Below, one piece after another: positions 1 to 64,000 of a stretch of 64,000 bases of DNA. Where the stretch lies: positions 1-64,000 of the IMG/VR virus record IMGVR_UViG_2563366895_000001; one strand, written 5' to 3'. The notes under the pieces were generated by a model. That model ran no database searches. It had not been told where the DNA came from and saw only the letters and a list, made by a program, of their open reading frames with translations. The translations under genes and the position numbers were made by a program. How positions within the stretch are numbered: position 1 is the stretch's first letter; the number at the start of each line of letters is the position of its first letter. Source of the DNA: a virus. Its lineage: Duplodnaviria; Heunggongvirae; Uroviricota; Caudoviricetes.

Positions 1-286
1 ATTGAAAATTTATCGGTTTCTTTATTAGGATGAAGTAACAGACTCCTGACATAGCTACCACCATTCTAAAGAGGCTTTGAACAAGAATAGAGATACAGCA
101 GCACTGAAATCAAGAAGTTGTGCAAAAAATAAAAATATTGATTTGTGTCACAGTTGCTGCTTTTTATTATTGAATTTTTATCAATTTCACTACAGATAAA
201 TAAATTGACATAGTGTGTAACCCCTGTAAATATAAAGGGCACTTTATCTGCTAAAGCCAACCAATTTAAAAATAGAGGGTGGGAGC

Positions 287-976
287 ATGGAAGTTATCTA
301 CATAGTAGAACCAATCATTTCCACAAGCACTAACAAGTTGATAGCAGTGGAAGTGTTGAGCAGATTTTATTCCAACGAGGGGGCTATTCTTTCTACTCAG
401 AAAGTATTAGGTATGTTTACAAGCAAGATGAAGATTAACTTGCTAAAATCTCAACTTAACACAATAATCAAATATAAGTGTTTTTTTGAATGCCATAATA
501 TATTATGCTCTATCAATGTAGATTATGATACCTGTTTATATATATATGGCAATAAACAAATTCAAGAACTACTAATAAACAATAAATTTATAGCGATTGA
601 GATATCAGAAAACTATCCTGATTTAAGCGATGAGGATTACGTCATATCCTTTCTACTGACTTTGACAGATAATGTTTGGCTTGATGATTTTGGAAGTGGT
701 AACGCCACCATGAAAGCATTAATTAAAAATAAATACCATGCAATAAAACTTGATAAGTCATTTTTTCAAGAGCATATGATTAAGCCTCATTTTGATGTCA
801 TTATTAGCAATTTAAAAAAGTTATGTCCGAATATCATCGCTGAAGGCGTCGAAAACATTGATTGTCATAAGTTATCAAAAGGGATAGGGCTATGGGGCGC
901 TCAGGGATATTTTTTCCCATCAATTCCGCTGACGGAGATTGAGTCCATAGATAGTAAGTGGCTATCAGATTTATGA
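287..976 (+). CDS. Stand-alone EAL-domain protein, probable c-di-GMP phosphodiesterase
   Basis: 229-aa ORF with purine-rich RBS (agagggtggga) just upstream; translation carries the EAL-domain motifs in canonical order: EVL, IEISE (ExxE), DDFGSGN, IKLDKSF, AEGVEN, QGYFF; AT-rich, unlike neighbouring backbone genes. Confidence 0.65.
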   Translation: MEVIYIVEPIISTSTNKLIAVEVLSRFYSNEGAILSTQKVLGMFTSKMKINLLKSQLNTIIKYKCFFECHNILCSINVDYDTCLYIYGNKQIQELLINNKFIAIEISENYPDLSDEDYVISFLLTLTDNVWLDDFGSGNATMKALIKNKYHAIKLDKSFFQEHMIKPHFDVIISNLKKLCPNIIAEGVENIDCHKLSKGIGLWGAQGYFFPSIPLTEIESIDSKWLSDL

Positions 977-1029
977 GATGCAGAGAGTTAGGATATTGAT
1001 ATGAACATCTAAGCACCTCATTACTGTGC

Positions 1030-1701
1030 TTAAAAGATGTTATCCTTACCTGTTAATTTACCTTGAGGAACTTTAGTGAGCTCCATCCGATAAAATGCTT
1101 TTATCATATTTACAAATGGCTCATATGGTGAATATTCGTTGTCTTGTTTAGTAACGGTGTCTGTCATTGTCCTGATGTAGTCTGCGCTTACCACGTTGTT
1201 GTATTCTGTTGCGAAGCAGCATAACAACGTCAGAACATGCTCTGTCGTTATTTCGCTCCAGTTGATGTTGAAAAACTCATCGCCTTTTTTATCGTGTTCG
1301 GAATCGAAGATGCTTTGGTGGAGGATGTATTTGCCGGATTCCTTGCGCGGTAACTTGATCGCTTTCTGGCGTTCCAACTCCTTGTAAATCTGCATTGCTT
1401 CAATTAGTACCGGCCTGCCGTTCATGAAGGGATCGCGCAACCTTACACGCTGGCCAACTCGACCGGTAATAAAGCTGTTTTCCTCTTCCACCAGCACGAT
1501 AAAACCCTTTTCCTCTTTTTCTCGCAATTCGCGCAGCAGCTGGAGTTCCATATCGCGGCGGCGTTCAGGGTAGCTGGTCCGCTCAGCCATTATCAGCTCG
1601 TTGTTGATCCATGCAGCAGTCATTGACGCCGGTTTGCCGACGCTCATCGAAACAACGCATATTTTCTTATCCATAGCGCCCCTACAAAAAAGAAAAGCCA
1701 C
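1030..1701 (-). CDS. Hypothetical protein (start uncertain; ATG at 1674 would give 214 aa)
   Basis: 223-aa ORF in six-frame track; no motif recognised by eye. Confidence 0.45.
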   Translation of the reverse strand: MAFLFCRGAMDKKICVVSMSVGKPASMTAAWINNELIMAERTSYPERRRDMELQLLRELREKEEKGFIVLVEEENSFITGRVGQRVRLRDPFMNGRPVLIEAMQIYKELERQKAIKLPRKESGKYILHQSIFDSEHDKKGDEFFNINWSEITTEHVLTLLCCFATEYNNVVSADYIRTMTDTVTKQDNEYSPYEPFVNMIKAFYRMELTKVPQGKLTGKDNIF

Positions 1702-1956
1702 CAGCGGCGGCTTAGCAATACAACTGAAGGTAGCGCCCGGTACTCAGACTGTGCCGTCCATGGAATATTTGAAAAGGGATCCATCCGTACCGGGCTTGAT
1801 GTGATTTTGGCAGAAGTAATTTGTCAGATGTCAATTTTTTTATCTGTAAAAATGCTATAAACCAATATTTCTATTATTTTTTATATGGTTGCAGTAGTAG
1901 AGTCTGGGCTATTCCTGCGTCCGGTCTTGATGACCACAAATCACGGAGATTGATTA

Positions 1957-2511
1957 ATGAAAAATCGTAGTTTCAACATCATCGCTTCTATTGCTATGGC
2001 TCTAATGTTAACAGGGTGTAACCAGTCAGAGATTGATAAACTCTCACTTATCGGTGAAGACAAGAGTTATCTTGAAGAACAGGACGAAGCCACTTTTGAA
2101 AAACGGACTCCAGACATAGAACTTTTTGCATTATACGATAAATCGTCACCTGACGCTCAGGAACCACATACCACAGGAATGTTGATTAATGGCAAGGTTG
2201 AGTTGAGCATGACAACAAAAGTTGGCAAATATACCTTTATGCAATTAGATGAAATGCTTACAAAAGAGTATGGGAAACCTGTTGCGACGAAGGACCATAT
2301 CTTTGATAAGGCTGCAATCTCTGGTTTGGACTGCATTGAAACTAAAACCTGTGGTGCTGGTAAGTATTATGAAGTATTCCGAGGAAAGGATCGGTTTGTA
2401 TTATTGATTAATGGAGCTGGTTATTTGTACGAAAAAGAAGGGGTTGCATTGCTTACTATCACGGACAAACAATTAAAAGTTGCTCGTCTGGAAGAGGACA
2501 AAAAACATTAA
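1957..2511 (+). CDS. Lipoprotein
   Basis: N-terminus MKNRSFNIIASIAMALMLTGC is a signal peptide with L-x-G-C lipobox; 184 aa. Confidence 0.6.
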   Translation: MKNRSFNIIASIAMALMLTGCNQSEIDKLSLIGEDKSYLEEQDEATFEKRTPDIELFALYDKSSPDAQEPHTTGMLINGKVELSMTTKVGKYTFMQLDEMLTKEYGKPVATKDHIFDKAAISGLDCIETKTCGAGKYYEVFRGKDRFVLLINGAGYLYEKEGVALLTITDKQLKVARLEEDKKH

Positions 2512-2518
2512 CAAACAG

Positions 2519-2534
2519 GGGCATACGCGCCCCA
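2519..2534. terminator. GC hairpin between convergent genes (possible bidirectional terminator)
   Basis: ggggcatacgcgcccc followed by A/T-rich tract, between the + lipoprotein gene and - ref. Confidence 0.3.
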
Positions 2535-2557
2535 ATATTTTAAAAATAATAAATATA

Positions 2558-3118
2558 TTAGTGCATGATATTTGCCATCTCATAGGCGTCAGCCAGCAAC
2601 TCCATCTCTGACTTGTTCAGCAGGGTGAATTCTTTCTTGCCTCCAACCACACCATCGGCATGAACAGGGACCAGCCAGGGGTATTTTTCTCTTACTTCAG
2701 CCGGTGCTGCATGCTGGTGGTGCCATCTACAAAGGGGCAATTGCTTTTTGTGACAACCCGGCGCGGTACGACCGGAGATATGGTGCAGAGACACCTCTTC
2801 AGATATTACTCCATGCATGTAGCAGGCAATGCAGGGGAGAGTGCCAAGAGCATTGGCGATGGTCCGTTCCTCCGCCGTCGGTGTTCGCCCCTTCAAGCCA
2901 CGAGATTTTATTTTTACCGCACTTTTCCGCGTTTTGCTGGCTGGTGGGCGCTCTTTCTGTTTAGCGATACGGCGGTCGATAGAATCCCGCATTTTCTGAT
3001 ATTGCGATTCTCGCCAGGCGGGGTCAGCCAACTTTTCCCGTTGCCGAGCGATCGCTCGTTCTCTGGCTGCCTTCTGCCACTCGCGGCGCTGTTCAAGTTT
3101 TTGTTCGATTGTTTTCAT
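2558..3118 (-). CDS. ref: Ref recombination-enhancement function, HNH-family endonuclease
   Basis: Begins MKTIEQKLEQRREW at the internal ATG (3118) of the 221-aa track ORF, giving 186 aa; cysteine/histidine-rich C-terminus (CIACYMHG...HHISGR...CRWHH); position downstream of cre as in P1; the upstream ATG at 3223 lies upstream of the promoter/operator. Confidence 0.8.
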   Translation of the reverse strand: MKTIEQKLEQRREWQKAARERAIARQREKLADPAWRESQYQKMRDSIDRRIAKQKERPPASKTRKSAVKIKSRGLKGRTPTAEERTIANALGTLPCIACYMHGVISEEVSLHHISGRTAPGCHKKQLPLCRWHHQHAAPAEVREKYPWLVPVHADGVVGGKKEFTLLNKSEMELLADAYEMANIMH

Positions 3119-3123
3119 ATGGC

Positions 3124-3149
3124 AAAAAAAAGGCGGCCTAATGGCCGCC
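3124..3149 (-). terminator. Intrinsic terminator-like hairpin plus T8 run in the ref leader
   Basis: Minus strand reads GGCGGCCATTAGGCCGCC followed by TTTTTTTT, ending 5 nt before the ref ATG; lies between the putative ref promoter/operator and the start codon. Confidence 0.4.
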
Positions 3150-3216
3150 AATGATGTCAAGGAGTGAAGTAATGGCAACGTCTTCGTAGTTGACAAAAAC
3201 TGCGACTCAATTATAG

Positions 3217-3233
3217 CAACCAATTAGAGCAAT
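3217..3233 (-). promoter_or_regulatory. C1 operator-like site overlapping putative ref promoter
   Basis: Plus strand caaccAATTAGAGCAAT (11 of 17 consensus positions); minus strand has gctataat -10 immediately downstream. Confidence 0.45.
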
Positions 3234-3364
3234 TAAAGTTGTTTATTTATCGCGAATCACATTTTTTCACTTCAGTACCTGTGTGCTATACTCCTTCTTG
3301 ATTGATTGGATGCGGAATACAAACCCGCTCTTTTGTGCAGCCTGGCTCCTTGCCAGGCTTTTTT

Positions 3365-3676
3365 TTATTTCATCATGGAAGCTGTTAACGCTTTGGACCT
3401 TGCTGAACTGATTGAGAGGGCTTTGTCAACGTGCCCCAAAAATTCGCCAAACTCAGACATCACTTTAGCAAAACCGCGCCGTGCTTCTTCCTCGGTGGCA
3501 TTCATCACGAAATGTTCAGCACCACGCATACTTTTGACAGGGAACGCAACGGATATTGAATCAATATCAGGCATTCTATCGCTCAGCTTTACAGTGACAA
3601 TGACGGCTGGCGACTGAATATTAGTGCTTACAGACAGCACTACATATTTTCCGTCGATTTTGAAATCCTTTCTCAT
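3365..3676 (-). CDS. Hypothetical protein downstream of cre (c8-like position)
   Basis: 103-aa ORF; operator-like site at 3693-3709 just upstream. Confidence 0.45.
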   Translation of the reverse strand: MRKDFKIDGKYVVLSVSTNIQSPAVIVTVKLSDRMPDIDSISVAFPVKSMRGAEHFVMNATEEEARRGFAKVMSEFGEFLGHVDKALSISSARSKALTASMMK

Positions 3677-3692
3677 ATGTCACCATAAATAT

Positions 3693-3709
3693 CAAAGAAT
3701 TAGAGCAAT
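3693..3709 (-). promoter_or_regulatory. C1 operator-like site (partial match)
   Basis: caaagaATTAGAGCAAT between the cre stop and the 103-aa ORF. Confidence 0.35.
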
Positions 3710-3726
3710 CATTTACGCGTTAATGG

Positions 3727-4758
3727 CTAATCGCCATCTTCCAGCAGGCGCACCATTGCCCCCGTTTCACTATCCAGGTTACGAATGTAGTTCATGACAA
3801 TATTTACGTTGGTCCAGCCGCCAGCTTGCATGATCTCCGGTATAGAAACTCCGGCGCGGGCCATATCTCGCGCGGCACCGACACGGGCACTATGTCCAGA
3901 CCAGGCCAGGTATCGCTGACCAGAGTCATCTTTTGCCCCGTAAATCAATCGGTGAGTTGCTTCAAAAATCCCTTCCAGGGCGCGAGTTGATAGCTGGCTG
4001 GTGGATGATGGCGCGGCAACACCATTTTTTCTGACGCGGCAAAACAGGTAGTTATTCGGATCATCAGCTACACCAGAGACAGAAATCCATCGCTCAACCA
4101 GTTTAGTTACCCCCAGGCTAAGTGCCTTCTCTACACCAGCGGTGCTAACCAGCGTTTTCGTTCTGCCAATATGGATTAACATTCTCCCACCGTCAGTACG
4201 TGAGATATCTTTAACCCTGATCCTGGAAATTTCGGCTATACGTAACAGGGTGTTATAAGCAATCCCCAGAAATGCCAGATTACGTATATCCTGGCAGCGA
4301 TCGCTATTTTCCATGAGTGAACGAACCTGGTCGAAATCAGTGCGTTCGAACGCCAGTGCCTGTTTTGCACGTTCACCGGCATCAACGTTTTCTTTTCGGA
4401 TCCGTCGCATGACCAGTGAAACAGCATTGCTGTCACTTGGTCGTGGCAGACCGGACCGACGATGAAGCATATTTAGCTGGCCCAAATGTTGCTGGATAGT
4501 TTTCACTGCCAGACCGCGCGCCTGAAGATATAGAAGATAATCGCGAACATCTTCAGGTTCTGCGGGAAACCACTTCCGGTTATTCAACTTGCACCATGCC
4601 GCCCACGACCGGCAAACGGACAGAAGCATTTTCCAGGTATGCTCAGAAAACGCCTGGCGATCCCTGAACATGTCCATCAGGTTCTTGCGAACCTCATCAC
4701 TCGTTGCATCGACCGGTAATGCAGGCAAATTTTGGTGTACGGTCAGTAAATTGGACAT
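3727..4758 (-). CDS. cre: Cre site-specific tyrosine recombinase
   Basis: 343-aa translation recognised as P1 Cre (MSNLLTVHQNLPALPVDATSDEVRKNLMDMF...; catalytic region ...HSARVGAARDMARAGVSIPEIMQAGGWTNVNIVMNYIRNLD); loxP lies 420 bp upstream. Confidence 0.97.
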   Translation of the reverse strand: MSNLLTVHQNLPALPVDATSDEVRKNLMDMFRDRQAFSEHTWKMLLSVCRSWAAWCKLNNRKWFPAEPEDVRDYLLYLQARGLAVKTIQQHLGQLNMLHRRSGLPRPSDSNAVSLVMRRIRKENVDAGERAKQALAFERTDFDQVRSLMENSDRCQDIRNLAFLGIAYNTLLRIAEISRIRVKDISRTDGGRMLIHIGRTKTLVSTAGVEKALSLGVTKLVERWISVSGVADDPNNYLFCRVRKNGVAAPSSTSQLSTRALEGIFEATHRLIYGAKDDSGQRYLAWSGHSARVGAARDMARAGVSIPEIMQAGGWTNVNIVMNYIRNLDSETGAMVRLLEDGD

Positions 4759-4765
4759 TTAACAC

Positions 4766-4987
4766 TCAGATGATGGTTTTAAGTAAAGTGTACAGGATCG
4801 GCTCTGCCTTTACCTGTTTATGGTTCTCGTCATAGAAACGCCAGCGACCGCGCGTGCGTTCTATTTTCTCTTCACCGCGCGATAATGACAGTTGGCAACT
4901 ATCACGATCAAACCCTTTTGCCCGCCAGTAACCACGGTTTTTCTCAAGCTCAAGATGAGTGGACACTTTAGCAGTTGAATATCCCAT
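4766..4987 (-). CDS. cra: Small ORF between loxP and cre (cra-like, cre-associated)
   Basis: 73-aa ORF ending 8 bp before the cre start, same strand; name assigned from position only. Confidence 0.45.
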   Translation of the reverse strand: MGYSTAKVSTHLELEKNRGYWRAKGFDRDSCQLSLSRGEEKIERTRGRWRFYDENHKQVKAEPILYTLLKTII

Positions 4988-5082
4988 TTTTCACCTCTGA
5001 TTGATTGGTGGTGCTAAGTGCGCTACGCGAAATCTGTAGGACTAACACCGCCAACTTTGCACAGATTTTACGTAGCGCAACC

Positions 5083-5106
5083 TTGATCAAATGATCAAGT
5101 GATCAC
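5083..5106. promoter_or_regulatory. Cluster of three Dam (GATC) sites in the cre upstream region
   Basis: ttGATCaaatGATCaagtGATCac; consistent with the methylation-sensitive cre promoter known for P1. Confidence 0.4.
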
Positions 5107-5176
5107 TATTTGACCTGCTAAGGTATTGAACTGTATGGATTTACAGGTAAATTGATCATATTCAATAACCCTTATT

Positions 5177-5210
5177 ATAACTTCGTATAATGTATGCTAT
5201 ACGAAGTTAT
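5177..5210. other. loxP: loxP recombination site
   Basis: Exact 34-bp ATAACTTCGTATA-ATGTATGC-TATACGAAGTTAT: 13-bp inverted repeats flanking the 8-bp asymmetric spacer. Confidence 0.97.
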
Positions 5211-5253
5211 CAGGTCCGAAGAGGAGTTTACGTCCAGCTGTGCACAAAAATCA

Positions 5254-5270
5254 ATAATTATTAGAGCAAT
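5254..5270 (-). promoter_or_regulatory. C1 operator (Op99-type, c1/coi control region)
   Basis: ataATTATTAGAGCAAT matches the reverse-complement consensus AAATTTATTAGAGCAAT. Confidence 0.6.
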
Positions 5271-5336
5271 AAATTTAGAGAGAAAAATCCCACTCCACCA
5301 GCTAAAAACTGGATTGTTTTTCATAGTTGTTTGACA

Positions 5337-5353
5337 ATTGCTCTAATAAATTA
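5337..5353 (+). promoter_or_regulatory. C1 operator overlapping a TTGACA -35 box
   Basis: TTGACA followed by ATTGCTCTAATAAATTA, 16 of 17 consensus positions. Confidence 0.65.
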
Positions 5354-5591
5354 TAGTTTTGCCGACGTTACGTAATACGACTTTGGATTCACTATTTAAT
5401 GTGTCTTCAGCGTTGTAGAGCGGCTCAGAAGGAAATGAGCAAACAGGGAAACCTTATACAACGGCATTACAGCTATGCATTGCTCATCTTACACACAGCG
5501 CAATGTTGTTAGATTACCCCAGCATGGATCATGGGTGAAACAGTAGGTCAGAGCTTCAGGCTCTGTGTTGTCAATACAGTGAGGCATAATT

Positions 5592-5801
5592 ATGGCTTTC
5601 ATTCAACCAACCATCGACGACGTTAGACATTGCTCTAACGCTTTATCTGTAGACCCTGCCGAAACCGACGCTGCCCGCGCCATTGCTGAACACTACTCAA
5701 AGATATCCAATCAGGAGTACCGCATCACCCAAGACGACCTGGATGACCTCACTGACACAATCGAATATCTCATGGCAACTAACCAGTTGGACTCACAATA
5801 A
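5592..5801 (+). CDS. coi: Coi, C1 inactivator
   Basis: 69-aa ORF directly upstream of c1 on the same strand, downstream of C1 operators. Confidence 0.8.
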   Translation: MAFIQPTIDDVRHCSNALSVDPAETDAARAIAEHYSKISNQEYRITQDDLDDLTDTIEYLMATNQLDSQ

Positions 5802-5911
5802 ATGCACTAATAAATCTATTATTTTTGTTTGATCCCTCTATAATATAGGTCAGTAATGACCGGTTTTCTCAGCCGGGCGTTATTGACCATGTCAATTCTG
5901 GAGGAGGATCA

Positions 5912-6763
5912 ATGATAAATTATGTCTACGGCGAACAACTGTACCAGGAGTTCGTCAGCTTCAGGGATCTCTTTCTAAAAAAAGCTGTTGCACGCGCCCA
6001 ACACGTTGATACAGCCAGCGACGGTCGTCCTGTACGCCCGGTTGTCGTTCTACCGTTCAAAGAAACTGACAGCATTCAGGCTGAAATTGATAAATGGACT
6101 TTAATGGCGCGGGAACTGGAACAGTACCCAGACCTCAATATCCCAAAGACTATTTTATATCCAGTGCCTAACATCCTTCGCGGTGTGCGTAAGGTTACAA
6201 CTTATCAGACAGAGGCTGTGAACAGCGTCAACATGACCGCTGGCCGCATTATTCATCTGATTGATAAGGACATTCGCATCCAAAAAAGCGCGGGGATCAA
6301 TGAGCACAGTGCGAAATACATAGAGAACCTGGAAGCAACAAAAGAGCTAATGAAGCAGTACCCGGAGGATGAAAAATTCCGTATGCGCGTACACGGCTTT
6401 AGCGAAACAATGCTGCGCGTCCACTACATTTCCAGTAGCCCTAACTACAATGATGGTAAATCAGTTAGTTACCATGTGCCACTGTGTGGCGTGTTTATCT
6501 GCGATGAAACTCTCCGTGATGGAATTATCATCAACGGTGAATTCGAAAAAGCAAAATTTAGCCTTTATGACTCCATAGAACCGATCATCTGCGACCGCTG
6601 GCCGCAAGCAAAAATATATCGCCTGGCAGATATTGAAAATGTAAAAAAACAAATTGCCATCACTCGCGAAGAGAAAAAGGTTAAGTCAGCCGCATCAGTT
6701 ACGCGCAGCCGTAAAACCAAGAAGGGGCAGCCAGTAAACGACAACCCCGAAAGCGCGCAATAA
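5912..6763 (+). CDS. c1: C1 repressor of lysis
   Basis: 283-aa ORF (MINYVYGEQLYQEFVSFRDLFLKKAVARAQHVD...), length and context as P1 C1; its operator is scattered across the window. Confidence 0.9.
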   Translation: MINYVYGEQLYQEFVSFRDLFLKKAVARAQHVDTASDGRPVRPVVVLPFKETDSIQAEIDKWTLMARELEQYPDLNIPKTILYPVPNILRGVRKVTTYQTEAVNSVNMTAGRIIHLIDKDIRIQKSAGINEHSAKYIENLEATKELMKQYPEDEKFRMRVHGFSETMLRVHYISSSPNYNDGKSVSYHVPLCGVFICDETLRDGIIINGEFEKAKFSLYDSIEPIICDRWPQAKIYRLADIENVKKQIAITREEKKVKSAASVTRSRKTKKGQPVNDNPESAQ

Positions 6764-6768
6764 ATTAT

Positions 6769-6786
6769 GCCCGGCATCAACCGGGC
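6769..6786. terminator. Hairpin between convergent c1 and ant-like genes
   Basis: gcccggcatcaaccgggc. Confidence 0.35.
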
Positions 6787-6795
6787 ATTCTTCCA

Positions 6796-7911
6796 TTATT
6801 CAGCCGCCACCGGTTTTAACAAGCCAGCATCGAGCAGTTTACGCGTCAACCACTGCTGGCCTTTACCCGTTAATTGAGGCGTCAACCGTATCTGGTAGCC
6901 ATCTTCATCATCCAGCACCACTTCTTTCACCGTGAAATACCCCGCGTTGATGTACTGCTGGAACGGCACATTTTTACGTCCACCGGACGCTATCAGGATG
7001 CCGTTCTCCCGTAACCAGGCAAACAGCGCGTTTTGCTTAAGTCCAACAACCTTTGCAAAATTCCCAATCAGGATCCCTTTAGCTACTGATACCCGGTCGG
7101 CAAAATCGACTTTAGGAGCGGCGGCCACCAGCTGCTGATTTAGCTGGTGGGCTTTCTGTTCCAGAAGCTGCTTTTGTTCAGCCAGTTCGGCAGCCAGGCG
7201 TAGGGCTTCTGGTAATGTTTGGGGGATTGCAACCGGTTGCTGTTCTTTTTGTCGGAAGTAGCTGTCTTCCAGTTTTTCAAAGAATGCCCATGCCTGATCG
7301 GTTTCGATCATTTTAGCGTGGCGGGCTGCGCCGCGTTCCGTCCAGAGGATGAGTGAGCGGGCTTTAGGAGAGATAGGATTTTGTGAGTTACTTAAAGTCA
7401 CTCGCAAATTGTTCAAATCATCTCCAATAACTTTATAGAAATGCTTGCCTTCACAAAAACGTTCAGCATTACGGGAAAAGTTCTTCTTGATGTTATCCGC
7501 ATCTGTCCCATACCCCTTAGCAAGGATCTTAGTTGTCACTACACGCACTCCCAGCCATTCCAGAACGGGAATTTCATCAGACTGATTCTGAACAACCACC
7601 AGCTCCGATTCCTGAACTGAAGGTGCATGAGTTTTTTCTGATTTAACGTTAGTTGCTTTCATTCTGTGTGCCTCCTTGCGTGTTTCGGCTGCGACGGTTG
7701 CGTAATTCAGATGCCCCTGTTCGAGCAGGTATTCGCGGATATCAGACAACAGAATGCGGTGAACAGCGTTCTTGTCCTTTCTCCGGTAAAGTTGTTTGGT
7801 GATCATGAAGTAGTTGGCAATAACGCCCGGTATATCCCTGGTACTGATACAGGATGTGTGCTGTTCAATTGCCTCAATCATTTCTTCACGGGTGACTAAT
7901 GACGTTCTCAT
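6796..7911 (-). CDS. Antirepressor-like protein (KilA-C type C-terminal domain), paralog of immI Ant
   Basis: 371 aa; C-terminal about 95 aa nearly identical to Ant at 53426-54463 (GILIGNFAKVVGLKQNALF...GYFTVKEVVLDDEDGYQIRLTPQLTGKGQQWLTRKLLDAGLLKPVA) and related to KilA. Confidence 0.7.
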   Translation of the reverse strand: MRTSLVTREEMIEAIEQHTSCISTRDIPGVIANYFMITKQLYRRKDKNAVHRILLSDIREYLLEQGHLNYATVAAETRKEAHRMKATNVKSEKTHAPSVQESELVVVQNQSDEIPVLEWLGVRVVTTKILAKGYGTDADNIKKNFSRNAERFCEGKHFYKVIGDDLNNLRVTLSNSQNPISPKARSLILWTERGAARHAKMIETDQAWAFFEKLEDSYFRQKEQQPVAIPQTLPEALRLAAELAEQKQLLEQKAHQLNQQLVAAAPKVDFADRVSVAKGILIGNFAKVVGLKQNALFAWLRENGILIASGGRKNVPFQQYINAGYFTVKEVVLDDEDGYQIRLTPQLTGKGQQWLTRKLLDAGLLKPVAAE

Positions 7912-8129
7912 AGTCCCTCCTGAGCAGAAGCGTTAACAGGGAGGCACCAGTAACTGAGAGAGTTGCGCGAATCAGTGGAAAAGCGGGCAGAGAAAATGCA
8001 GGGAGCGTCAGGAAGCTGAGAACGGGCCTCATCTTCTGTCGGTGCAATAACGAAGTGATAGTGACGTTTCTGGCAGGAATAGAAGCGCCAGATGAATTCA
8101 GGATGAGTTGGGGTAGGGACAGTAGCCAT
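7908..8129 (-). CDS. Icd-like small protein (paralog of the icd at 54460-54681)
   Basis: 73 aa; shares EFIWRFYSCxKxHYHFVIAxTEDEARSQLPDxPCIFxARFSTxSRNSLSYW with the other 73-aa ORF; stop overlaps the ant-like start; RBS aaggagg. Confidence 0.55.
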   Translation of the reverse strand: MATVPTPTHPEFIWRFYSCQKRHYHFVIAPTEDEARSQLPDAPCIFSARFSTDSRNSLSYWCLPVNASAQEGL

Positions 8130-8313
8130 AATGGCAGCCTCCTTTGACTAAGTTAAGGAGCTACCGCGTGAGGTCTCAATCTCAATGGCGGTAGCACTGA
8201 CTGGGTTGAGACTACCGGCGTCAAAGGGAACCGGCCTGCCTTTCGGCAGCCCAGCCAGCACTACCATTGATTTCGGAGCTAAACGCTACGTATGGCTGTG
8301 CGATGGCATGACA

Positions 8314-8450
8314 CAAAAAAAGACGCTTTCGGCGTCTGTGTCGCCTTTGACATTATCCGGGGTCTCAATCCCGGCACCCGTTTTAATGAGGTGCCTGATA
8401 AGCATAAACCGAAAATGCCTCAAGGCGCAAGAGGTCAGGTTCAATGTAAC
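8314..8450 (-). ncRNA. c4-like antisense RNA region of the second immI-like module (approximate)
   Basis: Leader between the C1 operator (8469-8485) and the icd-like start; minus strand has hairpin CCGGGATTGAGACCCCGG, then terminator GACGCCGAAAGCGTC plus T7, then downstream complementary GTCTCAAC near the RBS. Confidence 0.35.
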
Positions 8451-8468
8451 ATCGGTAGTTAAAAAACA

Positions 8469-8485
8469 CAATTTATTAGAGCAAA
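8469..8485 (-). promoter_or_regulatory. C1 operator upstream of the icd/ant-like module
   Basis: cAATTTATTAGAGCAAa. Confidence 0.55.
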
Positions 8486-8488
8486 TAT

Positions 8489-9973
8489 TCATTCATTAAG
8501 CCATGCCAGAGCTTCATCAACCTGCGCTTCGTCTTCGACGCTAAGCACTTCATCCTGGGGAACATAATCCGCCAGCATAGCGAAACAATATGTATCCCAA
8601 TGGTCTGGTGAGTGCAGGTTGAGTTTTTTCTTCATATCCTCCTTACTCATCACCTTCCATTGACCTGCGGAGTTAATCCCTACAGGGATTTTCGACGCTT
8701 CCTCAATAGTTTCATTACCCTTATCCAGTCTCATACGACCAGATTTTACGGCCTCTGCGGCTTGAACGTTGGCATAAGCACGTTTATCAAAGTACAGGCT
8801 CTTATCTTCACGGCTATGCATCTTTTTACCCCAGCGTATGCGCTGTACGGTAATACCATAATACTCGTACATCAGATCCGCCGTTGCTTTACCCAGGCCA
8901 TCGCCGTCTATCGCTATGGTGATATTTGGGAATCGCTCAGGATTACATTCTGCGAAAATTTTGGCGGCAAGCTGCGTTTCTGTAACGTCTGTGTATTCCA
9001 GCATTCGATAGTTGATTACACGGCGTTTATTTCGCTGGCCGGACACCATCATGATATTGATAACGGACTTATCCCGTCCTGTACCACCAGCAACGTCCAC
9101 ACATGCAAGCCAGCCCCATCCTTTGGCAATCTTGACTTTCCGCCGCGTCGCACGTTCAACCTCATCACGTCCAAGAAGGAAGCCGTCCTGTGATTTAGGG
9201 AATAGCCCGCGTACCTTAATCATGTACATAGGGTTATCACGCCCGCCGTACTCCGCCAGCTTCATTTTGATAAATGCTGGCGTTACCAGCGGTGATTCCT
9301 CACTGTTAAGCGTGATCGCCGTATAAACGCCATCAGGGTTACCAGGACGCTTGGCCAGTTTATGGTGAGTATCGTAGAAATAGCCGCTTGGGCGTGTAGG
9401 CTGTGACAGTAATAAGATGCGGTTATCCTGTCCGGTAAGAGCACCAGTGATGATACCGAAAGCTCTATCACTGACACCGGAGGCTTCATCGATAATATAC
9501 AGAAGATGATCTGCGTGTTCACCGGCGAGAGCTTCTTCACTTCCCAGACGAAAGCCCTTCGGTACTACAGTCCATACACCTTTACCAGTAACCTCATAGA
9601 AAGCGGTTTCTGTCAGAACAAAATAATCAGCAAGCCATGGAAAACGGCTGGTGGCAGTAGCCCAGTTTATCTTGATGTACTTGAATATACCGGTCATTAC
9701 CTGCTGAATTTTGTTCGCAACGATAATGGCGCGGGCACCGGGATACATGATTATGAACAACATGATCATGATAGAAGTCATGTCTGATTTCCCGGTACCG
9801 TGACCAGACGAAACAGATGTCTTGCTACCCTGTTCCTGCACAGACTCAATAATCAGATCCTGCTGCCAGGTAGGTGTTTTGCCGAACAAAACATCAGCGG
9901 CCGCAATCCAGTCATAACGATATAGCGCCACCAGCTCGCGCCAACGTGGATCCGTTACGCAACTTCTGGCCAT
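8489..9973 (-). CDS. pacB: PacB, terminase large subunit
   Basis: 494-aa ORF whose start overlaps the pacA stop; gene order as in P1. Confidence 0.85.
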
Positions 9974-11166
9974 TAATCATCATCCCCGTATAGCTTGCGG
10001 GTAACTTCTTCGTCTTCCTCCTCGTCTTCGTCCAGGTCTTGTTCCAGCCATGGGTCGTTTGATACACCTTCAGTATCAACATCTCCATAACCGCCTGTAT
10101 CAACAATATCGGCGATTTCTTCCCTACGCTGCTCAATCCACAATGCGGCATCGGCGCGGCGGTTGGCGGCCCGTTCTCGCGCAACTTTGTCCAGATCTTC
10201 AAGAGAAGGGCCACCGACGGCTGTTTGCCTTTCCTCATCATCGGTATTGGTCTTAGGAGCACGCAGATCGGCTTTGATTTGCTCCAGCATCAGGGGCGGT
10301 ACTTTCCCTCCATGCGCCTCGATGAATTCAGCTGCCTCCAGCACTGACCAGTTGTTTTCACGCTTTCGTTCGTATGCCAGCTTAACAATGCCAGCTTGCC
10401 CCATAGACAAAGCGTGCTTTTCCGCCTCCCGGCTTTCTTTTCGATAGTTATTCCGGATGCTGTAAATGGTGTTGATCAGGCTGCTTATCTGCGCGGAACA
10501 GCTGTTTAGCATGCTCGCGATACGGTATTCAGGCGGAGTACCTTCATCATCGTCTTTTTGCTGATCGCGCATTTCCTGCACCAGGCGAATACACGTATCC
10601 CTGGCGTTCTCCAGCATAAGGAGATGAGAAAGAGACTTTTCCAGAAGAGTGGTTTCCAGAACATCAGCTCCGGAACGACGCAACATAGCGCGCGCGGCCT
10701 TCCGCGCTTCAACGTTATCTATCAGGTAATCGCCAGCTTCGAATTCAAAGCGTTCACCATCATCATCCAGGGTGTCGCGTTCCAGGCGATCACGTAAGGT
10801 CCGGTGGGCGCGGGTGATCACGTCATGATCATCTGAACGATCATTTATGCGCTTATTTTGGCGCTTCGCGTTCTCGACTGCGGCACTGACAACAGCATTA
10901 ACTCTTTGTTTTTCTGCCATTTCAGCCGCAATATGATCACCTGCATGTTGATCATTAGAGTGATCAATGATCATGCTTTTTAGTGGCTTCCTGACTGGCT
11001 TATTTGGCTTGCGGCTGTCCACAGTCCTGGTGTCTTCTTTGAAGGCACGGAGATAACGACGTGCGGTATTAGGGTTAAGATTAAACTCGGCGGCATACTG
11101 TGCGATGGTGTAACCACCATCTCGCGCCAGGCGAGCAAAATTCTTCTTGTGATCGTCCCAGGTCAC
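9973..11166 (-). CDS. pacA: PacA, terminase small subunit / pac-recognition protein
   Basis: 397-aa ORF with acidic C-terminus; contains the pac site within its coding sequence. Confidence 0.85.
10815..10973. other. pac: pac packaging site (hexanucleotide TGATCA/G elements with Dam sites)
   Basis: Seven TGATCA-type hexamers in two clusters (three at 10815-10843, four at 10934-10973) inside pacA, about 5.6 kb from loxP. Confidence 0.75.
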
Positions 11167-11251
11167 TTATGCTTCCTTTCGTAAAAACTCTTTTTGACGC
11201 GAGGGTAACGAAAGTCACATGTCAAAAGGCCCGGAACGGGCAAGCAATCAA

Positions 11252-11704
11252 TCAGATACGTGCGGATGTGGCATTACCGTAATGACGGTGCTGACGGGCC
11301 ACCTTATTGAAAAGTTGACGCGCCATTACCCAAGGCTGGTGCTCCCGGCGTTCCTTTTCGTCCTGCGTCATATAGAGTTCGTTCTGGAGTTTTTCATCAA
11401 ACCGGCGCGGAGCGCGGCTACGGCGAAAGAATTCAGGATTCAGAGAGTGGATCTGAAATCTACGTGGGCGTGTACTGTCATCAATCAAAACAGACGAATA
11501 CTTAGACACAGCGATAGCTTTTAAGCGCAGATAAACATCGCGCTTATCGACATCCAGATGCGGGTATTCCTTTTCAAGAATTGCTGCGAGTTCTTTCGCT
11601 GATAGAAGAGATTTAGTGCGGATCATGTAATCCGCAATCTCGTACGATGTTATTCGTGAGTGATTTATTTCCATGAAGTGGCGTCCCTGCCAGTTAAGTA
11701 ACAT
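11252..11704 (-). CDS. lpa: Lpa, late promoter activator
   Basis: 150-aa ORF adjacent to pacA with a C1 operator just upstream; three structural operons carry a shared promoter motif. Confidence 0.6.
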   Translation of the reverse strand: MLLNWQGRHFMEINHSRITSYEIADYMIRTKSLLSAKELAAILEKEYPHLDVDKRDVYLRLKAIAVSKYSSVLIDDSTRPRRFQIHSLNPEFFRRSRAPRRFDEKLQNELYMTQDEKERREHQPWVMARQLFNKVARQHRHYGNATSARI

Positions 11705-11774
11705 CCTGTCACCTACTGATTAGCCCATGTCAACTAATCAACGTGGAATATAATACACTCGATTAATGAAATAG

Positions 11775-11791
11775 CAATACATTAGAGCAAT
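11775..11791 (-). promoter_or_regulatory. C1 operator upstream of lpa
   Basis: caatacATTAGAGCAAT. Confidence 0.5.
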
Positions 11792-11792
11792 T

Positions 11793-12836
11793 TTATCTAA
11801 CACTCGACGAGTGACTTGTGATAGCGCCGACTCCAAGCGCGTAATCAAAGAACAATCGTTGATGCATCGCCAGCCTACCGTGCGTCTTCTCCCAATTATC
11901 GCGGTCACGCTCAATATCACGCTGGCATGACTGGCACAGAGGAATTGCGTAAATGTCATGCGCGCATAATCGACTATGACGAACGATATAAGGCGTAATG
12001 TGAGCGCCAGCTCCCGCCGCTCCACACCCACAGCATGGACGGGAAGCAACAAAGTCCATGTACTCAGGTAATTTTAGCGATTGCAGTTTTGGTATTTTGA
12101 AATGCGCCATGCCAGGGTCGGAGTCAACATCCACAGGGCATACTTTTGCACGCATCGGCGCGGCGCGTTCTTCCATCATCTGAACATATGCTGTAGCGCG
12201 ATCGTCATACGGGCGAATATCCGCCTCTTTCAGAGGTCCGCTATCCTGCGTTGCGGCTTTCATCTTATTTATTGATATACGGCAAACTTCTTCCGGCATC
12301 AGGTGCATCATGTTGCGCATGAAAGCCCACCAGCACAGTTCCTGAATACTTAAATCATGGCCATCTGAAAGCCCCATTTCCTGACGGGCGACATCCAGTA
12401 TCCAGTTAACGCGATTATTATGCAGCGTTTCTTTCAGCTCATTAAAACCACGCATCCGGTAATGGTTATCGTGATGCCAGCACAACAACACCGCGCTCTT
12501 GTCTCGTTCAGCGTGGACAATATGGTTGTCACACCAACTACGATCTGCGGCCTGGCATTGCCCCTCTTTCCTGCGCAACCACGCCACCAGCGCGTCAATT
12601 CCACCAATACGGCGAAACAGTTCATCGCTGTTAAAAAACGGCTGCAACGCCTCATTTGTTGCCATAGTTTGCTCGGAAAAAACGAGGCCGTCGTCCATGT
12701 GCTCGATTAACTCACGCGGCACCGGCTCCATAATAAATTTACGGCCAGCCTCCACCAGCTTTCTGACTTCCTGATCCACTTTGAATGTGGCGACGCCAAG
12801 CTCTTTTTGTACAAAGGGAGTAATTACGGCTTTCAC
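11793..12836 (-). CDS. Cysteine-rich protein (PdcB-like, post-doc position)
   Basis: 347-aa ORF; C-terminal cysteine clusters CCGCG...CAHD...CQSCQ. Confidence 0.5.
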
Positions 12837-12863
12837 ATCACACCTTTCATCACTGATTGGGCT

Positions 12864-13064
12864 TTATCTGCTGCCCGGCATTCTCTGTTTAAGCACAACC
12901 ATTTCCTGACGGCATAACACAGCAATAGCGGTCCTGACACCAACTTGCTTACCAACCAGGTATTGCTTTACCTCGCGGCGACTCACGCCATCAAGAAGCA
13001 TCTTTAACGCTTCACGGGACAATTTGTTGTATTTGCGTGCCATTAATCTACTCCGCAGAACCAT
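12864..13064 (-). CDS. Small ORF downstream of doc (start uncertain)
   Basis: 66-aa track ORF overlapping the doc 3' end. Confidence 0.3.
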
Positions 13065-13428
13065 ACAATCTACGTAACGTGTCGGCGACAGAAGATACAG
13101 ATATCTCGCCAGTCGCAGCGCCTACAGTAAGGTCTGCCAGTTCAGGTGAATCAAATACCTGCACCCCGTTACGGCGTAGAAATAGCAGCGCACTGTTTAG
13201 CGCGGTACGCTTATTGGCATCATTGAATATATGCCCTCTCGCTGTAGCCACCAGGTAGGTGGCGGAGACTTCGAAAAGGTCGGTGATCTCTTCGTAGGCA
13301 ACTCTGGCCTGAACTCTCCCGATAATGGCCTCTGCCCTACCCGGATCTGACATTCCCGGCAGGCCGCCGTAGCGGTTTATATTCGCATCATGAAGCGCAA
13401 TAAGTTCTTCCGGTGATATATGCCTCAT
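13048..13428 (-). CDS. doc: Doc toxin (Fic-fold kinase, death on curing)
   Basis: 126 aa, [39 protein letters not shown]... with Fic-type motif [12 protein letters not shown]; start overlaps the phd stop. Confidence 0.95.
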
Positions 13429-13649
13429 TATCGGTTAACCAGTTCCTTGTTGGTGGAGTCCAGGGTGTCAAACAGGGATGCAAATTCAGCATCCAGCGCC
13501 GCTTTTTTGTAGGCTTCGAAAGTAGCCTTGCTGACAATTACTGCTGGCTCACGGCCTCTGCGGGTGATTTCAACCTCTTCCCCGGCCTCAACATTGTTGA
13601 GCACTTCAGAAAGGTTGCCGCGCGCGGTACGGAAGTTAATGGATTGCAT
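13428..13649 (-). CDS. phd: Phd antitoxin
   Basis: 73 aa from the ATG at 13649 ([28 protein letters not shown]...); the track start at 13655 is a GTG. Confidence 0.9.
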
Positions 13650-13655
13650 AAACAC

Positions 13656-13682
13656 CTCGTGTACTTGTTATGTGTACACAAT
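13656..13682 (-). promoter_or_regulatory. phd-doc promoter/operator with GTGTAC palindromes
   Basis: Minus strand tgtGTGTACACataacaaGTACACg directly upstream of phd. Confidence 0.4.
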
Positions 13683-13825
13683 TATAAACTTCACAGGCAT
13701 AAAGCGCCAGCACTTTGCGGCTTAACAAAACTCTAGGCAGGTCATTCATAGCCTAATGTCCGAACTGTTAAAGCCACCAAGTTGTTGTAGAATCACATCC
13801 AATTACATAAGCCTGAAATAAGTGG

Positions 13826-15388
13826 ATGAAAATGACAAGTATTCAACAACGTGCAGAGCTTCATCGTCAAATCTGGCAAATTGCTAACGATGTCAGGGGT
13901 TCGGTCGATGGATGGGATTTTAAGCAATACGTTCTGGGCGCACTTTTCTACCGTTTTATCAGCGAAAATTTTTCCAGCTATATTGAAGCCGGTGATGACA
14001 GTATCTGTTATGCGAAACTGGATGACAGCGTAATTACTGATGACATTAAAGACGATGCCATCAAAACTAAAGGCTACTTCATCTACCCCAGTCAGCTTTT
14101 CTGCAACGTAGCTGCGAAAGCAAATACCAATGACAGACTGAATGCAGATTTAAACAGTATCTTCGTTGCTATCGAAAGTTCTGCTTACGGTTATCCTTCA
14201 GAAGCTGACATCAAAGGTTTGTTTGCTGATTTCGATACCACCAGTAACCGCCTGGGTAACACCGTTAAAGATAAAAATGCCCGCCTGGCTGCGGTTCTGA
14301 AAGGGGTTGAAGGGTTAAAACTTGGTGACTTCAACGAACATCAGATTGACCTGTTCGGTGATGCCTATGAGTTCCTGATCTCTAACTATGCGGCAAATGC
14401 CGGTAAGTCAGGCGGCGAGTTCTTTACACCGCAGCACGTTTCTAAGCTGATTGCACAACTGGCTATGCACGGGCAGACCCACGTTAACAAAATCTACGAC
14501 CCGGCAGCAGGCTCCGGTTCGCTGTTGTTGCAGGCTAAAAAACAGTTTGATGACCATATCATCGAAGAAGGTTTTTTTGGTCAGGAAATCAACCATACGA
14601 CCTATAACCTGGCGCGTATGAACATGTTTTTGCACAACATCAACTACGACAAGTTTGATATCAAGCTGGGCAATACGCTGACTGAGCCGCACTTCAGAGA
14701 TGAAAAACCGTTTGATGCCATCGTTTCTAACCCGCCGTATTCGGTGAAATGGATTGGCAGCGATGACCCGACGCTGATTAACGATGAACGTTTTGCCCCG
14801 GCTGGCGTTCTGGCCCCCAAATCCAAAGCTGACTTTGCGTTTGTATTACATGCGCTGAACTATCTTTCTGCCAAAGGTCGTGCTGCGATTGTCTGCTTCC
14901 CGGGCATTTTTTACCGTGGCGGCGCAGAGCAGAAAATCCGTCAGTATCTGGTCGATAATAACTATGTCGAAACCGTAATTTCACTGGCACCGAACCTGTT
15001 CTTTGGCACCACCATTGCCGTAAACATTCTGGTTCTGTCTAAACATAAAACGGATACCAACGTTCAGTTTATTGACGCCAGCGAACTGTTCAAAAAAGAG
15101 ACTAACAACAATATCCTGACCGATGCCCATATCGAACAGATTATGCAGGTATTTGCCAGCAAGGAAGATGTTGCTCATCTGGCGAAATCTGTCGCGTTCG
15201 AAGCCGTTGTCGCGAATAACTATAACCTGTCGGTGAGCAGCTATGTAGAATCGAAAGATAACCGCGAAATTATCGATATTGCTGAGCTGAATGCGGAACT
15301 GAAAACCACGGTCAGCAAAATCAACCAGTTGCGTAAAGATATTGATGCGATTGTGGCTGAAATTGAGGGCTGCGAGGTGCAGAAATGA
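13826..15388 (+). CDS. hsdM: Type I restriction-modification methyltransferase subunit HsdM
   Basis: 520 aa; N6-adenine MTase motifs [10 protein letters not shown] (motif I) and VSNPPYS (motif IV). Confidence 0.92.
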
Positions 15389-16641
15389 GCGAGTTAAGTT
15401 ATCTGGAAAAATTGCTGGATGGGGTTGAGGTTGAGTGGAAACCCTTGAAGGATGTTTGTGATTTTAAAAATGGATTTGCATTTAAAAGCAGCTTATTTAA
15501 AGAAACTGGGTTACCGATAGTTAGAATCACAAATATAGATGGATTTAATGTTGACTTAGATGAGGTGAAATACTTTTCACTAAATGATTACAAGGAAGAT
15601 TTATCCTCCTTTGAGGTATCTATGGGAAATATATTGATTGCAATGTCAGGTGCCACTACAGGAAAAGTGGGAATTTATAAAAAAGGAACAAAATGTTATC
15701 TTAACCAACGGGTTGGGAAATTCATACCCAAAGAAAATATTCTAAACAATAATTATTTATACCATTTTTTATTGTTAAATACAGAGACTATTTATATCCT
15801 CGCCGGGGGCGGAGCACAACCGAATCTAAGCTCAAATGCATTGATGTCAAAACTACTCATCCCAATTCCCTGCCCGGATAATCCGGAAAAATCCCTTGCC
15901 ATCCAGTCTGAAATCGTTCGAATTCTGGATAAATTTACTGCACTTACCGCTGAGCTTACCGCTGAGCTTAACATGCGTAAAAAACAGTACAACTACTATC
16001 GCGACCAGTTGTTGAGTTTTAAAGAGGGTGAGGTTGAGTGGAAGACTTTGGGGGAAATTGGGAATTTTACCCGAGGTAAACGTTTTGTTAAAACAGATAT
16101 GCTTTCTGAAGGTTATCCATGTATTCATTATGGAGAAATGTATACTTATTACAACGTATGGACAAATAAAACAAAGTCATTTGTTAGCCAAGAACTGGCA
16201 AGTAAATTAAGAGTTTCAGAGTATGGTGATGTGATAATTGTTGCTGCCGGGGAAACAATTGAAGATATAGGAAAAGGAACAGCCTGGTTGGGTAAATCAA
16301 ATGTTGTTTTTCATGATGCTTGCTTTTCATACAGATGCTTACTAAACCCTAAATATATTGCATACTTTACTCGAACAAAAATATTCCATGATCAAATAAA
16401 AAAACACATATCTTCAGGAAAGATATCCGCAATTAACGCAAATGGGTTATCCAAGGTAAAAATACCTATGCTTTCAGCGAAGGAACAAGCTCGCATTGTC
16501 GAAATACTCGATAAATTCGACACCCTGACCAACTCCATCACCGAAGGTCTCCCGCGTGAAATTGAGTTGCGCCAGAAACAATACGAATACTACCGTGATT
16601 TACTGTTCAGTTTCCCGAAACCTGAAACTGTCAGTAATTAA
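15385..16641 (+). CDS. hsdS: Type I (IC-family) specificity subunit HsdS
   Basis: 418 aa; two target-recognition domains each followed by a conserved helix ([26 protein letters not shown] and [19 protein letters not shown]); start overlaps the hsdM stop. Confidence 0.9.
15943..15968 (+). repeat. Tandem 12-bp repeat (CTTACCGCTGAG x2) encoding the TAEL-TAEL spacer of HsdS
   Basis: Direct tandem duplication in the central conserved region of hsdS. Confidence 0.75.
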
Positions 16642-16762
16642 TTGACCATTGCTACCGATCGGGCCACCTTAACACCCGGTCAGTATATAGACTATTTTTT
16701 ACGCGCCGGAAGTCACTCTTAACGCCCTTCCGGCTCTTGCCAGGCGGCACAAAGGATGCGCT

Positions 16763-19700
16763 ATGACTCATCAAACACACACCATTGCTGAATCCAATAA
16801 CTTTATCGTCCTTGATAAGTACATCAAAGCTGAGCAAACAAGCGACAGCTACCAGAGCGAATCGGACCTGGAACGTGAACTGATTCAGGACCTGCGGAAT
16901 CAGGGTTATGAATTTATTTCCGTAAAATCACAGTCGGCAATGCTGTCTAATGTTCGGGAACAGCTTCAGAGCCTCAATGGTGTGATGTTTAATGACAGCG
17001 AGTGGCGGCGCTTCACGGAGCAGTATCTGGACAACCCCAGCGATGGTATTCTGGATAAAACCCGTAAAATCCATATCGACTATATCTGCGACTTTATTTT
17101 TGACGACGGGCGACTTGAGAACATCTATTTGATAGATAAAAAGAATCTCATGCGCAATAAGGTGCAGATTATCCAGCAGTTTGAACAGACGGGTTCTCAT
17201 GCTAACCGTTATGACGTCACGATCCTGGTTAATGGTTTACCGCTGGTGCAAATCGAACTAAAAAAACGCGGGGTGGCGATTCGTGAGGCTTTCAACCAGA
17301 TACATCGTTACAGTAAAGAGAGTTTTAACAGCGAAAATTCCCTGTTTAAGTATCTGCAACTGTTTGTCATTTCTAACGGCACCGATACCCGTTATTTTGC
17401 CAACACGACAAAGCGCGATAAAAACAGTTTTGACTTCACCATGAATTGGGCGAAATCAGACAACACGCTGATTAAAGACCTCAAAGACTTTACCGCTACC
17501 TTTTTCCAGAAACATACTCTGCTGAATGTTCTGGTGAACTACAGCGTTTTTGACAGTAGTCAGACGCTACTGGTGATGCGACCGTACCAGATTGCCGCCA
17601 CCGAGCGCATTCTGTGGAAAATTAAGAGTTCCTTTACAGCGAAGAACTGGTCAAAACCGGAAAGCGGTGGGTATATCTGGCACACTACCGGTTCTGGTAA
17701 AACCCTCACCAGCTTTAAAGCCGCGCGTCTGGCAACAGAGCTGGACTTTATTGATAAAGTCTTCTTTGTGGTCGACAGGAAAGACCTCGATTACCAGACC
17801 ATGAAGGAATATCAGCGTTTTTCGCCAGACAGCGTCAACGGCTCGGAAAATACCGCAGGCCTTAAACGAAATCTGGATAAGGACGATAACAAAATTATCG
17901 TCACTACTATTCAGAAACTCAATAACCTGATGAAAGCAGAAAGCGACCTGCCTGTATATAATCAGCAAGTGGTGTTTATATTTGATGAATGCCACCGCAG
18001 CCAGTTTGGAGAAGCGCAGAAAAACCTGAAGAAGAAATTCAAACGCTATTATCAGTTTGGTTTTACCGGCACCCCTATTTTCCCGGAAAACGCCTTAGGC
18101 TCAGAAACAACCGCCAGCGTATTTGGTCGTGAATTGCATTCGTATGTAATTACCGATGCGATTCGTGACGAAAAAGTGCTCAAATTCAAGGTGGACTACA
18201 ACGATGTGCGACCACAGTTTAAGTCTTTAGAGACAGAAACTGACGAGAAAAAACTAAGTGCGGCTGAAAATCAGCAGGCGTTTCTTCATCCCATGCGTAT
18301 TCAGGAAATCACGCAATATATTCTGAATAATTTCCGCCAGAAAACCCACCGTACCTTCCCTGGCTCAAAAGGTTTTAATGCTATGTTGGCAGTGAGCAGC
18401 GTGGATGCCGCGAAAGCCTATTATGCGACGTTTAAACGGTTACAAGAAGAAGCCGCTAATAAATCGGCTACCTATAAACCGCTGCGTATTGCGACAATCT
18501 TCTCCTTTGCCGCCAATGAAGAACAAAATGCCATTGGTGAAATTTCCGATGAAACTTTTGATACCAGCGCAATGGACAGCAGTGCTAAAGAGTTTCTGGA
18601 CGCTGCAATTCGTGAATATAACAGCCATTTTAAAACTAACTTTAGCACCGACAGTAACGGTTTTCAGAACTACTATCGTGATTTAGCCCAACGGGTTAAA
18701 AATCAGGATATCGATCTGTTAATTGTCGTGGGAATGTTTTTAACCGGCTTCGATGCTCCAACATTAAACACGCTATTCGTCGATAAAAACTTGCGTTTTC
18801 ACGGCCTGATGCAGGCATTCTCCCGCACCAACCGCATTTATGACTCGACTAAAACCTTCGGTAATATCGTCACGTTCCGGGATCTGGAACGCTCAACCAT
18901 TGATGCCATAACGCTGTTTGGTGACAAAAATACCAAAAATGTGGTTTTAGAAAAGAGTTATGCAGAGTATATGGAAGGCTTTACTGATGCTGCCACTGGT
19001 GAAGCTAAACGCGGCTTCATGACAGTAGTTTCAGAACTGGAACAACGGTTCCCTGACCCTACCAGTATTGAAAGTGAAAAAGAGAAGAAAGACTTCGTTA
19101 AACTGTTTGGCGAATACCTGCGTGCCGAGAACATCCTGCAAAACTATGATGAATTTGCCACGCTAAAAGCCCTGCAACAAATCGATCTTAGCGATCCTGT
19201 TGCGGTAGAAAAATTCAAAGCAGAACATTATGTGGATGATGAAAAGTTCGCTGAATTGCAAACAATTCGTCTCCCTGCTGAACGCAAGATTCAGGATTAT
19301 CGTTCTGCCTATAACGATATTCGCGACTGGCAGCGCCGTGAGAAAGAAGCTGAGAAAAAAGAGAAATCAACCACTGACTGGGATGACGTGGTTTTTGAGG
19401 TCGATTTGCTGAAGTCTCAGGAAATAAACCTGGATTATATCCTTGGACTGATTTTCGAACACAACAGACAAAATAAAGGCAAGGGCGAAATGATCGAAGA
19501 GGTCAAGCGCTTAATTCGTTCAAGCCTGGGGAACCGGGCGAAAGAGGGCCTGGTGGTCGATTTTATTCAGCAAACGAACCTGGATGATTTACCAGACAAA
19601 GCCAGTATCATTGAGGCATTCTTTACGTTTGCTCAACGCGAACAGCAACGTGAAGCAGAAGCATTGATCAAAGAAGAAAATCTCAATGAAGATGCAGCAA

Positions 19701-19879
19701 AACGCTATATTCGCACGTCTTTAAAACGCGAATACGCCACCGAAAATGGCACAGAATTAAACGAAACATTACCAAAACTTAGTCCGTTGAATCCGCAATA
19801 TAAAACGAAAAAACAGGCAGTTTTCCAGAAAATCGTCTCGTTTATTGAGAAGTTTAAAGGCGTAGGCGGAAAAATATAG
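16763..19879 (+). CDS. hsdR: Type I restriction endonuclease/translocase subunit HsdR
   Basis: 1038 aa; superfamily-2 helicase motifs (HTTGSGKT Walker A, DECH box) and N-terminal nuclease region. Confidence 0.92.
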
Positions 19880-19892
19880 CCCAATTCGTGTT

Positions 19893-19925
19893 TTTCTTGC
19901 GGGTTCTTAATTAAACCCGCAAGAG
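19893..19925. terminator. 11-bp-stem inverted repeat downstream of hsdR
   Basis: tcttgcgggtt-cttaattaa-aacccgcaaga; no clean U-tract. Confidence 0.3.
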
Positions 19926-19958
19926 CTCGTGGGGTTCCAAATGGCTAATATACTCCCC

Positions 19959-20045
19959 TTACCCATGCGCGACGATGCCGCCAAAAGTGATAGAGAACAG
20001 CCAGAAATAGATCGCGGCCATAATGATTTTGAATGCCGTGTTCAT
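19959..20045 (-). CDS. Small hydrophobic peptide (28 aa), candidate membrane peptide
   Basis: ATG preceded by AGGAG at 7-nt spacing; MNTAFKIIMAAIYFWLFSITFGGIVAHG; below the 60-aa track cut-off. Confidence 0.25.
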   Translation of the reverse strand: MNTAFKIIMAAIYFWLFSITFGGIVAHG

Positions 20046-20127
20046 ATTTTCAGCTCCTGTGATTGATTGGATACATGCCGCGCCTTGCGGCATGTTTTTA
20101 TTTTCACTTTCTCTGTTTTAAAAATCA

Positions 20128-20144
20128 AGATTTATTAGAGCAAT
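20128..20144 (-). promoter_or_regulatory. C1 operator
   Basis: agATTTATTAGAGCAAT, 16 of 17. Confidence 0.55.
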
Positions 20145-20650
20145 TATTGTTGATGAAGAAGCGCATTTTCGTACTCTCTGACCATTAACGTAAGCACGCC
20201 GTGATGCCTGAAAACACGCGCTACTTCAATCTTATCTTCCAGCGCGAACGCAATTTTACTTAGACCAATTTTCTTAAGGAGATCAATCTTTGCTGGACCA
20301 TCATTTCTGTCATCGGTGGCAGGACGCATAGATAGCAAAGGCTCAGCCCCATTTGTTACGTGCTTACGCAACCAGGCTCGTGTTTTATCCCTGGCTATCT
20401 CACAGCGCCCGGTTACAAACCAGAGCGTGTAAATGCTGGACAACTGGCGCACCATATCAATAACTGGAGTGATGGGAGCATCAGTGTCACAGGCAAGGTT
20501 AAACTCGTTCCAGTGCTCTGTTAATGCACCTTTGCCAGGTGGTGGAAGTAAATGCAACCTGTCTTCCGTTGCCTCTGATATCGTCCCATCAATATCTACT
20601 ATGACGATGTACGGACGTTCCTGGTGTGCGTGTTTATTGTAAATACTCAA
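20144..20650 (-). CDS. HAD-superfamily phosphatase (Pap-like)
   Basis: 168 aa; motif I IVIVDIDGT near the N-terminus. Confidence 0.55.
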   Translation of the reverse strand: MSIYNKHAHQERPYIVIVDIDGTISEATEDRLHLLPPPGKGALTEHWNEFNLACDTDAPITPVIDMVRQLSSIYTLWFVTGRCEIARDKTRAWLRKHVTNGAEPLLSMRPATDDRNDGPAKIDLLKKIGLSKIAFALEDKIEVARVFRHHGVLTLMVREYENALLHQQ

Positions 20651-20723
20651 ATGCCCTCCTCATTGGACGAAAAAAAATGCTGGTGGGCGCACTCCACCAG
20701 CATTAAAAGTGACACTGTAACCA

Positions 20724-33662: not shown

Positions 33663-36600
33663 GTAGCCATAACGTCATGAGCAACACCACGAGTGTCTCC
33701 CTTACAAGACACAGAACGTCTGGCAAAGAGAGGTTCCACTCTGAAGCCACTGTCCTGATAAAGTTCTCTGATGTTTGGCGCGCCACTGTTAGTAATGAGT
33801 ACCTTTGCACCTCGGCGATGAGCATCCGTCAACAGAGACACCAGGCGTTTTTGCTCTTCAAACTTAAAGTCATGACCGGAATAGTTCGTGAATCCCTCTG
33901 TATTTGGAAGCGGTTCATATGGCGGATCGCAAAAAATGACATCTCCTTCTCCGGCAGCTTCAATCACCGCAGCAAAATCACCACATACAAACTCAGAACG
34001 CCCTTCCGCACCAAGGAAGACTTCCATCTCCTGCAATGGGAAATACGGAGTTTTATACTTCCCATAACCGACATTGAACTCACCGGCTTGGTTGTAACGC
34101 GTCAATCCATTAAAACAATGTCGGTTCAGGAACAAAAACGCCGCTGCGAGATGTAAATCATCATAGACTTGTTTGTTAAACGCATTCCGTACTGCCAGGA
34201 ATCCCTCCTGGGTGTTGTAGTCCAGGAAGAAACGATGTGCCAGAGTGATAAGTGAATGCGCCTCGCGTTGCAGAGTCTTGTAAAAGTTAATCAGGTCAGC
34301 ATTCACATCATTTAGCAGATTTTCCTGGTATCCGGCATTTATGAAGACAGCTCCGCCACCAACGAAAGGTTCAATCAGGCGCTTCCCTTCTGGCAAATAG
34401 CGAAAGATTTGTTCCAGAACACCAAATTTTCCACCAGCCCATTTGAATATGGACCGTTCGAATTCTGCCGCTGGTTTAACTTTTCGCTCTTTTGTTTCAC
34501 TTCCTTCTTTCTGCCGACATACGGCCTTAGTAATCCGATCGCCAATCCAGCACATTACTGGTATTGCCATACTATTGCCGATCGCTTTGTAACGCGGTCC
34601 GTCAGCTGCAAGCATCGCGGCCTCTTCTTCGCTTAAATCTGGATAGTGATTGCGAAGATATGCCAGTTCATCTGAATTAACTGTTTTACGCTTTTCCGTC
34701 GGGATCAACGTATGCCCATCAGGAAAACCTTGCAGCCTTTCACATTCGACAGGGGTAAGACGGCGCATTCTACCGTCGCCGAGCAATACAATTGGTGCTT
34801 CATGGTTACATGTCAAAGTTGGTGCCGAATTATCGGTTTTTATCTCAGCCCCTCCTTGCCCATGTGCCATGGCAATTATGTTTGTATCATCGCAAGTTCT
34901 GATAGCGATGTTTGAAGTATATCTGGTAGTTTCCTTCCCCTCGCCTCTGCTCGGCGCAATATCCCGGCGCACGCCTTCGAACTCAAAAAGTACCGTTGCG
35001 GGATCGAGGTCTGTTCGAGCACTTGCGACAACAAACACGCGTCGGCGTCGTTGTGCCACTCCGAAGTATTGGGCATCAAGGATTCTCCAGGCCACTTTTC
35101 GCTGCGATCCATAAATACAACCACACTGCGGCCACTTTGGAGCATGGCAACCGGTTTTGCCATCCCACCGCCAGAACGCGTTACTTTTTCCTGATTCAGG
35201 TCGATCACCTGGTTCAAATGGCGCATCTTCTCCAGCCAATCCGGCAAGGAAACATCCGAAGGCGTTATCTGCCGATGACAAGACTCCTGGGACATTTTCC
35301 CAGACGATAACGGCTGGTTTGAGAAATGACTCAGCCCGTTTGTCGTCAATTGCATTTGCAAGCTCCACATACTTTAAAGTTAGCGCGCCACGCTCATCAT
35401 CAAGCCCACCACGTAATCCCGCGATACTGAATGCCTGACAGTTATGGACCACCGCACCATTGAGGATATAGGAATGATCACCTTCGACTTCTATGTTGTA
35501 TACAGTATCTAGGCCTACCGATTTAAACTCTTTGACTGTTCGTAAAAGCATTCCATGAGCCAATCTTGATTTACGTGACAATTTCTGCGGGCAGATTGTT
35601 ACCTGATAATAATTCCGTTGATTTACCACGCGATCCTCGATCACTTTTTTGGGCTCAACTTCAATAAAGCTGACCGAAGAAACATAACCACAAGTCTGTG
35701 ACAACCCCGCAACGCCCCAAGCAAGCGCAGGACTAACACTATTAATTCTAAATCCCGCTTTACCACTTGGTGTCCCATCAGTATCAAGATAGCCTTGTAA
35801 AAACACATGACGCAATGGATGCGACATCACCCATGCAGGGATACGCTTAGCATGGCTTAACTCGCCAAAATGTTCATTAAGCCAATTGGCATAACACGTA
35901 TCATTCAAGGTTACTTTGATGCTCCCTCGGATTTCGCTTGCCACGGAAAATATGTTTTCTGGTATGCGGCAATGAAACTTTCTCAATTTCTGGCAATTTA
36001 TGCCAAAAACAACCGCCTTCTTAGATTTACCTCTCCATCTCCTAATATATCCATCGCCAACATAAGCGCCCGCAAGATACATAGCCTGTTCTTCAGACAA
36101 GAACCGAGAACAAATATCTGGAGATGCAATATTGAAATTAGTTAGAGCGCACCATTGATATCCCGGCATATCACATGCTGCTCGCCATTCCGGTTCAGAC
36201 AACAACTCTCTCTTAAAATATGTGCCATTTTTCCGGGTGTTTTGGGCTTTCCACCGAACAGCCAGGAAGGGATGGTCATTGGTTGTTCTTATACCTAAAG
36301 GCTGCCCAACGGCATTAAGTAACCCCGTATTAGCTATTTTTGAACCAACTCTTTTTACTTGTTGTAACCGCCCGAGATGACTGACTACGTAATCGCCAGG
36401 GCAAACATCTTCTATTGGTTTATAACCATTTTTACAAAGAACCATATGCCCCGCGGTAAAACATGGTGTTCCCCCGACGAGCACGTCAGGGGATTCGATT
36501 TCCCCAGCCAAGACTTTTTTGGCAAGTTTTGTCATGTCGCCAAGGTTGGCGACATGGGGCCAGCGGAGCGCAAGAACGGCCGATGGAAAAGGCTCGATTT

Positions 36601-36694
36601 CAGCAAACCACGCCGGACGCATACCCAACGGTTCCCAGGCAATACTCGCGGCTTCAATTCCACTGCAAACAGATCCATAGCACAGCTCTTTCAC
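33653..36694 (-). CDS. dmt: Dmt bifunctional DNA methyltransferase (N-terminal C5-cytosine domain, C-terminal Dam-like N6-adenine domain) carrying an intein
   Basis: 1013-aa ORF; C5 motifs GGTP...CQAFSIAG (IV, split by insert), VIVWENV (VI), QRRRRVFVV (VIII); Dam-like motifs [20 protein letters not shown]. Confidence 0.85.
35441..36463 (-). other. Intein (Hint domain with LAGLIDADG homing-endonuclease insert) within dmt
   Basis: 341-aa insert: starts [10 protein letters not shown] (Cys1), block B RTTNDH, LAGLIDADG motifs [11 protein letters not shown] and [10 protein letters not shown], block [23 protein letters not shown], +1 residue Cys of CQAFS; codon boundaries verified on the DNA. Confidence 0.85.
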
Positions 36695-37596
36695 TGCTTA
36701 GCCTCTCCGCCAAGGGCATTTACCAGAGCATCAACCAGGCACGAAATTTCACTGGTCAACAGGAAGAAATCTGCGTCCAGTCGCTGCGCTACATCTTCAC
36801 TATCAATATCAGAGTTCTGCTCAAGCAATTCATCCGCAAATTTGACGCTGGTAAGGCTGAAGTTATGGTCCAGTGTAAATTTAATGCGGTTCTGCCAGTC
36901 GAGTGCCAACTTAGTGACGAGCTTGCCAGCTTCCAGGTGTGTGGAAATTTCATCGCTTCCCAGATCCTGCTTTTTCACTCGGGCAATACCGCCATCCTCA
37001 AGCACTGCCTTAAGTTCTGCCGCATCCCCCATTTGAAATCCCTGTGGAGCACTACCATCACGTACCCAGTCGGTCAGCGTTAATTCAATGGGATTTTCAA
37101 CACTCAGGGGAACAACAGGAAGAGAACCCAGAGACTTACGCATAAGCGCGAGCATATCCTCTGCCTGCCGCGCGCTGGCATTGATATAGATACGTTTAGT
37201 TGAACCGTCGTAGATCGCCTGGATAACAGAAAACTTTGAAAAAGCCCGTGGCAGAAGAGAATGCAGAACTTCGTCTTTCAGGGAGTCCTTCTCTGTTTTC
37301 TTCAGTTTACGCGCTTGTTCTTGCTCAAGTTTTTCAATTTTTTCTTGAATAGCTCGCTGGATAACCGGCGGGGGAAGAATTTTTGTTTCGCGCTTTGCTT
37401 CAACAAGGATAAAACCATTTCCATGCATAGCGATAACTTCGGAATTATCGCCAAATGGAGATACAAAACCGAACTTGGCCATATCCTGACTACCGCATGG
37501 CGTGAAAAGGATCATTTTCTTTTTATCTTCTAAGTCGGTCAGATCCGCCTCACGAGAAAGTTTATAAATAGTAATGTTTTTCCAGTGCTTAAACAT
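36691..37596 (-). CDS. hrdC: RdgC-like recombination-associated protein (hrdC position)
   Basis: From the internal ATG at 37596: [13 protein letters not shown]..., 301 aa, resembling E. coli RdgC length and N-terminus. Confidence 0.6.
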
Positions 37597-37945
37597 GTTG
37601 TAACCCTTGAATATCAACCACAGAAAGCTCGTCTTTGTAGAAAAAGGCCAGGTTGTGGCACCCCCTCGTTTGAGCGTATGAGCTGGGACCAATTTCGTTC
37701 TTCCAGACAAATGGCTTCAAATCCGTACGGCGAAGCATAAAAACGCGATTTGTTCCGCTCTGATTCCCAATGAGGCAAAAGCCTTCTTTCACCTTGATAG
37801 CCTGCAAGTTGTCGAGTTCACCGCTGGTTACACGGCTATCGAACTCCTTGCGGCTTATTAGCTCCATCTGCATCTGACGACTCCAAACAAATGCCCATTG
37901 AAGGGCGATGGCTGAATGGTACCGAAAATACGACATAAAAAACAA
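37589..37945 (-). CDS. Hypothetical protein (start uncertain)
   Basis: 118-aa ORF; C1 operator overlaps its annotated start. Confidence 0.4.
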
Positions 37946-37961
37946 TATTTATTAGAGCAAT
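37945..37961 (-). promoter_or_regulatory. C1 operator
   Basis: AtATTTATTAGAGCAAT, 16 of 17. Confidence 0.55.
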
Positions 37962-38042
37962 TTTGTAATAAGTAAACGCCATACAGACCACAAATAACCT
38001 AAGTTAAAATAACGAAAATCAGAGCAAATAATTGGTGATGGC

Positions 38043-38327
38043 GTGGCAAGTATTGCAACAAAAGACAGCATTTGTTCGGGGCACGGAGGATTCCCATCCA
38101 GGCCTCCTGTAGAGAGTGAACCACTACTTAAAGTCAACGGAGTCGAAGTGTTAGTTGATGGTAAGCAATATGCACAGCATACCGATGGAAACAGTACGCA
38201 CGGTGGGCAAGCTATATCAACCAGGGCATGGTTTACCGTCAATGGTAAAGGGATCGTATGCGTTGGTGACCCTGTTTCATGCGGATCTACCGTAGCGTCC
38301 GGAGACGGCCTGGTTCAGGTAAGTTAG
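38043..38327 (+). CDS. PAAR-like small protein (possible spike-tip protein)
   Basis: 94 aa; SICSGHGG, KVNGVEV, STHGG, TVNGKG, GDPVSCGSTV resemble PAAR-repeat architecture. Confidence 0.4.
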   Translation: MASIATKDSICSGHGGFPSRPPVESEPLLKVNGVEVLVDGKQYAQHTDGNSTHGGQAISTRAWFTVNGKGIVCVGDPVSCGSTVASGDGLVQVS

Positions 38328-38335
38328 GAGATATC

Positions 38336-39124
38336 ATGCTGGAAAAAGACTACCAGTTATCCGCATATAAAAAATTGGCCGCCGCCGGTGGGATGAAAAC
38401 ACCTGGTGCCATAACATCGGCACGAAACAGTGCTAACACAGCAAAACTGCTTGCAGAAGAATTGACCGGATTAATTCTGGATACAATTGTCTATCCCGAC
38501 ACTATTACCAGCTATGTTTCAACGATCAGAACAACCACAACCGGCTTAACGAACATTGGAGAACTGGCAACTAAGCACGCGGACCTGTTGGCTGGTTATG
38601 CAGATCTGTCAATGCTGCTTCAACTCGATATTGGTTGGGATGTTTACTGCCGTGCTAATGAGCGAGAAGTTTCAGAACTGCCGATCTCTATTGCCATTGG
38701 TGATGTGAATATTACTAAATCGCTTGAGGACGCTGTTAACGCGCTTAATACATCAAGTTTAGTCGCTGCAATGGGGGAGATTAACCAGACCCTTAACACT
38801 GGCTCAGGAAGCTCGTCAGGCTCTGGTTCAGGCGGCGGCACTGCCACTCCCCCACCAGCACTAACAGAAGAGCAAATTGAATCTCTGAAAGTAGCAACTG
38901 AACAGTTTGGGGTTGTTTTCAACCAGACAACAGCGCCCACAACTGCGTTACAACAGCAGTATGAACGAGCGAATGAAAGCGCCAACGTAGCCATAACTGC
39001 TTATAACCATGCTATCGGTACCGCGCTTGCGGAAGCATCAGCAAATAAGGCCAGCACAGCCAGCGCAGTTGCCGCTTTGGTTCCTGATTCTGTTCTTGAT
39101 GAATTAAACAAAGCGGCACAGTAA
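38336..39124 (+). CDS. Hypothetical protein with Gly/Ser-rich linker
   Basis: ATG at 38336 preceded by taggag; 262 aa; linker SGSSSGSGSGGG. Confidence 0.45.
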   Translation: MLEKDYQLSAYKKLAAAGGMKTPGAITSARNSANTAKLLAEELTGLILDTIVYPDTITSYVSTIRTTTTGLTNIGELATKHADLLAGYADLSMLLQLDIGWDVYCRANEREVSELPISIAIGDVNITKSLEDAVNALNTSSLVAAMGEINQTLNTGSGSSSGSGSGGGTATPPPALTEEQIESLKVATEQFGVVFNQTTAPTTALQQQYERANESANVAITAYNHAIGTALAEASANKASTASAVAALVPDSVLDELNKAAQ

Positions 39125-39163
39125 CAAAGGACTTCATTGATAATTTTTCTTCAGGAGGAAGAC

Positions 39164-39586
39164 ATGTCATTCTTTTCTACGTTAAAAACAGCTTTGTCTT
39201 TGAAGGAGAAACTTGCTGCTACTGGTGTTCTTGTTCTGATTTGCGCACTTGTTGGTGCTGGGTTTGCATGGGAACGTCATCAGCTAAAGCAAGCCATGGA
39301 GAAAATTGGCAGTCTTGATCAGGCTGTTAAGGAACGTGATAAGTCAATAATGGATCTTAACCAGACCATTGAGACGATGAACAAAGCAGAGCAACATTTT
39401 CACAGCCAGGAAGTGAAAAATGAATCAGAACAAGCCAAATATGCTGACAGGCAAATGGAACGAAAAGCTGAATTTCAGAAACAACTGGTTGCGGCGGGTA
39501 ATGTTCGCCAGCGTATTCCTGCTGACACTCAGCGGTTGCTCCGGGAGTCGATCAGCGAATTTAACGCCGACGCCGACAAAGGTTAA
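39164..39586 (+). CDS. Putative i-spanin-like protein (N-terminal TM helix plus periplasmic coiled coil)
   Basis: ATG at 39164 after aggagg; MSFFSTLKTALSLKEKLAATGVLVLICALVGAGFAW...; overlapped out of frame by a lipoprotein ORF. Confidence 0.4.
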   Translation: MSFFSTLKTALSLKEKLAATGVLVLICALVGAGFAWERHQLKQAMEKIGSLDQAVKERDKSIMDLNQTIETMNKAEQHFHSQEVKNESEQAKYADRQMERKAEFQKQLVAAGNVRQRIPADTQRLLRESISEFNADADKG

Positions 39587-39752
39587 CCACCCTGACCCAA
39601 AAAGTGCATTTATGTGCAGGATGCCAGAGTTTAGCAGTGAATATTTTGATGATCTGCCAGCGTATATCCTCGATACAGAAACGATGCTGATGGGGATTAA
39701 CAGGAAGAATCGCAACGTTAATGATTACAACCGAGCTATTAGCGGTAACTAA
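39501..39752 (+). CDS. Putative o-spanin-like lipoprotein, overlapping the previous gene
   Basis: MFASVFLLTLSGC (lipobox) followed by proline-rich segment TPTPTKVNHPDP; starts inside the 3' end of the upstream gene in another frame. Confidence 0.4.
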   Translation: MFASVFLLTLSGCSGSRSANLTPTPTKVNHPDPKSAFMCRMPEFSSEYFDDLPAYILDTETMLMGINRKNRNVNDYNRAISGN

Positions 39753-39763
39753 AAGGGATTTTT

Positions 39764-40156
39764 ATGTCTGATAAAGTAACAGTAAAGCAAACTATCAACA
39801 AAGCGACTTCAATCTACAAAATTGAGCAAATCACTGTTGGCAAGCCAGGATCTGAACAATACCGTCGTGCTTTCGAGCTTGCCGATCAGCTTGGTTTAAA
39901 ACACCCGGATTGCATTGAGCATGTATTTCCGACCTATGCTGATGAGCAATGTACTCATGTTCTTACCGAAGAGGATTTTTTCAGCACTGAAGAACGAGAA
40001 GGCGTTGATCGCTGTATTGGTGTGATTTGCTCTTCAGTGAGTTATGAGTTATTCCCTAATGTCCATGAAGATAGTGGTATTGGATACCAATTCCTGTACG
40101 AAGGCGATGAGCTTAAATGTTATGAACATGGTCTTCTCATCGAAAGCATAGAATAA
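39764..40156 (+). CDS. Hypothetical protein upstream of the plasmid origin
   Basis: 130-aa ORF followed by a terminator. Confidence 0.45.
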   Translation: MSDKVTVKQTINKATSIYKIEQITVGKPGSEQYRRAFELADQLGLKHPDCIEHVFPTYADEQCTHVLTEEDFFSTEEREGVDRCIGVICSSVSYELFPNVHEDSGIGYQFLYEGDELKCYEHGLLIESIE

Positions 40157-40169
40157 TACAGCTTCCTTC

Positions 40170-40195
40170 CAACCGGCTTTGTTGGCCGGTTTTTC
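40170..40195 (+). terminator. Rho-independent terminator
   Basis: aaccggc-tttgttg-gccggtt then tttt. Confidence 0.5.
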
Positions 40196-40196
40196 A

Positions 40197-40274
40197 CTTA
40201 TCCACATTATCCACTGGATAGATCCAATAATTAGGTCCATACAGATCCCAATTAGATCCATATAGATCCCTGAT
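40197..40274. other. oriR: Plasmid replication origin oriR (tandem DnaA boxes plus five GATC sites)
   Basis: TTATCCACA and TTATCCACT in tandem, then five GATC within about 55 bp. Confidence 0.75.
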
Positions 40275-40299
40275 CGTTGCAGGCCGCGCCACGTCTGGC

Positions 40300-40425
40300 C
40301 TAGAAGTGTATCGCGATGTGTGCTGGAGGGAAAACGATGTGTGCTGGCGGGATAAAAATGTGTGCTGACGGGTTGCTAATGTGTGCTGGCGGGATATAGG
40401 ATGTGTGCTGACGGGAAAGCCTGGG
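40300..40425. repeat. incC: incC iterons (five RepA-binding repeats) containing the repA promoter
   Basis: Five copies of (G/A)ATGTGTGCTG(G/A)(A/C)GGG at roughly 21-bp spacing. Confidence 0.8.
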
Positions 40426-40474
40426 TAGTTATCATCACTTATAAAAACTATCCACATAATTCGGAAAAAGTAAT

Positions 40475-41335
40475 ATGAATCAATCATTTATCTCCGATAT
40501 TCTTTACGCAGACATTGAAAGTAAGGCAAAAGAACTAACAGTTAATTCAAACAACACTGTGCAGCCTGTAGCGTTGATGCGCTTGGGGGTATTCGTTCCG
40601 AAGCCATCAAAGAGCAAAGGAGAAAGTAAAGAGATTGATGCCACCAAAGCGTTTTCCCAGCTGGAGATAGCTAAAGCCGAGGGTTACGATGATATTAAAA
40701 TCACCGGTCCTCGACTCGATATGGATACTGATTTCAAAACGTGGATCGGTGTCATCTACGCGTTCAGCAAATACGGCTTGTCTTCAAACACCATCCAGTT
40801 ATCGTTTCAGGAGTTCGCTAAAGCCTGTGGTTTCCCCTCAAAACGTCTGGATGCGAAACTGCGTTTAACCATTCATGAATCACTTGGACGCTTGCGTAAC
40901 AAGGGTATCGCTTTTAAGCGCGGAAAAGATGCTAAAGGCGGCTATCAGACTGGTCTGCTGAAGGTCGGGCGTTTTGATGCTGACCTTGATCTGATAGAGC
41001 TGGAGGCCGATTCGAAGCTCTGGGAGCTGTTCCAGCTTGATTATCGCGTTCTGTTGCAACACCACGCCTTGCGTGCCCTTCCGAAGAAAGAAGCTGCACA
41101 AGCCATTTACACTTTCATCGAAAGCCTTCCGCAGAACCCGTTGCCGCTATCGTTCGCGCGAATCCGTGAGCGCCTGGCTTTGCAGTCAGCTGTTGGCGAG
41201 CAAAACCGTATCATTAAGAAAGCGATAGAACAGCTTAAAACAATCGGCTATCTCGACTGTTCAATTGAGAAGAAAGGCCGGGAAAGTTTTGTAATCGTCC
41301 ATTCTCGCAATCCAAAGCTGAAACTTCCCGAATAA
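40475..41335 (+). CDS. repA: RepA plasmid replication initiator
   Basis: 286-aa ORF flanked by iteron arrays. Confidence 0.9.
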   Translation: MNQSFISDILYADIESKAKELTVNSNNTVQPVALMRLGVFVPKPSKSKGESKEIDATKAFSQLEIAKAEGYDDIKITGPRLDMDTDFKTWIGVIYAFSKYGLSSNTIQLSFQEFAKACGFPSKRLDAKLRLTIHESLGRLRNKGIAFKRGKDAKGGYQTGLLKVGRFDADLDLIELEADSKLWELFQLDYRVLLQHHALRALPKKEAAQAIYTFIESLPQNPLPLSFARIRERLALQSAVGEQNRIIKKAIEQLKTIGYLDCSIEKKGRESFVIVHSRNPKLKLPE

Positions 41336-41640
41336 GTGTGTGCTGGAGGGCAGCTGCATTTGAAAAATGTGCGCTGCCGGGAATGCCTGCCCATTTTCCT
41401 GTTTTTGGTGTGCGCTGGAGGGTTGCGCCACGCAGTTTGCCCAGACATTCCCTCCAGCACACATCTAACCATCCAAGTTTCCCTCCAGCGCACATCTAAT
41501 CTTCTATCTTTCCCTTCAGCGCACATATTTGATACCAGCGATCCCTCCACAACACATAATTCAATGCGACTTCCCTCTATCGCACATTCTGGCCCTGCAT
41601 CATCCCTCCAGCACACATCTAATAGCCTCATCGCTATTTC
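41335..41640. repeat. incA: incA iterons (copy-number control locus)
   Basis: Multiple TGTGCTGGAGGG / CCCTCCAGCACACA copies in both orientations immediately after the repA stop. Confidence 0.75.
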
Positions 41641-41728
41641 TTTACGTGCAATAATTTACGCACGAATCAAAATAAGTTGCACGTAGCAGAATCAAACGTA
41701 CAATTCACTCATACGAAATGATAAGGAG

Positions 41729-42940
41729 ATGATGATGAAACGCGATTACGGCGGTGTCGGCACCATAGCTCTTCGTGCAAGCGCATTACTTAAGGCCATG
41801 AGTCAGGATATTGAAGATCAGCGCAAAGAGTTCAATCAGACCGAGTATTATCAGACGTTCACTCGTAACGCTGTGGCAAAGTTGCCGAAGCTGAGCCGCC
41901 GCATTGTGGAGCAGGCCATCAAAGAGATGGAAGATGATGGGTACCAGTTCAACAAGAAACAGGTCGGTAACGTTGAACAGTACGCGCTGACCATCCAGAA
42001 CGTCATTGATATCTATGCCCACCGTAAGATCCCAAAATATCGCGACATTCACAAATCGCCTTACGTTATTTTTGTCGTAAACCTGAAGGGTGGCGTATCC
42101 AAAACGGTTTCCACAGTCACGTTGGCGCACGCTCTGCGTGTGCATCAGGATTTACTGCGTCACGATCTGCGCATTCTGGTAATTGACCTTGACCCTCAGG
42201 CATCCAGCACAATGTTCCTCGACCATACTCACAGTATTGGTTCCATCCTGGAAACCGCCGCGCAGGCGATGCTGAACGACCTGGACGCGGAGACGCTACG
42301 CAAAGAGGTGATTCGTCCGACCATCGTTCCTGGCGTAGACGTGATTCCAGCCTCTATCGACGATGGCTTTGTTGCCAGCCAATGGAAAGAGCTGGTTGAA
42401 GAGCATCTTCCCGGACAAAATCAGTACGAAATCCTTCGACGCAATATCATTGATCGTGTTGCGGATGATTATGACTTTATCTTTATTGATACCGGTCCAC
42501 ACCTGGATCCGTTCCTGCTCAACGGTCTGGCGGCCAGCGATTTGCTGCTTACCCCTACCCCACCAGCCCAGGTTGACTTCCACTCAACACTGAAATATCT
42601 CACCCGTCTGCCAGAAATGCTGGAGCAACTGGAGGAGGAAGGCGTAGAACCGCGTTTAAGCGCCAGCATTGGTTTTATGTCGAAGATGACCGGCAAGCGC
42701 GATCACGAGACATCACACAGCCTTGCGCGTGAGGTTTACGCCAGCAACATTCTGGACTCTTCTCTGCCTCGTCTGGATGGATTTGAGCGATGCGGCGAGT
42801 CTTTCGACACCGTAATCAGTGCCAACCCGCAATCGTATCCAGGCAGTGCAGAGGCGCTGAAGAAGGCACGAACCGAGGCCGAGCGTTTCACTAAGGCTGT
42901 GTTTGATCGAATTGAGTTTGTTAGGGGTGAGGCGGCATGA
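41729..42940 (+). CDS. parA: ParA partition ATPase (type Ia, with N-terminal DNA-binding extension)
   Basis: 403 aa; deviant Walker A NLKGGVSKT; P1-ParA-like but divergent. Confidence 0.85.
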   Translation: MMMKRDYGGVGTIALRASALLKAMSQDIEDQRKEFNQTEYYQTFTRNAVAKLPKLSRRIVEQAIKEMEDDGYQFNKKQVGNVEQYALTIQNVIDIYAHRKIPKYRDIHKSPYVIFVVNLKGGVSKTVSTVTLAHALRVHQDLLRHDLRILVIDLDPQASSTMFLDHTHSIGSILETAAQAMLNDLDAETLRKEVIRPTIVPGVDVIPASIDDGFVASQWKELVEEHLPGQNQYEILRRNIIDRVADDYDFIFIDTGPHLDPFLLNGLAASDLLLTPTPPAQVDFHSTLKYLTRLPEMLEQLEEEGVEPRLSASIGFMSKMTGKRDHETSHSLAREVYASNILDSSLPRLDGFERCGESFDTVISANPQSYPGSAEALKKARTEAERFTKAVFDRIEFVRGEAA

Positions 42941-43902
42941 AAAAAATAGTTTCCCGTGGACGAGTGCTGGGCAAGAATAGCTCCGAGTTTGCTCGCATGC
43001 TTGAAGGCAGTGAAGGCACCAAAACCTTTACCCTAAAATCTGGCCGCCAGGCTAAATTTTTGCTTACCGTTGTGCTGAGTGGTGAGATTGAGTCGCGCAC
43101 GTTCGTTGACCCGGCAGTTAACGGCCGCGATCAGTCTCTGCTCACCCCTGAGTCGGTAAGCGATATTTCCCGCACCATTAAATTGCAACAGTTCTTCCCG
43201 GCTATCGGTCGTATGGTTGGGGAGCGCATTGAGGTATTGGACGGATCACGTCGCCGCGCTGCGTGTATCTTCAATGAAACGAAATTTGAGATTCTGGTGA
43301 CGAAAGATGATATCAGCCTGGCGGATGCACGCCAGCTGGCTATTGATATCCAGACAGCCCGCGAACACACCCTGCGCGAACTGGGTAAACGCTTCGAGGT
43401 TATGTATGGTAAGAGCATGACCAAAGAAGAGATCGCCCGCGCTGAGAACATTTCAAAGGCTAAAGTTACGCGCGCGTTCCAGGCGGCAGCGGTGCCGGAT
43501 GAGATGATTGCTGTCTTCCCTGTTGCCAGCGATCTCGCCCTTCCAGATTACCAGTTACTGCTCCAGATCTCCGAGGATGCCAACGCTAAAAGCGTGCCTA
43601 TTGAAGAGCTGGTTGATACGGTGCGCGAACGAATTGCAGAGACTGAGGGCGCGAAAGAGGATAAAGCGAAGATACTGGCTATCTTCAAAGCGGAAAGCAA
43701 AAGCCTGAAGCCCGCGCCGGTTAAATCTGTGGTGGTTGAGAAGCTGCGAGACTTCTCTGACCGTCGCCAATATGCCCGAAAGAAGTCCGATCCGAAAAAA
43801 CGGATTGTCGCCTACGAGTTCTCCAGACTCCCGTCTGAAGTGCAAACTGAAATTGACGAAGCAATAAAAAAAATCATTGGGAAAATGTCTGCTGGGGAAT
43901 AA
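42937..43902 (+). CDS. parB: ParB centromere-binding protein
   Basis: 321-aa ORF overlapping the parA stop, followed by parS. Confidence 0.8.
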   Translation: MKKIVSRGRVLGKNSSEFARMLEGSEGTKTFTLKSGRQAKFLLTVVLSGEIESRTFVDPAVNGRDQSLLTPESVSDISRTIKLQQFFPAIGRMVGERIEVLDGSRRRAACIFNETKFEILVTKDDISLADARQLAIDIQTAREHTLRELGKRFEVMYGKSMTKEEIARAENISKAKVTRAFQAAAVPDEMIAVFPVASDLALPDYQLLLQISEDANAKSVPIEELVDTVRERIAETEGAKEDKAKILAIFKAESKSLKPAPVKSVVVEKLRDFSDRRQYARKKSDPKKRIVAYEFSRLPSEVQTEIDEAIKKIIGKMSAGE

Positions 43903-44060
43903 TCCCGCTGGTGGGAGGCGGCTTTAGCCCCCTCCCCTGTCTAAAATGTCCCGCGTCTATTTCATGTATAAATATATGATATATATAGATATTCATGAAA
44001 AATTTCAGACTGAAATTCCCACGGTTTCACGCCTGTTTTACTTGCCCCCCTCCCCCGCAC
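43903..44060. other. parS: parS centromere (A/T-rich IHF region flanked by ParB box motifs)
   Basis: ATTTCAT...AT-rich (tataaatatatgatatatatag)...AAATTTCAGACTGAAATTCCCACGGTTTCAC; heptamer boxes ATTTCA(C/T/G) and hexamer TTCCCA where P1 has TCGCCA (from memory). Confidence 0.6.
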
Positions 44061-44093
44061 AAAAAATTTAAAAAATTACTTTTAGCAAGAAAG

Positions 44094-44117
44094 TCAACAA
44101 GTGACTTTCAATAAAAT
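44094..44117 (+). promoter_or_regulatory. Candidate late promoter upstream of the capsid gene
   Basis: TCAACAAGTGACT (inside the palindrome AAAGTCA-ACAAG-TGACTTT), 5 nt, TAAAAT. Confidence 0.45.
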
Positions 44118-44168
44118 CTCTTCCGAAAAGGGATTCACACAAGTGCCTTGTGTTTAAGGAAGAGTAAA

Positions 44169-45875
44169 TTGAGTAACTTACGCGAATACCAGAATCGTAT
44201 TGCAGATATCGCAAAACGCTCTAAAGCTGTGCTTGGCTGGGCAAGCACTGCGCAGTTCGGTACTGATAACCAATTCATTAAAGATGATGCCGCGCGTGCC
44301 GCATCTATCCTTGAAGCTGCACGTAAAGACCCGGTTTTTGCAGGTATCTCTGATAATGCCACCGCTCAAATTGCTACAGCGTGGGCAAGTGCACTGGCTG
44401 ACTACGCCGCAGCACATAAATCTATGCCGCGTCCGGAAATTCTGGCCTCCTGCCACCAGACGCTGGAAAACTGCCTGATTGAGTCCACCCGCAATAGCAT
44501 GGATGCCACTAATAAAGCGATGCTGGAATCCGTCGCAGCAGAGATGATGAGCGTTTCTGACGGTGTTATGCGTCTGCCTTTATTCCTCGCGATGATCCTG
44601 CCTGTTCAGTTGGGGGCAGCTACCGCTGATGCGTGTACCTTCATTCCGGTTACGCGTGACCAGTCCGATATCTATGAAGTCTTTAACGTGGCAGGTTCCT
44701 CTTTTGGTTCTTATGCTGCTGGTGATGTTCTGGACATGCAATCCGTCGGTGTGTACAGCCAGTTACGCCGCCGCTATGTGCTGGTGGCAAGCTCCGATGG
44801 CACCAGCAAAACCGCAACCTTCAAGATGGAAGACTTCGAAGGCCAGAATGTACCAATCCGAAAAGGTCGCACTAACATCTACGTTAACCGTATTAAGTCT
44901 GTTGTTGATAACGGTTCCGGCAGCCTACTTCACTCGTTTACTAATGCTGCTGGTGAGCAAATCACTGTTACCTGCTCTCTGAACTACAACATTGGTCAGA
45001 TTGCCCTGTCGTTCTCCAAAGCGCCGGATAAAGGCACTGAGATCGCAATTGAGACGGAAATCAATATTGAAGCCGCTCCTGAGCTGATCCCGCTGATCAA
45101 CCACGAAATGAAGAAATACACCCTGTTCCCAAGCCAGTTCGTTATCGCGGCTGAGCACACGGTACAGGCGGCGTATGAAGCACAGCGTGAATTTGGTCTG
45201 GACCTGGGTTCCCTACAGTTCCGCACCCTGAAGGAATACCTGTCTCATGAACAGGATATGCTGCGTCTTCGCATCATGATCTGGCGTACTCTTGCGAACG
45301 ACACCTTTGACATCGCTCTGCCGGTTAACCAGTCCTTTGATGTATGGGCAACCATCATTCGTGGCAAATTCCAGACTGTATATCGCGACATTATTGAGCG
45401 CGTTAAATCTTCTGGTGCGATGGGGATGTTTGCTGGTGCTGATGCAGCATCTTTCTTCAAACAGTTGCCGAAGGATTTCTTCCAGCCAGCCGAAGACTAT
45501 ATCCAGACTCCGTATGTTCACTACATCGGTACCCTGTTCGGTAACGTGAAAGTGTACGAAGTACCTGCTGGTATTTGTAAGAACTTAACGACAGAGAACA
45601 TTCAGTTCAGCTCGATGGATGTGCTGTGCTACGTCCGTGATGAAAATCCGGGTAAAGCAGGCTTCGTGACTGGTGATGCTGTCCCGGCCATCCCGTTCCA
45701 GCATCCGACCACTCCGGCGCTGGTCAACCGTACCACGCTGTGGGGTTCGGCTATCAACGATATGCACCCACGCAACGGCGCTGATTACTTCACTCGTGTA
45801 ACGCTGACAATGGCCAAAAAAGGCGGGCTTAACTTCATAAGCGGCGACACGATTGATGCCGGTGACTCTGAGTAA
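44169..45875 (+). CDS. Putative major capsid protein (gene 23-like); TTG start inferred
   Basis: Long ORF next to parS; no in-frame ATG near the 5' end; TTG at 44169 follows aaggaag RBS. Confidence 0.55.
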   Translation: MSNLREYQNRIADIAKRSKAVLGWASTAQFGTDNQFIKDDAARAASILEAARKDPVFAGISDNATAQIATAWASALADYAAAHKSMPRPEILASCHQTLENCLIESTRNSMDATNKAMLESVAAEMMSVSDGVMRLPLFLAMILPVQLGAATADACTFIPVTRDQSDIYEVFNVAGSSFGSYAAGDVLDMQSVGVYSQLRRRYVLVASSDGTSKTATFKMEDFEGQNVPIRKGRTNIYVNRIKSVVDNGSGSLLHSFTNAAGEQITVTCSLNYNIGQIALSFSKAPDKGTEIAIETEINIEAAPELIPLINHEMKKYTLFPSQFVIAAEHTVQAAYEAQREFGLDLGSLQFRTLKEYLSHEQDMLRLRIMIWRTLANDTFDIALPVNQSFDVWATIIRGKFQTVYRDIIERVKSSGAMGMFAGADAASFFKQLPKDFFQPAEDYIQTPYVHYIGTLFGNVKVYEVPAGICKNLTTENIQFSSMDVLCYVRDENPGKAGFVTGDAVPAIPFQHPTTPALVNRTTLWGSAINDMHPRNGADYFTRVTLTMAKKGGLNFISGDTIDAGDSE

Positions 45876-45935
45876 TCAGGGGAAGTTCTCCGTTTAACAT
45901 AGCGCCCCCGTGCGGGGCGCATAACAGGGAAAGTT

Positions 45936-47525
45936 ATGTCTCAATATTCAATTCAACAGTCATTAGGTAATGCATCCGGCGTCGCGGTTAGCCCGATCAA
46001 TGCCGATGCGACGTTATCTACCGGTGTTGCATTAAATAGCAGCTTGTGGGCTGGTATTGGCGTATTTGCGCGTGGCAAGCCGTTTACTGTTCTGGCGGTT
46101 ACTGAGTCCAATTACGAAGATGTTCTCGGCGAACCGCTGAAGCCGTCTTCCGGCTCACAGTTCGAACCAATTCGTCATGTGTACGAAGCTATTCAGCAAA
46201 CGTCTGGTTATGTTGTTCGTGCTGTTCCGGATGATGCGAAGTTCCCGATTATTATGTTCGATGAATCAGGCGAACCAGCTTACAGTGCGTTGCCATACGG
46301 TTCTGAAATTGAACTTGATAGCGGCGAAGCCTTTGCTATCTACGTTGATGATGGTGATCCGTGTATTTCACCTACCCGTGAGTTAACCATCGAAACGGCA
46401 ACAGCGGACAGCGCAGGTAATGAACGCTTCCTCTTAAAACTGACCCAGACGACTTCGCTCGGTGTGGTAACGACCCTGGAGACACACACTGTGTCTTTGG
46501 CGGAAGAAGCGAAAGATGACATGGGCCGCTTGTGTTATCTGCCTACGGCTCTGGAAGCCCGTTCTAAATATCTGCGCGCGGTTGTTAATGAAGAGCTGAT
46601 TTCGACCGCGAAAGTAACAAATAAAAAATCACTGGCGTTCACTGGCGGTACCAACGGCGATCAGTCGAAAATCTCCACCGAAGCCTACCTGCGTGCGGTT
46701 AAGGTGCTGAACAATGCGCCGTACATGTACACCGCTGTTCTCGGCCTGGGTTGCTATGACAATGCGGCGATCACCGCGTTAGGTAATATCTGTTCTGATC
46801 GCCTGATTGATGGCTTCTTTGATGTCAAACCGACATTGACGTATACGGAAGCGCTCTCTGCTGTTGAAGATACCGGTTTACTTGGTACCGATTATGTAAG
46901 CTGTGCTGTCTATCACTTCCCGTTCTCCTGCAAAGACAAATGGACCCAATCCCGTGTGGTCTTCGGTCTGTCTGGCGCGGCGTATGCGGCGAAAGCTCGT
47001 GGCGTCAAGAAAAACTCTGATGTCGGCGGTTGGCATTACTCACCGGCTGGTGAAGAACGTGCCGTCATTGCTCGTGCGTCAATTCAACCGCTGTATCCGG
47101 AAGATACCCCGGACGAAGAAGCAATGGTCAAGGGCCGTCTCAATAAAGTATCTGTTGGCACCTCTGGCCAGATGATCATCGACGATGCTTTAACTTGCTG
47201 CACGCAGGATAACTATCTGCACTTCCAGCACGTCCCATCCCTGATGAATGCAATCAGCCGTTTCTTTGTCCAGTTAGCCCGACAGATGAAGCATAGCCCG
47301 GACGGTATTACTGCGGCTGGCCTGACTAAAGGGATGACCAAACTTTTAGATCGCTTTGTCGCCTCCGGCGCTCTGGTGGCTCCTCGTGATCCTGATGCTG
47401 ACGGTACAGAACCGTATGTGCTGAAAGTTACGCAGGCGGAATTCGATAAATGGGAAGTAGTCTGGGCCTGCTGCCCGACTGGCGTAGCCCGTCGTATCCA
47501 GGGCGTACCGCTGCTTATTAAGTAA
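45936..47525 (+). CDS. Putative contractile tail sheath protein
   Basis: 529-aa ORF following the capsid gene. Confidence 0.55.
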   Translation: MSQYSIQQSLGNASGVAVSPINADATLSTGVALNSSLWAGIGVFARGKPFTVLAVTESNYEDVLGEPLKPSSGSQFEPIRHVYEAIQQTSGYVVRAVPDDAKFPIIMFDESGEPAYSALPYGSEIELDSGEAFAIYVDDGDPCISPTRELTIETATADSAGNERFLLKLTQTTSLGVVTTLETHTVSLAEEAKDDMGRLCYLPTALEARSKYLRAVVNEELISTAKVTNKKSLAFTGGTNGDQSKISTEAYLRAVKVLNNAPYMYTAVLGLGCYDNAAITALGNICSDRLIDGFFDVKPTLTYTEALSAVEDTGLLGTDYVSCAVYHFPFSCKDKWTQSRVVFGLSGAAYAAKARGVKKNSDVGGWHYSPAGEERAVIARASIQPLYPEDTPDEEAMVKGRLNKVSVGTSGQMIIDDALTCCTQDNYLHFQHVPSLMNAISRFFVQLARQMKHSPDGITAAGLTKGMTKLLDRFVASGALVAPRDPDADGTEPYVLKVTQAEFDKWEVVWACCPTGVARRIQGVPLLIK

Positions 47526-47534
47526 GGGAATACA

Positions 47535-48350
47535 ATGAGCAAAAACTTTTTTCAATCCGGGGCATTTTTGGGGAATGGACTGTCTCGTTTCGCTTTGAAC
47601 TCTGATCCTGTGCAGTTGATGGAGTCTGCCCGAGCAAGCGCCGAACCGCCAACAGATCCGGTTATTAATAATAATCCGGAACCGGCGGCACAGACTAACG
47701 ATAACGTTCCATCTGATCCGGCTCCTGAGCAAATCCTGGAAGAGAAAGACGGTAAAGAATGGACCGTTGAACAGGCGCACCAGATGATTCTGGAAGCTGC
47801 AAATCGAAGTGCTATGCAAAATGCGTTGAGTGATGCGGCCGACGCCGTTTTCGCCTGGGCTGATAGCGGTGATCTGACTTTCGACTCCCTTGATGGTTTC
47901 GTTCAGGCTATCGCTGGTATCTCTGATGACGACGACTCCGAAGTTACAGAAGAACAGGACGATGCCTATAACGAAGCATGGGCAAATGTTGCTGACTTCC
48001 TCGCAGCATGCGGTGTAGATGATGACCTGATCGAAGCACTGGCTGACGATGAAGACGACGACGCAGCTGCTGATGTTGGTGCCTCTATCGCTGGTTTAGA
48101 TAGCGACGACCGTGATGAACTGGAAGCGGCGTTTGTTGTTGCTGGCACTTCTGATGAAATGCTGACTGAAGCATTTAAGAAGGTTGTTCGTAACGGTGAG
48201 ATCAAACTCATCCGTAAACGCCTGCGTAAAAAACGTCTGACTGCGGCTCAAAAATCGGCGCTGAAAAAAGCGCGTCGAAAAGCCCAGACCGGCGCGGCAA
48301 AACTTGCCCGCAAAAAGTCAATGAAACTGCGCCGTAAGCGCCTTGGCTAA
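47535..48350 (+). CDS. Acidic protein with strongly basic C-terminal tail
   Basis: 271 aa; D/E-rich body (DDEDDDAAADVGASIAGLDSDDRDELEAAF) and C-terminus RKRLRKKRLTAAQKSALKKARRKAQTGAAKLARKKSMKLRRKRLG. Confidence 0.5.
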   Translation: MSKNFFQSGAFLGNGLSRFALNSDPVQLMESARASAEPPTDPVINNNPEPAAQTNDNVPSDPAPEQILEEKDGKEWTVEQAHQMILEAANRSAMQNALSDAADAVFAWADSGDLTFDSLDGFVQAIAGISDDDDSEVTEEQDDAYNEAWANVADFLAACGVDDDLIEALADDEDDDAAADVGASIAGLDSDDRDELEAAFVVAGTSDEMLTEAFKKVVRNGEIKLIRKRLRKKRLTAAQKSALKKARRKAQTGAAKLARKKSMKLRRKRLG

Positions 48351-48385
48351 AGGAGGAGGCCGGAGAACTCCGGCCTTTAACTTGA

Positions 48386-48967
48386 ATGGCACCTATACCT
48401 TATGGGGTTTACAGCCAGGCTGACGGTGTATCGCCATTTCTGAAAGTTACTTTAACGAACTCTCAGTATCAGGTTACCGGATATATCAGCCAGGGGGCAG
48501 CAATGAACATGGCCCAGAATTGGGAAGCGCCGTTTACCGGTATGTCCATGGGGTCTGTTGCTGGTGCTTTCAGTGGTTTTGCGCAGGTTGGTACTGAAAC
48601 AACGTCGGTGGCCCGTTGGAACAGCTTAATGGTTTGGGAAGGGGGAACACCGCCGACTTTCACGCTGCCAGTAACTTTCATCGCTTTGTTTGACCCATTC
48701 ACGGAGGTTTCAGGAGCTATCGCCGCATTGTCAGCGATGATTAGCCCGGAACTTAAAGATGCCAGTATTGGTGGTCGAATCCCGGAGCGTGTGACGCTAA
48801 ACATTGGTCGCCGGATCAACATCATTGATGTCGCTATCCAGGACATAAGTTTCGATCTCGATGCGCCCAGGGACAGCAATGGGCATTTCCTGAAAAACAC
48901 CGTCAACCTCCAGTTGACCGGTTCTTCGATATATAACAGCTCCGATATTGTTCGGGCGTTCCAGTAA
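48386..48967 (+). CDS. Putative tail protein (tube candidate)
   Basis: 193-aa ORF in the sheath operon. Confidence 0.4.
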   Translation: MAPIPYGVYSQADGVSPFLKVTLTNSQYQVTGYISQGAAMNMAQNWEAPFTGMSMGSVAGAFSGFAQVGTETTSVARWNSLMVWEGGTPPTFTLPVTFIALFDPFTEVSGAIAALSAMISPELKDASIGGRIPERVTLNIGRRINIIDVAIQDISFDLDAPRDSNGHFLKNTVNLQLTGSSIYNSSDIVRAFQ

Positions 48968-48978
48968 AAGGATTTTAT

Positions 48979-49488
48979 ATGGGGCACAATAACACTAAGG
49001 GAAACCGTAAATTTATTAAGGGCCGCTATACTGCCAACGCGGCCAAAGGCGAACGACTGGTATCTTCTGAATTCCAGCTCACTTTTGCAGGCTATGAAGA
49101 TATCAGTGTACTTGTTCGTACGTCGCAAATCCCTGAAATGACTCGCGAGGATGTGGAGGACTATGGTCCGAATGGTGTGAAGTTCAACCAGCACGGACCA
49201 ATTCGAAACTCTGGGGAAATCCAGGTCCAGTGCGTGGAGACTATCGAAGGCGATATTCTTCAGTTCATCAAGGATCGCATTGCGGCGAAGGACTATGTTG
49301 ATATCACGATGGCTGCTACCCCTGAATCCAAATCTTCCGGGGTTAACGCTGTGACAAAAGCTGCTACAACAATTGAAATGTTGGACTGCAAAATCTACAG
49401 TGATGCAATCGACTTTAGTACCGAAGATGTGACTGCCGCTGTGCGCCCGTCACTTCGTATCGTCTACAACTGGATTGAGTGGGATTAA
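48979..49488 (+). CDS. Putative tail protein
   Basis: 169-aa ORF followed by a terminator. Confidence 0.4.
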   Translation: MGHNNTKGNRKFIKGRYTANAAKGERLVSSEFQLTFAGYEDISVLVRTSQIPEMTREDVEDYGPNGVKFNQHGPIRNSGEIQVQCVETIEGDILQFIKDRIAAKDYVDITMAATPESKSSGVNAVTKAATTIEMLDCKIYSDAIDFSTEDVTAAVRPSLRIVYNWIEWD

Positions 49489-49507
49489 GAGTCATCCCTT
49501 GTATTTT

Positions 49508-49531
49508 AAAGCTCCTTCGGGAGCTTTTTTA
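49508..49531 (+). terminator. Rho-independent terminator
   Basis: aaagctcc-ttcg-ggagcttt followed by tttt. Confidence 0.6.
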
Positions 49532-49582
49532 TTTGGAGAGGAAAGGGTGCATTGAGGATACCTGACACACGAAGAGTGGCGG

Positions 49583-49592
49583 GGATCTCTCC
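49583..49592. repeat. Target-site duplication (left copy) of the IS186-like element
   Basis: GGATCTCTCC, repeated at 50932-50941. Confidence 0.7.
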
Positions 49593-50931
49593 CATAAGCG
49601 CTAACTTAAGGGTTGTGGTATTACGCCTGATATGATTTAACGTGCCGATGAATTACTCTCACGATAACTGGTCAGCAATTCTGGCCCATATTGGTAAGCC
49701 CGAAGAACTGGATACTTCGGCACGTAATGCCGGGGCTCTAACCCGCCGCCGCGAAATTCGTGATGCTGCAACTCTGCTACGTCTGGGGCTGGCTTACGGC
49801 CCCGGGGGGATGTCATTACGTGAAGTCACTGCATGGGCTCAGCTCCATGACGTTGCAACATTATCTGACGTGGCTCTCCTGAAGCGGCTGCGGAATGCCG
49901 CCGACTGGTTTGGCATACTTGCCGCACAAACACTTGCTGTACGCGCCGCAGTTACGGGTTGTACAAGCGGAAAGAGATTGCGTCTTGTCGATGGAACAGC
50001 AATCAGTGCGCCCGGGGGCGGCAGCGCTGAATGGCGACTACATATGGGATATGATCCTCATACCTGTCAGTTCACTGATTTTGAGCTAACCGACAGCAGA
50101 GACGCTGAACGGCTGGACCGATTTGCGCAAACGGCAGACGAGATACGCATTGCTGACCGGGGATTCGGTTCGCGTCCCGAATGTATCCGCTCACTTGCTT
50201 TTGGAGAAGCTGATTATATCGTCCGGGTTCACTGGCGAGGATTGCGCTGGTTAACTGCAGAAGGAATGCGCTTTGACATGATGGGTTTTCTGCGCGGGCT
50301 GGATTGCGGTAAGAACGGTGAAACCACTGTAATGATAGGCAATTCAGGTAATAAAAAAGCCGGAGCTCCCTTTCCGGCACGTCTCATTGCCGTATCACTT
50401 CCTCCCGAAAAAGCATTAATCAGTAAAACCCGACTGCTCAGCGAGAATCGTCGAAAAGGACGAGTAGTTCAGGCGGAAACGCTGGAAGCAGCGGGCCATT
50501 TGCTATTGCTAACATCATTACCGGAAGATGAATATTCAGCAGAGCAAGTGGCTGATTGTTACCGTCTGCGATGGCAAATTGAACTGGCTTTTAAGCGGCT
50601 CAAAAGTTTGCTGCACCTGGATGCTTTGCGTGCAAAGGAACCTGAACTCGCGAAAGCGTGGATATTTGCTAATCTACTCGCCGCATTTTTAATTGACGAC
50701 ATAATCCAGCCATCGCTGGATTTCCCCCCCAGAAGTGCTGGATCCGAAAAGAAGAACTAACTCGTTGTGGAGAATAACAAAAATGGTCATCTGGAGCTTA
50801 CAGGTGGCCATTCGTGGGACAGTATCCCTGACAGCCTACAAAACGCAATTGAAGAACGCGAGGCATCGTCTTAACGAGGCACCGAGGCGTCGCATTCTTC
50901 AGATGGTTCAACCCTTAAGTTAGCGCTTATG
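49593..50931 (+). mobile_element. IS186-like insertion sequence (IS4 family), 1339 bp
   Basis: 23-bp terminal inverted repeats CATAAGCGCTAACTTAAGGGTTG at both ends, single transposase ORF, 10-bp direct repeats, inserted into a G4-N6-C4 palindrome (typical IS186 target). Confidence 0.85.
49642..50760 (+). CDS. IS4-family DDE transposase
   Basis: 372 aa with C-terminal YRLRWQIELAFKRLKS motif. Confidence 0.85.
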   Translation: MPMNYSHDNWSAILAHIGKPEELDTSARNAGALTRRREIRDAATLLRLGLAYGPGGMSLREVTAWAQLHDVATLSDVALLKRLRNAADWFGILAAQTLAVRAAVTGCTSGKRLRLVDGTAISAPGGGSAEWRLHMGYDPHTCQFTDFELTDSRDAERLDRFAQTADEIRIADRGFGSRPECIRSLAFGEADYIVRVHWRGLRWLTAEGMRFDMMGFLRGLDCGKNGETTVMIGNSGNKKAGAPFPARLIAVSLPPEKALISKTRLLSENRRKGRVVQAETLEAAGHLLLLTSLPEDEYSAEQVADCYRLRWQIELAFKRLKSLLHLDALRAKEPELAKAWIFANLLAAFLIDDIIQPSLDFPPRSAGSEKKN

Positions 50932-50941
50932 GGATCTCTCC
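50932..50941. repeat. Target-site duplication (right copy)
   Basis: GGATCTCTCC. Confidence 0.7.
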
Positions 50942-50953
50942 CCGCCAGGTCTC

Positions 50954-51109
50954 TTACCTTTCAGATTCGTAGGCTGTGAAGACAGTGACCTCCGTCTGGC
51001 CGGTTCGGATTCGTACCTCGCAGAGGTCTTTCCTCGTTACCAGTGCCGTCACAATGACGGTTAAACAGATGACGATCAGAGCGATTAACATCGCTTTTTG
51101 CTGCTTCAT
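50954..51109 (-). CDS. hok: Hok/Gef-family type I toxin
   Basis: 51-aa ORF translated codon by codon: MKQQKAMLIALIVICLTVIVTALVTRKDLCEVRIRTGQTEVTVFTAYESER, close to E. coli HokD/RelF and HokC; AAGGAG RBS; below track cut-off. Confidence 0.85.
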   Translation of the reverse strand: MKQQKAMLIALIVICLTVIVTALVTRKDLCEVRIRTGQTEVTVFTAYESER

Positions 51110-51167
51110 AGCCTGCTTCTCCTTGACCTTTTGGTCGGTAAGAGGCTAATCTACGTATGCTAAGCAT
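50961..51167 (-). CDS. mok: Mok (modulation of killing) reading frame overlapping hok
   Basis: 68-aa track ORF overlapping hok in another frame and ending near the hok stop. Confidence 0.6.
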   Translation of the reverse strand: MLSIRRLASYRPKGQGEAGYEAAKSDVNRSDRHLFNRHCDGTGNEERPLRGTNPNRPDGGHCLHSLRI

Positions 51168-51230
51168 AGATATGGCCTCAGATTAATGTTAAGCGTCTTG
51201 CAGGACGCGTAATGTTATCTGGGGCTTTCT
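51159..51230 (+). ncRNA. sok: Sok-like antisense RNA (approximate)
   Basis: Plus-strand TTGACC, 18 bp, TAATCT promoter at 51123-51152 firing antisense across the mok start/RBS; 3' end not pinned down. Confidence 0.35.
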
Positions 51231-51290
51231 TCTATCTGCTTTTCGGGTAATGCCTGAAGCAGATAGCCTCAAGCACCCGCAACGATTGTA

Positions 51291-51617
51291 TCAATGTCTG
51301 GCTTTTTTTCTATAGAAATCACCTGGAAGGGTGAATATCCACATCAAAAGAAATGTTGCAGCAAACATGATCCCTAATGGCCAGACCGCGCCAAAGAAAA
51401 TCCATACTAAGATCTCCTCTGTTCGTTCTTTGCGGTCGATATCGACAAGCATTTTTCGGCTGATCATGTATACACAGAAGCCAATACAAACATATCCTGC
51501 AAAAGAGATCGCTAACTGTAAAAAATCAGATTGCATCTCCGACCTCAAACTGAAAACGCCAGGTGACTCCAGATTAGAGCAATTTATCACCCTCTGAATC
51601 CTGCCGGTATACCCCAT
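51291..51617 (-). CDS. Small membrane protein
   Basis: 108 aa with three hydrophobic segments. Confidence 0.4.
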   Translation of the reverse strand: MGYTGRIQRVINCSNLESPGVFSLRSEMQSDFLQLAISFAGYVCIGFCVYMISRKMLVDIDRKERTEEILVWIFFGAVWPLGIMFAATFLLMWIFTLPGDFYRKKARH

Positions 51618-52432
51618 TGTTCGTTATCTTTATTTTTGGCTAAAACCGCATTAAGAGCTTCGTTTACCGTCATGCAATGCGGCAGATTATCGAAGTTTGA
51701 TATCCCGCCAATATCAGGAGAACGCTTGTCCTTCAGGTAAGCATATTTCCGCGCTGCCGCCTCTACTTTCTGCTTGAACTCATGTTTTTGAGCGCGTTTT
51801 TTGGATAACCGCAGATTGTCAGCCTTTGCTTTTGCCTCAGCGATCCATGAAGTCAATTTTTTGAGTCTGGTCGTTCCGGCACCGCCGGAAACTGATCTTT
51901 TTGTTTTTTTAACTTGTGACTTCTTATTCTTTATTGCCACGTCATCCTGACAGGGGGAGGGGGTATCATTTTGACATGGGGGTGTGGATAAAAAATTAAA
52001 TAAAGCCAATGTCTTAGCGAGAACAGCTTTAACCTTGGTTGCCGCTGAAGAGATCTTTAATTTGCTTTCAATCAGCGCATTTTTGGCTTGTTGTGCGAAG
52101 GCCAAAAAGGATGGTGTAAACCGGTACAGGTTAGCGCGACGTTCACGGTGATCGCCGATAACAATCTCTACAGACAGGATTCCTTTGTTTACAGCTTCAC
52201 GGAATGCACGAACGACGGTTGATTGGCTATAACCAGTTTCTGCCGCGATCAGGCGGTGAGGCTTGTGAATGAAGTATTCACTGGTTGTTGCCGCGAGATT
52301 TGCACATTGCGACAGGATATGCCCGGCGCTACGGGATAGACCGGAGTGTGTTACAAAGCAGGCCAATTCATAGCCAGAAAAAGTAAAATCGCTCATCGTT
52401 ATACAGCTCAGGAAAGTGACTTTAGCCAGCAT
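51587..52432 (-). CDS. repL: RepL lytic replication initiator
   Basis: 281-aa ORF directly downstream of kilA, downstream of the Op53-type operator. Confidence 0.7.
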   Translation of the reverse strand: MLAKVTFLSCITMSDFTFSGYELACFVTHSGLSRSAGHILSQCANLAATTSEYFIHKPHRLIAAETGYSQSTVVRAFREAVNKGILSVEIVIGDHRERRANLYRFTPSFLAFAQQAKNALIESKLKISSAATKVKAVLAKTLALFNFLSTPPCQNDTPSPCQDDVAIKNKKSQVKKTKRSVSGGAGTTRLKKLTSWIAEAKAKADNLRLSKKRAQKHEFKQKVEAAARKYAYLKDKRSPDIGGISNFDNLPHCMTVNEALNAVLAKNKDNEQWGIPAGFRG

Positions 52433-52461
52433 TACAATGCTGGTGGTTCTTACTACGTCTG

Positions 52462-53262
52462 TTAGCGCGTTGCCGCGACAGGTACCAGCACACCAGCATC
52501 AAGCAATCGCTTCATCAGCCACTGCTGACCTTTGCCGGTTATACGAGTCGTGAAAGAAATCCTGCTTCCATTGCTTGTATCGATCACGGTTTCTTTAAGG
52601 GTGAAATACCCACGGGATATGTATTCTTGTTTGGGGACGTTCCTGCGTTCACCGGTTGCGATCAGAATTCCGTTATCACGCAACCAGGTGAAGAGATAGT
52701 TTTGGCCCAGGCCGAGCACTTTGGCATAGTTGCCGATTAGAACCCCGCTGGCGGTAGCAACGCGTTCGGCGAATTCGACTTTAGGTGCATCCATCAGCAT
52801 TTTTTGCTCCAGCCGTTGCTTTTGCTCTGCCAGGTCGGCAGCCAAACGGAGAGCTTCTGGGAGGCTCTTCGGAATAGCAGGTTGTAATCTTCCAGCTCGA
52901 TAGTCGATAAATGTCTGGTTTACCTTCAGCCGAAACGCGGGAGAAATCCAACCAGCGTACTCCACTGCGAGCAATTCATGGGCAAAAGTGCCGCCGCCAC
53001 GGCCTTCGAACGAAACTATGCAATTCTGCATAGTTTCTTTTTCAAGCTCTTCGATGAGCTGTTTAGCTGACAGCGTTCTTAGCCATTGAGCTGGCGCTTT
53101 ATGGGCACCGAGTCCGCTCGCTCTGTGTAGAGCATTAAGGTTGTAACGGCCAGCGCGGTCGGTCGTAATTTCAACACCACAAATAACAGGCAGAGTGGTT
53201 GAAGGATCGACATTTTGATGAAGGTTTGATATATTCATATCCGCATTGAATGTTTGTTGCAT
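52462..53262 (-). CDS. kilA: KilA (KilA-N DNA-binding domain plus KilA-C domain)
   Basis: 266 aa; C-terminus shares the LIGNYAKVLGLGQN...GYFTLKE block with the Ant proteins. Confidence 0.7.
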   Translation of the reverse strand: MQQTFNADMNISNLHQNVDPSTTLPVICGVEITTDRAGRYNLNALHRASGLGAHKAPAQWLRTLSAKQLIEELEKETMQNCIVSFEGRGGGTFAHELLAVEYAGWISPAFRLKVNQTFIDYRAGRLQPAIPKSLPEALRLAADLAEQKQRLEQKMLMDAPKVEFAERVATASGVLIGNYAKVLGLGQNYLFTWLRDNGILIATGERRNVPKQEYISRGYFTLKETVIDTSNGSRISFTTRITGKGQQWLMKRLLDAGVLVPVAATR

Positions 53263-53332
53263 TTTTTCTCCAAATTTGCATCAACCTTCAATCACCAGCT
53301 CGAAATGGTGATTCTTTGCACTTAGAAAACGA

Positions 53333-53349
53333 AATTTATTAGAGCAAAT
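53333..53349 (-). promoter_or_regulatory. C1 operator upstream of kilA-repL (Op53-type)
   Basis: AAATTTATTAGAGCAAa, 16 of 17, between the ant stop and the kilA start. Confidence 0.65.
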
Positions 53350-53425
53350 TTTTCTGACTCGATCCAGATCGGGTTGGTCGATCTGCTCAGAAACCTGCCA
53401 GTTTGCTGGCAGGTTTTTTCTTTTG

Positions 53426-54463
53426 TTAACCTATTGCTACTGGTTTTAACAAACCAGCATCAAGTAGCTTGCGAGTTAACCACTGCTGGCCTTTACCCGT
53501 TAATTGGGGCGTCAGCCGTATCTGGTAGCCATTTTCATCATCCAGCACCACTTCTTTCACCGTGAAATACCCGGCGTTAATGTACTGCTGGCGCGGTACG
53601 TTTTTGCGCGCACCAAAAGCCATGAGAATGCCGTTCTGGCGCAACCATGAGAAAAGGGCGTTTTGCTTAAGTCCAACGACCTTTGCAAAGTTCCCGATCA
53701 GGATTGCATTAGCCGCTGATACCCGGTCGGCAAAATCGACTTTAGGGGCTGCGGCCACCAGCTGTTGTTCCAACTGCATTTTCTGTTCTGCCAACTCGGC
53801 AGCCAGGCGTAGAGCGTCTGGTAATGTTTGGGGGATCGATGGCGCAGGGGAGTTTGCCTGCTGCAATTCTTCCAGTTTGTCGATCAGCGAACGGCGGACT
53901 GCTTTTGACTCGCGCGCGGCGACTCGCAGGGCTTGTTTGAAAGTCATGGTTATGACAAGCATTGATGTTTTGTTCATTTTTTCCACTACACTTTTTGTGT
54001 AGTGCTCACCATCAAGCTCATCGAGTATTTTTTCGATGAATTTGTTGTTCCGAACCTCTGGTTCCCTACATAACTTACGCGCTTCATTGACCATCTTTAA
54101 CAGTGTCAGGCTGTCGATTGTGTCTCCGGTGTTGGGGATGATATTCACGGCTGGTGCTGGCGTAGCTGAAGCAACAGGTGCTGGTTTTTCAACATTCAAA
54201 TTATTACCGGTCATTCTGCGCGCCTCCTTTCTCATTTCTGCTGCCACTGTTGCGTAACGTAGACGTCCTTGTTCAATCAAATAATCCCTGATCTCGGCTA
54301 TCAGTAGCCTGTTGATCACAGCCTTATCTGTTCGGGTATAAAAACGTCTGGTTATCATGAAATAGTTGGCAATTGCGCCGGGGATCTCCCGTGTCGGCAT
54401 ACAGGTTGTATGCAAAGCGATCGCTTTGGCTATTTCATTACGGGTGACGAGAGGTTTTTTCAT
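53426..54463 (-). CDS. ant: Ant antirepressor (immI)
   Basis: 345-aa ORF whose start overlaps the icd stop; KilA-C type C-terminus. Confidence 0.75.
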   Translation of the reverse strand: MKKPLVTRNEIAKAIALHTTCMPTREIPGAIANYFMITRRFYTRTDKAVINRLLIAEIRDYLIEQGRLRYATVAAEMRKEARRMTGNNLNVEKPAPVASATPAPAVNIIPNTGDTIDSLTLLKMVNEARKLCREPEVRNNKFIEKILDELDGEHYTKSVVEKMNKTSMLVITMTFKQALRVAARESKAVRRSLIDKLEELQQANSPAPSIPQTLPDALRLAAELAEQKMQLEQQLVAAAPKVDFADRVSAANAILIGNFAKVVGLKQNALFSWLRQNGILMAFGARKNVPRQQYINAGYFTVKEVVLDDENGYQIRLTPQLTGKGQQWLTRKLLDAGLLKPVAIG

Positions 54464-54681
54464 AAAACCCCCTGAACGTCGGCAGAGAAGGGGAGGTTCC
54501 AGTAACTAAGTGAATTGCGCGAGTTAGTTGAAAAACGGGCAGTAAAAATGCAGGGGCCATCAGGCAATTGAGAGCGTGCTTCGTCTTCTGTTGCTGCGAT
54601 GACGAAGTGATAGTGGTGTTTTTTGCAGGAATAGAAACGCCAGATGAATTCTTGGCGTGCGCAAGGATTGGCATTAACCAT
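54460..54681 (-). CDS. icd: Icd (immI small protein translationally coupled to ant)
   Basis: 73-aa ORF (MVNANPCARQEFIWRFYSCKKHHYHFVIAATEDEARSQLPDGPCIF...), RBS-bearing leader upstream. Confidence 0.65.
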   Translation of the reverse strand: MVNANPCARQEFIWRFYSCKKHHYHFVIAATEDEARSQLPDGPCIFTARFSTNSRNSLSYWNLPFSADVQGVL

Positions 54682-54699
54682 AGTTACGGCCTCACAATC

Positions 54700-54960
54700 A
54701 GGTTTAACAACCTGCTACCCGCTGCTAAACAGGTGGCAGGACGTGACGGGGTTAGCAGACTGGCGATTGTGAAACCAGCAGGCCGAAGCCTCCCCATCCC
54801 GCCCCACCATAATTTGGGCGTAACGCGGTTTTACGGACACAAAAATACCGCAATATCGGATATCTGCGGCTGTCCGCACAATCATTCAGGCTGCTAAACC
54901 CGGTCGCAGAATTTGCTACGACGGCGAAACTATAAGCCTGAACGATTAAAAGGTCAATAT
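54700..54960 (-). ncRNA. c4: c4-type antisense RNA and its target sites in the immI leader (approximate)
   Basis: Between the Op51-type operator and icd; minus strand has GGGTTTAGCAGCC, then complementary GTCTGCTAAC, then a second TTTAGCAG next to the icd RBS. Confidence 0.4.
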
Positions 54961-54994
54961 GATGCGAAAAGATAGCATTCGCGACTTAAAAATA

Positions 54995-55011
54995 CAAATT
55001 TATTAGAGCAG
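54995..55011 (-). promoter_or_regulatory. C1 operator upstream of immI (Op51-type)
   Basis: AAATTTATTAGAGCAga, 15 of 17. Confidence 0.6.
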
Positions 55012-55293
55012 ATTAGTGTCGTGCAATAGATATATTATTTGTGATGAAAAATAATGCAGAGGGATATTGTAACTTTAAGATGGATATCAATAGTCGATAC
55101 ATAAATTAAGTTAGCAATAAACTATTAACTTAAGAAATAATGCAGATGGTGAACTTGTCTCTGACTTTTCAGCTATACACAATAAGTTAGGGATAGCTTA
55201 TAAAAAGTTGATTAATTGATATAAGTCAATGGGAGTATTCTTGTTTACTTTCCGTTCTCGTGGTAACTTCTCGCCGGTTTTTGTTTTTCTGGG

Positions 55294-55815
55294 ATGATTC
55301 TTATGTCTAAAAAGTATACTTTATGCGCTCTTGTTGTATCTGCAATTCTTCTTTCTGGGTGTCAATCTAGCGGTGCTGATTATGCTGCCGATGTTTATGA
55401 TACCGCTCAATTGAATTCGAAGCAGGAAACAAAGACAGTCAATATTATCTCTGTGCTTCCAGCTAAAGTGAAAGTTGATAATAAAGCTAATAAAGAAGCG
55501 GCACAGACATTTGGTGCGGTACTGGGAGCTGTTGCTGGGGGCGTTGCCGGTTATAATGTTAAAGGCACATCGACACTGGGTGCTGTAGCTGGCGGTACTG
55601 GTGGTGCGGCTCTTGGTGCAGCGGCTGGTTCTTTGGTTAGTGATAAAACAATTGTTGAAGGTGTTTCACTGACTTATAAAGAAGGAACTAAGGTGTTCAC
55701 TTCAACTCAAGTTGGTAAAGCATGCCAGTTTACAACGGGGCTTGCTGTGCTTATTTCAACTAAAGATAATGAAACTCGAATTCAGCCAAATGCTACTTGT
55801 CCAGAAAAGAAATAA
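55294..55815 (+). CDS. Lipoprotein with glycine-zipper segment
   Basis: MSKKYTLCALVVSAILLSGC signal/lipobox; GAVLGAVAGGVAGY...GAVAGGTGGAALGAAAGS. Confidence 0.6.
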   Translation: MILMSKKYTLCALVVSAILLSGCQSSGADYAADVYDTAQLNSKQETKTVNIISVLPAKVKVDNKANKEAAQTFGAVLGAVAGGVAGYNVKGTSTLGAVAGGTGGAALGAAAGSLVSDKTIVEGVSLTYKEGTKVFTSTQVGKACQFTTGLAVLISTKDNETRIQPNATCPEKK

Positions 55816-55818
55816 TTT

Positions 55819-56358
55819 ATGAATAAAATTATTTTATTTCTAATCTTTTCTACGTTTAGTGTAGGCACTGCCTTGGCTAACTCGTTGCAAAGTCAAATTG
55901 CTGCTATTGCTCAAGCGGAAAATGAAGGGCGAGCTAAAGAGCAGCAAGCTGAGGATGCCAGAAAAGAACTTATTCGCCAACAAGCACAAGCTGAACGTAT
56001 TAGAAGAGAAAAAGCAGCATCTGCCGCTGCTGCACGCGAAAAACAGCGTGTTGCTGCAGAAAATGAACGTAGAGCGAAACGAGAAGCCGAGCTAGCAAAT
56101 GACAAGAAGCGAGATCAAGCTTATGAGGATGAGCTTCGCAAGCTGCAACTCGAAAGCATGAAACTCGAACTGCAAGCAAAAGCGGCTCGTGTCCAGCGAG
56201 AAAACGATTTTATAGAGCAGGAGTTGAAGGAGAGAGCAGCTAAGACAGATGTAATTCAGTCTGAGGCTGATGCAAATAGAAATATTTCTACAGGAAGTAA
56301 AGATTTACTGCAAAGCGAAGGAAAAGCTAGAGAGAAGAAAGCTAGCAGTTGGTGGTAG
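55819..56358 (+). CDS. Secreted coiled-coil protein with TolA-like Ala/Glu/Lys/Arg-rich repeat
   Basis: Signal peptide MNKIILFLIFSTFSVGTALA; body EQQAEDARKELIRQQAQAERIRREKAASAAAAREKQRVAAENERRAKREAELA. Confidence 0.55.
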   Translation: MNKIILFLIFSTFSVGTALANSLQSQIAAIAQAENEGRAKEQQAEDARKELIRQQAQAERIRREKAASAAAAREKQRVAAENERRAKREAELANDKKRDQAYEDELRKLQLESMKLELQAKAARVQRENDFIEQELKERAAKTDVIQSEADANRNISTGSKDLLQSEGKAREKKASSWW

Positions 56359-56384
56359 TAATCGCTACGATTGCGAGCATACTG

Positions 56385-57005
<621 letters not shown>

Positions 57006-57015
57006 GGGGGCTGAT

Positions 57016-57627
57016 ATGGGGCTTAATGTTGCTTCAGTAAAGTCTTATGTATCTTCGGCATTAACGACGACATTATTTGGCTCCGGCGTTGGTGAGCGGG
57101 AAGTTGGTAAGCTGACGTCAATCATCATGAACAAAATGCTGTTCGCGCAAGGATGGCAGTTCTCTGTCGAAGTTGATGGACTGGAGGGGGCAGACTTCTT
57201 TGCCAAAGATATTACCTACCACGATTACAGCATCGAATATGAAACGATTAAAATCGGCGGAGGGAATATCCTTCAACCAACGGAGCGTTCGCCTGGGCAG
57301 ATAACAATGATGGTCAGGGATACCGTTGATGGCCTCGTTTTGGACTGGTTTAAGACGGCAAAAAGTCGGGTGATTAATCCAGACGGTTCCGGGAATATAC
57401 CGTCTAAATATTTGCTCAATGTGCGTATTTATCGGTTGTTGTCTTCCGGCTTAACCAAACTGGAAAATGAGATGACTGTATTTCCGGTCACTACCGGCGA
57501 TGTCACCTATGCGCGGGATCAGGTTACGGAATTTAAGTCATTCCCAATGACCTTCGCATTGCACAGCACGTTTAACCAATCCTCAAGTTCTTTGGCTTCC
57601 CTTCTGGGCTTTAGCTTTTCTCTTTGA
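57016..57627 (+). CDS. Hypothetical tail-operon protein
   Basis: 203-aa ORF. Confidence 0.45.
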   Translation: MGLNVASVKSYVSSALTTTLFGSGVGEREVGKLTSIIMNKMLFAQGWQFSVEVDGLEGADFFAKDITYHDYSIEYETIKIGGGNILQPTERSPGQITMMVRDTVDGLVLDWFKTAKSRVINPDGSGNIPSKYLLNVRIYRLLSSGLTKLENEMTVFPVTTGDVTYARDQVTEFKSFPMTFALHSTFNQSSSSLASLLGFSFSL

Positions 57628-57641
57628 ATTAAGGAGCAAGG

Positions 57642-58523
57642 ATGCTTTTACCTCTTTTCCCGCTACCATCGCGGCCAACTGAATTGATCCAGTTCCGTCA
57701 GCCAAATATTGCTGATGCGATGCGTTTCAACTCGATAACACCGGAGGAACAAGAACAACAGACAACGGCGTATTTAAAAGCCTTGCTGGCTGAACCCGCG
57801 AAACATGATCCCCTGACATGGACGGCGCAGGACCGGATTACCGCGTTATGGTGGATATTTACCGGCTCCCGTGAAACACCGGTCGAGACATTCACCTACA
57901 CCTGTAAACATTGCGGTAAAGAGCATTATTACGATTGCGATATGAATGCTCTGGCTGAAGATATCCAGGTCCTGGAAGTGGAACCTTTCATTGACGATAT
58001 TGAGGTGCCTGTAGAGGGAGTACCTTATCAATGGCGTATCGTGCCGCTTGATGGTTGGGCAATGGAAATGCTGGAGATGCGCCGTGCAGCATTGCCACCT
58101 GAAGACGACGCGGAATTCAAAGAAGCGATCGTTGATTTGCGTTTTTGGGAATTCGCTTATCAGTGTGAGCTTTATAACGATGTTAGCGGTACTCGTGAAG
58201 ATCAGGCTGAGCGTCGTTATGAAACGATTAAACGGATGGCCATTGATACTGAATTTATGAAGCTGGCGGCACACATCCGACTGGCTCATGAAAAGCTCGA
58301 ACATGGTTTACCGTGCTACATCGATAAAGGTGAAATGCGTCTTCGTCTCCCGCCGCATAAATGCCCAAATCAGGATAAAAAGGAGTCCACAGAGGGTGCG
58401 TATACCCGTCTGTGGGTGCCCTTTCGGGCTACCGACTTCATTCCACAGGTGGGGATTGAAAAGCTATCAGACCTTAGTGTCCAACCTGGTTTTGTATGGG
58501 GGTATACCGATTCAGGACGCTGA
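57642..58523 (+). CDS. Hypothetical tail-operon protein
   Basis: 293-aa ORF preceding sit. Confidence 0.45.
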   Translation: MLLPLFPLPSRPTELIQFRQPNIADAMRFNSITPEEQEQQTTAYLKALLAEPAKHDPLTWTAQDRITALWWIFTGSRETPVETFTYTCKHCGKEHYYDCDMNALAEDIQVLEVEPFIDDIEVPVEGVPYQWRIVPLDGWAMEMLEMRRAALPPEDDAEFKEAIVDLRFWEFAYQCELYNDVSGTREDQAERRYETIKRMAIDTEFMKLAAHIRLAHEKLEHGLPCYIDKGEMRLRLPPHKCPNQDKKESTEGAYTRLWVPFRATDFIPQVGIEKLSDLSVQPGFVWGYTDSGR

Positions 58524-58604
58524 AAGGCTTACTGAATCCTATGCGTTTTTCCTGTTGGAGAAACTGGAAGAAAAACTTAAACCGAAACGGTAGGCGATAA
58601 GATC

Positions 58605-61600
58605 ATGGAAAGAAAAAACGCCAACATTGACGATGTTATAAGGACAGTTGAAACCGCCAGCGCAAAAGAGCTGGAAGAGCTTGCAGGTATCCGGGAAGCT
58701 GTTGAAGATTTGAAAGGGGGACGCGTTGCAACTGTTGATCCTGTCTCTCGCAGTGTGTCGGCATTAAATCGCACAATCGAAAATTCCCGGCCAGACTTTG
58801 TGGCCAATGCGCCATCAGTGGACCCTATTGTTGACGCAATGAAACGGCTTAATTTAGGGGACGTTTCTCGTATACGGGAGGACAAAGTCACTAACCGTGA
58901 ACAGCAGGCTGCACCAACAGCGCACAATCCCCCAAATAGACGAAGAGAGGCAATAACAGAGGATGTTAAAGCACAGCGGTTAGAAACGGTCAAACTCGCT
59001 CGTGATTTGAAAGGGGAACGCGTTGCAACGGTTGACCCAGTATCTCGCAGTGTGTCGGCATTAAATCGAACAATCGAAAATTCCCGGCCAGACTTTGTGG
59101 CCAATGCGCCATCAGTAGCCCCTATTGTTGACGCAATGAAACGGCTTAATTTAGGGGACGTTTCTCGTGTAGTTCAGGAGGGCATTGCTCAACAGGAACA
59201 GCAGGCCAAATCAACTACACCAAAGGGTAAAAAACGACGCAGGAAGGCTATACCAGAGGATATAAAGGCACAACGGACCGAAGCAGCCGAACACGCTCGC
59301 GAAATGCTCGATCAAAAAGGCGGTGCGCAAAAAAGCCAAAACCAACGCGATGCGCGTGGTCGTTTTATTGGAAAGTCAGGGAGTAAGGCCGCAGCGGAAG
59401 ATGCCCGTGCTGAACGTGCTGAAAAGGCCAGGCGCAAAGAGGATGATGAGCGTCTAAATGCTGAATCAGGTTTATTAAAAAAACTGTCAAAAGTAGCTGA
59501 AGGCATAGGTAACCCTTCAGAGACTCGTGCCGTCGATGCGTTAGGTTATGCCGTTGCTGGTCCATTGTGGGCAGCAGGGAAGGAGCTTGGCGGGATATCA
59601 AAAGAAGTTGGTGGATCGCTTAATGGTGCCAGAAAGTCTATTGCCGATGTGATTCGTGGCAATGACGATAACAGCCGTAGAAAAGGTTTTTTTAGGCGTA
59701 AATCGCAAAATAGTGCCGATGTCGTTCAGGTTAACACCCAAAAACGGACGGTTCAGGAACTTCAGGAGCAGACCAGCGAAATTAAAGAGGGCAATGACAA
59801 GATTCTCAGCGCCCTTGATCAGATAGCCAAAAACACCGGGAAAAAGAAGGGCGGCTTGCTGTCCAAACTATTTAGCCTGTTAGGGAAGGGGGCCGGTGGC
59901 GTCGCGTCGTTGTTAATGGGGCGTGGCATGCTGAAAAAAGCTGGAGCACTCGCTTTTGGCGCTCTGGGGGCAAAGAAACTTGTAGGAATGCTACGCGGTG
60001 GTGGCAAGAAGACTCTCGCCCATGAAGGCGGAGATTTGGCTGCCCGGGCAGCAGGTAAACTTGGATTAAAGGCAGTTGGTAAAGGGGCGTTACGCGCAAT
60101 TCCCCTGGTCGGCACAGTGGCTGGAGGTATTTATGATGCGGTAACCGGTTGGAATGATACAGAAGCGCAACGTCGAGCGTTTGGGCTTAAATCAGGACAA
60201 GATCCATCATTCCAGCAAAAAGCCGCTTATACGTTAGCTAATGTTCTTGATATGGGGGGACTGGTATCTGGTATTAACAGCGCCATTGGTGAGGTTCTCA
60301 AATCACTTGGATTTGAGGATATCGGCAATATGTTGCAATCATTTTCGACGGAAAGTATTGCCCAGGCCATTGATAGTGGGATTACCAACTTAGAAACATA
60401 TATTTCTAACCTTGGCGACACGATTTCTACCAAGTTCGATGATTACACAGCAAAGATTGGTGATGCTGTTTCAGCATGGTTTAGCGATACATCTAATAAG
60501 CTGCTTGAAAAGCTGGATGCCATCAAAGACTTCTTTACTGTCGATAACCTGAAACAGGTTTTCAGTGATGCAATTGATAGTGCAATTGATTTCATTAAGA
60601 ACCCAGGGAAACACATTAAAGAGGCGGCTGGTAATATTTGGGATGGGGTTAAAAATTTACCCGGTAAAGCATTAGATGCAGCGGTTGATGCCGTTAAAAA
60701 TACCCCTGCGGCAATGATTGTATCAAAAATACCCAATCCGATCGGCGAGGCTAATGCGAAAGAAATCACTCCAGAGTTAAAAGCTCCGGTTAATAGCCAC
60801 CAGGAGACGTCTAATTCTAAAACTGAATCCGATGCCAAACAGAGTAATATTGCTACCCGCGTGATAAATGCGGCACTGGACACAGCGAAAGATAGCAATA
60901 AAACAGTTAAACAAACTGCCAATCAGATTATCAATGCAAATGCCGTAGAAACGGGCAATAGCGCGTTGCAGAAAATTGATAAAGCTATTGGTCAAAATAG
61001 CTCGTCATCATCCTCGCTTAATACCACTGGCACCAGGAATGACATTCAGAAAGCTGCGGATACCTACAATAATGGCAACTTGGATGTAAAAGTCGGAAGT
61101 CTTGGCGCTGAAGGTAAGGCAAATCTCGATAAGTTGGCTCCGTATTTTGCTGAACTAGAGAATAAATATGGCCTTCCTGAAGGTACTCTTTACGCGATCG
61201 CTGCAACTGAATCTGGTGGTGATCCTAACGCAAAATCTACGCTTACAAGATCACCAAATAGAAAGCTAAGTGGTGGCGCTCTCGGAATGTTCCAGTTTAC
61301 GAGCGTTGCTCGTGAGGAAACTGGATTATCCCGGGAAGATTCTTTTAATCCGGAAAAATCGGCAGAAGCTGCGGCTCTTCTCATGAGCAAGTATCTGAAG
61401 CAAGCCAATGGAGACTTAAACGAGGCCATCACTGCATATAACGCTGGGTTTGGCACTATCAATAAGTGGAAAAAAGGCACAGGTGACTTATCGAAAGAAA
61501 ACCGTGAGTACGCGATCAAGGTCAATACTCATCGTGCTCGCTATTTAGGTGGTGAAATCTATACACCTGGAGCAGGAGCACAGGGTGGGGCGCAATATGG

Positions 61601-62324
61601 AGTGAGGGGACCACTGCCTGATAACGCTGTTATCGATCAGTCTACTGGCCTGGCGTTTACCCCTGGTGATAGCCCGTTTGAGAAAGGCGGTCTGGTAGAC
61701 AAAATCGGCAATGCTGTTGGCGTTAACGATCTGGTCAACAAATTCATGAATGGCCGGGGTATGCGTCGGGAAGTCGTTCAGGGAACGCTCGAAGAACGTG
61801 CACGAGGGAAGGGGACCGCAACAGCAGCTGGCAATGTGTATGTTGATACTCCGATGCCAGTTGAAGAGGCGCGTCCGGTGGCCAGCAACTCAAGTTACTT
61901 TGACCAACTCGGCGCACAAATGGGGATTGATGGACTATTCGATAAACTCCGCAACTCGCCGGGGATGCGGAAAAATAATGCGCCTGAACCAGCCTCCACG
62001 TCCCAGGTGACGACTGCCGCCAACGATTTGCAGCAACCAACCGGTCGTATGCAGATAGACGGGCAGGTTATTAGTGACCTTGGCGGTTCCGGTGCCAAGC
62101 CGACAATGCAGTTGGCTGATAATACCGTTTCACTTGATGGTGAAACGAAGCGGCTGTTTGCGCAGATGACCTCATTGCTTGCCAGGATTGAAGAGCACAC
62201 CAAAGACTCGGCGAAAGGCCAGGGAACTGTCGTAAAGGTCAGCACGCCTCAGCCGGGCGTTATGCGCACGGTACCACTGTCAATTGATGATCCGTTGATG
62301 AATGACTACGCGAGAGTTGATTGA
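58605..62324 (+). CDS. sit: Sit-like tape-measure/injection protein with lytic transglycosylase domain
   Basis: 1239 aa; Gly-rich central segment; SLT signatures ...IAATESGGDPNAKS...GALGMFQF...AYNAGFG; internal duplicated N-terminal segments. Confidence 0.8.
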   Translation: MERKNANIDDVIRTVETASAKELEELAGIREAVEDLKGGRVATVDPVSRSVSALNRTIENSRPDFVANAPSVDPIVDAMKRLNLGDVSRIREDKVTNREQQAAPTAHNPPNRRREAITEDVKAQRLETVKLARDLKGERVATVDPVSRSVSALNRTIENSRPDFVANAPSVAPIVDAMKRLNLGDVSRVVQEGIAQQEQQAKSTTPKGKKRRRKAIPEDIKAQRTEAAEHAREMLDQKGGAQKSQNQRDARGRFIGKSGSKAAAEDARAERAEKARRKEDDERLNAESGLLKKLSKVAEGIGNPSETRAVDALGYAVAGPLWAAGKELGGISKEVGGSLNGARKSIADVIRGNDDNSRRKGFFRRKSQNSADVVQVNTQKRTVQELQEQTSEIKEGNDKILSALDQIAKNTGKKKGGLLSKLFSLLGKGAGGVASLLMGRGMLKKAGALAFGALGAKKLVGMLRGGGKKTLAHEGGDLAARAAGKLGLKAVGKGALRAIPLVGTVAGGIYDAVTGWNDTEAQRRAFGLKSGQDPSFQQKAAYTLANVLDMGGLVSGINSAIGEVLKSLGFEDIGNMLQSFSTESIAQAIDSGITNLETYISNLGDTISTKFDDYTAKIGDAVSAWFSDTSNKLLEKLDAIKDFFTVDNLKQVFSDAIDSAIDFIKNPGKHIKEAAGNIWDGVKNLPGKALDAAVDAVKNTPAAMIVSKIPNPIGEANAKEITPELKAPVNSHQETSNSKTESDAKQSNIATRVINAALDTAKDSNKTVKQTANQIINANAVETGNSALQKIDKAIGQNSSSSSSLNTTGTRNDIQKAADTYNNGNLDVKVGSLGAEGKANLDKLAPYFAELENKYGLPEGTLYAIAATESGGDPNAKSTLTRSPNRKLSGGALGMFQFTSVAREETGLSREDSFNPEKSAEAAALLMSKYLKQANGDLNEAITAYNAGFGTINKWKKGTGDLSKENREYAIKVNTHRARYLGGEIYTPGAGAQGGAQYGVRGPLPDNAVIDQSTGLAFTPGDSPFEKGGLVDKIGNAVGVNDLVNKFMNGRGMRREVVQGTLEERARGKGTATAAGNVYVDTPMPVEEARPVASNSSYFDQLGAQMGIDGLFDKLRNSPGMRKNNAPEPASTSQVTTAANDLQQPTGRMQIDGQVISDLGGSGAKPTMQLADNTVSLDGETKRLFAQMTSLLARIEEHTKDSAKGQGTVVKVSTPQPGVMRTVPLSIDDPLMNDYARVD
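58712..59300 (+). repeat. Two diverged tandem copies (about 295 bp each) inside sit
   Basis: Protein segment RVATVDPVSRSVSALNRTIENSRPDFVANAPSV(D/A)PIVDAMKRLNLGDVSR occurs twice; DNA copies begin near 58712 and 59007. Confidence 0.7.
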
Positions 62325-62680
62325 TGGCCAACAATAACGAAATTGATCCTTTGCTGACGCTGGAGTTATCCGGCGTAAAAACGTATGAGTCCCAGGAGGA
62401 GGCCTGGGGCGCTCGTTTATATGAGTGGCTAAACACTTATCAGGGTGAGGTATACGGAGATCCGTCATGGGGCAATGTTTTACCGCAGTTTAAACACGAA
62501 CCGACCAACTTGTCGCATGTTCAAATTGCGGTTGAGGCAATGCTGTTGCAAAAACTGACGGTAGATTTACCTGACATACCGATTTCTGGCTTGTCAGTAG
62601 CCGAGGGAGATGCTTTTGATAAGTTGAAAATATCCATTCGTATCAGGGATATAACTATCACACAGGACGTGGTGCTATGA
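62321..62680 (+). CDS. Small baseplate protein (gpW/gp25-like position)
   Basis: 119-aa ORF overlapping the sit stop and the next start. Confidence 0.45.
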   Translation: MMANNNEIDPLLTLELSGVKTYESQEEAWGARLYEWLNTYQGEVYGDPSWGNVLPQFKHEPTNLSHVQIAVEAMLLQKLTVDLPDIPISGLSVAEGDAFDKLKISIRIRDITITQDVVL

Positions 62681-64000
62681 GTAAAACAACACCGACTAAA
62701 GACAGTATTCGTGCAGAGTTTGAAGAGCTTGTCGAGAAAGATTCATTCTGGTCGAAGTTTGTCGGCTCTCAATTTGTCTCGATGCTGACATTGTTTATTA
62801 CCCAGATTGTCTACAGGTGCTTTCAGTATGCCGATGCGGCGCTGGCTGAAGGCTTTATATCGACCGCGACGCGGCGTTCCTCTATCCTGGCAGCGGCAGA
62901 AACGAATAGTTACGTTGGTACCAAGCCAACACCGTCATCGGGGATGATTGAGATCACCGCCACAAGTGAAGATGCCCCAGCGGTAATCCCCAAAAACATG
63001 CCTTTAATATCTGACGACCAGTACCCTTACATGACTATGGATGTATGCAGGTTGGTTGACGGCACCGGTACGGTAGAAGTGGCACAGTTGGAAATCCAGG
63101 AGGTGACATATACCGTTACGGCAGCCAAAGAATTTCTGGAAGTCGTGTTATCAAAGGCTCTTACTGCTGTCTGCTATAAGCTGGAAGTATTCGTGACGAC
63201 CGATGGTAAGACCACGCAGTGGTCTTCCAGCACTATGTTCCGGTTAGCCGGTAGTAAAAGCCAGGTCTACGTTGAGTTTTATAAACCATCCGAGCAGTTG
63301 GGGGTTCGATTCGGCGATGGGCTAATTGGGCAAATACCGCCAGAAGGCTCGACCATTACACTTAAGGTATGGTGCACCAACGGAGATATAACCTTGGTTG
63401 CTGGCCAAAATCTGACGCCTGTCGATTCTGCGGCTAATTTAGCTAATTTGATTTCAGTTAAGACAACGACACCTATAACCGCAGGTACCGATGCCGAAAC
63501 AACGGAGATCACACGTAACCGTGCTCAATATTATCTTGCCTATGATGATCAGGTCGTATGGGGCGGGGACTATACGTATTTTCTGGTGCGTAACATCCCG
63601 GGACTGTCCTGGGTAAAGGCATGGGGCGAAGGCCAGCAAGAGAAATTAGATGGTGCTTATAATGTTCAGAATATCAATAAGATATTTATTTCAGGATGGC
63701 ATCCAAACAAAAGCCAGTCAGAGCTTGAAGAAATGATCCTGGCTGCCTTTAAGAAGGTGCCGAATGAGTTGAACAAGAAATTCTCGTATAAAGAGGTCAG
63801 AAAACTACCCTTTAAGATCACCATCACCGGGCGGATATCGGCAAGCCTGACCATTGAGAACGTGACTGATGAGCTGAAGTCGGCACTGGAAACAAAATTT
63901 GGGCGTGACTCAACTTTCTTTGATCCGAACCGTGTCGGCAAGTACATCCTAATCAAGAAAAAAGACGTTTGGGCATTTATCGAAACGCTGGGTTATTTCC
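62677..64000 (+). CDS. Baseplate protein (gpJ/gp6-like position), 3'-truncated by window end
   Basis: Open frame from ATG 62677 (overlapping the preceding TGA) with no stop to position 64000; not in the track because incomplete. Confidence 0.55.
   Translation, partial: MSKTTPTKDSIRAEFEELVEKDSFWSKFVGSQFVSMLTLFITQIVYRCFQYADAALAEGFISTATRRSSILAAAETNSYVGTKPTPSSGMIEITATSEDAPAVIPKNMPLISDDQYPYMTMDVCRLVDGTGTVEVAQLEIQEVTYTVTAAKEFLEVVLSKALTAVCYKLEVFVTTDGKTTQWSSSTMFRLAGSKSQVYVEFYKPSEQLGVRFGDGLIGQIPPEGSTITLKVWCTNGDITLVAGQNLTPVDSAANLANLISVKTTTPITAGTDAETTEITRNRAQYYLAYDDQVVWGGDYTYFLVRNIPGLSWVKAWGEGQQEKLDGAYNVQNINKIFISGWHPNKSQSELEEMILAAFKKVPNELNKKFSYKEVRKLPFKITITGRISASLTIENVTDELKSALETKFGRDSTFFDPNRVGKYILIKKKDVWAFIETLGYF

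Follow-up and report, generated by a model that had tools for sequence, protein, structure and literature searches.

Gene 21 of a P1-like phage-plasmid was found to encode an acidic protein with a polybasic end and with three or four motifs of the type phi-phi-E|[S/A], which are identical in type to the maturation cut AMLE120|S121 of the major capsid protein and which co-vary with that capsid site, a property not displayed by the tail proteins. We put it at about an even chance that gp21 is a prohead core or scaffold-like protein processed by the head protease, whose cleavage would free a 59-aa peptide with a charge of +25, rather than a part of the tail. Charge architecture, motifs, and co-variation were observed directly; we infer that gp21 is present in proheads and is in fact cleaved, and likewise what its basic module interacts with and what becomes of it. 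The repeated prohead-protease motifs are the informative feature of this protein and had not been noticed in the original prediction.

The window analyzed here comprises 64,000 nucleotides (positions 1 to 64,000 of IMG/VR record IMGVR_UViG_2563366895_000001). Its source is a P1-like phage-plasmid, and the ORF at 47,535..48,350 (+), encoding 271 aa plus a stop codon, is its gene 21, a member of the P1 gp21 family (PHROG 1053) according to translation, profile match, and DNA identity. Re-translation gave the same sequence, including the C-terminal string, on which the original prediction was built. The profile of PHROG 1053, a group of unknown function, matched residues 10–270 of gp21 with E = 3.4e-99, and no other PHROG did so. 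At the DNA level the gene is 97–99% identical to gene 21 of P1, P7, SJ46, and RCS47, and a search with the gp21 family profile at E<=1e-3 revealed 596 cluster representatives, almost all of full length and of like architecture, so that gene 21 is real and under selection. A -1 frameshift product was considered and rejected, since within 47,535–48,385 the + strand has no second ORF of 50 aa or more that overlaps gene 21 or comes after it. The placement in the sheath operon also held, the gene order being 23 (major capsid protein, 44,169..45,875, +), 22 (tail sheath, 45,936..47,525, +; used as context and control protein), 21, and then pmgG and bplB (48,386..49,488, +), which encode the tube-linking ring and the tail tube, respectively. 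In the P1 record this block stands behind the late promoter LP23. Concerning function, several GenBank and RefSeq records label the product "baseplate or tail tube", "tail tube protein Gp21", or "tail protein". Sequence searches with the whole protein resulted in no useful match in Pfam, NCBIfam, or the PDB, and Foldseek comparison of the AlphaFold model with the PDB and BFVD gave nothing below E = 0.27. Homology to a tail assembly chaperone or to a structural protein of known function, which had been named beforehand as evidence against an unusual role, was thus searched for and not found.

The proposed charge segregation was confirmed and can be given in numbers: residues 1–226 contain 52 D/E and 11 K/R (net -41, pI 4.05), and the last 45 residues (227–271) contain 22 K/R and no D/E at all (net +22), a segregation that was not reached in any of 20,000 shuffled versions of the protein. 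The AlphaFold model is all-helical apart from a disordered N-terminus. In this N-terminus, residues 1–30 (47,535..47,624, +) form a conserved peptide before the first predicted cut, possibly a targeting or pro-peptide; it is shared by no other ORF of the window, and the N-terminal signal of DarB revealed no similarity to it. Residues 78–210 (47,766..48,164, +) build an acidic helical bundle (pLDDT about 90), followed by the polybasic module of residues 213–271 (48,171..48,347, +), which consists of a short beta-hairpin (VVRNGEIK) and two helices, with a basic helix-turn-helix predicted at the C-terminus (pLDDT 70–82). As modeled, gp21 is helical and acidic as scaffolds are, which supports a prohead role. 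The predicted fragments would be strongly charged, namely 13.0 kDa and net -35 for residues 88–212, and 6.8 kDa, net +25, and pI 12 for the 59-aa module. In the family alignment, conservation is highest in the basic module, and it is plausible that this module binds nucleic acid. Its profile had no match in the PDB or Pfam at E<=10, Foldseek gave none either, and in a large protein database the profile hit nothing but short fragments at the ends of contigs.

Three predicted protease sites were located in gp21: site 1, LME30|S31 (47,616..47,627, +), whose family consensus is MLE|SA and which is repeated 3–7 times in the disordered N-terminus of some homologues; site 2, ILE87|A88 (47,787..47,798, +), at the start of the helical domain; and site 3, LTE212|A213 (48,162..48,173, +), directly before the basic module. 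A possible extra site, ILE69|E70 (47,733..47,744, +), lies in a Pro-rich linker; close relatives have LLE|S or MFE|G at the aligned position. The reference for these sites is AMLE120|S121V in the major capsid gene 23 (44,517..44,534, +), since Edman sequencing has proven that gp23 of P1 is cut there during maturation (PMC9024508). Comparably, the density of the head protein DarA starts at residue 70, just past DLLE68|A69. In the gp21 family alignment, E30, A88, and E212 are near-invariant columns, and one motif always directly precedes the basic module. We ranked all 65 ORFs of the window with at least 150 aa by their density of [LIMF][LIMFT]E[SA], and gene 21 came out highest with 4 sites (1.48 per 100 aa), followed by an ORF with 0.57. 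The capsid gene is the only other one of these ORFs with at least three copies, all three of which lie within the removed 120-aa pro-domain. That the motif is short counts against the prohead reading. For the P1 protease Pro itself, we detected no sequence relationship to the Glu-specific T4 protease and no link via Pfam, the PDB, or an informative PHROG, which is a further point against this reading.

For a comparison across the family, we used 86 loci that carry both a capsid gene and a gp21-homologue gene. A first scan of viral contigs had given only near-identical P1 copies, a locus scan starting from the Vibrio member brought up no relatives, and an alignment of 15 gp21 sequences was too diverse for scanning. 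The residue before the capsid cut agreed with the residue before the basic module (site 3) in 83 of the 86 loci (D-D in 65, E-E in 17, and A-S in 1), the other three being misaligned. The switch extends to the N-terminal regions of the gp21 homologues, where E-type genomes showed 22 E-motifs and 2 D-motifs, and D-type genomes 0 and 55, respectively (Fisher 1.4e-17, without phylogenetic correction); the helical body keeps the same E:D ratio in both types. Capsid pro-domains displayed the same clade switch (32/5 vs. 26/143), and mature capsid regions did not. One Vibrio lineage carries A/S at all sites, in the capsid protein and the gp21 homologue alike. Since the capsids of loci L087, L183, and L186 are 42–49% identical to E-type capsids and just 17–20% to those of the large D clade, the D type has at least two separate origins. 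Altogether there are only about three independent E/D/A switches, which counts against the prohead reading. A conserved Glu at position 49 of the capsid pro-domain is retained even by D-type and A-type lineages, so that a copy of the motif is not necessarily cut, which likewise counts against this reading. In these loci, no E/D switch was found in sheath, PmgG, or tube proteins.

This last result bears on the possibility that gp21 is a non-virion tail assembly factor with a role like that of lambda gpG/gpGT, acting as chaperone or scaffold when the baseplate hub or the tube is initiated. The acidic body of gp21 would hold tape measure or tube subunits and its basic tail would dock in the acidic tube lumen, the protein leaving before the tail is finished. 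Such a factor, the main rival to the prohead reading and in our view possible but rather unlikely, would leave the co-variation of three or four motifs with the capsid site unexplained, given that the sheath, PmgG, and tube proteins do not take part in it, and we know of no tail assembly chaperone that carries head-protease sites. It finds support in position and genetics. Gene 21 lies between the sheath gene and pmgG/bplB in every P1-like relative examined, exactly where a tail function would be expected, and this counts against the prohead reading. According to the record annotation, amber mutants of the genetic gene 21 fall into the class with defects in baseplate or tail tube; the flag "* amber mutant reported" that the gene carries in other sources says no more than that such mutants exist. 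CRISPRi knock-down of the gene is lethal, but polar on pmgG and bplB. The latter two are genuine tube/baseplate genes, so that misassignment or polarity could explain the "gene 21" phenotype; if, on the other hand, the amber mutations lie in ORF 21 and heads are normal, gp21 is not an essential head scaffold. In addition, a negative charge has been reported for the lumen of the P1 tube, to which a tail of +22 would be suited. Against a tail factor, no match to any tail chaperone family was obtained with Pfam, NCBIfam, or PHROG, and the place typical of such chaperones, immediately before the tape measure gene, is taken by pmgB, the order in relatives with a contiguous module being sheath-21-pmgG-bplB-pmgC-tub-pmgB-tape measure. 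In the Bacillus phages SP-15 and HSE3 the basic module lies inside a larger acidic protein with xxE| sites on both flanks, and this protein is encoded in a protease-capsid-neck cluster, five genes from the sheath gene. Some other homologues carry the module in duplicate, with each copy preceded by a site, and this, like the Bacillus arrangement, supports the prohead reading.

Published work on P1 particles agrees with a protein that does not persist in full length. In the virion proteome (LC-MS/MS Table 1) gp21 is missing, though full-length gp21 offers four good tryptic peptides and the surrounding ORFs 54, 55, 57, and 58 were detected; absence from virions would equally be expected of a tail chaperone. 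It is also missing from two cryo-EM models, in which BplB was assigned as the tube, Tub as the initiator, PmgG as the linker, and gp24 as the terminator, with every baseplate density likewise attributed to a protein other than gp21. Together with the helical and disordered model, which does not resemble a tube beta-sandwich, these data bear out the earlier view that gp21 is unlike a tail structural protein. The database labels taken literally, according to which gp21 is a baseplate or tail-tube protein of the virion, are therefore close to refuted, the more so as the PHROG tail-tube families match homologues of bplB and tub, but not gp21. Both P1 structure papers state that a separate scaffold has yet to be identified, the capsid delta domain (plus DarA) being taken as the only one in the literature, and the Gonzales supplement does not mention gp21. 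Proteomic data on proheads did not turn up in the literature covered here.

The processed fragments 88–212 and 213–271 would give almost no fully tryptic peptides, so that their retention in virions is compatible with the proteomics. This would also allow for a packaged and injected anti-defence protein whose acidic domain imitates DNA against restriction enzymes or nucleases, as considered in the original prediction. The charge of -35 for residues 88–212 would fit such a role, and the P1 head does contain packaged anti-restriction proteins that have been processed by a protease (DarA). Nevertheless, we consider a DNA mimic very improbable. Foldseek against the PDB and BFVD and the PDB sequence search detected no similarity in fold or sequence to Ocr, ArdA, or other mimics, and nothing ties gp21 to defence. 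Unlike accessory anti-defence genes, the family is fixed and syntenic in the morphogenesis module over very deep divergence, and its conservation peaks in the basic module and not on the acidic surface. Among P1 pmg/upf knockouts, a collection that does not include gene 21, anti-restriction was unchanged in 24 of 29 mutants. Injection is conceivable solely for the protease-released basic peptide, provided that it is kept with the packaged DNA.

For gp21 as a processed prohead protein, the following course may be envisaged. The late transcript 23-22-21 would yield full-length gp21 at a high level, which would enter the assembling prohead and be cut there by the head maturation protease Pro after E30, probably E69, E87, and E212. 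The last of these cuts would part the acidic helical body (88–212) from the 59-residue module. The acidic pieces would represent scaffold-like debris displaced on DNA entry, and the basic module would be the functional anchor or product, either an internal peptide that remains with the packaged DNA or the part that had tied the protein to the shell beforehand. A more far-reaching and clearly tentative version, which we think somewhat doubtful, takes the members of PHROG 1053 as precursors of a capsid-internal polybasic peptide: the acidic pro-domain would prevent the module of about 60 residues from doing harm in the cytoplasm and bring it into the prohead, where the protease would excise it, and the module would stay on the packaged DNA and enter the host, forming a phage counterpart of adenovirus pre-Mu/pVII that reaches from P1-like phage-plasmids to Bacillus jumbo phages. 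Such a peptide would be invisible to tryptic proteomics and icosahedral cryo-EM.

Among known systems, the prohead core of T4 is built from the scaffold gp22 and the internal proteins IPI-III, which carry an N-terminal targeting peptide and are cut by the gp21 protease of that phage. Like these, P1 gp21 is acidic, helical, and about 270 aa long, with several hydrophobic-x-Glu| sites of the capsid-maturation type and an N-terminal peptide before the first of them; the full-length protein is absent from mature virions, and its predicted basic cleavage product resembles the basic T4 internal proteins. However, homology in sequence or fold was not detected, gene 21 follows the sheath gene instead of lying beside the protease gene, and the basic part of gp21 forms its C-terminus and is highly conserved, in contrast to the variable internal proteins of T4; that P1 gp21 is cut and resides in proheads is predicted from sequence, and the genetics describe a tail phenotype. 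Scaffolds of the P22 gp8 type bind coat protein via a C-terminal basic helix-turn-helix (PDB 2GP8), and gp21 likewise combines an elongated acidic helical body with a predicted basic helix-turn-helix end that is its most conserved part. In contrast to P22, whose scaffold is recycled uncut, a protease motif immediately precedes the module of gp21, which has an additional beta-hairpin, can be duplicated or excised on both sides, and whose profile did not match this or any other PDB entry at the threshold given above. In HK97/T5-type delta domains the capsid pro-domain acts as scaffold; the P1 capsid protein also has a removed pro-domain, of 120 aa, which the N-terminal region of gp21 matches in motif content and clade-specific E/D switching, but gp21 is a separate polypeptide. 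With lambda gpG/gpGT and P2 gpE/E+E', gp21 shares its acidity, its being essential by operon, its non-virion nature, and its location within the tail gene block; it differs in lacking homology, a frameshift partner, and adjacency to the tape measure gene. Finally, adenovirus pVII and pre-Mu are basic core peptides that condense DNA and that the virion protease frees from precursors. Here the analogy is a functional one only, consisting in a polybasic peptide that is flanked by protease sites in its precursor and would be released inside the capsid, since virus, protease, and sequences are unrelated and DNA binding by the P1 module is putative.

P1 is a model phage for which recent proteomic and cryo-EM papers describe no separate scaffolding protein and attribute head size to the capsid pro-domain and DarA/Hdf. 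The three or four motifs in gp21 that co-vary with the capsid cut site are new here, and if gp21 is a processed prohead component, the current picture of P1 head assembly is incomplete, the label "baseplate or tail tube", 40 years old and since passed on as "tail tube protein", would be wrong, and a family of about 600 cluster representatives would gain a testable function. Co-variation of a short motif with the capsid maturation site may serve as a cheap and general route to the substrates of prohead proteases. A conserved polybasic peptide packaged with the DNA, if real, would bear on DNA condensation, on ejection, and on the use of P1 capsids as delivery vehicles.

Gene 21 is an intact plus-strand ORF of 271 codons (47535-48350), and its translation was identical to that of the original prediction, which had described an acidic protein with a polybasic C-terminus. 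The charge counts agreed as well, with 52 Asp/Glu and 11 Lys/Arg in residues 1-226 of the product gp21 (net -41, pI 4.05), 22 Lys/Arg and no acidic residue in residues 227-271, and a charge segregation matched by 0 of 20,000 shuffles. Its DNA was 97-99% identical to gene 21 of P1, P7, SJ46, and RCS47, while the surrounding 12 kb matched hundreds of P1-like plasmids from E. coli and Salmonella. Locally, gene 23 (major capsid protein) is followed by 22 (sheath), 21, pmgG (48386-48967), and bplB, with a late promoter upstream of 23 in the P1 record. Thus, the first observation was confirmed, and its object is an already known, named gene. A role as a DNA mimic or anti-defence protein, as had been proposed, received no direct support. 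The sole PHROG match of gp21 was family 1053 ("unknown function"), and searches against Pfam, NCBIfam, and PDB sequences resulted in no match.

The P1 record annotates gene 21 as "baseplate or tail tube". Other database records label gp21 as "tail tube protein" or "hypothetical protein", the former having spread to SJ46, RCS47, and UniRef entries. The wording "baseplate or tail tube" reportedly denotes a phenotype class, derived from amber mutants seen by electron microscopy in 1983. A literature search revealed neither experimental work on the gp21 protein itself nor a clean deletion of ORF 21. Cryo-EM studies (2023, 2026) identified the tube as BplB, the tube initiator as Tub, the tube-linking ring as PmgG, and the terminator as gp24, and every modelled baseplate density was given to proteins other than gp21; a literal structural tube or baseplate protein is nearly excluded, and the functional label is probably wrong. 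Labels of several other proteins look wrong as well, namely those of PmgG, PmgC, and PmgB, whose families PHROGs files under "head and packaging / head morphogenesis" (by cryo-EM and knockouts, PmgG belongs to the tail and PmgC to the connector), and that of Pro, the P1 head processing protein (locus L086, 1015-2034), which is a "tail fiber protein" in RefSeq and PHROG 1801.

Profile searches detected 596 cluster representatives of the gp21 family at E<=1e-3 and 378 at E<=1e-10, nearly all of 200-260 aa and with a shared layout. The basic module was the most conserved segment, its columns averaging 57% identity among very distant members. An AlphaFold model based on 28 homologues (mean pLDDT 71.6) displayed a disordered N-terminus of 75 residues, a confident bundle of helices spanning residues 78-210 (pLDDT about 90), a linker of low confidence, and a C-terminus formed by a short beta-hairpin (VVRNGEIK) and basic helices at 237-250 and 253-270. 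Foldseek searches with this model against PDB and BFVD yielded no similar structure (best E-value 0.27).

In the family alignment, near-invariant Glu/Ala columns were located at P1 positions E30, A88, and E212, each within a short motif (LME|S, ILE|A, and LTE|A, respectively; bars mark known or predicted cuts). The P1 capsid protein gp23 is cleaved at AMLE120|S121 according to Edman sequencing, and cryo-EM density of DarA, the other head protein known to be processed, starts at residue 70, just past DLLE68|A69; the gp21 motifs thus match in type the only sites at which Pro, the P1 head maturation protease, is known to cut. Distant homologues repeated the N-terminal motif three to seven times within disordered sequence. 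A motif always immediately preceded the basic module, and where the module was duplicated, as in some homologues, it preceded each copy. Unbiased scanning of all 65 window ORFs of >=150 aa for [LIMF][LIMFT]E[SA] ranked gene 21 first with four copies (1.48 per 100 aa; runner-up 0.57). The only other ORF with at least three copies was the capsid gene, and all three (SILE|A, CLIE|S, and AMLE|S) lay inside the removed pro-domain (44169-44531). Since several internal copies are present, and relatives with Asp before the capsid maturation cut (D-type) carry three to four xLD| copies there, the pro-domain is probably fragmented into short segments instead of being released in one piece. At P1 capsid position 49, however, the invariant Glu is retained even where the lineage is D-type or A-type, and cleavage may therefore not occur at this copy.

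Genuine protease sites in gp21 would be expected to change along with the capsid maturation site from lineage to lineage. Therefore, we collected 86 loci carrying both genes and aligned the capsid proteins and gp21 homologues. In P1, the capsid site AMLE|SV accompanies LME|S, ILE|A, and LTE|A; in locus L084, GIFE|AA accompanies CILE|AA and AIFE|AT; and in Xenorhabdus, AMFE|SV accompanies AMME|SN, MLLE|AV, and AMME|AS. With Asp before the capsid cut, AILD|SA is found alongside PVFD|S, QILD|A, and LILD|AT (L087, Vibrio owensii), and in a large environmental clade SLD|SA alongside one to three copies of LD|S and ALD|AVYKK before the module. Comparing the pre-cut residue of the capsid with that of the site before the basic module resulted in 65 D-D, 17 E-E, and one A-S pair among the 86 loci, the remaining three being alignment errors. 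The N-terminal regions of gp21 revealed 22 E-motifs and two D-motifs in E-type and 0 and 55 in D-type genomes (Fisher 1.4e-17, a value that ignores shared ancestry), while the E:D ratio of the helical body did not differ between them (179:342 and 626:1218). Internal motifs of the capsid pro-domain switched likewise (32 E and 5 D versus 26 E and 143 D). No such switch was detected in the mature capsid region or in the controls from the same loci, namely the sheath, PmgG, and tube proteins. Motifs per 100 aa (E/D) were 0.68/0.43 in E-type and 0.54/0.52 in D-type sheaths, whereas those in gp21 homologues changed from 1.69/1.09 to 0.23/1.57. By this pattern, gp21 behaves like the capsid segment removed by the protease, unlike its tail neighbours. 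The D state arose at least twice, since the capsid proteins of three D-type loci (L087, L183, and L186) shared 42-49% identity with E-type capsids and 17-20% with the large D clade. In the Vibrio fluvialis contig L085 (capsid 5233-6885, gp21 homologue 9001-9702), Ala or Ser replaced Glu/Asp before every predicted cut in both proteins (capsid LLLA|SV; homologue LILA|SM, ALFA|SV, and LLLS|ST). This single example, for which no relatives were found in viral contigs, suggests a head protease of changed specificity.

Using tblastn, the basic module alone was also found within larger acidic proteins of the Bacillus myophages SP-15 and vB_BceM-HSE3, in the order head maturation protease, T4-like capsid protein, an ORF, gp13-like neck protein, module protein, five small ORFs, and sheath. 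Linkage of the module to the sheath gene is thus not universal. Here, xxE| sites flank the module on both sides (NLDE|ATKKVVRGG...RNRLGE|ST in HSE3, ELDE|RMKLVVRGG...RRRFKE|SM in SP-15), which suggests that the module itself is excised.

Gene order was inspected in a Mailhella-like metagenome contig, an 826-kb contig, Vibrio fluvialis, Acinetobacter phage ABMM1, and others. Distant relatives displayed a contiguous module of capsid protein, small ORF, sheath, gp21 homologue, PmgG, BplB, PmgC, Tub, PmgB, tape measure, PmgA, and BplA (capsid protein to tape measure at L084 4094-13709, L085 5233-15838, and L087 5404-16288), which in P1 is broken into two separate clusters. Tape measure lengths in relatives were 611, 961, and 1034 aa, compared to the 120.6-kDa Sit of P1. 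The small ORF between capsid and sheath genes (103-182 aa; L084 5823-6371, L085 6952-7377, L087 7057-7440, L082 5924-6235) had no PHROG or Pfam match and is missing in P1 and the window, where genes 23 and 22 are only 60 nt apart. Tail chaperone genes are normally found immediately 5' of the tape measure gene, a position held here by pmgB, not 21. Besides its own family, the PmgB homologue in L084 (10892-11686) weakly matched "baseplate hub" phrog_150 (E = 6e-4); PmgB has been proposed as a tape-measure chaperone, and its role may deserve re-examination.

The 35-nt gap between gene 21 and pmgG (48351-48385) is filled by a strong RNA hairpin (core GGCCGGAG/CTCCGGCC, dG -23.8 kcal/mol, z = -5.3). 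No Shine-Dalgarno-like sequence adjoins the pmgG ATG, the only one (AGGAGGAGG) lying 5' of and partly within the hairpin. One possibility is that the hairpin acts as an attenuator or stabilises mRNA, setting the abundant 23-22-21 products apart from low-copy PmgG; another is a split ribosome-binding site that folding brings near the ATG. Directly past bplB (49642-51109), an IS4-family transposase (IS421-like, 372 aa) is followed by a Hok/Gef toxin ORF (50954-51109, minus strand, Pfam E = 2.4e-22), an arrangement common to many P1-like plasmids of E. coli and Salmonella; the P1 record has pmgF, rlfB, and rlfA in the corresponding interval.

Scaffolds are usually acidic and helical and are displaced by incoming DNA. 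The acidic helical body of gp21 would suit such a role, DNA entry displacing it. Predicted cuts would split P1 gp21 into five pieces, namely residues 1-30 (3.3 kDa, net 0), 31-69 (4.1 kDa, net -6), 70-87 (2.2 kDa, net -3), 88-212 (13.0 kDa, net -35), and 213-271 (6.8 kDa, net +25, pI 12). Published LC-MS/MS of P1 virions found the proteins encoded by ORFs 54, 55, 57, and 58 and did not detect that of ORF 56 (gp21), in a study that does not discuss gp21 and states that P1 has no identified scaffolding protein. Since fragments 88-212 and 213-271 would give hardly any suitably sized, fully tryptic peptides, these data rule out only abundant full-length gp21, not fragments.

The genetic gene 21 is a tail gene, which would fit a tail assembly factor; however, gp21 lacks three defining features of a lambda-type chaperone (position, frameshift partner, homology). 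A CRISPRi screen scored gene 21 as essential, though its authors warned that silencing it also affects pmgG and bplB through polarity. As for the amber alleles, they may actually map to adjoining pmgG or bplB, both true tube or baseplate genes; deletion of pmgG gives exactly the "no tails, polysheath" phenotype. Otherwise, the mutations may be located in ORF 21 and exert polar effects on pmgG and bplB, or gp21 may be a real tail assembly factor also carrying the motifs. Because of this conflict with genetics and the uncertain tie between ORF and gene, we give the best-supported reading, a head protease substrate and hence a core or scaffold-like protein of the prohead interior, about even chances and consider its main rival, a tail assembly factor, less likely.

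In its working, gp21 would be closest to T4 gp22 and the internal proteins of the protease-processed prohead core, while its predicted basic C-terminal helix-turn-helix resembles P22-type scaffolds and its motif behaviour capsid delta domains. No sequence or fold homology to these three families was found, so that its membership in any of them cannot be demonstrated. The basic module could be an anchor binding the shell, as in the P22 scaffolding protein, or a peptide staying on the DNA, like the basic internal proteins of T4. We lean slightly towards the latter, because the module is conserved between phages with capsid proteins of different families, can occur in duplicate, and can have a site at either end. 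Altogether, the charge segregation is best explained by an acidic pro- or scaffold body joined via a predicted protease site to a conserved polybasic module. This reading of gene 21 as encoding a protease substrate is new, and as such gp21 would be a component of the prohead interior.

Follow-up and report, generated by a model that had tools for sequence, protein, structure and literature searches.

The hok/sok (parB) locus of R1, by published description, combines a 5' tac element, overlapping mok and hok frames and a Sok RNA antisense to the leader with a GC-rich terminal stem and, beyond it, fbi, and the tac/fbi mechanism has been described for this locus (PMC9841398). The terminal stem is required for the processed mRNA to accumulate; breaking its C-G pairs abolishes the Tr-hok mRNA and toxicity, and single base changes suffice (PMC9841398). 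The R1 locus is uninterrupted and has been found experimentally to mediate post-segregational killing. For Escherichia coli K-12, Pedersen and Gerdes 1999, as cited in PMC7232551, described IS elements as inactivating hok loci. At one of these loci, gef (hokC), IS186 is presumed to interfere with fbi and with processing (PMC3562002). The gef gene, with the same IS in the same orientation as described below, is reportedly still transcribed and antisense-regulated, and its mRNA end was located ~200 nt inside IS186 (PMC3562002). Intact chromosomal hokA and hokC reportedly fail at post-segregational killing, and HokD peptides were toxic where tested (preprint 10.1101/2025.08.07.668861). The target motif of IS186 is GGGG(N6/N7)CCCC, with insertion possible either way round, and mutation-accumulation lines showed 16 insertions at a single GGGG(N6)CCCC site (PMC5009759).

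The locus described here lies in a window of 64,000 nt, i.e. the whole stretch of DNA that was analysed. Its tac, mok-hok overlap, leader-directed Sok, terminal stem and fbi follow the R1 architecture; in contrast to R1, the locus is split. IS186 sits in the hok terminal stem-loop of a P1-like hok/mok/sok cassette, and we consider it likely that the locus is thereby crippled for post-segregational killing. Feature coordinates are collected in Table 1.

Table 1. Features of the hok/mok/sok::IS186 region (window coordinates)
Feature	Position	Strand	Description
Tail-tube gene ORF	48979-49488		
Hairpin + T-run terminator	49508-49536	.	3' of tail-tube ORF; terminator-like site in scan
fbi (fold-back inhibition) element, displaced	49545-49557	-	CCUCAAUGCACCC
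Terminal hairpin 3' arm, displaced	49577-49592	-	CCCCGCCA on RNA strand; includes left duplication copy
Target duplication, left copy	49583-49592		10 bp, GGATCTCTCC
IS186	49593-50931	+	IS4 family, IS421 group; 1,339 bp
IS186 terminal inverted repeats	49593-49615 and 50909-50931		perfect, 23 bp, CATAAGCGCTAACTTAAGGGTTG
Transposase gene, intact	49648-50760	+	370 aa from ATG; ORF list start is GTG at 49642
Weak hairpin + U-run within IS	50771-50813	-	~140-180 nt past hok stop
Target duplication, right copy	50932-50941		10 bp, GGATCTCTCC
Right duplication copy + terminal hairpin 5' arm	50932-50947	-	arm UGGCGGGG (RNA strand) at 50940-50947
hok toxin gene, HokD-type	50954-51109	-	51 aa; ORF and Pfam match
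mok frame	50961-51167	-	68 aa; overlaps hok; colinear with annotated K-12 mokC
hok mRNA 5' leader	51104-51278	-	holds tac (51267-51278), Sok target and mok ribosome-binding site
sok antisense RNA gene (predicted)	51123-51238	+	mapped by alignment to annotated K-12 sokC
sok promoter (putative)	51123-51152	+	TTGACC (51123-51128), 18 nt, TAATCT (51147-51152)
hok promoter	51285-51312	-	TAGAAA, 16 nt, TG-TACAAT; promoter scan

The cassette and its replicon

Over positions 40476-64000 the window is 100% identical to pWL164-2. The region 47000-54000 matches P1, P7 and related phages at 97-99% identity, the IS excepted, with a colinear P1-like backbone; canonical P1 and P7 cover ~70% of this probe and leave a further part unmatched besides the IS. 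The C4 antisense RNA and its targets were also found in the window, as in a P1-like phage-plasmid (Punavirus). By these matches the replicon is a P1-like phage-plasmid, on which hok/mok/sok is cargo. The hokD-type cassette is flanked by the tail-tube gene and repL, and in identical plasmids the toxin gene is annotated as hokD. A Pfam search gave no family for Mok, for the 108-aa ORF at 51291-51617 or for the 281-aa ORF at 51587-52432, both of them upstream of hok; the last carries the name RepL in P1 records. A tRNA scan of the window returned no genes.

The 51-aa frame proposed by the initial annotation as a Hok/Gef toxin scores 78.7 bits with the Pfam family HOK_GEF (PF01848; cutoff 22), and the match takes in the full profile, positions 1-42 of 42. 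The overlapping mok frame that had been postulated with it was likewise found; its start falls in the hok leader, and mok is annotated as a CDS in phage vB_EcoM-Ro157c2YLVW. Assignment to the hok/sok type is borne out by the leader, which matches the full model of Rfam RF01794 at 114.9 bits (gathering score 59). The +1 of the hok mRNA, set by the promoter, lies at ~51278, and the promoter aligns with the K-12 hokC promoter region. The locus therefore extends beyond the limits first given for it, 49583-51230: promoter and mRNA 5' end reach 51278-51312 and fbi lies at 49545-49557.

The plausible sok promoter of the initial annotation is placed on the plus strand by alignment to K-12 sokC; its TTGACC/TAATCT boxes, a weak consensus match, score under the threshold of a consensus promoter scan, which returned no sok promoter on that strand. 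The predicted Sok transcript spans ~51159 to ~51238; its fold (-35.6 kcal/mol, z -6.1) consists of a 5' tail and a long stem-loop, and its 3' end is U-rich. Sok, cis-encoded at the position given by the sokC alignment, is antisense to the part of the leader that surrounds the mok start. On the hok side of the IS the cassette is intact, with promoter, tac, Sok target, mok, hok and sok all present.

IS186 and the displaced 3' elements

The IS186-like element with 23-bp repeats and a 10-bp duplication noted at the outset is IS186 proper, 99.85% identical to K-12 IS186A. Its transposase is identical to K-12 InsL1 at 369 of 370 residues and matches DDE_Tnp_1 at 93.7 bits, and from its sequence this copy looks active. 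Transcription of the transposase gene is directed toward the hok 3' end. The distance from the hok stop to the IS is 22 nt, a 12-nt spacer plus the 10-nt duplication, and not the 10 bp originally reported.

Removal in silico of the IS and one repeat copy gives TGGCGGGGATCTCTCCCCGCCA. This empty site has an exact match in phage vB_EcoM-Ro157c2YLVW and a match with 1 mismatch in pSA186_4. The IS lies inside the palindrome, as the initial annotation had it. The hairpin DNA at the insertion reads GGGG-ATCTCT-CCCC and fits the IS186 target motif. IS186 is recurrent at the hok hairpin because the DNA of the hairpin is a canonical GGGG(N6)CCCC site (PMC5009759), in line with the earlier suggestion of a recurrent target. 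That the IS is instead an assembly artefact or chimeric join can be given virtually no credence, given the perfect inverted repeats and 10-bp duplication, the identical junction in 175 complete records with the reverse orientation in 32, and the prior description of the insertion in pSvP1 (PMC6906374).

Two 3' elements are stranded beyond the IS. In the reconstructed mRNA (IS removed), nt 1-12 pair with nt 373-385 at P=1.00, also in the MFE structure, forming the tac-fbi closure; the IS parts the coding region from fbi, as had been proposed, and puts fbi 1,349 bp (~1.35 kb) farther from the rest of the hok mRNA. Thirty hok loci preserve the 12-bp tac-fbi helix, and they do so through compensatory changes: position 4 is U-A in 17 loci and C-G in 11, and positions 11 and 12 are also compensated. 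Alignment could have placed all regulatory elements upstream of the insertion, against the initial annotation; instead, homology to the chromosomal hokC and hokD cassettes spans the insertion site and ends at 49544/49545, just beyond fbi. The terminator that follows, just past fbi on the minus strand, folds as a hairpin in the 425-nt reconstruction (IS removed) and is likely the original end of the full-length hok transcript.

The IS also displaces the 3' arm of the terminal stem-loop, a point beyond the earlier description. As reconstructed, this hairpin folds at -21.1 kcal/mol, and it is conserved from Escherichia to Photorhabdus and Erwinia. IS186 occupies its loop. The 5' arm stays joined to hok, and the hok side retains at most a 4-bp stem remnant, GGGG with CCCA, for which the first two IS bases are used. 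In the window as it stands, the tac-fbi closure is, by prediction, lost and the terminal stem is broken, their 3' parts having been displaced by the IS.

The proposed hybrid transcript

The consequences for the mRNA may be set out as follows. With IS186 inserted in the GC-rich terminal stem-loop, at its preferred sequence, transcription from the hok promoter would now enter IS186 and terminate there, as judged from R1 hok/sok and K-12 gef. The hybrid mRNA would be unable to form the tac-fbi closure, which keeps full-length hok mRNA inert and long-lived, and would also be without the terminal stem guarding the processed, translatable form. Since it lacks both, its 5' end is expected to adopt the fold of the open, processed mRNA and to pair directly with Sok, and no stable reservoir would accumulate. 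By analogy we infer that the stable hok mRNA reservoir for post-segregational killing is lost. Killing would be crippled, with low, Sok-controlled hok expression still possible; as gef::IS186 is reportedly still transcribed and regulated, 'inactive' may mean altered and not silent.

The weak hairpin and U-run within the IS (-9.5 kcal/mol, z -1.5) form an uncertain, model-based candidate for the 3' end of the hybrid transcript. The consensus terminator scan gave a single, stronger site within the IS at 50378-50359, 576 nt after the hok stop. Predicted folds are not reliable for RNAs as long as 400-500 nt, and with that caution the predicted accessibility of the mok ribosome-binding site was equal in full-length, truncated and hybrid folds, which speaks neither for nor against the scheme. 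A 644-nt hybrid (gef length) folded with its 5' end paired to the extreme 3' end, a result that hinges on an arbitrary cut-off and was set aside.

An insertion that is neutral, or that rewires the locus, would leave hok/sok working, with IS structure stabilising the hybrid mRNA and the IS replacing fbi. The reported transcription and antisense regulation of gef::IS186 (PMC3562002) would fit, as would the hairpin and U-run found on the hok strand 140-180 nt inside the IS. A substitute fbi was also considered: a 12-nt stretch ~45 nt into IS186, GCCUCGGUGCC, pairs with tac at -17.9 kcal/mol versus -21.0 kcal/mol for the native fbi. It was rejected as a chance match, no better than other IS matches, the best of which, an unrelated site 1.1 kb further downstream, gives -18.8 kcal/mol. 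The predicted ensemble leaves GCCUCGGUGCC unused, and predicted distal pairing in the hybrid reaches P=0.12 against 1.00 in the native closure. The weakness of the IS hairpin, the loss of function that follows when one base of the terminal stem of R1 is altered (PMC9841398) and the classing of the K-12 IS-bearing loci as inactivated by Pedersen and Gerdes, as cited in PMC7232551, further argue against a working hybrid, and this alternative appears improbable.

Occupied and empty loci and comparison with known systems

Among 5,426 complete E. coli genomes, in counts uncorrected for shared ancestry, P1-like hok loci are occupied by IS186 in either orientation in ~219 cases (orientation A, as in the window, in 175 records and B in 32) and empty in 201-213, an occupied share of about half. 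IS186-hok junction records number 857 with loci pooled. Some derivatives have lost hok wholly beside an IS186 remnant. Taken with K-12 hokC and hokE, the P1-like sequences indicate that the hairpin loop has been hit independently and in both orientations.

In most empty sites the GGGG motif is interrupted by one G-to-A change, which leaves a G·U pair in the RNA. Variation among the empty sites is confined to the arm where the RNA keeps G·U, with zero in the opposite arm, a pattern that suggests ongoing selection to keep the RNA hairpin and hence a working hok locus. Hairpin allele and occupancy are associated (Fisher p=4e-9 and 9e-4, uncorrected for shared ancestry). The hok hairpin could be an IS186 landing pad in a tug-of-war, in which motif-breaking G·U alleles are selected or sieved as transposon immunity; we hold this idea tentatively and rather doubt it. 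Seen in that light, nearly all perfect-stem GGGG(N6)CCCC P1-like loci are taken by IS186, and the surviving uninterrupted loci mostly carry one of three independent G-to-A changes. Such a change in the DNA is C-to-U in the RNA, giving a G·U pair with the hairpin retained.

Occupancy could reflect selection as well, if silencing of hok helps the phage-plasmid through lower cost or no lytic interference and IS186-bearing lineages spread. The occupation of about half of the P1-like loci in complete genomes and the derivatives from which hok is gone entirely would agree with such an advantage. Target preference alone can account for the pattern, however, as seen from the site hit 16 times (PMC5009759); the variation restricted to the G·U-tolerant arm points the other way, to selection for a working hok; and the occupancy counts are uncorrected for shared ancestry. 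A selective benefit of silencing is therefore judged unlikely.

Annotation and peptide-based Hok surveys list this locus as an intact 'HokD toxin'. About one in two P1-like copies from complete E. coli genomes has its regulatory RNA split by IS186, so counts of 'functional' hok on phage-plasmids are probably inflated. The frequent presence of IS186 beside hok genes finds a concrete explanation in a conserved RNA hairpin that is also the favoured DNA motif of the transposon. Occupied, empty-perfect and empty-wobble alleles constitute a natural experiment on the importance of fbi and the terminal stem outside R1, and the same three alleles suit the question of single-base protection against IS186.

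In pSvP1, a P1-like plasmid, the same insertion with the repeat GGATCTCTCC was published as IS186B by Venturini et al. 2019; the paper names an 'antibacterial toxin', leaves hok unmentioned, and names the IS as the reason why rlfA, rlfB and pmgF were lost (PMC6906374). Relatives with an empty site, and so free of the IS, carry the identical gene replacement. The IS is therefore unlikely to be the cause of the rlfA, rlfB and pmgF replacement in P1-like plasmids, and the literature can be corrected on this point.

The cassette is closely related to the hokD loci found on the E. coli chromosome and in its prophages (relF in K-12 Qin), with toxins 96% identical in protein and 88-92% DNA identity over ~350 nt, to the fbi boundary. 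The K-12 hokD copy matches only the first 192 of the 399 bases of the cassette probe, at the hok end, and leaves the promoter-proximal part unmatched. In the chromosomal hokD copies sampled, the terminal stem contains a G·U and IS186 is absent. This kinship, together with the HokD-type toxin, raises the question of whether the cassette, as a relic of chromosomal type, had ceased to function before the insertion, which would then be inconsequential. Since intact chromosomal hokA and hokC reportedly do not mediate post-segregational killing (preprint 10.1101/2025.08.07.668861), the killing activity of the cassette might have been slight even prior to the insertion. Yet its regulatory elements are all present and conserved with compensatory changes, the asymmetric hairpin substitutions indicate purifying selection on RNA structure, and HokD peptides are toxic elsewhere (preprint 10.1101/2025.08.07.668861). 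A relic of this kind carries a low probability in our assessment.

The initial annotation had pointed to IS186 next to K-12 hok loci, and both hokC::IS186A and hokE::IS186B indeed have the element in the homologous hairpin loop. At hokC (gef)/mokC/sokC::IS186A, the IS lies in the GC-rich hairpin loop as in the window, with the same 22-nt stop offset, a 10-bp duplication and the same orientation (right end abutting hok). The hokC fbi, CAACGCACCC, is likewise stranded beyond the IS, and the K-12 leader, promoter and sok align colinearly with their counterparts in the window. The two loci differ in location, hokC being chromosomal, beside nhaA, whereas the window's cassette is on a phage-plasmid; in toxin, HokC type in K-12 versus HokD here, the closest HokC-type relatives having 80-82% protein identity; in duplication, GGAGTGATCC (hok strand) at hokC versus GGAGAGATCC in the window; and in the Sok stem-loop region, which is 18 nt longer in the window. 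At hokE/sokE::IS186B the IS is in the post-stop hairpin loop GCGGGG-AGTAAT-CC..., ~18-22 nt after the stop, in the orientation opposite to that in the window and shared by the 32 orientation-B P1-like plasmids; its toxin is distant in sequence. The locus in the window is thus a well-documented new case of an event known from K-12 hokC and hokE, and not a new system.

IS186 in a hokD-type cassette of a P1-like phage-plasmid

The window is a P1-like phage-plasmid. Positions 47000-54000 are 97-99% identical to P1, P7, RCS47, SJ46 and related Punavirus records except for a 1.3-kb block. Positions 40476-64000 match E. coli plasmid pWL164-2 (NZ_CP128644.1) at 100% identity; its record gives the region just two labels, 'IS4-like element IS421 family transposase' and then 'hokD'. 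On one side of the locus is the tail-tube gene, on the other RepL and then KilA. All the locus features named in the initial annotation are present (table). The Rfam leader match starts with GGGUGCUUGAGG exactly at the +1 derived from the promoter (~51278). The predicted sok fold (z -6.1) has a long stem-loop between its 5' tail and its U-rich end; a consensus promoter scan did not report a sok promoter, TTGACC-18-TAATCT being a weak match to the consensus.

Coordinates of features at the hok locus, its flanks and the C4-type RNA regions
Feature	Position	Strand	Basis or detail
C4 antisense RNA genes (two), isrK-like RNA adjoining the first, c4 a1/b1 target adjoining the second	8184-8271, 8316-8394, 54729-54814, 54883-54935	-	Rfam
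Tail-tube gene	48979-49488	+	flanks locus on one side
IS186, 1,339 bp	49593-50931		perfect 23-bp inverted repeats; GGATCTCTCC flanking either end
hok, 51 aa	50954-51109	-	ORF; Pfam HOK_GEF, full profile, 78.7 bits
mok, 68 aa	50961-51167	-	ORF, overlapping hok
hok mRNA leader	51104-51278	-	Rfam RF01794, 114.9 bits, ~2x gathering score
sok	~51159-51238	+	alignment to annotated K-12 sokC
hok promoter, TG-extended	51312-51285	-	TAGAAA, 16 nt, TG-TACAAT; +1 at ~51278
281-aa ORF, RepL by P1 record naming	51587-52432	-	flanks locus on other side

A 108-aa ORF (51291-51617, minus strand) directly upstream of the hok promoter, small, hydrophobic-looking and without a Pfam family, accompanies the cassette across P1-like plasmids; in identical plasmids a hypothetical protein of 81 aa is annotated inside it. 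Since Rfam matches occur at both places, the plasmid carries two C4-type immunity RNA regions ~46 kb apart. Within hok, the Tyr47 codon lies in UACGAA (50966-50971, minus strand), invariant in 30/30 aligned loci (alignment columns 314-319). In hokC, hokD and hokE the corresponding codon is, according to a recent preprint, changed from Tyr to Cys by TadA A-to-I editing, and the same may happen here. P1-type or hokD-type cassettes with up to 100% protein identity also occur on tiny contigs of non-enterobacterial assemblies (Acinetobacter idrijaensis, L014, 275 bp; Xanthomonas pisi, L026, 431 bp), most likely through contamination.

The IS is 99.85% identical to K-12 IS186A and its transposase is intact (369/370 identical to InsL1). 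It begins 22 nt past the hok stop (12-nt spacer plus 10-nt duplication) rather than 10 bp past it as initially annotated. Deletion in silico of the IS and one repeat copy gives TGGCGGGG-ATCTCT-CCCCGCCA, and the reconstructed 121 bp match the empty sites of two IS-less P1-like relatives, phage vB_EcoM-Ro157c2YLVW exactly and pSA186_4 with one mismatch. This is a real, precise insertion of IS186. The target of IS186 is highly specific, 5'-GGGG(N6/N7)CCCC-3' (PMC5009759), and IS186 lands in the hok hairpin because its DNA, GGGG-ATCTCT-CCCC, fits that motif exactly.

In plasmid pSvP1, IS186B with the identical repeat GGATCTCTCC was reported with hok unrecognised, and loss of rlfA, rlfB and pmgF was blamed on the insertion (PMC6906374). 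In the empty-site relatives L001 and L002, compared with window 49593-51617, the hok cassette already replaces P1 rlfA, rlfB and pmgF. As IS-less relatives have the same substitution, it is unlikely to be due to the IS; sequence comparison contradicts IS186B as the cause and indicates that the genes were replaced before the IS arrived.

The terminal stem and fbi

Past the stop codon, the hok strand reads GAGACC-UGGCGGGG-AGAGAU-CCCCGCCA and, 22 nt on, CCUCAAUGCACCC. Folding of the reconstructed pre-insertion RNA recovered both the terminal hairpin (predicted at -21.1 kcal/mol) and a helix between tac, at the 5' end of hok mRNA, and fbi, the fold-back inhibition element at its 3' end. In the reconstructed transcript, tac nt 1-12 are predicted to pair with nt 373-385 (window 49545-49557) as a 12-bp helix with one bulge, present in the minimum-energy fold and with ensemble probability 1.00.

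Related hok loci (47) were retrieved from Escherichia, Shigella, Kluyvera, Citrobacter, Photorhabdus, Pantoea and Erwinia. In 30 distinct full loci the tac-fbi helix is retained, with 11-12 of its 12 pairs formed. Helix position 4 shows compensatory change (U-A in 17 loci, C-G in 11), as do positions 11 and 12 (G-C to A-U at each). When partner columns were slid as a control, 47-63% of cells paired, versus 99% in register. The terminal hairpin is conserved too (98.6% of cells paired). DNA homology between the cassette and chromosomal hokC/hokD crosses the insertion point and ends at 49544/49545, just past fbi. The pairing, its conservation and the extent of homology together put fbi beyond the IS; thus the regulatory elements do not all lie upstream of it. 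The IS also occupies the loop of the terminal stem, destroying the stem on the hok side, a point absent from the initial annotation. Terminal stem and fbi are split from the coding part.

Occupied sites, empty sites and hairpin alleles

Raw record counts, with shared ancestry ignored, were taken from 5,426 complete E. coli genomes. The window's arrangement, with the P1 flank abutting the IS186 left end, was found in 175 records, and the reverse orientation (right end at the flank, 10-bp duplication unchanged) in 32. A short probe accepting both orientations gave 219 records, and the empty P1-like hok site 201-213. About half of P1-like hok copies in these genomes are therefore occupied, ancestry ignored, and because both orientations occur at least two independent insertions took place at one plasmid site. 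A 300-bp probe of the IS right end and hok 3' end matched 857 records at ≥80% coverage, loci pooled; the mirror probe (fbi side plus IS left end) picked up the hokC site of K-12 and B derivatives.

In plasmid p1506-1 (NZ_CP059289.1; L090, 3001-3100) the P1 flank and duplication lead into a mere 35 bp of IS186, from its left end, and then into IS1, and the hok cassette has been lost; IS1 appears to have acted secondarily in a plasmid once occupied by IS186. In p276M-CTX-M-55 (L092, 1237-3134; reverse orientation) the transposase (frameshift) and the tail-tube/'baseplate' gene (internal stop) both carry pseudogene annotations, which may reflect sequencing errors or decay.

Hairpin alleles differ between the two kinds of site. 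Among 33 empty P1-like sites in IMG/VR, 6 are perfect, and GGGG is replaced by GAGG in 18, GGAG in 6 and AGGG in 3; occupied sites have GGGG in 5/5. In an evenly spaced subset of the E. coli census matches GGGG is intact in 34/34 occupied sites (2 with mismatches elsewhere), and empty sites include 8 perfect versus 17 with one mismatch, of which the four read are all GAGG, GGAG or AGGG. Fisher tests, which ignore shared ancestry, give p=4e-9 (E. coli sample) and 9e-4 (IMG/VR). The allele relatives (L056-L088, L095-L098 and L001) align to window 49577-49584. The perfect stem is the hub, since every allele is one step from it and two from any other.

Each of these single G-to-A alleles is C-to-U on the hok RNA strand, turning a G-C pair into G·U at a predicted cost of 2-3 kcal/mol, versus 7 kcal/mol for the mirror change in the other arm, none of which was seen in the allele set. 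All three break the IS186 DNA motif yet keep G·U in hok RNA, and are absent from the occupied sites examined. The pattern fits ongoing selection for the RNA hairpin with loss of the DNA motif. The wobble variants could have been selected as immunity to IS186, or they could be what remained after IS186 took the susceptible copies.

Hok control and comparison with known loci

In R1, full-length hok mRNA is kept untranslatable and unable to bind Sok by the tac-fbi stem; loss of fbi through slow 3' processing causes refolding, and single substitutions breaking terminal-stem C-G pairs abolish processed mRNA and toxicity (PMC9841398). For a modelled 507-nt hybrid transcript, distal pairing of the 5' end is 0.12; tac-fbi closure is predicted to be lost and the 5' end to fold locally, like the truncated form. 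Such an mRNA would have neither an inert reservoir nor a protected processed form, and post-segregational killing would thus be lost or strongly reduced. Low, Sok-controlled hok expression may persist. More speculatively, transposase transcription, convergent on hok, could add antisense read-through. With the IS downstream of the tail-tube terminator, no effect on the phage late genes is expected.

The presence of IS186 beside K-12 hok loci, as initially noted, holds position for position. The hokC::IS186A insertion has the same loop, orientation and 22-nt offset from the stop (measured on L017, a K-12-like hokC locus), with a 10-bp duplication and fbi (CAACGCACCC) likewise stranded beyond the IS; hokE::IS186B shares the loop but has the opposite orientation. 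The IS copies are >99.8% identical, whereas the flanks are far more diverged (mean column identity 83% in a three-sequence alignment including a near-identical P1-like copy). Near-identical ISs, diverged flanks and different duplicated sequences mark these as separate insertion events.

In K-12, IS186 beside gef/hokC is believed to disrupt both fbi and mRNA processing, and the mRNA, with its 3' end within the IS, retains antisense RNA regulation (PMC3562002). PMC7232551, citing Pedersen and Gerdes 1999, classes IS-bearing K-12 hok loci as inactivated. Insertion of IS186 next to hok rather than inside it, severing the gene from elements of 3' control, has thus been on record for K-12 since 1999. 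The target motif is published (PMC5009759), and a 2019 paper recorded the window's insertion in one P1-like plasmid (PMC6906374). A recent Hok census makes no mention of IS186 or fbi. New here are the recognition that the so-called 'antibacterial toxin' locus of P1-like plasmids is a hokD-type hok/mok/sok cassette, complete in its parts, the splitting of terminal stem and fbi at a position homologous to K-12, the link between hok hairpin and IS186 motif, the measured scale (about half of copies, both orientations) and the wobble-allele pattern, a modest evolutionary twist on a known kind of event.

Follow-up and report, generated by a model that had tools for sequence, protein, structure and literature searches.

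A phage-borne yfgH–yfgI family cassette in the sim slot of a P7-type punavirus

Escherichia coli K-12 carries yfgH and yfgI as an adjacent pair between yfgG and guaA, and a chromosomal match to the phage-borne pair described here, at 60 to 80% nucleotide identity, is found in 5420 of 5426 complete E. coli genomes. A 2025 preprint reports that YfgH localizes to the outer membrane, rises on depletion of LpxC, LptD, or BamA, and stabilizes the outer membrane under stress: yfgH deletion brings SDS + EDTA sensitivity and a more permeable outer membrane, YfgH overexpression rescues outer-membrane biogenesis knock-downs, and YfgH pull-downs recover BamA, LptD, OmpF/C/A, and LamB (bioRxiv 10.64898/2025.12.22.696046). 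The same study presents SlyB-like rings of YfgH as AF3 models, finds different genetic suppressors for yfgH (clsA) and slyB (the Mla pathway), and contains 0 occurrences of "yfgI" (bioRxiv 10.64898/2025.12.22.696046). Earlier genetics tied yfgH to lptD and outer-membrane integrity (PMC3219608). The sole experimental data, which concern the host orthologue YfgH, point to outer-membrane stabilization (bioRxiv 10.64898/2025.12.22.696046; PMC3219608). For yfgI, the single phenotype on record is nalidixic acid sensitivity upon deletion (PMC3536626), and the Salmonella Typhi orthologues srgIL are SdiA-regulated (PMC11619404).

E. coli and Salmonella commonly carry P1-like phage-plasmids, which spread resistance genes. 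The sim genes of P1 adjoin immI according to the P1 annotation, as the first-pass annotation of the present DNA had correctly stated, and the sim region, itself of low GC, belongs to a set of eight that vary among P1-like phage-plasmids (PMC9603915). For phage P7, the 2003 GenBank record already noted homology to E. coli proteins. A literature search for DUF5384, upf50.x, and SlyB with exclusion found no study on the phage copies.

The DNA analyzed here (the window, 64,000 nucleotides in all) belongs to a P7-type punavirus, a P1-like phage-plasmid; positions 54900–56440 are 99.4 to 99.8% identical to phages P7, RCS47, SJ46, phi456, and JL22. Two ORFs were confirmed at 55294–55815 and 55819–56358, separated by a gap of 3 nt and lying on the plus strand, opposite to c4-icd-ant. 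Their products match upf50.5 (ORF1) and upf50.0 (ORF2) of phage P7 at 100% protein identity and at 99.4 to 100% overall. The opposite, minus strand carries ant1, icd, the C4 antisense RNA (54729–54814; Rfam RF01695 match), and the a1b1 targets of C4 RNA (54883–54935). The C1 operator Op(c4)/Op51 (54996–55012, minus strand; P7 annotation and an operator consensus scan, 2 mismatches) sits at the divergence point between the ORF pair and c4-icd-ant. It forms the left edge of a discrete cassette whose right edge, outside the cassette itself, is the late promoter LPsit (56388–56407, plus strand; P7 and P1 annotations), which drives pmgC/tubA-tub-pmgB-sit.

Blastn breakpoints against P1 delimit this P7-type cassette at 55011–56386 on the plus strand (1376 bp): P1 homology breaks off at 55010 and restarts at 56387, the −22 box of LPsit. 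The cassette stands in for the 1513-bp P1 segment PsimA-simA-simB-simC, and the swap is exact from Op51 to LPsit. It has the Sim-type location, between Op51/immI and LPsit with transcription directed away from c4, and a GC content of 40.4% compared with 47.1% for the whole window. A tblastn comparison across 58 IMG/VR P1-like loci found no SimA, SimB, or SimC homology in P7-type slots, and no Rfam match lies inside the cassette.

The first gene (55294–55815, plus strand) is predicted to encode a SlyB-family glycine-zipper outer-membrane lipoprotein. A Shine-Dalgarno-like GGGA at 55291–55294, together with the annotated start in pLR-25_1, makes the ATG at 55303 (170 aa) the likelier start. The glycine-zipper lipoprotein proposed at first pass is evident as an LSGC lipobox with Cys23 and a Gly/Ala zipper of G/AxxxG/A runs at residues 70–112. 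The +2 residue is Gln, a non-Asp residue compatible with outer-membrane sorting, and both the lipobox Cys and the C-terminal pair Cys144/Cys169 are invariant across 33 homologues. E. coli K-12 YfgH is 67% identical over 171 aa (E 4e-73). A single-sequence PDB search with the lipoprotein missed SlyB; the family profile recovered it (7ojf_A, E 1.7e-9) over nearly the full length. SlyB was also the top Foldseek match (E 6.6e-7, probability 1.00, 25% identity), from a low-confidence monomer model (pLDDT 58). Pfam glycine-zipper matches fall under their cut-offs, as does TraT (PF05818: E 7.2e-5, 23.1 bits, cut-off 31), and Foldseek comparison of the pLDDT 58 model with decameric TraT (9e2v/9fsm) gave E 0.09–0.2 and TM 0.25. 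Homology to YfgH and SlyB is shown by these comparisons, and the sorting signals mark the product as a predicted Lol-sorted outer-membrane lipoprotein.

The second gene (55819–56358, plus strand) encodes a predicted Sec-exported member of DUF5384 (Pfam PF17358: E 3e-43, 147.8 bits against a gathering cut-off of 25), with 47% amino acid identity to E. coli K-12 YfgI (E 9e-46). Its signal peptide, also proposed at first pass, is cleavable and ends ALA|NS; with the lipobox of the first protein, it upholds the view that both products are envelope-targeted. The mature part comprises 158 aa, 65% of them A/E/K/R/Q, with weak heptad periodicity, and alignment places the conserved part of DUF5384 in the C-terminal 85 aa. 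An AF2 model shows one continuous helix from residue 3 to 178 (mean pLDDT 87.5), and at 1.5 Å per residue the 158 aa give a predicted length of ~23.7 nm; a modeled rod of ~24 nm would be roughly the width of the periplasm. The first-pass description of this body as a repeat resembling TolA domain II stands in part: the composition and long-helix shape agree, but Tandem Repeats Finder gives only a 15-bp, 2.4-copy trace, and the protein belongs to DUF5384 rather than being a TolA homologue. No TolA family was matched in Pfam or NCBIfam scans, the protein had no PDB match at E ≤ 1, and the sole match of the DUF5384 family profile against the PDB at that threshold was a capsid protein (E 0.45), not TolA.

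The first-pass annotation had left both genes unassigned; that reading is overturned by their clear homology to host yfgH–yfgI. It had also named homology to structural virion proteins as evidence that would tell against an envelope or exclusion module; neither PHROGs nor a comparison with Sit revealed any such homology, and the Sit similarity of both proteins was discarded as low complexity only. PHROGs matches are to phrog_1277 and phrog_1094, and the "DNA methyltransferase" label carried by phrog_1277 and by RefSeq upf50.5 records is an annotation error. An NCBIfam scan of both proteins returned noise only, and PADLOC found no defense-system match for either. Identification of the segment, by sequence homology, as a phage-borne yfgH–yfgI family member in the sim slot is firmly supported.

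The genes are preceded by a cassette-specific, AT-rich leader (55013–55293, plus strand; 31% GC). Alignment shows that a 34-nt block at 55213–55246, with the palindrome TTGATATAAGTCAA at 55216–55229, is kept in pLR-25_1, an example of a variant with 84% identity. The 10-nt segment TTTACTTTCC at 55244–55253 agrees at every position with the −35 part of a conserved promoter-like element of chromosomal yfgH; in a motif survey, perfect matches of the TTTACTTTCC type occurred in 0 of 1620 shuffles. That element, TTTACT-N17-TTAAAT, is kept upstream of chromosomal yfgH in Escherichia, and close variants of its TTTACT and TTAAAT parts occur in Citrobacter, Kluyvera, and relatives. The chromosomal −10 (TTAAAT) is absent from the phage leader and no convincing −10 was found there, so regulation probably differs from that of chromosomal yfgH. 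We considered a sigma-E-type promoter in the leader but rejected it for want of an acceptable −10. Sigma-70 promoter and terminator scans of the cassette were not above shuffled expectation, a consensus scan found no C1 operator inside it, and a box scan found no LPsit-like late-promoter box. With its own leader and neither an internal C1 operator nor a late-promoter box, the cassette would probably be active in the lysogen without relying on the control of host yfgHI.

The slot itself is polymorphic. Among ~506 PLSDB plasmids with a P1-type PmgC (identity at least 95%), SimC is present in ~140, the P7-type lipoprotein in ~168, where it is nearly clonal (99 to 100% identity), and the 84% identity variant in 20. 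A second sample, 58 IMG/VR P1-like loci with both slot anchors, shows an identical 1376-bp P7 fill in 17, simABC in ~12, a cassette of 224-aa and 158-aa secreted proteins in ~19, and the 84% variant with a DUF559 restriction-endonuclease-like gene in 1. The ~9 loci with larger sets add a TM/SH3 protein, a DUF4760 protein, or an IS element. SimC and YfgH were together in one slot in none of the 58 loci, and nearly all other slot cassettes in this sample encode signal-peptide (exported) proteins. One of these cassettes contains a 47-aa stretch 49% identical to Sit residues 1036–1078, a sequence similarity that suggests a decoy able to block injection. In these samples the sim slot looks like a polymorphic hotspot for exported proteins directed at cell entry.

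A DUF5384 profile scan using one genome per species returned 78 loci, spanning Enterobacterales, Vibrionales, Pasteurellales, Aeromonadales, Pseudomonas, Cellvibrio, Nitrosomonas, and Acetobacteraceae, and 75 were long enough to judge. A YfgH-profile ORF lay directly upstream of DUF5384 on the same strand at every one of these (75/75 species loci), showing from gene neighborhoods that yfgH–DUF5384 is an obligate pair throughout Proteobacteria.

Between the P7-type cassette and its 84% variant, the lipoprotein gene has a dN/dS of 0.06 and the DUF5384 gene one of 0.04, with dS saturated (1.5–3.2); the backbones carrying them are about 97% identical. Saturated dS and low dN/dS on such similar backbones imply that two anciently diverged alleles entered one slot and that both were kept functional. 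The substitution pattern thus shows phage copies that are intact and, as estimated from sequence, under strong purifying selection. A P7-type copy (at least 99% identity) is present in 182 of the 5426 complete E. coli genomes, about 3%; given the host yfgHI, a lysogen would hold two non-identical copies of the pair.

Capture extends beyond punaviruses; in all, three temperate-phage backgrounds and several plasmids carry such a pair. Diverged pairs lie at the ends of integrated myovirus prophages of E. coli and Salmonella, adjoining tail-fiber and tail-fiber-assembly genes (loci L090, L092–L094, and L097), and one protein of such a myovirus-prophage pair appears in 245 blocks of the indexed collection. 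A 102-kb Salmonella contig (L088) carries the pair with Rep3, a tail fiber, exonuclease VIII, and an endolysin-like gene. Neither L088 nor another pair carrier, L089, had a megablast match to GenBank phages; PHROGs identified phage genes in L088 and only weak signals in L089. Two plasmid carriers are a conjugative Vibrio plasmid and a 7.5-kb ColRNAI plasmid; on the ColRNAI plasmid the pair lies beside a truncated phosphoethanolamine transferase. A yfgHI match in phage TL-2011b, near the record end and at chromosomal-level identity, was taken as probable flanking host DNA and set aside. That phages capture the pair whole is an argument for the two proteins working as a single functional unit.

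On the best reading, the cassette is a horizontally acquired, complete yfgH–yfgI unit carried as accessory cargo in a variable slot of a P7-type punavirus. By analogy with the host proteins, we favor, with some reserve, a lysogenic-conversion role in which the cargo remodels or stabilizes the outer membrane through SlyB-like rings and a periplasmic rod. The cassette would be expressed in the lysogen from its own leader, apart from the stress-induced yfgHI of the host. Outer-membrane proteins and lipid would be enclosed by SlyB-like oligomeric rings of the lipoprotein, with the DUF5384 rod working alongside these rings on the periplasmic face. Overall, this would yield an outer membrane hardened or remodeled in advance, from which the lysogen may gain survival under detergent, bile, chelator, or antimicrobial stress. 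As a side effect, receptors would probably also be shielded from other phages or from colicins, and the cassette would act as a moron function in Sim's niche by another mechanism. This envelope-cargo reading is weakened by the near-universal presence of yfgHI in the host species, by the lack of a convincing sigma-70 promoter, by the pLDDT of 58 for the YfgH-like model, and by the fact that host YfgH rings are themselves only modeled.

The position in the sim slot speaks for exclusion no less than for a general fitness role, and a dedicated superinfection-exclusion system, functionally analogous to Sim, is the alternative that we take most seriously while judging it improbable. Ring and rod would then specifically keep incoming P1/P7-like or other phages from adsorbing, from tail-tube/Sit penetration, or from passing their DNA into the cell, either by caging receptors, in the way that TraT cages OmpA, or by obstructing the periplasm; hardening would be incidental. 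The exact replacement of simABC, the failure of SimC and YfgH to co-occur, and the exported products of nearly all other slot cassettes, one with its Sit-like stretch, all agree with such a role. So do the prophage pairs that adjoin tail-fiber genes, a neighborhood that is the classical place of receptor-masking lipoproteins such as Cor and Llp, and the binding of host YfgH to the phage-receptor porins OmpF, OmpC, OmpA, and LamB. The SlyB/TraT-like fold and weak TraT signal in Pfam and Foldseek point the same way, but that signal lies under the Pfam cut-off and the fold match is poor; the proteins moreover have neither Sim homology nor a PADLOC match, and the orthologues on the chromosome belong to the core housekeeping or stress genes rather than to defense. 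P1 and P7 use the LPS core as their receptor instead of a protein, so caging of outer-membrane proteins would not obviously exclude P1-like phages. Extending the exclusion idea across all carriers, we raise only tentatively, from analogy, the possibility that at least three temperate-phage lineages repeatedly domesticated yfgH–DUF5384 as a new class of outer-membrane exclusion or shielding device, in which rod-braced rings cage receptors and local LPS. If so, incoming phages, and perhaps colicins or complement, would be kept from adsorbing or penetrating; the pair would correspond, on the phage side, to plasmid TraT and could take the place of Sim interchangeably.

Two further explanations fit the data less well. 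The pair might be a neutral or near-neutral passenger, brought into a recombination-prone, low-GC variable region by illegitimate recombination and hitch-hiking on the successful P7-type backbone; the listing of the sim region among the eight known variable regions, its low GC (PMC9603915), and the near-clonality of the P7-type cassette over ~168 plasmids are compatible with this. We regard it as very unlikely: both ORFs are intact wherever seen, the dN/dS values against an anciently diverged variant imply independent acquisition and functional constraint, and other phage families and plasmids captured the pair independently. A lytic-cycle envelope function—spanin-like, controlling lysis timing, or protecting released virions—draws on a superficial Rz/Rz1 likeness (an outer-membrane lipoprotein with a ~24 nm periplasmic helical protein) and on the location of the cassette directly upstream of the late tail operon in the same orientation. 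It seems extremely unlikely, given that the canonical AXA site makes the DUF5384 protein predicted soluble, not inner-membrane-anchored, that LPsit lies downstream of the cassette with no second Lpa-type box upstream, that the orthologues belong to the chromosomal core and lie outside phage contexts, and that P1, which is without the cassette, is fully lysis-competent.

Relative to the earlier P7 record, what is new is the YfgH/SlyB family assignment, the obligate DUF5384 partner, the exact cassette boundaries, and the repeated capture of the pair by several temperate-phage lineages under purifying selection. Should the cassette harden the outer membrane or shield receptors, it would be a lysogenic-conversion trait affecting survival in bile, detergent, or antimicrobials as well as the outcome of phage therapy. 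The strict yfgH–DUF5384 pairing also offers a handle on YfgI.

Among described systems, E. coli yfgH–yfgI (S. Typhi srgI–srgL) resembles the cassette in gene order and in its tight gene junction. Lengths agree closely (lipoprotein 170–173 aa in phage and 172 aa for YfgH; YfgI proteins 179 aa in both), and the lipobox, glycine zipper, C-terminal Cys pair, DUF5384 C-terminal motif, and 10-nt −35 piece are shared. The two versions nonetheless differ at the sequence level (67% and 47% amino acid identity; GC 42–44% in phage versus 47–49% in the host), and the phage pair, unlike its chromosomal counterpart, is carried by a phage-plasmid, where immI and the late tail operon flank it. SlyB, a PhoPQ-regulated outer-membrane lipoprotein with cryo-EM structures (7OJF, 7OJG), is homologous over nearly the full length and shares the lipidated N-terminus, beta-domain, and glycine-zipper helical hairpin. 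The YfgH type is nevertheless a paralogous family apart from SlyB, and its genes always come with a DUF5384 partner.

TolA domain II is a long Ala/Glu/Lys-rich periplasmic helix, as is predicted for the DUF5384 protein, with no detectable homology between them; the DUF5384 protein has a cleavable signal peptide where TolA has a TolQR-coupled membrane anchor, and it does not include the TolA C-terminal domain. Two-component spanins (Rz/Rz1) use an inner-membrane-anchored coiled-coil subunit, whereas the AXA site of the DUF5384 protein predicts cleavage. TraT, the surface-exclusion and serum-resistance protein of F-like plasmids, is also a mobile-element lipoprotein with a glycine-rich membrane segment and forms outer-membrane rings; its likeness to the phage lipoprotein is weak in sequence and fold, and TraT is ~225–245 aa long and has no DUF5384 partner. 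P1 Sim, a superimmunity or superinfection-exclusion system, has slot and orientation in common with the cassette, and both specify Sec-exported products with dispensable accessory functions, without sequence similarity between their proteins. SimC is a single periplasmic protein, whereas the cassette supplies an outer-membrane lipoprotein and a predicted helical rod, both drawn from a host operon.

Upstream of the chromosomal yfgH gene, a promoter-like element is kept across the Enterobacteriaceae (positions 4857–4885 of the chromosomal locus L003; orthologous positions in loci L106, L110, L111, L114, and L116–L124). Its Escherichia form is TTTACT-N17-TTAAAT, and other genera have closely similar versions. 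The element lies about 125 nt upstream of the lipobox Cys codon. The phage yfgH-like copy retains only the −35 part of this element. The phage lipoprotein gene (window 55294–55815) is wrongly annotated in databases: PHROGs (phrog_1277) and several phage records in RefSeq call it a "DNA methyltransferase," and in phi456 it is named "minor tail protein" or "tail tip protein." The RefSeq records concerned in this mislabeling are NC_050152, NC_031129, and NC_042128.

Related genes are carried by other mobile elements. On pYLMB10c, a small mobilizable ColRNAI plasmid of 7.5 kb, a phosphoethanolamine-transferase gene and an IS1 are closely followed by a yfgH-like gene with 75% identity and by a DUF5384 gene that is truncated (region 3118–6063). 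In pLR-25_1, a yfgHI variant with 84% identity occupies the P1 sim slot, the variable segment between Op51 and LPsit, and is followed by a gene for a 419-aa protein (4889–6148). This protein has a DUF559/MTES_1575 restriction-endonuclease-like domain and, in PADLOC, weakly matches the PDC-S37 and Hhe nuclease domains.

At the late promoter LPsit, a perfect 13-bp inverted repeat (CTCGTAGAATCTA / TAGATTCTACGAG; window 56402–56436) falls within P1-homologous DNA, between the −10 element, which it overlaps, and the pmgC start. The sit gene (window 58605–62324) encodes a protein of 1239 aa, longer than the Sit of P7 (1130 aa) or of P1 (1140 aa). The extra length is due to a diverged direct duplication in the 5′ part of the gene (58707–59215), whose two 212-nt copies share 87% identity at a spacing of 297 nt. 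The P1 allele is matched more closely by the first copy and the P7 allele by the second, a sequence pattern that suggests unequal recombination within this putative tail ruler or injection transglycosylase gene.

The sim slot of many P1-like elements encodes a 224-aa secreted protein (IMG/VR loci L030 and L052). A 47-aa stretch of this protein, containing the motif GMRxxxVQGTLEERARGxG, is 49% identical to residues 1036–1078 of the window Sit (pairwise E = 7.6e-9), and a less strong match covers Sit residues 1092–1125. The secreted protein may act in the periplasm as a decoy of Sit, itself an injected protein. The 52-aa "SimA" of P1 is no more than its N-terminal fragment.
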